From Octopus vulgaris (taxonomy: Eukaryota), in the NCBI GenBank assembly GCA_951406725.2, contig OX597824.1, positions 98,208,001 through 98,272,000 on the forward strand: a stretch of 64,000 bases of DNA. The letters are read 5' to 3'. Numbering within the stretch: the stretch's first letter is position 1; every line of letters begins with the position of its first letter. Made by a program: the position numbers and the translations under genes. The notes below the pieces were generated by a model. It saw nothing but the letters and a program-made list of their open reading frames with translations, had not been told where the DNA came from and ran no database searches. Of this stretch, positions 1-64,000 are shown in pieces.

Positions 1-320
1 TCATTAGTTTGACCTTTACCAATACCAGTAATATCTTGGATCAAAACTCTGTAAGGGTTACATCTTGACTGACCGTTAACTCTGCTGCTCTCATCCACTT
101 CATCATTAACCTCTTCCACCAATGGTCTACCACCATCACTGCTACTGTTATTACCAAAAATGGCAGCAGCAGCAGAAATAGTAGTAGTAGTAGTAGTACT
201 AGTACTAGTAGTAGAACTGGTATTAATAGTTGTAGTAGTAATAGTAGAAGTAGTAGCAGTAATATCTTTCAATGGCTCCATTTCTTCAACCAAACATATT
301 TTTGTTGGTTTATATATTTC
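1..320 (-). CDS. DNAAF1: DNAAF1 C-terminal exon, continues off window
   Basis: TTTTGCAG acceptor at 321; open frame [15 protein letters not shown]...Thr-rich...RPLVEEV...VLIQDI to position 1. Confidence 0.72.
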
Positions 321-756
321 CTGCAAAATAGTAAAGAGATAAGATTACATATATATACATATATATATAGTGAGCATTAACAAAAAACAAAAGACGAAGA
401 CGGGTGTGTAAATAACAAACAGATGTATTAGTTTAACGCTTGGGAATTGAGAAAGTCTTTTACGTTTCGAGCCTATGCTCTTCAACAGAAAGGAACACAG
501 AAATAAACTGAGAGAATATAAAAGAGGTTTAGTGGCTAGCGATCTATCATGGCAAATGCCAGACAGAGGGGTCACACAGGAGAGCTAAGTAGAAGGAGAG
601 ATAATAAAGTAGTGGTGATCCCAAAACGATGGTGCACGTGTGCGTGTGTATGTGAGAGCGTGTATATGCGTATGGAAGGGGGCTAATGACCTTGACATGT
701 GCGTGTGTGCATGTGCAGGTGTGTGGATGATGGTGTAGATGCTGAGAAGTGGCAGT

Positions 757-831
<75 letters not shown>

Positions 832-3727
832 TTATATATCAGGTCATTAAGAAAGAAATGTCCAATTTTCTTCTGCACCAAGTTTGACAGTCCTTATCTC
901 TTAATGTTTTATCCTGACAATTCTTTGTTTTACAACATTGAAGAGTTACATCATCACTTTCTGAAATGCCATTCCTGGTGTCTGATTGTATTGTGAGTTT
1001 TCTCTTGTAAATCAATTTTTGTGAACCCATGGAGAGATCAAAAATTCATGTTGTTTATGAATATGAGTTCCGTCAAGGGACCAATGCCTCCCAGACAGCT
1101 GGAAACACCAATGAGGTGTTTGGTGAAGATGTGGCAAATGAGTGAACTGTACATCGATGGTTTGAGAAGTTCCGGTCTGGTGACTTTACTCTGTGGCAGA
1201 CCTGAGACCAAAGTGGATAACGATGTTCTGTGGATGTATAAGGCACATCCACCTCATTCAACACATCTGACAAGGTAGACATGTCCCCAAACACACACAA
1301 AATATTAAGTATATTACAGTTTTTATGCATGTGTATGTGTGCGTACGTGTGTGTGTGTCTGTGTGTGTGCGCTTACGTGGTGACATTGTCATCCCACCCA
1401 TCCACAAGTCAACTGCTGTTTCTGTGCCTTCAAAGCTACGAAGAATAAGAGATCCTCATTTGAGAAACAGGTAAAGCTAAGCGACAGGAAGAGGATCCAG
1501 CTTTAAAGTAATGCCTCAATAATATATTCCTCTAACCCATGCAAGCAATGGAAAAATGGATGTAAAAATGAACAAACAACATCTGAGTGTGTGTTAATGA
1601 AGTCTATACGTTAGGCATTTTTTCTACAATAGGTGCAACTGCATCCTTCTGTGTTGTAAGAGATGAATGAAAGAATTGCCTCAAAAAATCCCGTCCAACC
1701 CAAGCCAGCATAGAAAAGCAGATGTAAAATGATGGTGGTGATGGTAATGATCATGATGGTGATGATGATTCTATGTTTCCAATTAGAAACCTTACCTCCA
1801 CTTCATTTGATAAACTCATATTTTTCTCCAGAGAAACCATATCAGTGTCAATGTCTTCAAGAACAGGGATGTCCTACAAGGAAAACCACAAAAATAACAA
1901 CGTTGGAGCTACATCATGACATACATAGGATATATATATATATTTATATTTATATATACATTAAATATTGAATATATATTATATAATATATAATATGGTC
2001 TTCCATATAGTTTCTGTCAATCGAAGCCATTTAAATTGCTTTGGTCAGGCTCGGTGCCATGCAATGAGACTGACTCGTTAAGCATATGTCCTAATCACCT
2101 GTCTTTGTCTATCTGTTCTTCATGTACATTATATATTAAAAGACATATTCATAAACTGATTAGCTTCTCAGTTTCATCATCCAAATGCAGTAATACTGAT
2201 AATGGAGAAGAATTCATACACTTTGCCTTAGGTCTCCAAGGATCATGGTTATACTATTCTAACTTATAAAATCATCAATGCCAGATTTAAATATTAACAC
2301 AACAGTTAAGTCCCAGCCAGTTTCATCACTTATTCTACATGTAGTATACATCCCTTTGTTGATTTCTGGTGTCTATTTCATTACTGGTATAGTTTCTATG
2401 TTTATCCTTCTCGTGGTTTGTGGAAAGCTCTGTAAATGGTTGTGATTGTCAGCTAATGATTTTCTGTTTTATTTCCTGTATGCTATTATTATGAGTTGTG
2501 GTGACTCCTTGTCATAAACATGTGTGTCCCTGCCACCACCACCGCCACCAAATTCCACTCACCTCTGCATCTTCGTTACATTCACTATCTGATGAGCTGT
2601 CTTCACCTGAGTAGAAACACAAATACAAATTTCAGATGTAAGCATATACACAGCGATATATATAAGGATACATAAGGTTGATCTGTAACAATACCTAGTG
2701 TTGATTAAAAATACAGATTTGATAAATAACAATACACACAACTATCATGTGACAATACTGTTTTGTGGACGCCCCCAGACGATGAAGTAGGCTGGCCCAA
2801 TACGTAGATATAGAGGGAGAAGTCTAGACGTCAGGGGTTGAGTAGAGGTCAGCCGAACGTGCGATATAACAAATACTAATGAAATGCTCAAGTGTTTGGT
2901 CATAGTGACAGTAAAACAGAACTTAATTGTAATTACAATTAATTTGTGCTAATTAGAATATTATTTGTCCATTTGACCATTCAGTCAGGATGGAGAATCA
3001 GTGACATACTGATGTGTCACCAGAACACAATGTCTTGGAATTGGTAAACTACAGCAAGGAATGAGATGGGTTGTGTTAGAAGGACTCTTTAAAAGTCTGG
3101 ATTACTTGAGGTGACCGTTAAAGAATCTTCACTAACAGACAATAACTCGGTATATGTCTTCTAGAAACAAATGTTAACAATTAAGAATTTCCTTAATTTA
3201 AATTCATTACTTTCAGGTGTGGATCACAGATAAATCTCCCCTGAAATGAGAGACCAACCATCTTCGGTTAACATCCCTTTCGTGAATTCAACTACTTACC
3301 ATTAATTTCAGTAATTCTCAACATAGAATGGCTTTTCTCTGTGGAGGGCGTCACTTGATCACGAACTAACAAAATCAAAACAAGGAAACATGTTATTGGT
3401 TTTCTGAATTCTAAACAAGATAGAGGAATGGTTAATGAATGATGCTGACATGGGACAAGTCTTGAAGCTAGACGTGCCAGATTAACCCATCCTGTTCCTG
3501 AAACTACCTCGACTTCAAATCCCTTGTCTTAATCTATTCAAGAAAAAAAACTTCCACTGTGATTAAAGAAATTATGCTGCATTTATCTTCCAAACACCAC
3601 TTAGACGTATCATTATGGAAATTAATTAATTATTTTACAAATCCCACAAAATTTATGATGATTTTCAAATTCAATTAAAGCCCAAAAAGTGTATTTTGTG
3701 AGAAATATGGTCACATGTCAGGCTAAA

Positions 3728-3781
<54 letters not shown>

Positions 3782-5255
3782 TATGTGTGTCTGTCATCAC
3801 CATCATCACCATCGTCGTCATTTAATGTCCCTGTTCCATGCTGGAATCGGATGGACAAATGTATGTGTGTGAACATTTGTTTATGTGTCTATGCATATTT
3901 ATGTAAGCATGTTTGTAAGTATGTATGTGTGTGTGTATGTGTGTGTGTGTGTGAGTCACTATCTGTATGCTTATGCATGCTGTATACGTCTATGTGTGAA
4001 ACCATGTAGTCGTGTGTGCGTTAGCAGAGTCACACACACAAACGTGAGACATCATCAAAAGGAAGGCAAGTGTATCCAACCTGTGGAACTGAAAATAGTT
4101 GATGTGTCTGCTGCTGCTGTTGCTGCTGATGCCGTCTTCATCAAAGATCCTCTCAGATCAATTACTTCAGTAGTTGCTTCCTCCTCCTTCACCTCCTCCT
4201 TGAATGATGTCGTCTATAAATGGAAACAAACAGATCAATTATTGGCAAGACATCTCTCCACCAGATGACACTTTGAAATACAATCTTCACTTTGTAACAC
4301 GATATTTCATATGGACCGGCTCCAAATCACTACACACACACACACACACACACACACCTCATCGTTATCATTATTCACTGTCCTTTTTCCAATGCTGGCA
4401 TGAGTCGGACCGTTTGAAAGGAACCGACAAGCCAGAATGTTGTGCCAAGCTCCACTGTCTGCTCTAGGTCCACTTCCAAATGCCAGCCACTTCACAGAAT
4501 GTACTGGGGACATTTTCCATAGCATCAACTGAGCAAGATATCGTACTGAGGGATGGGGCCAAATTACAGGAAGTCCCCGTGTCACTGCCACAAATACAGC
4601 GACCATGCGAGTGACACATAAAAAGCACCCAGCACAGACTGTGAAGTGGTTGGCATTAGGAAGGGCATCCAGCAGTAGGAACCATGGCAAAACAAGGCAG
4701 TTGGAACCTGGGAAGCTCTCCAGCCTTGCCAGACCCTGTCAGACTGTCCATGCCCAACATGGAGAATGGATGTTAAAAGATGTTGATGATGATGATGATG
4801 TGTGTGTGCGTTTAAGAGTAATCTTTTTGCCTAAATGTATTCATAAAGGCCATTATTTTGTTCAAATACAGACAGACAGACAGATGGCTGGACAGACAGA
4901 CGGATGGTTAATGCATGTGGCTCAGTGGTCAGTGGTCAGTGCACTCACAAACCAGTGATTCTTGGACCAAGTGATGCATTGTGTTTTTGAGCAAGACACT
5001 TCATTTCATGTTGCTCAGTCCACTCGGCTGTAAATGGATAACCCAGCGTAAGAATAGCCTTCCGATTAGGGGGAATGTTGGCCTGCTTACCTAATTATGA
5101 TTAGCAGGGTGGCATCATTCAAACGCTAAAACGATGCAAAGTGCATTCTGACCAGCGACGTATAACAACATCTGATAGTCTGGCCGGTCATGTGATCAGA
5201 TGATCTATACACACTTGCAGAGAGTGAGAGATTATATATATCCAAGTAAGTGCAT

Positions 5256-5308
<53 letters not shown>

Positions 5309-6759
5309 GCATTGGAACGTTGACAAGTTGCCAGGTTTTCAGGAAGTATTGTCCTCAATTTCTGTGTCATCAAGTTGAATATTATTATGTAAATCAAATC
5401 AAATAAACAGCAACAAACCTTATGAGACACACAGACATACGAGAGAGGGAGAGAGAGAGAGAAAGAGAGAGTGTGAGTGAGAGAGCAAGAGAGAGAGAAA
5501 GACTCACAGACAGACAACCATTCCTGTTGACTCTTCCTACAAATGATAAAAACCAAAACTTAACAATTCCTTTATATTACCTCTGCAGTCTTCTTTTCCA
5601 CATTTTCATCTTGTTGTTGTTCTTCCAAACTTTTCTCCTCCTCCTCCTCCTCCTTAACAGTTTCATCCGTCTGCTCTTCTCTTTTCTCTTCCACACATTT
5701 TCCCTCTTCTTCCTTCGGCTTCGTTGCATTTCCTCCCAGTCCTTCTTCCCCCCCTGTTTTCGCTTCGTCTCCGTCCCCTCCCTTCTCCGCATCAACCCAT
5801 TTTGTCTTGTACGTCCCATACAACCAGTCAATGCTCTCCTCTATAACAACTTCTCTTTGCTTACTCTCCGCATCTCCCCGTTCCAACAATTTCTCGTCCA
5901 GTTTCTTCTGAATCTTCTTTGCCTCACTTTTTTGCCGAATCTTCAACAGAGCTACAAACAGACAGCGGAAACACAACACAGTTTATTACTCGTTACAGCA
6001 ACACACGGTGACACCTGTGCTACACACACACTACACACACACTCACACACTCACTACAAATAATGCTCAAAGTATTCAAGAGTAGAAAAATATGGTTATA
6101 TAAAATTTTAGGAGTTTCTAAAGAAGATCGTATGCCGAGGAGAGAAATTGGATTCTTTGGGTCTCTCACCCTTCATCTCATTTTAGCCACATTAACAGCT
6201 CTCTACAACAAAGGCCACCACTGATTTCTATGTACAGAATTGTTTAATTCACATACACACACAAACACACACACACACAGATACACACACACACATTCAC
6301 ACACAGATACATACATATATACGTATATACATACATATACACACACACATTCATCTATCCCGATCTTGGCAAGATTTGAACTAAGAATGAAAGGAACCAA
6401 AAGAAATGCTGCTGAGCACTTTGTCTGATGCGATAACGATTTTGAGGATTAAAAAATAAAAGTAACAATTTCTTTTATTTGCCACCAGGGCAACACACGA
6501 GGAGAACAATATAAAAACAAAATAGTTTACAGCAAATGTTGGGTAAAAAAAAGCACAATAATGATAATAATAATAATAATAACATGCAGAAAATAGCACA
6601 ACTAGGCACTGCACACATCCTACATAAAACACTTTCACTACATTGAAAATAAGAGCACCACAACAAACCACAGAACATACCCAAGGCACACACAAATGTG
6701 CTCAATAGTGCAGTGAAAGCACATGATAAAAATAAGACTACCAAATAATAATAATAATG

Positions 6760-6821
<62 letters not shown>

Positions 6822-7284
6822 TGTTTTGGTATAAAAGATGGGCTACAGCAAATATTCTGCTCAATACCCCAGATTTGCTTGTCCGTTGTTTGACCTTAAC
6901 CAGTTGAGCATGTCCCTTAGTGGCTGACGATATATGCATCTCTGATCACGAGCAGAAGTAGTGGGGGAGCATCATAGCCATGTGTTGAAAGGGATTGTTT
7001 GGGGTTTGAATAATTCACCTCTGGAAACATGGGTGTTTCATTCAACATCCTTAAACAACCCTTATTCAGGGACCTTTTGAGCGAGATGGGTCACTAGACC
7101 AGAAGAAAATTCTAACTGGGCCCCACCTGCAAGGTCATGTGCTGTTTATCTTGATATGAGATCACCATGGTTGTGATGCATGTGCCTAGCGTACCCTTAT
7201 CAGACGGGTAGTCATGATGGGTATACTGGGCTTCATATATTTTACCCCAGTGTCACTTTGATGGCATGCACAGCTCTCTCACTC

Positions 7285-7345
<61 letters not shown>

Positions 7346-10220
7346 GCAATACTCAACCAACCATCCACACTGTCTTGAATTCGTTTGTTTTCTTTATCAA
7401 TCCAAATCTGTCGTTCTATCTTCTCTGCTTCTATTCCACCTCTGGCCCTGTCATAGAAACAACAGCAATAACAACAACATTCTTCACATTTACTTCGTCA
7501 TGGTACAGGCCATGCTACAACAGCTGTACCACCATCACAAATACATTCTGATTGTGTGTGTAGGTTTCTTGTGGCATCAGTAAACTTTGCAGTGTTAGTG
7601 CAGTGTTGAATAAGTGTTAATGTAGTGCCAACCGTAATACAATTGTGGAGAGAATCTCTATTTTCAGTCATGGCACAGTGCCACAGAAATGCTTTGAACA
7701 CAGCATTGCATTCATCAGTCTGATGAGGGTGGCACCATCTATAATACTCAACGAGCTGTACAACCTCATGGTACCTATTTACAGCTAGCTGAATTGAGCC
7801 ATTGAGAATTAAGTATCAGTGCAGTGATAGGAAAAGAATCCATCGATGGGTCTCGCTGTGTCAGTCAATTCCTTGGTAATTGTTCTCTTATTTATTCTGA
7901 CAGCCTCTGATGCCGAGATACACTGACACAACTACCACAGCAAATCTGCCACTGGACCTGGTCAGTGAGCGTCAACTGGTCAGATATATCGTTCATAACA
8001 CAGTCAAGAGTAAAAGGACAATGATTTGTTGACCTTTTCAGGTCATCTTAGACTCTTGTCCAAACAAGAAGGAATACTATTTATAATGCTATATATGCTG
8101 TGTATAGATGGACATATGGATGTATATACAGTTGTGTCTTTATAGTGAATAAACATACACACACACACACACACACGTATATATACATATATAACACCAA
8201 GTAAGATAGGGGTTATGGGTGCAACCCACTAAGGGATAATATCTATCCAATATACTGTTGGTATAATACCCAAATTATTAATACACAAGTGTTTTTAATT
8301 GCAATGCAATTAACTTATTTATTGTATTAAATGGGTGAAGGTAAAGAAATATTTTACCATTAATTTATAATACAAATAAGGAAATGCAGAAACAATTTAG
8401 TTGGTTAATCAACTTTTTCTTATTTGTATTATATACATATATATATACACACACACACACACATATTATATCTTCGAGTGTGTATAAAAAGTTGTGCTGA
8501 TGTCTGAAATACCTACCATGCTTCAGAGCAGGCACGGTCTCGAGGGAAAACCGGTCGATCATCCAAATACTTCAGGCTTTTCTGCCAAAATTCAGTTTAT
8601 AAACGTTACTTTGGATATCTAATCAAGAACTATTGACTATTAATTAAAAATCAATTTACGAATGCAATTACTGGCATGAAGCAAAATAATTAAGTATTTA
8701 TGTCATCAAGTGGGGAATTAATCAGAGTATGACAATAACGAGAAAAAAGTGAGTGACAGAAAGATTGCACCACCACCATACCACCACCACCACCATCAAT
8801 ACCACCACCAGCACCACCATCATCATCAACACCCCCACCCCCACCACCACCACTAGCACCACCATCATCATCAACACCCCCACCACCACCACTACTACCA
8901 AAACCAAAATACAAGGGAAAGGTTTTTTATGAAAATGGAAACTAGAATCTTCATCCCTATAATTCTTCATTCTTGACCAAGGATGCAGACAAATTATAAA
9001 GGCTTAAAACCATTTCATTTTACTACATACGGTAATATACCCCCATGATTTTAATCCTTAAATGTCTTCTTATGGGAATCCCCTACTCTAGGGTAATGTT
9101 AGCTCTTCCATACTCTACTATAATACAAATTCAAATCTGGTTTCATCAGAAGGCAGTATGGAGGACAGGTTTCAGTGTTATTAGACCTCTTTTCCTACTT
9201 GCCCCGTTACTAATCTGGTGCAGGAGTCAAAACATGGAAAAGAAAATGGAATTAGTTCTAATGAAAAAATCCTGAGATGCTTTCCATCGTGGGTTTGTTT
9301 AATCAGGACTGACCGAGGGCTAAACAACAGCAACAACAAGATCATTTACATCAGTTGTTTTAATCTATTTGGGTGCCATTACTGGTACGGCATGTTCTAG
9401 GTGTGAGGGGCTGGATGGGGCCAGTCTGAACATAAAACAAGGAGAATATCTGGGTCCAGATGGGGCTGGTTTAGAGGCTGAATGGTTGTGCATACACACA
9501 TACACATACTCACACACATAGGCACACAAACACATTCAGACACAAACATGCACATATTATCTGCACTCATATAAAACACACACACACACACACACTTTCA
9601 AGTCAAACAGCTAGAATTAATGTCTCTCGCTTACAATTGCCACGGTAACATGTTTCCTGTAATTCTTGATGTTTCTGATAACAGGATTCCCAATCAAATA
9701 CAAAACTCCCTGAAAAAAAAAAACAAGAAATAACAGTTACACATATTATACAACAGACAAGGGGAAAAGAATGGAATATCTTGTCTAACATCTCTCTGAA
9801 ACACAAGCACACATCTATTAAATAGCTGCTGCAGCTGGGTCATATTTATTTATGTAATTATTTCTATAATATTTTATGCAATAAAACATCAAAGCACAGA
9901 AACAGTTGTTGCGATTTGTGATTAAAGCCTATTCATTCCATCTTCTTGATTTATAAATTTATATATATATATATATATATGAATAAAAAATGGAGTTATC
10001 ACAGGTTTAAACAAGAATATGCTGTACCAGTAAAAATACTTGTTTAAACCTGCGTTAACTCCATTTTTTATTCATATTATTCAAAATATTCAACGTAAAC
10101 ACGAAGTTTCAACCTTTATAAACAAGGAGTTACAACATCTTTACTTGTGAGATTTTTGCTGCCCTGGTAACTATTTATTTATTTTTCCGTGTTAATTGTT
10201 AACAAGGTAAAAATACACTC

Positions 10221-10277
<57 letters not shown>

Positions 10278-10757
10278 TAATAAAAGGCTTCCAAATAAGG
10301 AAGCGTAGTGCTAGAAACACAAAAAGGATAAATTCATGAAAGGAATGAGAATTAAAAACATTTACCATCTCAGCTATATCCCAGACCGAACGGTTTCTGT
10401 GTGTTTGCTAAAAATAGGTAGAAACCGTTCGGTCTGGGATAGAGCTGAGATGGTAAATGTTTTTAAGTTTCATTCCTTTCATGAATTTATCCCTTTTTGT
10501 GTTTCTAGCACTACGCTTCCTTATTTGGAAGCCTTTTATTATATTTCTTTAAGAAAAATATATAGTCTAATGACTAATTCGTCTTTTGTGCTAGGCCACT
10601 GGTAATAATAATTTATTTTATTACCCTATTTGATTATATTTATATATATATATATATAACCAAAAAGGAAAAATTCAATTGTCACTCACTGTGATTGAGG
10701 GTGCTGAGTAGCACCTATATTGCTTTCTATCTATCTGTCTGTCTCTCTCTCTCTCTC

Positions 10758-10803
<46 letters not shown>

Positions 10804-13800
10804 TATATATTATCCAAAATATAAACATCAACTACAACAATGGTGATAGGAAGAAGAAGAACTACGAACCAAGGCAGGCATTTTGGCAAAGACTTCTTCG
10901 ACAATTTCTGGTTGTTCAAGTCTGTTATGAGAAAGATCCAACACTGAAATGGACGGACAGTCTTTGAGGTGGATTACAGATTTCAGAGTGGATAGTTTGT
11001 TGTGGGTTATCTGGAGGGTGCTCAGCTGGGGTAAGCAGGCTGCAACGAGAGACAAAAAATGAAAAAACAGTTGAGAATTATAATTATAATTTCAAAGTAT
11101 ATTTGATTCGATCTGAATATGTTTATAATTATATATAGAGGGTGAGCCAAAAGCCACAAAGCCTGACTGCATATTGTGATCTGTGGCCAGAATCTGATGG
11201 CTTCATCCGTTGCAACCATACAAAATGCACCAATTCCATTTTTAATCTCTGTGACTTTTGGCCCTGCACATCTCGTAGATAATTCAACAGGAATATTTTC
11301 AAGGATAACTTGATAATGTTTTTATACCTTATATCTGAATGCTATTTACAGAAAGAACCAATCTCCAATTCCACTATTTTTGGAACATTTTCACCAGATT
11401 CTATTATTTTTGAAGAATCTTCAACAGCTTCTGCTGTCTTTGAACAATCCCCAACATCTTCCACTGTCCTTGGAATATCTTCAACAGCTTCCACAGACAC
11501 TAAAGTCCACACTCAAAAGACTCTACTCAAGTCACACTCTTCAATTTCCATATTTTCATATTACAACAGACTCCACTCAAATAACTCACTCAAATTTCCA
11601 AAGAAAGCCATTAACCTCTACTCAAACTCCACTCATGTCAGGCACTCCACATTTCCATACCCTAATTCATGAGTAGGTGATACAGTACATAACATCAGTG
11701 CAAAGGGGTCAGTACACAACCTGACCCCTTTCAAGTCTCTACTTCATTATTTCCTATGCAGCTTCACTCCCTTATAATTTGACCCCGACAAAGTGTGATT
11801 ACTGATACATTGGTAACATGTTGGCAGGGTTTCAAATAGTTTCCTTTCCCCCAAGATAAAACCAGCTGACTTTTTATATTTTCCCAAAGCCATAATAAGC
11901 AATCTGCCCTTCATACCAATTCCCAAGAGAGAAACACGGAACCTGCAACTCACACAAATTCTCAATGGTTTCAATCATGTTGTGGCAAAGGTTTAAATTG
12001 GACAATTTATGCATCGATTCCAAGTTTTCAATCTTGTAGATGAGATTCTGCTGCAGATAGAGGCACTTCATTTCGACCTGACGGTCAAGGTTCTCAATCC
12101 TGTTCAGTCCATTATTTTCTAACCAAAGACACTTCAGGCCAACATATTCTTCAAGATTCTCAATTTTATAAATACCTGCACAAAAGAAGAAACCCCAGAC
12201 ACAGAAATGAGAGAAATACAAAACAAAAACAAAAAAACAATTTGAAACAGAAAACACCAACCAACCAACCAAATAACTGACAGCCAAACCCCAAATCTCA
12301 CAGTTGCCAAGCAACCATGTTACTAATTAATTAAAACATTCACATCATTAATTCCTTTACAACAATTAGAAATGTAAACAATTCTACAATTAATTCTGTT
12401 CAACAACATGTAATTGTTGTTGTTGTTGTTGTTTAGCCCTGGGTCAGTCCTTGCACACAAAAATGCTTCAGTCCTGACTGTCAAGTCTTTTATTGTGGAT
12501 CTGAAACTTATCCAATATGCCCTTCCTTTTTAAGATGGCAGAATGGGGGAGGTTTAGCTGTTATTTCTAGTAGGTCAAGCTGTCCTGGCTGGTTGGACAA
12601 TCCGTCATGTGACCACCACATCAGTTTCACAGCCAGACCCTCAAGTGTGCAGCATCTTCCACCCTGTTAAGGTGTGATGGATCCAGCTGCCCACTAGAGA
12701 CACCTATAGGCCAACAGTTAGAGCCAAATTGGACCAACCACCCTACGGGAAGCACCAAAGGGCCAGGTGGATTATGAGGCCTACAATCCTGCTAAAAGCA
12801 CCCAGGGTATTCAAAGTGAATCAACATCAGAAGACCTTTATCTCAAACGTAGGAACCTCTTGCTCTCCTACCAACATCAACCGAAACGTACTCACCTTTG
12901 AAGTGTAGGTAAAGGACATCGTTTAGCTCAGGGGTTTGATACAGTTTGTGCTCCTTGCAGTGTTGGCGGAGGAATTTCTTGGTCAGTCTGTGGGGTAACA
13001 GAATGGTGCAAACTAATATAACAGGGTATAGTGGGCAGTAATATCACCATCATCATCATCACCACCACCACCACCACCACCACCACCACCACCACCACCA
13101 CCACCACCATCACCACCATCAACATCATCATCACCACCACCACCACCACCACCACCACCACTGCCACCACCATCACCACCATCAACATCATCATCACCAC
13201 CACCACTGCCACCACCACCACCACCATCACCACCATCAACATCACCACCACCACCACCACCACCACCACCACCACCACCACCATCACCACCATCAACATC
13301 ATCATCACCACCACCACCACCACCACCACCACCACCACCACCACTGCCACCACCATCACCATCATCAACATCATCATCAACACTACCACCATCATCATTA
13401 TCATCAACTCCATCATCACCATCATCATCATCATCATCATCATCATCACATAAAGTCTGCCTTCCATGTTGGCATGGGTTGGACGGTTCGACAGGATCCA
13501 ATAATGAGCCACACAGAACCCTCATGCTTCCGGGTCTGCTTTGGCTTAGTTTCTATGGATGGATTCCCTTCCAGATGCCAACCATTTTGCAGAGAGTTCT
13601 GAGTGATTTCCCCCACCCTATGTACCCCACCATTAATGAGGTCGCTCAGTAACTTGCAGGACAAAACCCTAAAGCTGAAAAGGAAAGAGGGAGGGAGGTG
13701 GCTTTGTGGTGAGTGTTGAAAGGTCAAAGTATGACAGAGGGACAGGCACAGGCATGTTGCTAGGGAAGAGATGCCTGGCAACTACACCACCAGCACCACA

Positions 13801-16800
13801 GTCGTTCTGAGTTCAAATTCCGCCAAGGTCGACTTTGCCTTTCATCCTTTCGGGGTCAATAAATTAAGTACCAGTTACGCACTAGGGTCGATATAATCTA
13901 CTTAATCCCTTTGTCTGTCCTTGTTTGTCCCCTCTGTGTTTAGCCCCTTCTGGGTAGTAAAGAAATAAGTATATTATATATAAGGGTGGCAAAGGGATGT
14001 CAGAGCCTATTCTCTTATACCCAAAAAGGTGAGTCTGTGGAAGGGCGGGTGGATGAGTTTATAGGAGCAGAAAGAGGAGAGAGGTGGGTGGGGGAGGGTG
14101 GTAATGCAGGGGAGGCTGAACAAGGGTGGAGGTGGTAATTATCAGTAGGGGAGAGGAAGATGAAAGATGTAGGGTGGCAAAGAACATTACAATCAAAAGT
14201 GTGTATATGTATATGAGGGAGTGTGTATGTGTGTGTGTGTGCATGTGTTGTAATTATGAACGTGTCTTACCTTGGCCAGTGGTCATCCAGTTTTTCAAAA
14301 GCAGATTTCTCATGTGGTGGTTCTTCTTTCTTTTCTTTCTTACATTCTCCATCAGAAACTACACCAATGAACACCACATCACAGTTATATCCTCATCAAT
14401 GGTCATTGACATCACAACCTACAGTTATACAGTTCTAACTCTACCGATTCCCCAGCATCTGATGATCCGGTTCCTCTTTTAATCTTGTGTTGACACTTAA
14501 ATTTCCCATGTCCTTTATTAATAACATATTGTGTTACAAAAGCTTCATAAAACACATTTGTTGATTCCCTCATAACACATTGCGAAGGTGGAGGAAATAT
14601 TCTTCTTCCATATAAATTTGATAAAAACACCACATGCTAAGCCCCTAATAACTCTTTCTGTGAGGAATACAGTGTCCCAGTATGAAAAAGGGAAAGCTAA
14701 ATATAAGCCCTTCACAGTTATGCTTCAAGAAAAGGGAACAGTGGGGCGCCTAACAGTTAGGAGGTTCACACTTGGTAATCGATTTGGTTTTAAATATTGA
14801 CACCATTCGGTTATTAGAATTGGAAGAAATGTTTCCAACTTTATCAAATGTTTCTAACGAATAAACAAAGGTGTGTCATGAAGGTTTATTAACAAAAAGA
14901 CAATTGATGACAACAGCAGTCTTTTGGGGAATTTCCATCATGTGGCTTCTCTTTGTTGAAGCAAATTAGATGATCCAGCATGGGCATGGAACCAAGGGAA
15001 ACCAGAAAATTGGTGGTGTATTTCTACCATCAATATTCAATAACATCACAACATGCTGCTACATCACAGTTATACCAAAACAAGCCAGATCTGACCAACT
15101 CTCCTGTGTCACCAGTAAGCTCTTGTCCTGGAGGAATTTGGTAAAAGTAACGCGTTGCCCTCAACATCAACAAAGATTTTGGCTATAGCATGCAAGTCTA
15201 TTAAAAATGTCCTGCTTAAGGGCTGTATCTGTCTCCCATTCTGTCAGATAGCAAAACTCTCCATGTGTATTGGTGGAACTCTTTCTGTCCCTCATTCTAT
15301 CAACTGAGGTCTCCACCAGGGTCCACTTTCACCCCCACCCCATTCTCTTTCTTTTCTAGCACAATTATATCACTGGCTACTTCTCCTCCCCAGCACACAC
15401 GCTGGGCCCATACTCTCTCCATTCAGGCATCTCTGTTCCACTTGCCACTCCTTCTCCTCCCATCTCACTTGTTGTGTTCATCTCGACACCTCCCACCCAC
15501 CCACCAGACCCTGCACTAATCACAAATGCCAGTCCTTCTTCCCACCATGTCATCCCCCTGGAATTCCCTCCTTGCTCATGTCTCTCTCTTCTGCAAAGGT
15601 TGACTTACAAACCTTAATGGCATCTCATTGGTCTTGCAAGGCTACAGGTGCTCCCACTTCCTCCAGACCCAACAATAACAAAAAATCCATGCTATCCCAA
15701 CAGCACAACATAAGAGTTATACCATCAACATTCAATGACATTACAACATTAAGGAACTTAGCCAGACACACATCAACATCCAAAGTTAAATCTGCTAGGA
15801 GGAACTAACTAAAAATGGAATAATTACCATTATCTTTTGCACTGTCTTTCTGTTTTCCATCCAGACCATTTGTAGTCACTGTCTCAGATTCCAATGTCTT
15901 TGAACTATCTGCAGCATCTTCTACTATTTTTGGAACATCTTCAGCAGATTCTGCTAGTTTTGAAGAATCTTCAACAGTTTCTGCTGCCTTTGAAATATCT
16001 CCAACATCTTCCACACTTTTTGAAACATCTCCAACATTTTCTTCTGTCTTTGAAATATCTTCAACAGCTTCCACTTTATTTGAAATATGTTCAATAACTT
16101 CCAGTGTCTTTGAACCGTCACCAACAGATTCCACTGACTTTGGACAATCATCCACAAATTCCACTGTCTTGGAACAATCCTCAGTAGATTCCACTTTCTT
16201 CAAAAATTCTCCAGTAGATTCCTCTGTCTTTGAACTGTCTGCAGCAGATATGACTACATTTGAAAAAACTTTAACATCTTCCAATATCTTTGGACAATCT
16301 TCAACAGATTCCACTGTCTCTGAACAAACTCCAGTAGATTCCAATATCTCTGGACAACTTCCAACAGCTTCCAATATTTTTGTACAATCTCCAACAGCTT
16401 CCACAGTCTTTGAACAAACTCCAGTAGATTCAACTGTCTTCAGAGATTCTTCAATAGATTCCACTGTTATTGAAACATCTTCAGCAGATACAACAGTGTT
16501 TGAACAATCTTTAGCATCTTCCAATGTCTTGGAACAATCTCCAACAGATTCCATTGTCTCTGGACAATCTCCAACATCTTCCAATATCTTTGGACAATCC
16601 CCAACAGATTCCATTGTCTCTGGACAATCTCCAACACCTTCCAATATCTTTGGACAATTCCCAACAGGTTCAATTATCTTTGAACAATTTCCAACAAATT
16701 CTACTGGGTCTGGAGAATCTTCCATGGTTTCCACTGTGTTTGAACAATCTCCAGCAGATGCAACCAAGTTTGAACAATCTTTAGCCTTTTCTATTGTCTT

Positions 16801-18335
16801 GGAACAATCTCCAACAGCTTCCACTATTTCTGGACAATCTCCAATATCTTCTCCTGTCTTTGAAATATCTCCAACAGTTTCCACTGTCTTTGGACAATCC
16901 CCAATGGTTCCCACTGCTTCTGGACAATCTTCAGTAGATTCCAATGTCTTTGAGCAATCTCCAGCAAATTCACTCTGATTGGTGGTTCCATCTGAAATAA
17001 ATTTGAATGTTTAAGTACATACGTGTCTGTAAGTGAATAATAAATACCAAGAGAAAGAAAGAAACAGAGAAAGGCAGAGACAGACAGACAAGCGGACAGA
17101 CGGACAGAAAGAGGGAAAGAGAGAGAAAGAGCAACTTCATATCAATGGTATAAACCAGTGGTTTCCAACCTTTTCACAGTGGTTCCCAACCATTATATTT
17201 AAATGTGTTTTCCCATGGACCCCTTTTAATATGCTTATCCTGGCCTCCGTGCCGGTGGCACGTAAAAAGCACCATCCGATCGTGGCCGTTTGCCAGCCTC
17301 ATCTGGCACCTGTGCCGGTGGCACGTAAAAAGCACCCACTACACTCACGGAGTGGTTGGCGTTAGGAAGGGCATCCAGCTGTAGAAACACTGCCAGATCA
17401 GACTGGAGCCTGGTGCAGCCTTCTGGCTTCCCAGACCCTAGTTGAACTGTCCAACCCATACTAGCATGGAAAGCGGACGCTAAATGATGATGATGATGAT
17501 GATGATATATGAAATTTTGAATTTAGTTCACGGAACCCCCTCCCCCCAGTACTACCTTTGCAGACCACCAGGGTTCCGTGGACCCTAGGCTGGGAGCCAC
17601 TAAACAAAGAACACTGGAAATCACTGGAATCAATTGGAGATCAAAATAACTTTAATATCTTCTGAGAGTAAAAGACAGAATGAGTTGGCAGAATGGTTGA
17701 CAAAATGCTTTGTTGCACTCCATTGGTCTTTATGCCTGGAGTTCAAGCTCTGCTGAGGTTGATTTGCCCTTCATCCTTTTGGGGTCGGTAAAATAAGTAC
17801 CAACTGAGCACCGGGGCCGATGTGATCGACTTCACCCTCCCCTCAAATTTACTGGCCTTGTGCCAAAATTTGAAACCAAAATCAGTTGAGAGTGAAGTAT
17901 TTAAATCTTTAATACAATACAGAGAAGGGTAGCGTCCAGTGGTACCTATTTACCACAGACACAGTCCAGTACCTGTCCCCACATGCAGCAATGACATTTT
18001 ACTCCTACATGGACCCTGTGTGGTACCATTAACAAGAATTGAATGCCAACTAAACAATCAAGAACAAACGTCATTAATTTAGAAATATCACAAACTCTGT
18101 AAATTTTGATTTTAAAAAACCATTTACCATTTCCTGTTTCAAGAACAGAATCTTCAGCAATTCCTGCTCCTGGTTTTATAGAAACTATGTTGTTAGCATC
18201 AGAATCGGATTGGCTGAGAGAATGGGACAGTTCTGTAGAGTTGTTGTTGTTGTTGTTGTGGGTGGTGGCACTGGTGTTGGTGTTGGTTGTAGCATTTGTG
18301 ACGTCATCAGCAGGTATTTTAATGGTGGTGGGCAT
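1..18335 (-). CDS. DNAAF1: Dynein axonemal assembly factor 1 (DNAAF1/LRRC50/ODA7), spliced CDS, 3'-partial. Exons: 18335-18128, 16991-15828, 14358-14271, 12987-12896, 12175-11954, 11039-10870, 9709-9635, 8581-8517, 7447-7362, 5951-5581, 4213-4081, 2606-2563, 1873-1796, 320-<1
   Basis: Joined exons give [60 protein letters not shown]22-type LRRs, then [58 protein letters not shown], the DNAAF1 signature. All 13 introns are GT-AG with matching phases. Confidence 0.93.
457..492 (-). ncRNA. Minimal type I hammerhead-like motif, variant core
   Basis: CTTT-CTGTTGA-A-GAGC ATAG GCTC-GAAA-CG-TA-AAAG; A6 replaced by U; inside a repeat (about 345-560) whose tail recurs at about 48367-48432. Confidence 0.55.
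837..1290 (+). mobile_element. Mariner transposon 5' fragment (HTH region, decayed)
   Basis: From ATG at 1029: [52 protein letters not shown]...[10 protein letters not shown]. Confidence 0.8.
1796..1873 (-). CDS. DNAAF1: DNAAF1 exon ([26 protein letters not shown])
   Basis: TTCCTTGTAG acceptor and GAG|GTAAGG donor; the PxLED motif resembles the DNAAF1 C-terminal region. Confidence 0.78.
2563..2606 (-). CDS. DNAAF1: DNAAF1 small exon ([15 protein letters not shown])
   Basis: TTCTACTCAG acceptor and GAG|GTGAGT donor; phase 1 to 0. Confidence 0.72.
4081..4213 (-). CDS. DNAAF1: DNAAF1 C-terminal exon
   Basis: [23 protein letters not shown]...TIFSST; TTTATAG acceptor and G|GTTGGA donor; phase 0 to 1. 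Confidence 0.7.
5581..5951 (-). CDS. DNAAF1: DNAAF1 coiled-coil/acidic exon
   Basis: [15 protein letters not shown]...IDWLYG...E-rich (ORF 5572..5979 frame); TTTGTAG acceptor and GAG|GTAATA donor. Confidence 0.88.
6570..6745 (+). mobile_element. 3' end of R4/Dong-like LINE between (TAA)n tracts
   Basis: [21 protein letters not shown] is the RLE C-terminal motif, followed by a 3' UTR and (TAA)n. Confidence 0.65.
7362..7447 (-). CDS. DNAAF1: DNAAF1 exon
   Basis: [28 protein letters not shown]; ACAG acceptor and G|GTTGGT donor. Confidence 0.9.
8517..8581 (-). CDS. DNAAF1: DNAAF1 LRRcap exon
   Basis: [22 protein letters not shown]; GCAG acceptor and GTAGGT donor. Confidence 0.93.
9635..9709 (-). 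CDS. DNAAF1: DNAAF1 LRR/LRRcap exon
   Basis: [25 protein letters not shown]; poly-T CAG acceptor and GTAAGC donor. Confidence 0.93.
9978..10230. repeat. (TA)n-flanked fold-back element
   Basis: GAATAAAAAATGGAGTTA..CAGGTTTAAACAAG and its reverse complement form arms of about 40 bp. Confidence 0.7.
10273..10640. mobile_element. (TA)n-flanked fold-back element with about 125-bp arms and a conserved tail (Penelope-like terminal fragment)
   Basis: Near-perfect inverted repeat 10273-10398 / 10420-10546 containing the hammerhead 3' half GAAACCGTTCGGTC; tail shared with 40560-40633. Confidence 0.7.
10870..11039 (-). CDS. DNAAF1: DNAAF1 LRR exon
   Basis: [16 protein letters not shown]...[26 protein letters not shown]; TTGCAG acceptor and GTTCGT donor. 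Confidence 0.93.
11360..11499 (-). repeat. Intronic short array (about 4-5 units) of the same 30-bp repeat
   Basis: Translates [42 protein letters not shown], like the distal units of the repeat exon. Confidence 0.8.
11954..12175 (-). CDS. DNAAF1: DNAAF1 LRR exon
   Basis: [29 protein letters not shown]...[11 protein letters not shown]; TGCAG acceptor and T|GTGAGT donor. Confidence 0.95.
12896..12987 (-). CDS. DNAAF1: DNAAF1 exon ([31 protein letters not shown])
   Basis: Highly conserved DNAAF1 pre-LRR motif; CACAG acceptor and G|GTGAGT donor. Confidence 0.95.
13045..13448. repeat. Compound (CAC)n/(CAT)n satellite with a higher-order unit
   Basis: Repeated (CAC)n-CATCACCACCATCAACATCATCAT blocks inside a DNAAF1 intron. 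Confidence 0.9.
13803..13967 (+). mobile_element. tRNA-derived SINE 3' part (family also at about 17682-17880, 32718-32930, 52350-52581 minus, 62968-63180)
   Basis: Recurrent GTTCAAATTCCGCC.AGGTCGACTTTGCCTTTCATCCTTTCGGGGTC core with a B-box. Confidence 0.8.
14271..14358 (-). CDS. DNAAF1: DNAAF1 exon ([30 protein letters not shown])
   Basis: TAG acceptor and AG|GTAAGA donor; supplies the phase 1 to phase 2 bridge and the conserved PR before LTKKFL. Confidence 0.85.
15828..16991 (-). CDS. DNAAF1: DNAAF1 large repeat exon (388 codons, 36 x 10-aa repeats)
   Basis: TTTCAG acceptor at 16992 and G|GTAATT donor at 15827; phase 1-1; open throughout (ORF 15805..16944 frame). Confidence 0.75.
15886..16965 (-). 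repeat. 30-bp coding minisatellite, 36 units (consensus approx. VGDCSKTVES)
   Basis: Exact 10-aa register with no indels; Cys at unit position 4 in 21 of 36 units. Confidence 0.9.
17156..17601. mobile_element. hAT-type MITE interrupted by an RTE-tail-like repeat (17235-17505)
   Basis: Ends CAGTGGTTTCCAACC and GGCTGGGAGCCACT; the insert ends AGCATGGAAAGCGGACGCTAAA(TGA)n. Confidence 0.6.
18128..18335 (-). CDS. DNAAF1: DNAAF1 first coding exon (MPTTIKIP...ETGN)
   Basis: Pyrimidine tract plus CAG acceptor directly before the ATG at 18335; G|GTAAAT donor, phase 1; open low-complexity frame. Confidence 0.75.
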
Positions 18336-18394
18336 CTGAAGAGAAAGAAAAAAAACAGATAAAAGTCTGTCATCATATACATACATATATATAT

Positions 18395-18870
18395 ATCATC
18401 ATCATCATTTAACATCCATTTTCCATGCTGGCATGGGTTGGACGGTTTAACTGAGGATTGGTGAGCCAGAAGGCTGCACCAGGCTCCAATCTGATCTGGC
18501 AAAGTTTCTACAGCTGGATGCCCTTCCTAATGCCAGCCACTCTGAGAGTGCTGGTAAGGCGATGGTAATGTGCCAGTAAGGCGACGGTAATGTGCCGGTA
18601 AGGCGACGCTGGCAATGATCATGGTCAAATGGTGCTTTTTATGTGCCACTGGCACAGGAGCCAATCCGTGGCCCTGGCAACAATCACACTCGGATGTGCT
18701 TTTAACATTCCACTGGCATGAGTGCCAATCAGGCGGTACTGTCATCGGCCATGTCAACGATTTTGATTTCATTTCACTTGCGTCGGTAGGTCTTTGCAAG
18801 CAAAGTTTATTGTCCAATGAATGAGGGGTATTCATAAGTGGGTTGGTTACACCGACTGGCATAGGCCACG
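18395..18870 (-). mobile_element. SINE/LINE 3' tail repeat ending in (TGA)n (related copies about 4380-4800 and 13450-13620)
   Basis: CATCATCATTTAACATCCATTTTCCATGCTGGCATGGGTTGGACGG, recurring in the window. Confidence 0.7.
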
Positions 18871-18882
18871 GACTATGATCTC

Positions 18883-18915
<33 letters not shown>

Positions 18916-18920
18916 CACAC

Positions 18921-18958
<38 letters not shown>

Positions 18959-20400
18959 CTAAAAGAAGTTGAGAGTACATTTGGGGTTTTAGAAAAACAT
19001 ATTTACATATACTTAACCAGGGAACCAGTTTCACCGTTTCAGGACTTTCAAAAGTAGTGCAAGATGATGGGACTGGGGGCTGGGCTATATAATTTGTCTT
19101 GATTCTGACAAGAGTTTTGAAAATTTGCTCGGTGTGATTAGGGTTCCAATTGCCATCAGTTGAAGTACAGTTGAGTTGGTTGAAGTTGGACAAGGGGTCA
19201 GAGGGTCATGTGACAATGTGAATGTTAATTACATCAAAAGTTCAGTCTGTATTGGTGCAGTGAATGTGTCATGTGAGAGCAGGGATAACAATGGCCTGTC
19301 ATGTTCGAGTATTAAGTCAAGTGGTAGAATTAAGTCAGTACTTGCTTTGAAACTGGAAGGCTGTGTTAATCCATGGAATGGTGTCATGTGATGATTGGAT
19401 TAACAACAGGTTGTCAGAAGAGCTAAAAGTTGAGAAACAGATTCCTTGTTTGTTTGTGAGCTAAGCATGAAATGCAGGGATGCAACTGGAATATTTCAAG
19501 GCCTCCTACCCACTCCTCCTATGCCAACATCATCATCCCCTACTGCCTGATCTATCATCCCCAAGTCCCTCTTATCTTTCTCACCTTACCCCACCACCCA
19601 CTCATACTGACATCTCCCCTCCACTCCTGTCCTTCACCCCTAACCATCTGGTACTCATCCCCCACACTCATATAAAATGTCCCCCACCCACCCATTGCTT
19701 CCTGAGGTTTTGCTCTGGCACCTCATCACTGATATCTTACCTTTCCCCAGATACTCCCACCCACCTTTATATAAGTACAGGGCAGCCATGTATCTTCTCC
19801 CGTAGCAAGAGACATGTCCCTAGCATAAAGTCACCTTTCCACCCTCTCAAATCCAGCCACCTCCCCCACCACCCCTTAGCTAAGAAGGTTTTTTTTCTCC
19901 TTTCCCCTTTTGTTTTTCTTTCCTGCCTTGAAAGTTACTTGGCAACCCCACCAGTGCCAGGGCTTGAAAAACACACCTACTCCACTCTGTAACGAGATTG
20001 GGATTAGGTAGAGCAGCCAGTTGTAGGAACCATGCCACAGCAGGCACTGGAGCATGATCGGCCCCTGACGCTCATCGGGTCCTGTCAAACCATCCAACCC
20101 ATGCCAGCACGGGAAACGTACGCTAAATGAAAATGAAACATATACATATATATTTATGCATTTATACGTACGCAGGTTTAAATACCCACTTATGAACATA
20201 GACACAAACATAGATACATACGTATATATGTATGTATATGCATGTACATATGTATGTATGTGTGTGTGCATGCATGCATGTACGTATGTATGTATATGCA
20301 TGTACATATGTATGTGTGTGCATGTATGTATGTATGTATGTATGCATGCATGTATGCATGTATCTATGTATGTATGTATGTATGTATGTATGTATGTCTT

Positions 20401-20434
<34 letters not shown>

Positions 20435-20997
20435 TGTATGTATGTATGTATGTATGTATGTATGCATGTATGCATGTATCTATGTATGTATGTATGTATG
20501 TATGTATGTATGTATGTATGTATGTATAGTAATAAATATATGTGTATGTAAATTCCATATTTGTGTGTGTGTGTGTCCGTACGTGCGTGCGTGCGTGTGT
20601 GTCTGATGTTTGATAGTGACAGAAAGCCTCCAATTCCATTGGACGGAGGGCAGAGAGGGGACTGTAGGGGGGGGGGCGTCGAAATTGCCCTTTTTCCACT
20701 CCTCGCCGCATTATAATTATACCAGTTCGTTGGAGCAAACCAAGAAAGGGGAAGTGAACCAAGTCAATATTTGAACCCCGAACGCTATTAGCAAAACAGC
20801 AGAGATTTGAGAAGAGAATTAAAACAATATGAAAGTGTGAGAAGAAAACACCGAGAGTTTAAAAGTTGATAGAAATAAATAAAATGTGAGACGAGAGAGA
20901 GAGAGAGAAAAGAGAGGGAGAGAGAGGGAGAGAAAGAGAGAGAGAGAGAGCGAGTGAGAGATGATGATGTGGAGACAAAACAGTCGAGTCTTCTTAC

Positions 20998-21040
20998 CTT
21001 GTTAGAAAACAAGCGTCTGGTAGGGTGTCATAGCAACGGG
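20998..21040 (-). other. DNAAF1: Putative non-coding first exon of DNAAF1 (5' limit uncertain)
   Basis: AAG|GTAAGA donor at 20997 next to an X-box; splicing to 18335 gives AACAAG-ATG. Confidence 0.55.
21025..21037 (-). promoter_or_regulatory. RFX X-box motif (GTTGCTATGACAC)
   Basis: Close to the X-box consensus GTTNCYATRGNAAC and located at the predicted 5' end of a motile-cilia gene. Confidence 0.65.
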
Positions 21041-21529
21041 GTGAGTGGAAAATGTGGAAGTGGCTTCCGTTAGTGAAACGAACCAATTAAATTTCTCGCT
21101 TTGAACGCTGGTTTTTGAATGGAATGGAATGGAACACCTGAAGAACAGAAAAGGTAAAAGAACAGCAAGGAGGCCTGTACGTGGTTCTGCAGACTACTAG
21201 AAACTGCAGCTAAATATCCCTCAAATAATGTCGGCTTGCTCAGATTGGGTTTATTTTTGTTTACATTTCTGTTTCAGGTATGACCGTGGTATCGAAATAA
21301 ATAACGACCTCCACTACAAAACGGAACGGACTTCATAGAAACGACATTCCTGGGTCCTCGAATGTCTACAAAACTTGTAAACTACGATGTATTATTATTT
21401 ATAAAATATCCAATTAAATTTAGTCAGTTTAATTAGTCGTAGTAATCACAGGTTCCCTCATTATCTAGAATCACTGAATGTTTACAAAAATTCTAATGTG
21501 TGCTGGTCTTCGCTTTTATTATTATTATT

Positions 21530-21940
21530 TTTTACTTGTTTCAGTCATTTGGACTGCGGCCATACTGGAGCACCGCCTTGAAGAAATCTGGTCGAACAAA
21601 TCGACCCCGGACTTATTATTTATTTTAAAAGCCTGGTACTTATTCTATTAGTCTGTTTGGCTGAACCGCTAAGTTACAGAGGCATAAACACATCAATACT
21701 GGTTGTCAAGCGGCAGTGAACACACACACACACACGCACACACACACGCACATGCACACACACACACATACACACACACACACGCACAATAGGCTTCTTT
21801 CCGTTTCCGTCTACCAAATCCCCTCAGTAGGCTTTGCTCGGCCTGGGTTATAGCAGAAGACACTTGCCCCAGGTGCCATGCAGTAATTCTGAACCCGGAG
21901 CCATGCGGTTGCAAAGGAAACTCCTCACCACACAACCATG
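21530..21940 (-). mobile_element. SINE with internal (CA)n (related copies about 28690-29040, 29980-30200, 45100-45290)
   Basis: TTTTACTTGTTTCAGTCATTTGGACTGCGGCCAT.CTGGAGCACCGCC terminus recurs. Confidence 0.75.
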
Positions 21941-21957
21941 CTTAGTAATTAACTCAC

Positions 21958-22245
21958 TATGGCCTGGTGGTTAGAATATAGCGGACTCGTGGTCGAGGGA
22001 TTGCAGGTTCGAATCTCAGACCGGGCGATGTATGTTTTTTATGAGCGAAACACCTAAGCTCTATGTGGATCCGGCAGAAGGTAATGGCGAACTTCTGCTG
22101 ACTCTTTCGCCACAACTTTCTCTCACTCTTTCCTCCTGCATCTTGCAGCTCACCTGCGACGGACCGGCGTCCCGTCCAGGTGAGGAACCTATACGCCAAG
22201 GAAACCGGGAAACCGGCCCTTATGAGCCAGGCATGGCTCGAGAAG
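21958..22245 (+). mobile_element. tRNA-derived SINE
   Basis: A-box TGGCCTGGTGG and B-box GGTTCGAATC head followed by a non-tRNA body. Confidence 0.7.
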
Positions 22246-23780
22246 GAGGGCGAATGTAGCGTATTGTTTCATTCGTTTTCTAGAGGAGGTCGTTGTTTAT
22301 TTACAGATCCAACAATTTACCACTTTTGATATTACAATTCTTGAACAATATCTAAGATGGTGAGAGCAGCAAGACAGTGGGCCTGGGTTTTCAGTTTCTC
22401 CCTTCACTGGCATACATCGGTGAGAGATATACACATACTAATAACTACCCATCGTTTTTGGTGCAAAGTCACCAATTTTGAGGGTATTTGTAATCCCTGA
22501 GAGGATGAAAGGCAAAGTCTACTCCGGCGGTATTTGAACTCAAAACGTGAAGTCACAAAGCATTAACGATTCTGCCAGCTTGTCGTCTTAAAAATAGCTA
22601 ATAATATTAGGATATAATTTAAATTTTTAATGATAATAATTCTGATTTTGGCATAAAAACCCAGCAATTTTGAGGGGAGAGAGAGCAAGTCGGTCATATC
22701 AACCCTAGTACTTGACTGTTCTGTATTTTATCAGAGTGGATAGGATGAAAGGATGGGCGGGATTTGTGTCATCTTTTGCATTATTCCGTGTAACCACCAG
22801 ACGCCTTGTCCGCCAAACTCCAAACTTTTAACCGCCACAGAGGTGGATGTTAAATGTAACGTTCAATTTGGCGATACAAGATGGCGACAGGCCAACCTCA
22901 ATATGCAAATGGCGGCCTTGGTCTTCGGTTCAGTACTGTCTTCATAGAACTGGTATCGATTCGTTCGACTAAAACCGTTCAGGGTGGTGCCCCAGTATGG
23001 TCGCAACCCAGTGACTGAAACAAGTCAAAGAAGACGAAAGAAGAAATTAGAAAGTGCTGTCCAAGATACACCATGACAGAAAGACAGTTTAGATGGCCAT
23101 GGCTGGAATGTCTTGATTTAAACCTCTGCCCCCACCACGCTCGGTTTGGAACCACCATCTGATCATTGGGGGCCTTCAGAAGATTCCAGAGTGTTGCAAG
23201 TAATGAGATCAAGCCATCTGTCCCGAGACCATTACCTTCCTTCCTTCCTTCTTTCACACCCCGCAAACTATAGGAGTCCTGGAAAAGAGTTATGCACCCC
23301 GCCCCACCTCACAAAACCCTTGGCAGGATTTGAACTGAAGTAAAATTTAATTACTCAAACGTCGTGAAGAGGTTTCAACAAATCGTCTTAAGACGACATA
23401 CTAAAACCCCTGGTAATCTTTATTTTATTATCCCTTGGATGATGAAATAAATAACAAAACTGACCTCGGCGAGACAATTGTACTTTATTGTAGCTGAAAT
23501 GTGGTTGTTGTTGATGATGATGATGATGATGCTGTTTAGCCCTTGGTCAACCAAGGTTAAGTAAGTGTATGATTGATCGACCGTCCTGGCCATGATTTTG
23601 GTCGTAATAGATTAATGTCTTTCATTTCTTTATCGGGACAAATATATTTACCGATATCCACCCCCACCCCCTCAAACAAAAATCCACTTTCACATCTTCT
23701 CTTCCCTTTCCCCCCTCTCCCCCAACTCGGCTCTGACATCTTATGGCAATTTTTTTCTGTCTCTCCCACTATGTCACTTC

Positions 23781-23847
<67 letters not shown>

Positions 23848-23857
23848 CTTCTATCTG

Positions 23858-23929
<72 letters not shown>

Positions 23930-23931
23930 AT

Positions 23932-24137
23932 CTCGTCCCAAATGGAGCAGAACTGGGATGAGATAAAGAGTAGGGTGGCCGCTCTCACCCAGCAATGAGC
24001 CTAGAGGAAGCTATCTCTAAAAGGTCGGACTGAGGTGGCGAATGCGTACATCGCATCCGTCATCTACTACCGTCTGACCATCGTGCCTTGTCCTGATCCT
24101 ACCATCACGCAACTGGAACGCAGACTCTTCCGCTTTG
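23932..24137 (+). mobile_element. Tx1/L1-clade LINE ORF2 fragment
   Basis: [46 protein letters not shown] is a typical post-RT motif, with stops. Confidence 0.7.
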
Positions 24138-24324
24138 CGGGGTTTTACATATTAAAATGTGTGTCTGTGTGTGTTTACGAGTGAACATAAGATAGGGAAA
24201 GAAAAACCAGAAGAACCACAACAACGACAACAATAAGAATAAAAATGAAAGTGCGCCACAAGTTATTGAGAAACTGGAGCGAAAGTAACAGCTGTGCTTT
24301 GTCTCTAAGTGTTTCCTTCAAACA

Positions 24325-24367
<43 letters not shown>

Positions 24368-27300
24368 ATGCGTGTGCGAAGACTGAATGCTTTTGCTGGT
24401 TGTTACTTCTTATAGGATCGACCGAATATTTATTGCAGGTATTAAAATAATCGATATTATTTTTATTGAGGAGTGTGAGTGAAGATGGCCTGGAAACAGT
24501 CGAAGGCACAAAATGAATTGTCAATTTTGAAGAATTTTCAGATTCACAGAGCGAAGGGCTGTTAGTGCTAAACTCTATAAACTCTGTCCGTATTAAAGCC
24601 GCCAGGAACTTGACCAATTTCAGATGCAAGCCAACGAAACCGTTCCTTGCCCGTGCTGATCTATGGGCGAATATCCAATGGTTGTTATCGTGTGCAGGGT
24701 AGTTGCAGCTTCCACTCGATTCTATCTTGAAGGGTAACTCACTGCCTTCCTTTGGCAAGAAGGAGTATGTTATCTTCCTCTACTTGGTGGTCATGGTGAA
24801 GGAAGTTGTGTGTGGATGCAACAGTTCATAGGTTATACGTGTGTGTATGTGTGTGTGTGTGGGGGGGGGCTGTAGTAGAAGGGACTTGCTCCAGAAGCTG
24901 AGGAATGGGACCACACTCCGAGATCCAGAGTAGCGAAGTGAACGTCTCAACTACGCAGCTGTAAACGAACCCATTTGGGTGGAACTTATTTTATCAAACC
25001 CAGAACCATGACAAAACACAGCCGTCCCTAGTAGAATTCGAACATAGATCTTTAAGGGACGTAACTAACTTCAAAAAATACTTTGTCCAACACTCTAACA
25101 ACTCTGTATAAGGACTGATAAAATAGTCACAGCGACAGACATTGTAGAGGCAAGTACCGTATATTGTATCATCACACCCTCTACTTCATTGTACCTATTT
25201 CATCAGCCCCTGGAAATATGAAGGGCATACTGACTTCGGCAGGATTTGAACTCAGATACTAAGACACATAGGGAAATTAACAAGGAGTACATTTGTAAAA
25301 CCAACATTAACAATCATAAAAATACGTTAACAAATAAATAATAAGAATACAAAAAGAACCAGCAACAAAAAATGAGGCCCAAATGAAGGGCTAACCACAG
25401 AACCATTCGGGTCACCCTCCACACAGTCCCAGATTAACCCGAACACACGAAAGTAACCTCTCTCAGTTGTTGTTATCCACCCACGGTCACACAAATTACG
25501 TAGCTCCAGTTAACCCAATTTCTCTCAGCTGCTTTTCATAATATTTACGGGAGTAAATCCTTTCTGTCATTCAACTTTTAGTTTTCTGTTCGGGAGGTGC
25601 CTGAAGAAATTAATGACGGTTTGGCCAGAGAAATCACTTTGACGTTAAACCTTTCAACCAAATCCTCGTCAAAACTTCTTTTATTAAGACAATTAAGATG
25701 AGGAAGCTACCCACAGTTCCTTATCAAAGAAAACTAATAGGTCGCTTAATAGTGGGGTCCTTTCTGCTCCTGATAACAGCTGCTCAACAAACACCTCAAA
25801 TCAGTAATTCACGGTCGATTATAAGGAAACGTTTTTGTTGTAGGAAAAATCGCCAAAAGAAATTTCGCTTGAAATTGTCTCATAACCTTTTCTCAATGTT
25901 TTACGTTGAATAAAGACTTGCCTATTTGATACCTGACAAATAAAACATTTCATCATTTTCTTTTTTTTTTTTATTATTATTATTTTAGAAAATGCTGATA
26001 TGATTGTCCATTTGGCGAGTTTGTCTTATGTCGAATATTCGGGACAAGCAGACGGTGACGGGATGGCTTCGTTGCCTTGTATGTGTATCTCTCAGATTCA
26101 GATATTGCCGGTTATAAACATAACCATACTTCTACAGTTTACCCGAACAATCAAAGCTTTCCATGGATATAACTGCGGGAACGAAATTTTCTTTGGAGGT
26201 GCCCAACTCTGTTTCCCAGGAGAATATTCAAAGCGTTTTCAGTGTCCCCCTACCCACCCGAATTTTAGGGATGGGTGGTGAGTGTTCGCAGCTCCTGAAC
26301 CTTCCTGGTCCTGGGCCAATGCCCTTGACACACTTCTAGGCCAAAGACATCCGGGGTCTCCTTCCTAATTCTGGACATCAAAGAACAGCAGAAGTAATGA
26401 TTCATATCGTCTTCGTAAAACGCCTCCAATCGTTCCCAGGCCACCCTCACCCATTGGCTTCCATTAATGACATAATATCGATTGCTTCTAGAAACTGCCA
26501 CAAACACTTGGTCGATCTTACGCTTTACAGCGTTCAGCCTTTACGTGGCTCTCACCTTTGAAGGTTATTTGAAAACATTCGCAAACACTTAACAGCTGTT
26601 GCCGTCCCCCATCTCTCTCCCTCTCTCTCTCTCTCACACACACACCACACACACACACACAAACACACTCAAACATATACATTGTGTGTGTGTGTGTGTG
26701 TGTAATTATCAACGACGCCATCATCATCAAAAGCATAATCATCGTCATCATTAAATTAAGACGATTTTCAAAAGAAATCTAATCCAGTGTACTTTTTACT
26801 TTTCTTGCAAAATTCAATATAAACAACATGTCGTCGTTGATATGATTGTGGTGGTGGTGGGGTGGTGGTGGTGGTATTAGAAATAAATGCAGTGGTAGTC
26901 GCCAAGAAGTGACTATTATTATTATTATTATTATTGCTGTTGTTGTTGTTATTATCGAGTGTCTTTGACTGCAGTCTGTTCCCAACACATGTCGTCAGTG
27001 TTCACACTCTGTGTTAGTTCATTGTGGTGGTTGTTATTGTTGCTGTTGTTGTTGTTGTTTATCGATGTAAAGTCGATTTAGTTGAAGATATAACATCAAT
27101 AGGAGACGAGGTATACAACATACACAGCACAGTGTCGAGTCTGTGGCCAAACAACACTTCATGACTGCCTCACAGCCAACGGTCCATTGCATGGCATAAA
27201 CATCAAGTGTCAAAATACAATACCTTAACAATATGATGTCGTATAACATTGCACTGTAACAACACAATGCAATTGGGAACAGTACAACATTGTACATAAC

Positions 27301-27405
27301 ATACTTCATAATACAATATAATATACGTATACGAATATATATACATATATTAATAATATTGATAATATTGCTGGTTGGTTCTTCGGACATTGAAATAAAT
27401 CCAAA

Positions 27406-27714
27406 ATGTCGGCCGACGATACAGAATTACGCTCTCGTTCAGTGCAGGACACAGCAGAACAAACGAACGATGCTGATTCGAACGAAGCAGAAATATCTTC
27501 GAAAATGACACCTGAAAAACAGACGAAATATTCCGAAATGATTGGTAAAATTCTGGTGGTTTTTATCTATGTGGTTATGGTGTGTTTGCTGTCGTTGGTG
27601 ATGTCGATTTATTACTACAAATTCTGGAATCCAAATCTCATAGCGTTGAAACCGATGAAAGCATCGGCTGATGACGGCGATGACGGCGACGACACGATTC
27701 ACAAACGTGGCTAG
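27406..27714 (+). CDS. InaF-motif small single-pass membrane protein, divergent paralog (102 aa)
   Basis: AAAATG start; K-ILVVFIYVVMVCLLSLVMSIYYYKFWNP aligns with the InaF motif (basic residues, TM helix with Y, IYY..W.P); normal codon composition. Confidence 0.78.
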   Translation: MSADDTELRSRSVQDTAEQTNDADSNEAEISSKMTPEKQTKYSEMIGKILVVFIYVVMVCLLSLVMSIYYYKFWNPNLIALKPMKASADDGDDGDDTIHKRG

Positions 27715-28103
27715 ACACAAATGGAATACCTATATACATCGACATTTTGTGTGTGTGTCTACATATATAAGGTAAGACCTTTTGGGGTTTTTGTCTTTTT
27801 GCGATTTGGGCAATATATTCTTGCTATTTTGGATAATCTAGAATCGTTTGTAACAGTTTTCGTCCTGACTCCCGAGCGCGAGCGAGCACGCGCACACACA
27901 CATACACACACTTATACACATTCGCTTAATCCATAACCGTGGGGGGTGGGACACTAAAATAATCTGTTTTGGTCGAAGACTCTTCAGCTAAGAACTTACG
28001 AACGAAACAGAATATATATACTTTTTCGACTTTTGACTCTCATATTTTTGACTCTCAAACTACCCAGGTCCTTTGACTACTGAAGATAAGGTCAGGCAAT
28101 TTC

Positions 28104-28144
28104 TGTGCTGATGGTGGCTCCTGAGTCAGAAACACGTGTCCATG
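28104..28144 (+). ncRNA. Minimal hammerhead-like motif (A9 to G variant)
   Basis: TGTG-CTGATGG-TGGCTC CT GAGTCA-GAAA-CACGTG-TC-CATG. Confidence 0.55.
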
Positions 28145-29502
28145 GCTGTCTTTTTATCTCCACACAATAAACATGGCCTTTTCCTTAATGGTACGTCAGT
28201 CAACTTTGGAGAATTTTTAAATCTCGAGATTATCTCACCTTCTCAAGTGGAGTTAATTTTAATTGACATTTAGTAATTATCTCACATCCTCTAGACGCTG
28301 AAATATCTTAAATTGTTTGTATTACAAGTGGCATGAATTTCCTCATAAATACAGGCAATACTGAAGATAACTTCGTACACTGAAACGTAAGCAGAGTCAT
28401 AGACTTGGGTTAATTTCGCCATTATTTGCCTGGTTTTTTAATTAACTTTTCCACAAGTTTTATAAAGAAATTAATTTAAATGAAAATACGTTTTACTCTT
28501 TCGGTAAAGAAGTGAATAAAACGTGAAACGGAGGAGGACAACATCTCCATAACAGACATACAAAATACTTTTCATCTACAATTTTTGAAGCGTAACGTAT
28601 CCCGACAGGCTTCGTTCTGATCGAAGTTTATTTACCAAAAAGTATTGTATTTTGTCAATAATCAATGTAGCATGTATTCCATACGCATATCTTTTATCTT
28701 TCACTTGTTTCAGTCATTGGGCTATGGCCATGCTGGGGCACCGCCTTCAAGAATTTAGTCGAACGAATCGAACCTAGTACTTATTTTTTTTATAAAGTTT
28801 CGTATTTATTCTATCGGTTTTTGACCGAACCGCTAAGTTACTGGGGACATAAACAATCAACACCAGTTGTAATGCAGTGTGGGAGGACAAACAAAATACA
28901 CACACATACACGTTAGGCTTCCACACAGTTTCTGTCTACCAAATTCATTCATAGTCCAGGGTTGTAGTAGAAGAAACCTGGCCAAGATTCTGCGCAATAG
29001 AACTGAACTCGAAACTACACGGCAGCAATTCGAGTTTCTTCTATTTTATATATATATATATAGCTGTATGACATATCTATTATATATATATACCCGTCTT
29101 ATGACATATAGAAACCTAATACAGTGAAATATATACAAGATACATGTTTTATTTAACCTTCGTTCACCGCATCCGTTCCCATGGCTTATATCAACAAGTT
29201 TTCAAACGGAATATACAATTTTCATGTACTAAAATATGCGCAGGGCGTGACTGAACCCGGAACCATGTGGTTGGAAAGTTGGCATCCCAGTCACATGGTT
29301 ACATGTTCAGTCCTAATGCGAAGCATCTTGAACAAGTGTCTTCTTCTATAGCCTCAGGCCGACCAAAGCCTCGTAATTGGATTTGGTGGACGGAAACTGA
29401 AAGAAGCCCGTCATGCATATACTTATACATACATACATACATACATACATACATACATACATACATACATACAAAGCAAATAAAAGTATGTCCAGGTATC
29501 AG

Positions 29503-29588
29503 TGCATTACGGCCGTTTCAAGCGGCACCATCTAATCGATCAATGCAAACATTACATCAATTTGAAAGAAACCGCTCTCCTCAGAGCA
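29503..29588 (-). ncRNA. Inverted copy of the same hammerhead
   Basis: Minus strand TGCT-CTGAGGA-GAGCGG...CCGCTT-GAAA-CGGCCG-TA-ATGCA. Confidence 0.65.
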
Positions 29589-29715
29589 GACGAGCATATA
29601 GATTTCCAATAAACATAGCAAAGGGTAACAATGTAACTATTTTGGTTTCTAGTATTGATGTAAATTGTTCTATTAAAATGGTTTATCCTTTATGTTGGAA
29701 ATCAATATGGTCGTC

Positions 29716-29802
29716 TGCGTCTGAGGAGAACGGTTTCTTTTAAATTGATGCAATGTTTTCATTGATCGATTTAATGAAGCCGCTTGAAACGGCCGTAATG
29801 CA
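29716..29802 (+). ncRNA. Type I hammerhead ribozyme with extended stem II
   Basis: TGCGT-CTGAGGA-GAACGGTTTC...GAAGCCGCTT-GAAA-CGGCCG-TA-ATGCA; intact core and palindromic stem III. Confidence 0.75.
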
Positions 29803-29924
29803 TTGACACTTGGACATCCTTGTTACTTATTTGCCTTTTATTCACCAAGCTGCGCAGACTATAACGAAATGGCTTGGTGCTTCAATTTAAGTACCTAATT
29901 CAACTGAATCTTAATTATTTTTTT

Positions 29925-29961
<37 letters not shown>

Positions 29962-30202
29962 CATACATCTATGTATGTGTGCCTTTGCATCTGTGTTTGT
30001 CTCCACTATTGCTTGACAGCAGGTATTGGTGTGTTTGCATCCCTGTAACTTAGTGGTTTGGCAAAAGAGACTGATAGAGTAAGTATCAGGCTTTAAATAT
30101 TTAAGTGTTGGAGTCAGTTCATTCAACTAAAAATTCTTCAAGGTGGTGCCCCAGCATGGCCGCAGTATAATGACCGAAACAGGTGAAAAACAAAAGATAT
30201 GT

Positions 30203-30275
<73 letters not shown>

Positions 30276-30296
30276 ACATTTATATATATACATACA

Positions 30297-31170
30297 TATA
30301 GGATGCGGTGAATAAACTGTCGTCTAAATTACGCAAAAATGAAAATACCACCTACATCTCATTTTAGCAGATTATATTTACCAAAATTTCATTAAAAATA
30401 TCTTGAAATACTAAGGAGTAAATTTATTCAATACAATCGCCATTGGTTTCAACCACGGACTCTAGACGACTTTAGAATCTCCTGCAACTCTTCTGGACGG
30501 TCTCCTTGTTTAAGTTGGTAAATGCTGCTATAATTCCTGCCTTCAGTTCATCTTTGGTGTTACAAGGAGTTTTGTTGGTCCCTCGCTCAACTGCGCCCCA
30601 CACATTATAATCAAGGGGGTTGCAGCCTGGGGAGTTGGGTGGCCAGATGTTAGGGGTGATGTGGTCACAGAAACTGTCAGACTGTCATAACTGGATTCTC
30701 CTGCTCGTGTGGCATAGTACAGGGTCCTGTTGCCAGGCATAGGGTCTTCCAGCAGCAGCCACCCTCTTCACCCAGGGCAGCACTGCCTCCTCCAGACACT
30801 TAATGTAGTCCTCCGTGTTGTGTCTGAGGCCATGTGGGAAGATGAATGGAGGCATAACGTCGCCATCACTAGTGATCACTCCAAACACCATGATGTTGAC
30901 TGGATGTTTGATTTTTAACACTCTTGGTGCATATCCTCAGATTACATTGTGCTCAGTTCGACACCCAAACACTTTGAGATGCGTGTATTGGAGCTTCCGG
31001 CGCGAATGCCCAACAGTACAGAACATTGCTGATTGAATTGCGTCATGGTGCTGTTTTTCTCACATGTGCCCAACTGACCCTACTATACTGGGTAGTCGAC
31101 AAAAATCAAAAACAAACAAGGTGCGTACGCGAAATTAAAATATAAAACGGTGACAACCCATTGCACCCTG
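30297..31170 (-). mobile_element. Tc1/mariner-superfamily (DD37D/maT-like) transposon, internally deleted
   Basis: KHPVNIMVFGVITSDGDVMPPFIF...WQQD...WPPNSPGCNPLDYNVWG...SRLESVVETNGDCIE. Confidence 0.85.
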
Positions 31171-31176
31171 TGTGTG

Positions 31177-31211
<35 letters not shown>

Positions 31212-31564
31212 AATTCAAATAAGTTGTCATTATTTTTTTTTTAAATAATGATAAGGTGGCCAACAAACATAATCCAAATGTGCAAAATATATATAAAAAG
31301 TCAGGGTATAATATGTAGCTGTTTGCTTGCAAGAAGACTTAAAACTCTCCGAAGCCACGCGTCTCTCACAATACATAAACATTCACGGAGAATATAGCAA
31401 ATATATTTCGAAACAGTCTTCCCATTTGTAGAAATACAATTAGAAGTGTAGACACCGCCCCCCTATCAATTGATTTCGCTTTCTGTGTTGGTTCGACACA
31501 GAAAGCGAAATCAATTGATATTAGGATGTCTACACTCCTATTATTATTGTTGTTGTTGTTGTTG

Positions 31565-32636
31565 TTTGATTGTTGCTTTACATTTGTACAAGTTGGCTCC
31601 AAGTCTCACCCAGAGACCACAAGAGACAACAAGTTAGAAGTTCATGTCGGTGTTATGCCTAGGGTGCTATATATTTAATTTTGTACATAGTGTTGTTCTA
31701 GAGAATGTTTAAGAAACCATAAGAAAATTATGTGTTTGTTTTAAAATTTGAGATTACATAGAAAGTATTTTGCGTAGAATATGGGCAGTTCCCATGAGCA
31801 CTATCTTTTGAATTTCTGCCATTTCCAGGTTTCCTGATGTCTGAGCTAGGTAGCAATTAACCTCTTTTGCTATCATTCCTAGGGCACCTATGACAACAGG
31901 TATTGTTTTAGTCTTCAGGTTCCACATATTTTGCTAATTTCAATTTCAAGATCTTTATATTTGCTCAGTTTTTTGGTAGGTCTTGACAGATACGTTTATA
32001 TCGATTGGGACAGTCATATCAATGAGGAGGCATGATTTTTATCTGAAGTCTTTCAATATGATGTCTGGCGTATTTGCATCTATCTTTCTGTCAGTTTGAA
32101 TGGTGAAATTCCAGAGGAGTGAGATGTGATCATTTTCAAACACTGGAGGTAGTTTGTGTTCCCACCGGTTTTTATCATGGGGCAAGTACAGGTTTTTGCA
32201 AATTACCCAGTGAATATATTGTGCAGCTCTATCATGCCTGTTGACTCTGTAGGTGCAAGAAAACTGCACATGGAGACAACATGATCAATGGTTGCATTTT
32301 GTTGTTGACATACACATGTTGGACTACTGCCGTTCTTTAATATGTTGACCTGGTAGTTCCTTATAAGTAGGCATTGATCTTGGGTTGCTATGATAAACTT
32401 TTTTGTTTCTGATTTTAAGTCAGAAGTCATCAGCCAGTGATGGGTCAGGGCTTTGTCAACATCGGCATTATTACCTCTCTTTGGGTATTTGCCATTGAGA
32501 GGTTTTTCTTGCCATTTATCATTCAGAATATCAAAGGCAGCAGTTTTAGCATGGATTTCCATGCCTTAGCTTGTTTCTAGTACGTCTACTCTGGAATTTT
32601 TTGTATTCGGAATTCACTTAGATATTCCTTTGCCTG

Positions 32637-32640
<4 letters not shown>
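31565..32640 (-). mobile_element. R4/Dong-clade non-LTR retrotransposon 3' fragment (CCHC plus RLE)
   Basis: FIIATQDQ...RHDRAAQYIHW...IQTDRKIDANTPDI...PVVIGALG; flanked by (TAA)n and (CAA)n. Confidence 0.88.
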
Positions 32641-32704
<64 letters not shown>

Positions 32705-33162
32705 CATTATTATTAAGTCGGTGAACTAGCAGAATCGTTAGCCCACCGGCCAAAATGCTCAGCGGCATTTCGACTGTTTTTACGTTCTGAATGCAGATTC
32801 CGCCGAGGTCGACTTTGCCTTTCATCCTATTTGGAATCGATAAAAGAAGTACCAGTTGTATACTGGGATTGATGTAATCGACTTTCCCCCTCCCCTAAAC
32901 TTGCTGGCTTTGTGCCAAAATTTGAAATCCTTGTAATATATTCTAACCATGAGTTTGTGGTTAGTTGTAGTGGATGCTGCGTTGTGTTTTGCGAGATTTT
33001 TAAAAAGACATTTTCATCCATCTCACAACCAGATTGCAGTTAGTCCTTGTAGTAGACAATATGTGTGGTGTGTTTTTGTGGTGTTTGTACCGGATGGATG
33101 AGTTTCCCGTTGTCCAATGACTTGGTCTATTAGTAGAGAGGAGACCGGTCATGCCAAGTGAT

Positions 33163-33201
33163 GTGCTGACGATGCTTATCGAGAGAGAAACACGTGTCCA
33201 C
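33163..33201 (+). ncRNA. Minimal hammerhead ribozyme
   Basis: GTG-CTGACGA-TGCTTATCGAGAGA-GAAA-CACGTG-TC-CAC; intact core, weak stem II. Confidence 0.62.
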
Positions 33202-33882
33202 GGTTCTCCTCTTACCCTCAGACACTCAGTCTGTCTTTTCTTTAATCGCATATTTTGAAGAATTCTTGATTGTTGGAATCGTGTCCTCTCTTCTTTTGGA
33301 GTTGGTCATACTTGTCACCATTGTTCCATCTTCTCTGGAAGCAGAAATAATTTCAATAAATCAAAAATTTATTTCGTGTGGTATTTAATACACCTTTATT
33401 CGTCTTTGTTATACTCACGTGTGTGTGTCGTGGGCATCACATGTAAACGTAGTTGTCTAGTTGTGGTTTACCATCTCTATTCAGCAACTCAAGTCAATGT
33501 TTAATGAGTGAAGCTGACACGTGACCACTGCTAATACCAAACGACAACCTGTCACGCCAGATCACAACATACCCATGATGCACCACAACTCACTCCACTT
33601 CCGTACACCTCACTTCCACACGCCACCGCCTCAAGATGCCACTTTCAGGAAGTATCCTCGACATCGCCGTCGTCTTGCTAGAAATAGTAGTCAAGTCTTC
33701 TTTTTTGCGAAAGTGACACATTCGATAATGCAGTTTTTCATACACCTTGAAGGACATGATAGTCATGGCCGAAGAGGCTTCAATCATTAATGTCAAGCAA
33801 ACGTTAATCATTAATCTATTCGACCAGGATTGACCTGGTGCTAAACAACTCGGCATCGCGAGTCTAAATATTGCTCTTAACA

Positions 33883-33934
<52 letters not shown>

Positions 33935-35711
33935 AATAATCTTTACTACCCCCTCTTCTCTCTATCCCTCTCTATCAAAACGATTTATCCCACTCCATTC
34001 TCTCTCTCTCTCCCTTGCTCTGTCTCTCTCTCTCTACTACTACTACTACTACTACTACTACTGCCTCTCCTTATATTCTCTCTCCCATTATGATTGAATC
34101 CCCGCCTCTCCCCTAAATTCTTCTCTCCTACCGAAGAAAAATAAATCAATACACTCACGCGCGCGCGCACGCCCAAGCGCAACGCGTTCTTGTCAGCTCC
34201 ACAATTTGCCAGCCTCGTTTCCAAAAGCTACTTTCACTTCCAGTTTGCCGCTTTTTTTTTTATCTTGTTTATATATTATACTTATGTTTCCGGTTCCGGT
34301 TTTCTACTCAGTTCATTTCTTGTTTTCCTCTCTCTATCCCCCTCTCTCTCTACCTCTCCCTATCCCCCTCTCTCTCTCTCGCTCTCTCTTTCTCTCTGCA
34401 TCTCTTTCCTTTCCCAATCGTTTCTCCAACTCATCCCCCCCCCCTCTCAGCTTTCAATAGTTCCTCTAATCCTCCGCCGGCGACGCTGGCCGAATCGTTT
34501 GCTCGTCAGAAACAGCGATGCTTTATATATTATGCATTATTTGTTTTGTCTCTGAGTTCAAATCCCGCTGAGGTCAACATCGATTTTTATTCTTTCGGGA
34601 TCGTTAAAATTAAATAGCAACCAAGAACTGGAATCGCTTTACCTTTCACCTCGAAATTGTTGACCCCGACCGAAATCAGAACTAATTCATTTCTAAATCA
34701 TTTTTTCTCTCCTTTTTTCTTTTTTTTTTTGTTTCCATTTTGTCTTTGCTTTCCATTCTATTATATTATATTATATTATATTATATTTCACAGAATCACA
34801 ATACTGTACCTTCATTACCAACCGCCACCTATCCACAAAATGCATCGATCATCAAAAAGATAATTAGAAATTATTATTCGTTAATGAAAAAATCCATATC
34901 CATCAACGAGCAACAATAGAAACAACTGATACGAATGTTGGTTGGTTGGTTGGCTGCTTTTTCCAATCACACTTTACATCGTATAGAGAACGGAGAGAGG
35001 GGTGGGGTAAAAAGAAGAGAGAATGCAGGCTAAAATGTACATACTAGGCTTGGTGACAAGCAATGAGTACACACAGTAAGAGAGAAGGAACCATACGCAA
35101 AGAGGAGGGGGAGTAAGTGATAGTCGTTGTGGGAGGGGTTATACAAATGAGAAATAAGTCTTATTTAATTTTATTTTAAGATAATGAATATTTTTCTTAT
35201 GTATTCCTGTCATAATTTTCTTTAAGCATAAAAAAATTGATGAAAGTTGATTTATAATTCTTGTATGTCTGCCATATTTGCTGATGTTACCCGTCGGTGG
35301 CAAAAGTATTCCAGAGTCATTCGTCTTATGAGAACTTAACATTCTACTTGTATAATGGTTCACGTGGGACGCGACGCGCTGCGACAAATTCTGCGACTCC
35401 AGCATCGTTGCATCGGTGGCAAACCCGGATATCGATGCTCGAAATGCAGACAAGAGAAATATAAAAGAACGGAGGTGACTGACCGGTGGTCATCAGTTTG
35501 TGCCGGTCGCCATCGAGACTTGAGGCGTTCTGCAGATTTCCTCCGCAAAATCGGGGTAACTGCGACCCATCTTAAGTGTGCGATATGGGGCGGCTGTTGC
35601 AATGTGCTAATCCCAGAAATTCATTTAGTGTCAACATATTTAATAGAAGCAACATTATGAAGTTAATGAAAATTAATTACTTGGCAAGGAAAATCAATAT
35701 TAATTATTGAT

Positions 35712-36030
35712 TAACTGGCACTCCGTCGGTTACGACGACGAGTGTTCCAGCTTGTCCAATCAACGGAACAGCCAGCTCTTGAAACGAACGTGTAAGTGGA
35801 TGAGCATTTCGCAGACATGCGCACCATGGACATAGTTCTCATGGAGGTTCAGAATGTGACAAGACTGGCCCTTTGAAATAAAGGTACAACTCATTTTTGC
35901 CAATTGAGTGCACTGGAGCAACGTGAAATACAGTGTTTTGCTCAAGGCCACAACGTGCCGCCGGGAATCGAACTGAAATCCTTACGAATCGTGAGTTGAA
36001 TACCCTAACCACTAAGCCACGCACCTTCAC
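35712..36030 (-). mobile_element. tRNA-derived SINE (plus-strand relative at about 58570-58865)
   Basis: TGGCTTAGTGGTTAGGG...GTTCGATTCCCGGCGGC head; shared tail CTCGTCGTCGTAACCGACGGAG. Confidence 0.78.
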
Positions 36031-36373
36031 ATTAACCATTGATTAATGTTGCTTCAAATGACAAGCTGGTGGAACGAGGGACAAAATGTTGGAAGGGGCC
36101 GCGGGGCGATGGATTGTCATGTCTCTTTCACTTCTAAGTTCAAATCTTGCGGAAGTCGATTTGGTGTTTTATCATTCTGGGATCGATGAAATAAACTTAC
36201 CAGTTGAGGAATGAGGTCGAAGTAATTCATGACATGGTGCCTGCGCTAAAAATCGATATTGTTCTCATACTTTAAAATAGAATTTGCGCGTGCGCGTGTG
36301 TGTATGTAAATATCGATATATATATATATATATATATATAGTTGAAACAGTTGAAACACTCCTGTCACAACCT

Positions 36374-36417
36374 GGGACCTTGAAGACTGCTTAAATGCAA
36401 GAAAGTATACTAGTCCC
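36374..36417 (+). ncRNA. Minimal hammerhead ribozyme (1-nt insertion in core)
   Basis: GGGAC-CTTGAAGA-CTGC TTAAAT GCAA-GAAA-GTATAC-TA-GTCCC; perfect 5-bp stem I. Confidence 0.65.
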
Positions 36418-36514
36418 TTAATATCTGATATTCAACATTTCATCTATTCAATAAGACAATCAACACTTCATTTCATTTTACTCTATATATATATTATTTA
36501 TACTATATATTCTC

Positions 36515-37031
36515 CTAGCAGTATCGCCCGGCGTTGCTCGGGTTTGTAAGGGAAATAACTATATAAGCATTTTTAGAGAGTTACTTCTTTTATAGATGCC
36601 AATTCGGGCTTTCTTAGCCATTTCTGTTTTGGTGTCTTCAAGCCATGAAGTCGTTGTTCTAAAAGAACGCTGGTCTCCTTGACAACGCATTACGACGTTG
36701 ATTTCCTTAAACTCCCTTCCCCACAGCTTCACGAGGGAGGGAAGAAGGGGGAGAAGCAAACGCAGGTGCAGGTGTTTGAGCGTGGACGCCAACTCCGCCG
36801 CCATCGACACACGAAAAATTATGCATTAAAATGGAATAAAAAATGATGTTAAATTATTTTTAAAATCGTAGACTCATCGTAGACGCGCGCTAATAGCCAG
36901 ACGGGCTTGATATTAATCACGACTATAAGATACTGGAATTTGGTTAAACTGCACCGCAAAATGTGGGAGGAGTTAGGAATCTAAATCGTAGGAGACAGAC
37001 ACTCACACAACTACAGTTTTATATATATAGA
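36515..37031 (-). mobile_element. Non-autonomous Helitron
   Basis: Minus strand starts TCTATATATATAAAA and ends with the CCCGAGCAACGCCGGG hairpin followed by CTAG. Confidence 0.72.
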
Positions 37032-37294
37032 TATTCTACATTAATATTATAAAGAATATAAATAAAACATAAAAAACAGACAGAGTTGGAATTCCTTTAA
37101 ATAATATATATATATATATATATATGTATCGCATATATAGTTTCAGTCCACATCCTACAAGCACCTTCTACACAACTACTCCCCCGACCTCCTTCCATCA
37201 TACCTAATTATCAATTTACATAGCACAACCGCTCCCGCCCCAACGGAAAGAACTTGGCAAAGACTATACAAAGTCCAAAAGAACCTCAGTAAAG

Positions 37295-37340
37295 AACAGC
37301 CTGACGAAGGTGAGCAAGTCGAAACTTTGAATCCACTGTT
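37295..37340 (+). ncRNA. Hammerhead-like motif, degenerate stems
   Basis: AACAGC-CTGACGA-AGGTGAGCAAGTC-GAAA-CTTTGAA-TC-CACTGTT, followed by AATAAA and (TA)n. Confidence 0.5.
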
Positions 37341-37456
37341 TATCTTTTCCTTGTAAAAGTTCAATAAACGCGTAAAGTATGAAAGAAACGTGTGTAATTC
37401 TTTAGTATTTAGATTATTTTACAATTGTTTTTAATATATAAAAACGAACATTTATG

Positions 37457-37505
<49 letters not shown>

Positions 37506-37597
37506 GTGCGCGAACACAGGCACACACAAACACACATAAACATACACACATACATACGGGCATATGTTTCTATGTATATATATATATATATATATAT

Positions 37598-37656
<59 letters not shown>

Positions 37657-38813
37657 TACAAAGAGGGATTTAATGCAACTTTAAAAATTCTAAATTCGAA
37701 CTTATCTAATGAAATAATCTAATGGAATGAAAATTTAAATTTCCATCCCCCAAATGAGAAAACCCCGTTGTTTCAATGATTTCTGCTTCAACCGAAACAT
37801 TAACGTTGTGCCAGGCTTATAACCTTCGACATGTAATGGTTGTGTGCAACATAACAGTATAACGTTTAAGGTTCATATTTTAAATTCAGGCGATTACATT
37901 CCGACATTGCACTCTCTCACTTCTCACTTCTCACTGTTTTCGATTCAACAACATAAATCTAAGTTCAAGCAGTTCTGCTGCAGCATCGTGAAATGGCAAA
38001 GTTTTCTTTTTCATTTCATATTTCTTTTATTCATTTCGTTTTCCTCTCAAGACGGGTGTTTATAGATGTGAGGTAAGAACGAAAACTGAAAAGCGGATGT
38101 GACGTTTAGCTGCTTCCTGCTGCTGTTTTAGTCTTGGCACCCGTTTAAAGATGCAAATTTACAATCCTTTCGAATACAAGATGCTTCCGTCCCTAAGCAT
38201 TTCGGTTAAAGGATTGTCAACTGCACATGTTGGGATTAATTCACCTATGGGTCTCTATGAGTATCTTTCGTACCACACACACACACACACACACATACAC
38301 GCACACACATTGCTGATATGATAAGAATTTTATGAACTTGAAATAATTCGTTTTTTTTTTCGGTATAGTGGATCTCGAAGCACAAAGCTATAAATATGAG
38401 TTGATAAACCCTTTTGGGATTAAAAAAAAAAGTCGAAGGTTGCCCTTGGGACACGAACTCACATATATTTCTATAACGATTCCAGTTAACAAAGTTATAA
38501 TTCCATCTCTTAAACGTGATGCCATTAACCGACCTATCCTTTATTTACTCTTTCCCATGCGTTTTCTTTTTTGAAATCGTATTTTTTTTCTTTCAATTAA
38601 TTTTAATTTCGTTTCCATTTCTTTGATGTTTTTCTTTTTTTTTTATTTTCCAGATCAAAACTGTTTCCTAATGACTGACCCACGGAGAATTTCACAGAAA
38701 TTTCTCAGAAATATTTTTAGAAATGTACCGAAGCGTATATTTAATTCCTGTTGATCAAGAATTATGTTCACACTTGGGAAATTGCAATTTCGGTAGAGAC
38801 TTTGTAACTAAAC

Positions 38814-38850
<37 letters not shown>

Positions 38851-38960
38851 AACACACACGCACACATACACACATACATACATACATACATACAAACATA
38901 CACACACACACACATATATATGAACGCTTAAAGTATATAACTCTTCTACCAGCCCTTTAT

Positions 38961-39074
<114 letters not shown>

Positions 39075-40215
39075 CATTATCATTTTACTGTACCAATCTA
39101 CATAGTGTACCACAAAATACTCCTGTATGTCATTCCTTATCCAACGTTATTCACCGTCTTCGGAGAGAAGTAATACAGAGGCGAATACCACAGCTACGGA
39201 AGAATGACAATTATCCGAAACGTCGAACTTTTATTCTTCACAACAGTTTAATTTTATCTACAACTTTTTGCTAAAACATGTGACCACTATTTTCTTTGTA
39301 CCCCACATGCTGCCTTTTTAACACAGTCGTTGTTTATATAAAGTGCATATACGCAAACACACACACGCACCTATACACACACGCACGCACACACACACAC
39401 ACACACGCATACATACATACATACATACATATATGCATGCATACATACATACATACATACATACATACATACATACATACATACACACATACATACATAC
39501 ATACATACATACAGACATACATACATATATGCATGCATACATACATACATACATACATACATACATACATACATACACACATAGATACATACATACACAC
39601 ATCCATCCATACATACATACATACATACATATACATACATACATTCATTCATACATTTACATACATATATATATATACATACATATATATATGCATATAT
39701 ATATATATATACACATACATACATACATATACAAACATACATATATACATACATATACATATACATATATATACATATATATATACATACATATATATAT
39801 ACATACATATATACATATATACATACATACCTTCATACATATATACATACATACCTTCATACATATATACATACATACATTCATACATGTATACATACAT
39901 ACCTTCATACATATATACATACATGCATACGTTTGCGTGCGTGCGTGCGTGCGTGTGTACGTGTGTGTGTGTTTGTGTGTGTGTCTATACAGGAGAGTGA
40001 TACTAATAACCAGTTGTTAGAACTCAATATACGTGCAACAGTGTTTAAATCTTTTCCCCAAATAAACATGCGCTGGTTTTTAGAAGCTCTGAGGAAGCTA
40101 TAAGACGATGCACAAACATTCAGCTCTGGGTGCGACGCATCTTGTGGCAGAAACAGCTGTAAGCTAATAAAGTTGATTACGTAATTCTTTCTCCCTTGTC
40201 ATTTCTTTAATTATA

Positions 40216-40682
<467 letters not shown>

Positions 40683-40836
40683 CATATGATATAATTATAA
40701 ACAGAGCAAATCTTTAGCCATTTCTCCAGACAGAAAAAATGATGAACAACCTTAATCGATTTTCGAACTTTACCGGGTTCTCATCAGAGGCGTCCACATC
40801 ATGCTGACAGTCTCCAAAGAAACAAGTAAGCAAACT

Positions 40837-40900
<64 letters not shown>

Positions 40901-40927
40901 AAGTAACAAAGATGTACAGGTGTCAAT

Positions 40928-41010
40928 TCATTACGGCCGTTTCAAGCGACTCCTTTAATTGATTAATGAAAACATTACATCATTGCAAAGAAACCGTTTT
41001 CGTCAGATGA
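40928..41010 (-). ncRNA. Type I hammerhead ribozyme, same family as 29716-29802
   Basis: TCAT-CTGACGA-AAACGGTTTC...GAGTCGCTT-GAAA-CGGCCG-TA-ATGA. Confidence 0.7.
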
Positions 41011-41195
41011 CTGCATGGACTTCAGGCCCAAAGTAGAAACAGCTGCTTTAACGTATTCACCAACAAAGCTCAAATATTTACATACATACATATATATACA
41101 TAGGTGTTCTCTGATGAATACTGCATTAATTTCAGAAACATTGATTTATATAAGGAAGCAAATAAGCTGACACGCTACGAAGCGGTGTTGAAATG

Positions 41196-41275
41196 TTTCA
41201 ACTGATGAAGGTCTTAGGTGAAGGAAGCATGTTCCTGTTATGTTTTACACAGAACTGAAACGTACGCATTAAACG
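41196..41275 (+). ncRNA. Degenerate hammerhead motif
   Basis: CTGATGA-AGGTCT...AGAACT-GAAA-CGTACG-CA; the cleavage-site U is changed to C. Confidence 0.45.
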
Positions 41276-41312
41276 ATTTCAAAATATCACTTTTTGTTTT
41301 GACTTCATTATT

Positions 41313-41950
41313 TGTTGTAGTGAAAATGTTACGCTCCTTCTTCCCACGTGACAAAGCGGTATGGCCCAGCCAGCCACTATAAAATCAGACAGTCAGTCGT
41401 TGTAAGAGATCAGTAGTAGTAGAGTCGTTGCACGAGTTTCTCAGTTGGAGTCAGAGTCGGTTACGTGGCACATACGTGTTCGAGTTACAGTCAAGGTAGA
41501 CCTCAGAAGTCGGCGTCTCGCGGAGCTAGAAGCGATAGCACGATAAATAGAATGAGATGCGGAATAGCCCCACAACATGGTTGTGGTGACAAGAATATTA
41601 CAGTGCCGTTGACAACATACAAATGGACGGACGATGATCCACATTATAACAGTGGCGACGAGAATATAAAAAAATTCACGCGGACTACGTTGAAACAAAA
41701 ACAAGATGTAAACTTATCTTCAACATGCAACGGCGAACTGATTCATGGCCAAAGGGTAGCGATACCTGAGACTCTACAAAAAAAAATGTTGGAAGAATTC
41801 CATATTGGATATTCAACGATCGTAAGGATGAAAGCGCTTATGCGCAGTTATGTGTATTGGACGAAGATGGAGAAGGAAGTAGAACATGTAGTAAAAACAG
41901 CGGCCAATGAGGACGCCAGATGCATTTTGGCCATTTGGCCTTACCAGTGA
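41313..41950 (+). mobile_element. Gypsy LTR retrotransposon remnant: 5' LTR, PBS and integrase zinc-finger fragment
   Basis: TGTTGTAGTG...CATTATAACA LTR (41313-41651); PBS TGGCGACGAGAAT (41653-41665); RVAIPETLQKKMLEEFHIGYSTIVRMKALMRSYVYW. Confidence 0.82.
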
Positions 41951-41984
41951 GATGTACAACGTTTGTTTCAAATGAATAAATACA

Positions 41985-42024
<40 letters not shown>

Positions 42025-42865
42025 AGGCTAATAGTTTCTTCTTTTGAACGACATCTAAGACACTAAACAACCACAATTTCAGATTGTGAACCTGTTTCTC
42101 TTGTCTGTCTCGAATTGATGCTTTTAATGTTTACTATCGTTCATAAATACTAAAAACTCAACAATTAAGTCTTCGGATTCGATTCCTGCTGTTATTTCAC
42201 GTAAGAAACATCGAACCAAGGTGGCAGACTTTGCAATATTGTACAATGTTCGAATAACCTATCCTGCTGGGAGCTAAATGATTGATGAATTAGGACTGGT
42301 GAATTACGACTGATAAATGAAGCCGTGAAGATAAAATGAAACATTTCTAATAGCAGACATAGTTTCAAGATAATAAAAGCTGCTCGCCCAGCAGGAAAGG
42401 TAAAGAGGCAGAGGCCTGGCGTGTTGGCTCGCTTTCCGTTTCTCTCTTTTATGTCTCAGATTGGGGTTTATTACCTGTGATATCATTTACATCAGAATCT
42501 CAGCAACTAATTCGTTTGTTGTATCTTGTTGCTGTTTGGGCCTAGGTCAACCCTGGCGCAGAGTAAACCTACGATCAACGTATTCCTACCAAGATAATCT
42601 CGATGTAGTTTCAGTATTTTTTTCTTTTATTTTTAGTGGAGAGATAGTTACCTGTTATTTCTAGCAGATCGAGCGACCACTTTGAAACTCAATTGGGAAG
42701 AAAGGATTTAGGCGTAATTCCGTTCCTGTTGTTGGTGTTACTGTTTTGAGTGCGTTTGTATGTATAGCGAGTGTATATGTGTTTGTGCACGTATATGTGT
42801 ATGCGTGTGTGAGTATGTGTGCTGTGAATGTTTGTATTTATGCATATAAGTGCATGTGTGTGTGT

Positions 42866-42917
<52 letters not shown>

Positions 42918-43137
42918 TTGCGTATTTAGAAGTAAAACGCGTTACAACTGTGACGTATGTAAAACTTGGTGAGTGATGCTTCCAACTGCACTGTGGTAGC
43001 AGGGGTTGTGGTGAGAGTAGGTGCGAGAAGGGGTTCATCCGAGTTGAATGGGATCCTCTTGGCAGACGACCAAAAAGCCCGGATGGATTTTGGAAGGGGA
43101 AATCGTCTGATTTACGCATAATTACCTGCAGAACATT

Positions 43138-43175
<38 letters not shown>

Positions 43176-43457
43176 CGCACACGTGTGAGCGAATGTGTAT
43201 ACATATGTATATATGTATGCATGAACATGTGTATGTATGTAGATATGTATGTATGTGTGTATATGTACGTATGCATGTATGTGTGTATGTATGTATGCAT
43301 GTGTGTATGTGTTTATGTATGTATGTATGTATGTATGTATGTATGCATGTATGTGTGTTATGTACGTATGTGTGTATGTATGTATGTATGTATGTATGTA
43401 TGTATGCATGTGTGTATGTATGTCTGCATGTATGTATGTATGTATGTATGTGTGTGT

Positions 43458-43510
<53 letters not shown>

Positions 43511-44147
43511 CACATAAAAGCGTATCAATTATCAGTCTTAAACCGAAGTATGTGCCTAAGGCTGCCAGATTCCATTACACCGTGCAACGTTTCGTCTGCC
43601 GCCAAACCAAATCGGCGAACAACCTTTCCCATGGCAACGCATTCCCCTCAAATGCCTCACGTGAACTTTAAGAGTGATATTTGTTGTCTTTTCCTCCATT
43701 TTGTACAATATCGAATTATATCGCCATAAGATTAACACCAGTTTTCAACACGGATGTTTATCTAAAACTCTTCCCTTCACGAATTGGATAACCAACTGGC
43801 CTTGTTTCCGTCCTTCTTTTTACAGAGACTCATAAAACAAACATAAAGAAGTTTGCTTCTTTCCAACCACGTGGTTCTGGGTTCGGTCCCACTGGGTAGT
43901 CCCTTGAACAAGGGTCTTCTACTAGAGCTCCCATGTGACAAAAGCCTTGTGGGTGGATTTGATTGGTTGGAAACGGAAGGAAGCCCACTGTGTGTGTGTG
44001 TGTGTACACACGAATACGGCTGTGTGATAAGTAGCTTGTTTATCAACCACATGGTTCCGGGTTCAGTCCGGGCAAGTGTTTTCTACTATAGCCTCGGGCC
44101 GACCAAAGCCTTGTGAGTGGATTTGGTAGACGTAAACTGAACCCGTC

Positions 44148-44313
<166 letters not shown>

Positions 44314-44455
44314 GTTTAAGAGACAGAATCACCCTCAAGCAACTCAATCATCATTGAATGACATTATCCACAATTTGTACATAAAGGACTAAATATTAAA
44401 ATTATCAAAATTAATACCTTCAATTCTTATTTCGAATCATATACTTTACATTATA

Positions 44456-44562
44456 TAGACTACGCGCGTTTCATGACAACATATTCCTCGATATTGCTGA
44501 AATGGAATGTCTCTAAATACAATTCCATATTTAAACGATTATATTGCCAATCTTCAGGTCTA
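44456..44562 (-). ncRNA. Type I hammerhead ribozyme, intact
   Basis: TAGAC-CTGAAGA-T-TGGCAATATA...TATGTTGTCA-T-GAAA-CGCGCG-TA-GTCTA; all core bases and three stems present. Confidence 0.8.
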
Positions 44563-44815
44563 GCTTATTTTGCTATTTACATCCTATATAAAGACATGAC
44601 AAACTAAAATCATATAACTAGAAGTTGTTGGAATAATCTTACTTCAGTAAATAATGAACAGAAATGTGGAATAAAAGTAAGAAAAAGAAATATTAGTAAA
44701 TAGAAATGTTAACTTATCTGTATGGTAACTTTCTCACCATGAATTAAACATGGCTACCAGCAATCGTATAATCCAACTTCTCTCCACTGTGGACTCGGAA
44801 ATAACTTCCCTAATA

Positions 44816-44875
<60 letters not shown>

Positions 44876-45502
44876 TGTATGTTTGTATTTGTCCCCCCCC
44901 AACATCGCTTAACAACCGATGCTGGTGTGTTTACGTTCCCATCACTTAGCGGTTCGTCACTTTTGAGTCTGCTGTAGGTAATATATGTTTTATGTGGGAT
45001 CCGGGGGCGTCACACACTCTAGCTACGCTAGTGTATGTATATATATATATGTGTGTATGTGTATGAGTGTGTGTGTGTGTGTGCGTGTGTGTGTCCATGT
45101 TTGTGTGTGTCCAGCTTGACAACCAATGTCGGTTTATTTACGTCCGCGACTGAGAGAATAAGTCCCAGGCTCAAAGAAAAAAACAACAACTTACGAACTG
45201 GAAGCGATTTGTTCGAATAAACCGTTCGAGGCAATGCCCCAGCATGGCCGCAAATCTAACGACTGAAACAAGTAAAAGATAAAAGATATTTTTACCTGTG
45301 GTTGTTTAAAAGATATCATTTATTCCGATGTTACTCTGTTAATAGAATGTGAAGTCAAGCCTCAGCCGTCGCCACACGGAACGAAACAATCGCTGCCGGT
45401 GTCGGTTGTTCGTTGCATTCCTTCCTTCTCTTCCTTCTCACTTCTTCTTTCCAGCTCTATCTTTTGTTCTGTCTCTGTCATTGTCTCTCTCTCTCTCTCC
45501 TT

Positions 45503-45563
<61 letters not shown>

Positions 45564-45569
45564 TTAGTT

Positions 45570-46480
45570 CTTCTCTTTGGGAGAATATTAAAAAGCGGTG
45601 GGCCCCTGAAATCCAGGCTGTTACAGTAGCTGGTCTTGAAGCGTGATGGCATTGCTGGGATCTTTGGCACTATGCAGTGTCGTCCCGTTCTGGCATTGGT
45701 GTAGCTTACAATGCCAAAATTTGGCACAATTCCTTCCAGGATCTTCCAGATATATATTACTGCATACCTCTCCCGTCTCCTCTCCAGGGAGTAGGGTCTT
45801 AGCTGTTTCAACCTTTCCCAGTAGCTGAGCCGTTGCAAAGAGACGATATTCTTTGTGAATCTTCTCTGGATTGCTTCAAGGTCCGCTGTTAATTTTACAC
45901 TGGTGGGTGACCATAGCTATGAGCAGTAATCCAGGCGGCTGAGGACGAATGTCCGCCAGAGGACCATCATGGTTTCCTTATCTCTGGTTCTGAATGTTCT
46001 TAGGATCCATCCAGCCAGTCGTCTGCACTTTGTCGCCATCCTGGTAACGTGCACTTGGAAAGAGGTATCATCACTCATGTCGATACCCAGGTCCCTCACA
46101 GACTTAGGCTCTGGGATTGAAATTCCCTGTGGACCGGTGTACCCTGTAAGCTTCATATTCAGTTTTGGATGCTGGTAGCGCAGGGCTTGGAATTTTTCAG
46201 CATTAAACTGCATATTATTATCCTCAGCTCATCTGTAGGTTGAGTCCAACTCCTGCTGCAGGTGTGCAACATCACTGGGGTTCTATATATTCTGCGAGAC
46301 TTTCGTATCGTCTGCGTAGCATGCAAGGGTGGCTATCCGGGCACTTGCGGGCATATCTGAGAGGGCCACTATAAAAAGCAGTGGTCCTAAGATCACTGTG
46401 GAACACCGCTCACTATTTGTATTTTCATAGAGGTGGCTCCATTAGCCTCTACTGCCTGACTTCTATCTTTCAGAAAGTCA
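45570..46480 (-). mobile_element. CR1/L2-type LINE reverse transcriptase fragment
   Basis: LGPLLF...YADDTK...MQFNAEKF...RDLGI...SRLDYCS...YWERLKQL..YSLERRRER, with stops. Confidence 0.9.
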
Positions 46481-46755
46481 TGTCTTCTATCTTTCAGAAT
46501 GTTGATTATGTTACCTCACCACCTTCCTTACCGCTCCTTAATGTCTCACGCCTCGTTCTACATGCTCAGCGCCTGTCTGAGAATCTCTGGTTTAGGTGAA
46601 TGCCTGATCAAGGCAAGGCGGGATAATCATGGTAATATTTCGGCCTATTAGATCTCATCAGGAAAGTTATAGTATAGCCAAGCCTGCTTTGATCGGTTGA
46701 CAAATATGTTTTACGTAAAAAGAAAAAGAGAATGTATGGATAATTTTGAAGCATG

Positions 46756-46811
<56 letters not shown>

Positions 46812-46829
46812 CAGAAAGACAGACAGATA

Positions 46830-46862
<33 letters not shown>

Positions 46863-47180
46863 GGATGGTTGGGTTGAGAAAGAAATTAAAGAGTGGGTGG
46901 GGTGTTACAGCTTTTTATTAATTCCACCTCTTCCACCATCCCCACCGCCACCACTAAATAAATGGTTTGTTGTTACATTCATTCGTTACAATATTCTTCT
47001 GTCTTCTCTCCTGAAACATACCGGAACTCCATTTACTAGAAATAGCACCTACACACTCATACACACGCTCTCTCTCTCTCTCTCCCCCTCTCTCTCTCTC
47101 TCTCTCTCTCCCTCTCTCGTTTCCTTTCTCTCTCTCTCTCTCGTTTCCTTTCTCTCTCTCTCTCTCTCTCTCGTTTCCCT

Positions 47181-47217
<37 letters not shown>

Positions 47218-47833
47218 TCTCGCCCTTCTTGTCTTCTTCTCTCGCTCACACGTTTTTCGAGTTCTGTATCAATTTCATTCTATCTTTCATCCCCCCCCCC
47301 CTTAGCTTCCTTCCTTTTATTTTTCTAGATTTTTGGTTTCGCTTTGTTTTTTTTATCTTTATCCCTCTTTTTGCCTTTATTTCTCGATTTCACTTATACG
47401 CGCGCGCGTGTATAGAAAGAGAGAGAGAGAGATACATACACACACACACACACACACATTCCTTCAGCCTGTTCACCCCCAAAACCCCTTCCTCCCCGCC
47501 GCCATCCTCGCTGCACACTTAATTCGCCATTGATTCCCTCCAGTTGCAGCTGATAATGCTTCTTGTACGTTGTTGCACATTGCATTATCATCACTTTCAG
47601 CACCATCAGCTGCAACACCCGTGCTGCTGCTGTGTTGCTGCTGTGTTGCTGCTGCTGTTACCATTATTGATACTGTAGCAGCTGTTGAGATTTCTGCTGC
47701 TACTACTGCTGCTGCTGCTTCTGGTGTTATTGGTTTCCTCGCTGTCAGGGATGGAGCTGCGGCTGGCCTTTATTGCTGCCGCTGTTTCTGCTGCTGCTCA
47801 TATATACTTGTTGTCTAAGCTACCACCACCACC

Positions 47834-47884
<51 letters not shown>

Positions 47885-48045
47885 ACTACTACTACTACCC
47901 CCACTACTACTACTACTACTACCCCCCCACTACTACTACTACTACTACGGTAATCACTAGCGTTGTTGCTGTTGTTTGATAAAGAGTTGAAAATGTGATG
48001 GAGAGTTGAGTAGGATTAAATGTTGGCGTGTATGGACATTAATGT

Positions 48046-48097
<52 letters not shown>

Positions 48098-48570
48098 GAG
48101 AAAAGAGACAGACAGAGACACAGAGAGAGTGGGGCAGAGTGAGAGGAATACTATGGGGCTTTGTCCGACGCGGCAGTGGAACCACGTGAGAGAGTAGGTC
48201 ACAGTTGGTGCGACGAAAAATTTGACACCAATTAATAACTGGTTGAGTTAACCGTCTTTGTATGTCGCTGAACGTTTTCAATGTGTTTCTTCGACGCTGG
48301 AATCGTTTTACCTTCAAGACACAATCTCAGATCAAAACACTTGTCAACCAAGTTCACTCAGGTGTGTAATACACCTGTTTGTTGTTCATACACCTGTCTT
48401 CGTCTTTGGCTTTTCTATAAATTTCAACTACATAGAGAGAAAAAGCGAGAGATACGCATAAATATATACATATAAATATATATACATATATATATATATG
48501 AACATACATACATATTCACATACATATGCACACACACACATATATATATATACACATATATGCATACACG

Positions 48571-48616
<46 letters not shown>

Positions 48617-48869
48617 AGTGTTACCCATCATATGACAATGACTAACTTCTCAAGTATACTTTTTCCACACTGTAGCTAATATCAAGAATAATACCTGGAT
48701 AATTTACAGACTGGGCGCCACCTAGGCCCGTATAAGAGAACTAAGCTTAATAATAACGCGTTTGATCTTGGGAACAATCGTAATACATCACACAACCACC
48801 AAGTAGCCAATACAGGGAAGAAACCAGCACAAAACCAGTATAAACTTTGAAAACAAGACTCATAAAATT

Positions 48870-49800
48870 TGAAGGACTAATAGAAAAATCACATGGTATA
48901 ATTCTCCGTTTGGAATTCATGTATCCGAAGACATCCTGGGTATTTTCTTTAATGCGTTAAACATACATTTTCTACCTTCTAGCAGATCTAGAAAGATATT
49001 CAATAGACATAGCTTGAAGATGTCATATCCCACTACACCGAATTTAGTGGATGCTATAACGGCTATTAGTTTTATAAAATTGAATACCGCCAGAAAGAGT
49101 GAAAGTAGGTTTCTTTATTTAGAATGTATAGACAAACCCGGTTCTACCACTAATGCAACATTTATCAAGTGCAGAAAAGATGACGATAATAATTTATTAT
49201 CTCCTCTGGGTAATAACAGTCACACTAATATATAAGACCTCTTTTGATTACATACCTAGTAGAATGTGTAACTGTAGTAATCATGACATGTGTCTCTTGG
49301 ACAAACAGTTCTTCAGGAGGGGTAACTATATATAAGTGCTCGGTCAAAACAGACATGAAAGTATGCATTACAACATCGGTGCATCCGCTCCCTAATTCGA
49401 GGCCTGGTTACATAACCACATTTCTTCTTTTAAATACAAAAGAAAATTGCATTTCGTTGCCTAATTTCATCAAGGAATCAAATTAATTATGCATGCAAAT
49501 CATTGTATTGCGAGGAAGGGGTTCCCATGGACATACATCTGAAACGCTCGTAACAATAAATAAAGTTATTTAAAAACATAATCTTCGTTTCTTTTTATCT
49601 GAGTACTGTTATATTCTGCGATTTCTGGAGAAACGAATTTGTGATTAACTTCGGATTTACAGTTTTTATGGATTGCCTGGGGATATATAACCTATTCGAA
49701 TTTCTATATTCATCAGGAAACATTGTGCGAGCCAGGTTTTTTTCGCATTGAACACTGACTCAGATATTTACCGAGATTTCTTCATTCTCTATTTTCCTTC
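48870..49800 (+). mobile_element. Penelope-like retroelement 3' region (linker plus GIY-YIG endonuclease), decayed
   Basis: ITWYNSPFGIHVSEDI...HF...KIFNRHSLKMSYPTTPNL...CNCSNHDMC...IYKCSVKT...NHISSF. Confidence 0.75.
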
Positions 49801-49876
49801 ACTATACATACATATTCAATACATACATACATACGAACATACATACATACATACATACATACATACATACATACAT

Positions 49877-49924
<48 letters not shown>

Positions 49925-50572
49925 ACACATTAACACACATACACACACATCTCGAAATGAGGAACAAACAGACAGCCGACAACTGATGAACGGTCCTTTT
50001 TCTGTGTCAATTTGTCCTGTTTTCCATTTTTTCTCGCTGTTTTCTCGTTTTTGTCCTGTAATTACTGTCCACGTCTTGTATCGATCTCTGGTGTGTTTGT
50101 TATTTGCACCGTTGGTGACGTCCTGCACCCATACATGCATGTCTGTGTGTGTGTGTGTGTGTATGATGATGATGCAAACGGGAAAGATAAAAATCAAAAT
50201 ATGAGTCTTTGTATAATTATATTAATATTTAGTAGAAACATACATATATTTATACACACGCATACACACTCTCACACACACACACACACACAAACACACA
50301 CGCACATACACATGCACACAAATGCTTGTATCATTGTCTTGTTTAATGGACGGTTTGAGTAAATTCATCAACATTCGACAGGCAATAAAATGCATTTTAC
50401 CGTTTTCCTTTTAAATCGCTATGGAGGTAATAATTCTTTCAATTCTTAAAATTTGTAATTCATTGATTAACGAAATTCTTAAATTAAAAAAAATGTTTGC
50501 CATTACTTTTCCATAATTTTAAAATTTTCGAGTTCATTATACAATGCAATACATTAGCAATGAGCAGACAGA

Positions 50573-51002
<430 letters not shown>

Positions 51003-51329
51003 ACTTATGGAAATATAGAAAGACAAGCTGAAATACAAGGCAAAACACAAAGTGAGAGAAATATTGTTAGGAAGACAACCAAATCCATTTACGAATCTCA
51101 AATGCACGCTGTACTGGAATATGTAAGAGCACATCATGGCGTAATTTGAACGCAGAAATGGGAAAGGATGTTGGAACCGTAAAAGGATTTTGCCTTCTAG
51201 TTCCTCAATTATGCCACTCATTAGCAATATTAATTTATACCGGAAACAATATATATAATGAATATAACAAAAGTTGACAATATTTTTTTTATCCTATTTT
51301 TATTTTGTAAACAAATAATACAATATTAC

Positions 51330-51437
51330 ATAAGCATTTTATAATATTTCTTTCTTTTCTGGAAACTCACCGTGTACCGGCAGCTGCTGGCTCATGGACC
51401 GGCACCGATCCGCGACCACCACTTTGAGTAGCACTGA
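51330..51437. mobile_element. hAT (Charlie-like) terminal fragment
   Basis: Ends GACCACCACTTTGAGTAGCACTG (reverse complement CAGTGCTACTCAAAGTG), followed by ATCTAG. Confidence 0.55.
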
Positions 51438-52853
51438 TCTAGACCATTCTAGGTACTTCCTGCTCACCCTTTAGTAAACGAACTAACCTACAAAAAAAGT
51501 AGCCAAATCTCCCTCAAATCACATATTGCCATCTTAGTAAAAAGACTGGATAAAATGGTTCTTGGTTCCAAGGAAGACTATAAGGGAAGGTCACAATTGG
51601 AGTATGTTTGATCGTACTGTTCTCTTAAGGTTAAACAACAACAACAACAAAAAGGATCACCAAATCTACTAGAGGGCAGCACTTCCATCGCCACTCTCGC
51701 CTTGTTTCACTTAGCTCAAGTTCGTAATCTGCTCGATCCACTTAGACACAGGAACATGAATCCGGGTGGAGAAAACTGAGCGATTTTCCTGGCACGGAAA
51801 GTTTAGAGAGAACGGATTAAGGAATTAATCAGACGTGCGATGACGGGGGAGATTGATAGCAACGGGGGTGGAATTTTTTTTCATAGTAAAAGGATTAAGA
51901 TAGAATCGATAAGGTTTAATAAGGACGCAAAGATATAACTCAATGGATTAGGGGTTGGTGGAGAGGAAGTGGACAGTTTAGAAGAGGGGATTAGAAAAGG
52001 AATCACATTCTGATTTCTGCACCAGGTCATGGATCATGGAAACAAGAAAGTAGATTCTACCTGAATGATATCTGGTTCCTCATATGAAGGGACCTAACTA
52101 CAACTGACAGGCTATTCATCCGGCAACCGATCGTTTCAGTCACACTTAATGACTCGCACGTTTTATTTTCTTACTTAAATTCACAAATCTTCATCATAGT
52201 GTTTCGTTGTGCTAAACATTTCGATTGTGTCTCCCGTGTCGTACCATAATTAAAGGCGTAACGCTCGAACACATGTACGAAAATACGTAGAAACGAGCAA
52301 CTGATGCTAGTTTCAAGTTTTGGCCCAAGGAGGAAGTAAGTCGATTATATCTATTTCTTTACTACCCACAAGGGGCTAAACACAGAGGGGACAAACAAGG
52401 ACAGACACACGGATTAAGTCGATTATATCGACCCCAGTGCGTAACTGGTACTTTATCTATCGACCCCGAAAGGATGAAAGGCAAAGTCGACCTCGGCGGA
52501 ATTTGAACTCAGAACGTAGCGGCAGACGAAATCCCGCTGAGCATTTTCTCCGGCATGCTAACGTTTCTGCCAGCTCACAGCCTTCCAAGCTGATTCCTAT
52601 TAAGATTATTTGTAAACCTTTAAAGCGTTTCCTGTGAAGCTCTAATAATGCTGATTGCAGGGGTTAATGGAAGATTGAGATGCGGAGGGTTTGAGAGGTC
52701 CTGCATAGAAGATTAACCGATATTATAAGAAATGGTGCATTTATTTGGTAAAGTTCTTTCTGGACTAAAAAGATCGCCAGTAGTTGTGGGGGTTGTGAGA
52801 GGGCTTTATTGCCCTGGAAGAGTTGTGATGTTCGGTAAAAGCCGACCAGTTTC

Positions 52854-52907
<54 letters not shown>

Positions 52908-52910
52908 ATG

Positions 52911-52958
<48 letters not shown>

Positions 52959-54792
52959 TGGGGGTGGCATACGCTGTAGCAACATGTCATTGCATCCAGC
53001 ATTCGTTGGTGACTCCCTAATCCTGACGGATGACACCGTTTCCCCACTCAGGTGACAACCCTCCAACCCACGGGTGTCTTCCAAGTAGTCGTTGCTGGTG
53101 AGGGTTTTACGAGGTCGGAGTGCAAATCTTACCTCGACCTCTTTTAGTCGCCTTTCACAACACCGAATGTTGGGTCCATTCTTTGACACGCCGATCCCCA
53201 CACAGCACAAGTTTGTAAGCGTAAGATCTTTCCCGAACGATGAAGGCCGCGTTTCTTGCTCCGATTGAACCCCTTGGATTGAACTCCCTCTCCTCTCAAT
53301 TTGCATACTTCTCTTTCCTCACCTTTTTTATCCTCTTGTCAAGATGACCCGTTTAGGGCCTGCAAGGTTGTGAGAGAGAAGGGGTGGGGAATAACCTCAA
53401 ACCAGAAAACTGATCCTAATGTTTCCAACATAGTGGAATCGGCTGAAGGTACCTAAGCAAGGTACCAAGTAATGCAACTAAACTCACTGAATTAGACCAT
53501 GGAGGGATTTCAACTCAAAACGAAAAGAGCCAGAACAAATACCACAAGGCATCCGGATCGAGTTGTTACCTTTCTCTGGATTACATCGCCTTTTGCCTTT
53601 GACCCCTGAAAGGTTGAAAGGCAGAACCACCTTCGTTGAGGTTTGAACTCAGACAACAGAGATTCAAAGCCTTTTGTCCGACTCGCTCGCGACTCAACTA
53701 ATTCCCCTGTTTATCTGTCTACGTCTACCTTGGAACTGTATCCACCAGTCTCTCTTTTCTTCCCTCTCTCATTCTCTCTCTTTCTCCTCTTCCTCTTCCC
53801 TTTCTACCCCCCCCACCGCCACACAACTTATCGCTCTCTTCATACCTGTCCCCCCCTCTCTATTTCTCTCATTCCCCGTGACTCCCTTCACTCCCACTCC
53901 CCTATCTTCCTCTCCACACCATTCTCCAAGCCTTACTCAACTCATCAGACAGCATCCTCCTCCTCCTCCGCCACTTGCATCACCATCCCTATCCTATTGA
54001 TTTCCACACTCTCTTACTCCTTCGCTCTCTCTCTCTCTCTCTCTCATTTCTCCTCCCCCCACACACATCGTATTCGCTTCCATTTCCCACCTCCTCCTCT
54101 TCCTCTCTCTCATCAACACTCCTCTTCTGCTTCTCTCTTTTCTTCCTCTCGCTTCCGCCTTCACAGTTCTTCTCCATTTCCTTCATCCCTCCCTCCCCCC
54201 CCACCGCCTCCTGCCTCTCTCACACTTTCACTCCATTTCCATCTCTATCTGCCCCCATTGTGGCAATGGCCGTGGTGGTGGTGGTGGTGGTGGTGGCGGT
54301 GGTGGTGGTGGTGGGTGGTGGTGGTGGTGGTGGTGGTGGTGGTGGTGGTGGTGGTGGTGGTGGTGGTGGTGCTTATTGTGGTAGTTGCTGTAGCAGCAGC
54401 AGCAGCAGCAGCAGAGCACGGGAGATGCACTTAACACAGACACCTTATATCTCCGGATTGCATGCAGACACGTGCGTCAGTACGTGTGTGCGCGCGTGCG
54501 CGTGTGATTGTGTGTGTATGTGTGTGTATGTATGTGTGTGCAATTGAGTATATATGTGTGTATGTATATATATATAAAACAGATGTGATACACATTCATA
54601 CATACACACACAGACATGTAATCAATATATATATATATATAAATATATATATATTTGTGTACATACATACACGCAGGCGCGCATGTAAGTGCAAACAAAT
54701 AGATGGATAACAAAATCACACACACACACACAGAATCTGGGATAAAGTATGAGTGTGTTTCAACAGGGCCCATCTCAGTTTGCAGGGAGTTT

Positions 54793-54834
<42 letters not shown>

Positions 54835-54858
54835 AAGGATAGAAACAGACAGCTACAC

Positions 54859-54905
<47 letters not shown>

Positions 54906-55027
54906 CAGAGAAAGATGATGATGAATGCTACAAGATGTTAGTTATACGTCGGTAATATATTGTGGAGGGATATCAACAGATAACTGAATATACATACACA
55001 CACACATATATATTGTGTGTGTGTATA

Positions 55028-55073
<46 letters not shown>

Positions 55074-55241
55074 CACCACATGCACACACATAAATATGTA
55101 CAAATATATGTATATATATATATATATATATATTGGCCTGCCCGCTTAGCCAGCGGGGTGGCGTCATTTGAAGGCTAAAACAATGTGAAGCGCATTGTGA
55201 CTAGCGATGTGTAACAACATCTGATAGCCTGATCGGTCACG

Positions 55242-55294
<53 letters not shown>

Positions 55295-55483
55295 GCGTAT
55301 ATATAGATGTGTGTGTGTATGTGCAAGTACATGTATATGAATATATATGTATGTATAGGTATATTTGTATTCATATGTACGTATACTATATTATACATAG
55401 TAGTACCTATATAATGTATGTGTCTGTGTATCTTTGTGTGTGTATGATTCTACTCATATATAGATATAGATATATATATATAT

Positions 55484-55522
<39 letters not shown>

Positions 55523-56672
55523 TATAGATAGATGTATATTTCTCTATACGTGGGAAATATGTATATATGCATATGTGTGTATATATATGTATATATATGT
55601 GTGTATGTATATGTGTGTGCGGGTATGCGTGGGGGGTGTAGGTCGTCATGTGTGCATATACATTCGCTTCTGTGTTTATATAGAAGCTGCCATTTTAATC
55701 GAGTCAGTGACGTACAACCAACGCACATACACATACATAAATACATCTATATATGTATGAGCATATAAACACATACACACACACACACACATGTATGCAT
55801 ACAAATATATTTATCTGCACACATACATAGAGATAACGTATTCATACGTATATTTACACATAAATGCACACACACACACACACACTTCTTTGATGTTGAT
55901 GCTGTCCCGCCATCTTCATTGTCCATTATCTGTAAGCTGGAGCATCTCTCGGGAGACCGTAGTCTCTTATCTTCCAGCTTGCTTCACAACAACAACAACA
56001 GGAATAAAAATAAATACTGCAACAGCAACAACAACAACCTCAGCAGCATCTGTGTCGAGATAAACGATCGCAGAACTAGCACCGATACTGCAACATACCA
56101 GCACCAATGCGTGAGATGCAAACACCAACACTACCACATTAACATACTAACGCCAACACCACAATATCGACATACTAGTACCAACACTGCAACATATTTG
56201 CAGCAACACTACCATCTCAGCGTACTTGTAGCATCACAAACACAGCCACAGCAGCAACGACCATACTACTTCCGGTTTCTACTTTCATACAAGAGAAATT
56301 AGAAAAGAAAATTGGAAATGAATAAAAAACAAAGATAAATGGATTGCATAGGAGAAGGGGGAGAACAGAAGTAGAGAGAGGGGGAGAAACAGAGGGGAGA
56401 GAGAGAGAGAGAGGGGGAATAAGAGGGACGGAGAGAGAGGAGGAACGGAGAGAGATCTATGTTGTAAGAGAAATAGAGAGAGAGAGAGAGAGAGAGATAA
56501 GGAGGACAAGGTTGAGGGAGAGAGAGAATTAAGAGCTACACACAGATATATCTGAGAATCTTTGTATAGAGCAGGATAGAGGAATAGAAAGAGGGTGTCG
56601 ACAGGTGAAAGAGATATAAGAGAGAAGGAAATCTGGGAAGAAAGGAAGAAAAAGAAAAAGAAAACCGAATAA

Positions 56673-57008
<336 letters not shown>

Positions 57009-57513
57009 GATTTTCAATTCCGATTTGACGACATTATACAACCGCCTTTTATTATCTTCTACAACGGAATATTCAGGTAGGAATTTACGTTCGTTTTTTT
57101 TTGTTTTTTTTCACTCTGATAAATTTCTTTAACGAAACAATCTGCTTTTTGTGCTGCTGTTTAGACAATCATCGTTTTGTATTGAATGTTAACTCACCGA
57201 CATACACTGTTATTGTTTCCAGCATCTTGACTGTGGCCATGCTGGAGCAACACTATTTGCGCACATCGATGCATATAAACACACCTAGATTGTATATGTG
57301 AGTGCGTGAGTGTTTGTATGTGTGTGTAAGGCATGTATATCATATGTGTGCATGCATGTATACATGTGTGTACATATTAAAAATAAATGTATATAATACA
57401 TTTTTTCCCCATTTTACTGGGGTTTTTTTAATATCTCCTGCATGAAAATAGAATCCGGAAGTAGTATGGCTATAATTGTTATACCTAGCTTGTTGCTGGG
57501 TAAGTGTGTGTTA

Positions 57514-57564
<51 letters not shown>

Positions 57565-57568
57565 GATG

Positions 57569-57600
<32 letters not shown>

Positions 57601-57613
57601 ATATGCATGTATG

Positions 57614-57672
<59 letters not shown>

Positions 57673-59405
57673 ATGTATATGTATATAATTTAGCATATAT
57701 ATATTATATAAGATTATATATAACATAATTTAATATATTATATATTTATATGTAGAGAGAGAGGGGGAGAGAGAGAGAAAGTGAGTGGGTGAGCGATGCA
57801 CGCGTATATGTGAAATTTGGAGATTTAAGTTGTGTGCATGTGTGTGTGACTTCGTGTGTCACACACATGAAGTGTGTGTGACACATACTAACATACATAC
57901 ATGCATACATATATACACACACACACATATATATATATATATGCAGGTATACACACACACATACATACACACACACACACACACATACACACACATACAT
58001 CTTCACACACTCACTCACACATGTACACACACATGCACGCACACAGTGTTAATATGTATGGTCACCATCTCACCTGTTGCAATCTATGGAGCCATTATTT
58101 TATGATATCATTTCTTCTCTTTGAGAAATATTTCTAATTATGGTCCACGGCTGGGAATTTCTGTTGTGCTGTTTGAGCGGGGGGGGGGGGATGTAGCATG
58201 AGGCGACAGGTGATTGCCAGTTGAAATGTAACCTAGCAAATTACTGGTACTTGTATCAACTGTAGAAATGATCGCTGGTAAAGTCGAACCACGGCGGGAT
58301 TTGATCTCAGAACATCCAGAAATTTCGCTAAATATTGATGTTTCATATAAACACACGGCCCCAAATTTGGGGAGAAGGGAGAAGGGAGCAGTTGTTTCGA
58401 TGGACCTCAATATTTAAGTGGTCTATATTTTTGTTTTGATTCGTCCAAGGATGAATTCTACAGCTACCCTCGGCGCAATTTGAACTCGGGATTTCGAGAG
58501 ACCCGACTCAATACTCAAGCCCTTTATTGTTTTGCCAACCGCTCACCTATTTCTGCTAGCAAACGCAGAAGTTGGGAGTATTCGGTTGACGGTCGCGAGG
58601 TCGTGAGTTCGATTCCCGGCGGCGCATTCTGTCCTTCAGCAAGACACTTTATTTCATATTGCTTCAGTCCACTCAACTAGCAAAAATAAGTTGTACCTGT
58701 AATTCAATGGGCCAGCCTTGTCATATTCTGTGTCTCGCTGAATCTGCCTGTGATACGTGTGTCTGTGGAGTGCTCAGCCACTTTCACGTTAATTTCACGA
58801 ACAGGCTGTTCCGCGGTTCAGATCAACTGGAAAACTCGTCTTCGTAACCGACGGAGGACCAGTTAAGTTAGACGTCCAAAATGTGAAAGAGGTTACCATC
58901 ATCTTCTGACCAACTTTTCAAGTCATAACTATCTTATGATCAGAGTTATGATGTGAAATATTTCCCCGTGTAGCAGTTGCTCAACTAAACACTCAGTATC
59001 ATTGCCCTTTGAATTTGGCGTTTTGGGTTCGAATCCCCCCCGGGCTAATTTACCTTTTCTTAGGATGGTAATTATTATTTGATAGAATTGTTAGACATTC
59101 GAGCAAAACGACTTGCAACATTAGCTTTCAGCCCTCGTACGTTCTCGGTTCAAATCGCAACGGGACTGCTTTTGCTTCCATTCTTCCTGCAAGCAACAGA
59201 ATATAGCTTCAGTCAAGTGTTTGAGCTGATAAACCCCACCCCACCCATTCCCGCCCAAAGTGTGGCTTTGCTTTGCCGATGTCAGAAATGTCAGATTAAT
59301 GTTATGTTTACAGTTCCGTAATGGAGCCTTTTGCGACCTCGTGTATTTTAATATACATACACATATACGTGCATACATACATACATACATACATACATAC
59401 ATACA

Positions 59406-59437
<32 letters not shown>

Positions 59438-59526
59438 CATACATACATATACATGCATACATACATACATACATACATACATACATACATACATACATAC
59501 ATACATACATACATACATAATATATA

Positions 59527-59945
59527 CATGCAGTTACTCAATCCAGATTACAAGTTCAGGTCTGTACCTGTAATTATTGGCGCACCTGGATAACAAGTAA
59601 CAATCTTGAGAAATTGGGCTTCTCAAAGTGAGAAAGTAGAAAGCTCGTTCGAAGACGACAGATCCAATCCATCACTGGAACTGTCAAAATCTGTAAAACT
59701 TTCCAGAAGTTTATCATTGAAGTATGTATGCACATGTCTAGATGTGCAACTATATGCATGAGAATACATGCATAAAGCATACAAATCTGCACCTGTACTG
59801 ACTCCAAATACTGCACGTATGCACACATACAGGTAAACATACTCTGTTGTTGATGTTGAAATTCCAATGAAGAAGCCTTGGATCAAGGTTAGAAACCGGT
59901 TCTTTCTCTATTGGCAAGAAATCACGAAATATAACTAAACAATGA
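59527..59945 (+). mobile_element. 3' end of an RLE-type LINE between (CATA)n tracts
   Basis: MQLLNPDYKFRSVPVIIGAPG...LEKLGF...IQSITGTVKICKTF, then a 3' UTR hairpin. Confidence 0.65.
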
Positions 59946-60249
59946 CATACATACATACATACATACATTCATACATACATACATACATTCATACATACAT
60001 ACATACATTCATACATACATACATACATTCATACATACATACATACATACATACATACGTGTGTGTGTGCGTGCGTGCGTGTGTAAGTATATCGAAATCA
60101 AATTGGCTGCAGTTATTTTTGTGTCGTTTGTGTGGACCCGTTATTTGAAGATGAGGAACCTCTTCTAGTGTTCTTCCCCTATTTAATAAGGGAAAAAAGA
60201 CCTAAAATATTTAGAAACAAGACATCCATCGAGGCGTTGCTAAAAGCAG

Positions 60250-60310
<61 letters not shown>

Positions 60311-62159
60311 AAAGATAGCAGTATTTATACCTTCACATGGAATTTCTTAGAGTAAAAAAGACAAACAAAAGACAGTTACGTTGAACAAAGTCACATTGTT
60401 GACTTTGACAAACAAAAATTAAAATAAATCAAATTAAATTAATTTCTTTGTAAGAAGAATAACAGTTTTTCGTTGTTTGATGAACCACAATGAATCTATT
60501 GACACGATAAACAAAAGACATGGAAGAGGTCTGCTTCGAGGGCAGGGCCTTCTCGGCCGAGGTATATATGTATACAGGGAAGGGCAAGATGGAAAGGCAA
60601 CATGACTGCTTTAACAAAAATGATGTGGGGTTTAAATAACCTCAAAATAAAGAAAAATGTTGAATGAGGCGTTGATGGATGTGTGGGCGATAAGTATTTT
60701 AGTAAGCGAAACACCGATGACAAGGCAAGGTGAGAGGCTGACTTACTGCGTCACATACCTGAGACCACAAGCTGGTGTCGCCGCAATATTTAGAGCGGCA
60801 CAATACAAGGGTCTTTGTCAGGGACGTTGACTCTTGGTTTGTTACCATATTTGCGGCACAGTACGGGCAAGTGGTTTGTGCAAGGATAAGAAGGAAACAG
60901 TATATGGTCGGTTGAGGGCCATTAAGATATTATGGGGACAGAAAAAGTGCATTTGACTGTTTGTATAAAACAGAAATCCCATCTGCTATATCGGTGACAT
61001 TAAGATCCACTTGAGGGCTTTTCGTGAAGCGCAATTGAGAAAATAGGGAGAGAGAGAGAATGGGGGGGGGTAGGCAAGAGCAAAAGCGGCAACAACGACA
61101 GTCATAACAACAACAATAACAACAGGCTCCAAAAACTATTGTTTCCAGAGCACCACCAGTTGCAAATCCCACCTCGTCGAGGAGCAGAAGATCAGGAAGC
61201 AGGAAGCAGTGGAGCCCTCGCGCCTATCATGCTTTCTTCGTCGAATTGGAACGTAATTGAGATTGGAGAGTGAAACTTGTAGAAGAAAACAAAGGGAAAA
61301 TTGAAACCTGAAAAGAAAGGAGACTGAATTGATGATGTGGTGGGTTTCACTTTTGGATAACATGAAGTACCAACGTGTTTTCTAATGGGAATAATGGGCG
61401 TCCTGGAAGGAGACAATAAGGGCTGAAATGCAAGTGGATATAGGGTCAGACTTCAGAGCACACTCGGATGATAAGCGTCTGTCATAACCTGAAGATATGA
61501 CCTGCTTCATGCTTCATCCAACGCAACGGTTATTCATTCAGTGTCGAGCCACAACAAACGGCCTTTGACAGATTTTTGGAACTTTCTCATGTCCAGTTGG
61601 TATCATAATTTTACCCGAACTGAATCAAGTCGTAACTGGCGTGACTTTTGCCGCTGGACAGCTCCACATTCTTGATGTTTCTACATGTTTCTTTTTGTTT
61701 TTGTTTTTTGAGATCTTTTCTACTTTGCAATGTTTTTGCGAGCAGGAATTGCAACTCCTTTTATGAGGTGGTCCCTTAATACCATGTTGTGTATAACGAT
61801 ACCTGATCTAAGGTGCTGCTCTGCTAAATTGTTCTGCCTGAATATCAAAGAATCTTTAGTTCATTTAGAGACTTCTCTGATACAAGTTGTGCTGTCATTT
61901 GTTTGAAGTGTTGCAACCAGTTGCATCGTGACAAACCAAATCACGATGCAGTGTTTGTTCTTTCCTTCTCAATCCACATTTTACAAACTGCAACAAAATG
62001 CTCAACATTTTCCACTCATTTATTCATGAATCAGTGTTAAGGACTTGAGTTTCGGGCAATTACCTACAAAGCTCTTGTTTCTCTCTTTGTATCTCCATTC
62101 CGGGGCCACTGGTGATTCATGGTTTTCCTATTCTTGGTTTTATTATTGTTGTTGTTGTT

Positions 62160-62945
62160 GTTGTTTGACTTTTGCTTTGCATTTGTACAAGTTGGCTCCA
62201 AGTCTCACCCAGAGACCACAAGAGACAACAAGTTAGAAGTTCGTGATGTTGTTATGCCTAGGGTGCTATATATTTAATTTTGTACATAGTGTTGTTCTAG
62301 AGAATGTTTAAGAAACCATAAGAAAATTATGTGTTTGTTTTAAAATTTTAGATTACATAGAAAGTATTTTGCGTAGGATATGGCCAGTTCCCATGAGCAC
62401 TATCTTTTGAATTTCTGCCATTTTCAGGTTTCCCGATATCTGAGCTAGGTAGCAATCAGCCCCTTTTGCTAGCATTCTCAGGGCACCTATGACAACAGGT
62501 ATTGTTCTAGTTTTCAGGTTCCATATTTTGCTAATTTCTATTTCAAGATCTTTATATTTGCTCAGTTTTTTGGTAGGTCTTGACAGATACGTTTATATCG
62601 ATTGGGACAGTCATATCAATGAGGAAGCATGATTTTTATCTGAAGTCTTTCAATATGATGTCTGGCCTATTTGCATCTATCTTTCTATCAGTTTGAATGG
62701 GGAAGTTCCAGAAGAGTGAGATGTGGTCATTTTCAAGCACTGGAGATGGTTTGTGTTCCCACCAGTTTTTTTCATGGGGCAAGTCCAGGCTTTTGCAAAT
62801 TACCCAGTGAATATATTGTGCAGCTCTATCATGCCTGTTGCAAGAAAACTGCACATGGAGTCAACAAGATCAATCGTTTCATTTTGTTGTTGACATACAC
62901 GACATATTGGGAAGCTGCCGTTCTTTAATATGTTGGCCTGGTAGT
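62160..62945 (-). mobile_element. Second R4/Dong-clade LINE 3' fragment, close copy of 31565-32360
   Basis: RHDRAAQYIHWVICK...IQTDRKIDANRPDIILKDFR; the 3' end abuts (CAA)n. Confidence 0.88.
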
Positions 62946-64000
62946 TCGGTGGTGGTGGTGGTGGTGGTGGTGGTGAGTTGGCGGATCGTTAGCGTGTCGG
63001 ACAGAATGCTCGGCGGTATTTTTACGGCGTCTTTACACCCTGAGTTCAAATTCTGCGAAAGTTAAATTTGTTTTCATATTTTGGGGTCGATAGAATAAGC
63101 AACAGTTGAACACAGGAGTCGATGTAATCAAATTGCCCCTCCCCTCATAAACTGCAGGTCTTGTACTCAGCTTAGAAAGTATTATCAGTGTTATTCTACC
63201 AGCTTCATCATACAGTCGACGGGAAAACCAACCTTCACATTCTAAAGAGTGTTAATAGAGGATAAAAGTGATGATGGGTGGGTATCGACTAGGACAGCTT
63301 AAGTAATCTTTTCGGGGGGGGGGACTTTCAGAAGACTGGGGGCAACTTCCGAAAGTTCTGCCAGAGTGTATTACGGGAGAAGTGGTAGGCATTGTCTGTT
63401 CAAGATAAACTCCACGAGTTTTCAGTCGTGTTGAAGCCGCCAACAAGCAAACTTGTCTGAGACGTACACATGGCACTGTAATCAGTTTAGCGCTGTTTTT
63501 TGTTTGTTTTGCTATATCCGCTCCCCACCTTTTTGTTTTATAAATTTAGCATCAGTTTCTGGTAATCTGTCTCCTAACAATTTAGTTCCACTTTTGATAA
63601 TCTCTCCCTGTTTTTCTGTATATTTTTTTCATTCATACAAGACAACGAACGTGTTCATGGCTGGTTTTTAATCTGTTCTGGATTTACGTAATCAAGGCCA
63701 AGTCGGTACCTGGACGTTGTTTAGAATGTTCTCAGTACTAGTTTCACTTTCTGAAGGCACCAATTTTATTTTGTCGAACTGTATCTGACATGGAAGAATT
63801 TTGGTTGCTATAAGTCAATTTAAGAGAAGTTGGTTCCATATTCTAATAGCACTATCACTATCGATGCTTCATAATTTGAAATGGTGAGTAGGGGTGGGGG
63901 TGGGATTGGCATAAAGCCAGGGTTTGTTGATAATTAAAGTGTTTATGAAATAAAATTGAGGGGACATTGTCAGCTGCTAAATCAACATCCGAACCAATTC

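Follow-up and report, generated by a model that had tools for sequence, protein, structure and literature searches.

The second coding exon of the octopus DNAAF1 gene carries 36 tandem units of 30 nt, and we regard it as probably a coding minisatellite, likely spliced in and likely encoding, before the leucine-rich repeat (LRR) core, an acidic spacer that is for the most part unstructured. Judging from the sequence, the exon is very probably spliced in at least sometimes, and its closest counterpart, in O. bimaculoides, keeps both its junctions and its frame.

Gene Model and Repeat Array

In the window (the whole 64,000-nt stretch of Octopus vulgaris DNA that was analyzed), 15 coding exons joined at AG/GT boundaries run on the minus strand from 18335 to the window edge, giving 1,060 codons with 0 stops. 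The sequence-only reading had named this gene DNAAF1, and both the Pfam LRR_4 match and the best relatives support the name: most of the animal proteins that match the core, at 52–69% identity and with E values as low as 1e-114, bear that name. As in DNAAF1/LRRC50/ODA7 elsewhere, an SDS22-like LRR core lies between acidic flanks and the frame is intact; the human protein has the same layout, with 6 LRRs, a coiled coil and a biased tail (PMC5886296, in excerpt). The features of the gene are the following (identities are to the O. bimaculoides model).

Exon 1: 18128..18335, minus strand; translation begins at 18335, phase 1 at the exon end; 59/69 residues identical
Exon 2 (model): 15828..16991, minus strand; 1,164 nt, 388 codons, phase 1-1; 332/368 aligned residues identical (90.2%)
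Exon 2 array: 15892..16971, minus strand; 36 units of 30 nt; one column has all 21 Cys
Exon 3: 14271..14358, minus strand; entered in phase 1
Exon 4: 12896..12987, minus strand; conserved DNAAF1 core starts; 30/30 residues identical
Exon 5: 11954..12175, minus strand; leucine-rich repeats, Pfam LRR_4 E 4.1e-08
Intron 5 repeat copy: 11372..11491, minus strand; four units in the same orientation as the array, open frame
Exons 6–9: 11039-10870, 9709-9635, 8581-8517 and 7447-7362, minus strand; remaining core
Exons 10–15: 5951-5581, 4213-4081, 3365-3300, 2606-2563, 1873-1796 and 320 to the window edge (3), minus strand; acidic C-terminal flank, gene extends past the window

Core exons 4–9 share 227/236 residues with the O. 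bimaculoides model. The fastest-changing exon is exon 10 (5581-5951, minus strand), with 91/123 residues identical (74%).

Exon 2 is preceded by AG and followed by GT, and its coding frame is free of stops, with 12 and 21 in the remaining two minus-strand frames. The 36 units (16971-15892) follow one another with no indel between them, after a 20-nt head and before a 64-nt non-repeat tail, so that the exact ten-residue register that had been described over 36 units is borne out; TRF reports a period of 30, 33.8 copies and a score of 302. As in exonic VNTRs, the unit exceeds 6 bp and is divisible by three. A majority decapeptide can be written for the units, and all 21 Cys of the exon fall into a single column, position 4 in the VGDC register, with 10 in units 1–12, 9 in units 13–24 and 2 in units 25–36, which confirms the earlier observation of a Cys column fading toward the C-terminal end. 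Heavy substitution among the units had also been noted, and indeed they lie on average 6.2/30 nt from the majority unit. The exon is phase 1-1, as claimed, and joining exon 1 directly to exon 3 leaves the frame intact. An antisense frame across the array is open as well (15824-16978, plus strand, 384 codons), because antisense stops would need Tyr, His or Gln codons on the sense strand, and exon 2 has three of these.

Evidence for a Coding Exon

When proteins of 679–2000 aa were searched with exon 2, the one match was an NCBI model of O. bimaculoides, LOC106882542 (1,298 aa); among 1.84 billion representatives the exon found 112 matches at E up to 0.001, and only LOC106882542 reached 1e-30. 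That model is itself a gene prediction, and in it the residues at the exon 2 junctions are the same on both sides. Its exon 2 has 7 aa more at one place and 20 aa fewer at another, both in frame, so that the species differ in copy number, O. bimaculoides having two fewer units and an additional partial one of 7 aa; this insertion disrupts the ten-residue register. The sequence-only reading had reported neither stops nor indels: the absence of stops stands, and the absence of indels holds for this genome and fails in O. bimaculoides. Since the O. bimaculoides model has the same junctions, 90% identity and in-frame indels, exon 2 is probably genuine coding sequence, as had been proposed.

Along a spanning tree of the units there are 176 nucleotide steps, of which 3.8% would be expected to be nonsense, and the complete lack of stops has a P of 0.001 at 176 steps and of 0.03 at 88 steps. 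A column-shuffle test shows nothing about stops, because 2,396 of 5,000 shuffles were also stop-free. GAAGA and GGAGA, which are purine-rich splicing-enhancer signals, reach 25.8 per kb in exon 2, and the introns on either side have 0.9 and 7.5 per kb. GC at third positions is 0.20 in exon 2 vs 0.49 in the core.

Substitution in the Repeat

The substitutions among units look neutral, as far as the sequence comparison goes. On spanning-tree edges with one change per codon, 29/112 changes are synonymous vs a neutral expectation of 0.27 (P 0.92), and replacements within the array have a mean BLOSUM score of -0.43 vs -0.40 under neutrality (n = 83). Between the species, exon 2 replacements score -0.25 vs -0.39 (n = 36, P 0.32), and those in the core score 0.89 vs -0.33 (n = 9, P 0.02). 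A pairwise dN/dS of 1.40 among units was not accepted as a sign of positive selection, the pairs being non-independent and the spanning-tree count neutral.

Variability is uneven among the columns of the unit (variance/mean 2.25). The Cys column, with Cys in 21/36 units, is about as changeable as the average column (16.1 changes, 17.9 expected). The steadiest column is that of Glu, with 6.7 changes for the same expectation (P 0.003, uncorrected for the ten columns), a result compatible with selection either for charge or for purine-rich splicing signals. Identity to O. bimaculoides is higher in exon 2 (90.2%) than in the remaining flank exons (84.3%; P 0.015), but leaving out exon 10 raises the latter to 88.4% (268/303) and almost removes the difference. 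All 19 aligned Cys are kept between the two species, for which the chance at 90% identity is about 0.14.

Composition and Structure

Exon 2 contains 24% D+E, 8% K+R and 5 aromatics, and with a hydropathy of 0.459, just below the boundary of 0.469, it is borderline on charge-hydropathy; units 19–36 lie just on the ordered side. AlphaFold2 run on the single sequence gave loose helices with a mean pLDDT of 47.7 and a pTM of 0.25, with 43/387 residues at pLDDT 70–90, these being helical, and six stacked blocks gave a pLDDT of 33.9 and no secondary structure; with inputs of 1 and 6 rows, low confidence is not equivalent to disorder, and both runs are weak tests of the structure that the sequence-only reading had proposed to predict.

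Pfam PF25296 (Decapeptide repeat) does not match exon 2 at E up to 1. The sole match in a PDB search is the decapeptide region of IcmE/DotG (whole-sequence E 1.5e-4; best stretch i-Evalue 0.22), which likewise has a period of 10, with its Gly, Pro/Ser and Leu/Val columns in register with the octopus unit; unlike the octopus unit, it has a Phe column, which falls on Asp in 27/36 octopus units. Two ESM Atlas searches gave best scores of 0.86 and 0.84, to be taken as leads only. Rfam has 0 matches over 10000-22000. Six weak Pfam matches on exon 2 (the strongest being COG2p_C, E 5e-06, in which no stretch passed) were set aside as repeat-summed noise.

The matches outside DNAAF1 that were scanned (the next 15 and one later) carry RhoGAP, FN3, MBT, QSOX, TPR-CHAT, H-lectin, PF25296 or no domain. 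In 7/9 non-DNAAF1 repeat matches examined, the strongest period is a multiple of ten and the units are different. Controls with permuted columns reached the real score in 2, 2, 0 and 1 of 60 trials for four top-match targets, the figure being 2/60 for each of the two unnamed matches that carry PF25296. Homology to these repeat proteins was not accepted, since permuted columns matched the scores and the targets had been preselected as top matches.

DNAAF1 Orthologs and Other Flank Arrays

A search with the core gave 430 matches of 713–2272 aa and 1,518 of 30–712 aa, and the best 120 of each were used; 213 named DNAAF1 proteins make up the ortholog set, with 27 unnamed matches left out. All counts that follow are of database entries, in which isoforms and close species are over-represented, one search being limited to long proteins. 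A profile of the octopus repeat matches 1 of the 213, that of O. bimaculoides. The octopus protein has about 485 residues before the core vs 71–145 in 19 other molluscs (median 98) and 85 in human; without exon 2 it would have about 97. In cuttlefish, the only other cephalopod genus sampled and represented by one model, there are 71 residues before the core and no repeat, and these results together support the earlier proposal of a lineage-restricted repeat of minisatellite origin. Neither the N-terminus of the cuttlefish protein nor the last part of octopus exon 1 gave a significant match to a possible precursor unit. The statement that N-termini are much shorter in other DNAAF1 proteins holds for the molluscs and human and is too broad for the family as a whole, in which 13/212 named orthologs have at least 400 aa before the core.

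Tandem arrays of other kinds are found in the flanks of 44/212 named orthologs, 8 of them N-terminal and 36 C-terminal, and 0/424 shuffled flanks passed the same threshold. They span about 10–13 lineages and differ in their units, with the following unit lengths.

N-terminal, before the LRRs: catsharks 8-mer; salamanders 46-50-mer
C-terminal, vertebrates: primates 26; pike/salmonids 10; rockfish 10; conger 11
Other molluscs and insects: scallop 23 (C-terminal); two gastropods 52 and 56; leafhopper 36
Further fish: smelt 7; dragonet 16; sevengill shark 11

The arrays sampled from other species are all net acidic and on the disorder side (17/17), and 15/17 are without Cys. The N-flank is net negative in 182/186 named orthologs in which it is at least 40 aa long. 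Six NCBI isoform models of catshark differ in their N-flank by exact multiples of the 8-aa unit. Taken together, these comparisons of protein sequences suggest that DNAAF1 may have a special tendency toward flank arrays. Neither the octopus exon nor the recurrence of flank arrays was found in the open-licence literature; the term DNAAF1 is absent from the 6 supplement files of the O. maya testis paper (PMC6341066), and nothing on DNAAF1 was found in the excerpted text of PMC13663681.

A Second Repeat Copy and Other Features of the Window

The sequence-only reading would have been refuted by a repeat dispersed across the genome; within the 64 kb, to which this check applies, exon 2 is accompanied by one further significant multi-unit copy, the four units in intron 5. 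These resemble the array's final units, with nhmmer E values as low as 4e-15 and a blastn alignment of 118 nt with 16036-15919 at 84.7%, and are absent from the O. bimaculoides protein model. At one position the copy has Cys and the exon of both species Ile; at another the copy shares a Thr with O. bimaculoides. This pattern suggests that the copy may have split off before the two species did and that the C-terminal units of the array lost their Cys later. An AG (11501-11500) and two donors in frame could let it form a phase 1-1 cassette (11499-11395 or 11499-11350), although such a putative cassette would break into the LRRs. In intron 6, within 10224-10620, a long inverted duplication of about 150 nt can be seen by eye (10530-10400 vs the 10400-10270 region).

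An RFX X-box-like 14-mer with 1 mismatch (21024-21037, minus strand) lies a short way ahead of 20998/20997, a likely 5' UTR donor. The pattern, which we take to be the RFX motif, has 10 matches in the window vs 6.6 expected and is without enrichment. Upstream of DNAAF1 and on the opposite strand, two open reading frames with an InaF motif (PF15018; 27394-27711, plus strand, E 4.7e-08, and 56673-57005, plus strand, E 5.4e-17) are apparently small paralogs. A retroelement relic with an integrase zinc-binding domain (PF17921, E 9e-08) is at 41423-41947, plus strand, and pieces of open reading frame near 62.4–62.9 kb (62356-62860, minus strand), which have no Pfam match, presumably resemble the end of a LINE.

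Discussion

It is very unlikely that the segment is an intronic minisatellite, kept open by a property of its unit, that predictors in both species miscalled as an exon. The open antisense frame, the open intron 5 copy that is missing from the protein model, the neutral-looking amino-acid change and the low third-position GC would all agree with such a miscall; yet the frame is open through the non-repeat head and tail as far as the AG and GT, in phases that fit the neighboring exons and with conservation in two species, stop avoidance has a P of 0.03–0.001, there is no frameshifting indel across the 36 units or between species, and the 90% identity is not below that of the neighboring flank exons, while an open antisense frame is to be expected from so few Tyr, His and Gln sense codons. 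We also think it distinctly unlikely that the decapeptides fold as a solenoid (with a Cys ladder or with capped helices like those of DotG) or bind metal via Cys together with Asp/Glu, an idea of the sequence-only reading that the present results do not support. The exact register over 36 units, the 19/19 retained Cys, the columns shared with the IcmE/DotG repeat and the helical pLDDT of up to 74 near residues 51–125 speak for a fold of this kind. Cys-ladder solenoids such as insect antifreeze proteins have a conserved Cys column; that of octopus is unlike them, since it is no more than average in variability and is missing from 10 of the last 12 units. Metallothionein-type binders have close Cys pairs (CC, CxC, CxxC), whereas in exon 2 there are none of these, no two Cys are closer than ten residues and there is one His. 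Moreover, the replacement spectrum is neutral-looking, the O. bimaculoides insertion breaks the register, both folds are of low confidence, with no secondary structure in the stacked-unit one, Atlas scores reach at most 0.86, and the DotG likeness is set against its Phe column falling on Asp, its weak best stretch and the failure of PF25296 to match.

That exon 2 is a regulated cassette, included for example in testis, in which the acidic segment tunes condensate behavior or the distance between DNAAF1 and RUVBL1/2 and IFT88, is a rather unlikely reading, although several features point toward it. The exon is phase-symmetric, its acceptor is among the weaker of the gene's 15 (12/20 pyrimidines, range 10–19), skipping it would leave an N-flank of mollusc size (about 97 vs a median of 98), and the six catshark isoforms vary in the same flank by multiples of 8 aa; furthermore, DNAAFs concentrate in liquid-like organelles (PMC7785291, PMC6349401, both in excerpt) and DNAAF1 binds RUVBL1/2 and IFT88 (PMC5886296, in excerpt). 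However, no octopus isoform lacking the exon (~920 aa) is among the best 120 of the 430 matches of 713–2272 aa, chance alone often yields one phase-symmetric exon (in this gene exons 5 and 12 are 1-1 too), and a term search of PMC6349401 gave no DNAAF1.

The reading that we prefer is that of a coding minisatellite encoding a mostly unstructured acidic spacer. Slippage or unequal crossing-over would have multiplied one 30-nt unit in the octopus lineage, presumably after the cuttlefish split and before the split of the two octopus species; an intronic origin of the unit and an origin within an older, small exon are both compatible with the non-repeat head and tail. A large exon could have stayed open and been recognized because the unit length is a multiple of three and the sequence is rich in purines and GAAGA, and later selection may have purged stops and frameshifts and perhaps held the Glu column, with no such hold on Cys, the periodicity of which would be a legacy of the founding unit that is now decaying. 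DNAAF1 is needed for dynein-arm preassembly in human, zebrafish and Chlamydomonas (PMC12633730, PMC5886296, in excerpt), and the human LRRs have been modeled amid disordered regions (PMC12633730, in excerpt). If dynein assembly depends on the LRR core, the insert would merely extend an acidic flank that is found in the DNAAF1 of most animals, and the extension would be tolerated because function sits in the core.

In its frame-preserving unit, in filling one large exon and in a copy number that differs between species, the octopus array resembles exonic VNTRs such as those of MUC1 (60-bp), ACAN (57-bp) and FLG (PMC12776774, in excerpt). It differs from them in a divergence of about 30% among its units, a sign that the array is likely to be old and mostly no longer homogenized. 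Its host is presumably cytosolic, and we would not expect a role in glycosylation, unlike in exonic VNTRs. With the other DNAAF1 arrays it shares a restricted lineage, a net acidic character, a position in the flanks and a unit number that varies between close species or isoforms, although units and periods differ and most of the others are less hydrophobic as well as lacking Cys.

We consider it very improbable, though worth stating, that the DNAAF1 flanks form an acidic brush tuned in length and charge, which animals rebuilt more than 10 times out of unrelated minisatellites and of which octopus would have a switchable 388-residue version with periodic cysteines, splicing and redox state setting the entry of DNAAF1 into dynein-assembly condensates when long sperm flagella are made. 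The role of the disordered parts of dynein assembly factors is described as open (PMC12633730, in excerpt). Taken by itself, the octopus exon is another case of a coding minisatellite in a flank that tolerates it; the recurrence of acidic arrays in about 10–13 animal lineages, including primates, suggests that in these flanks of DNAAF1 it is charge and length that matter, not sequence.
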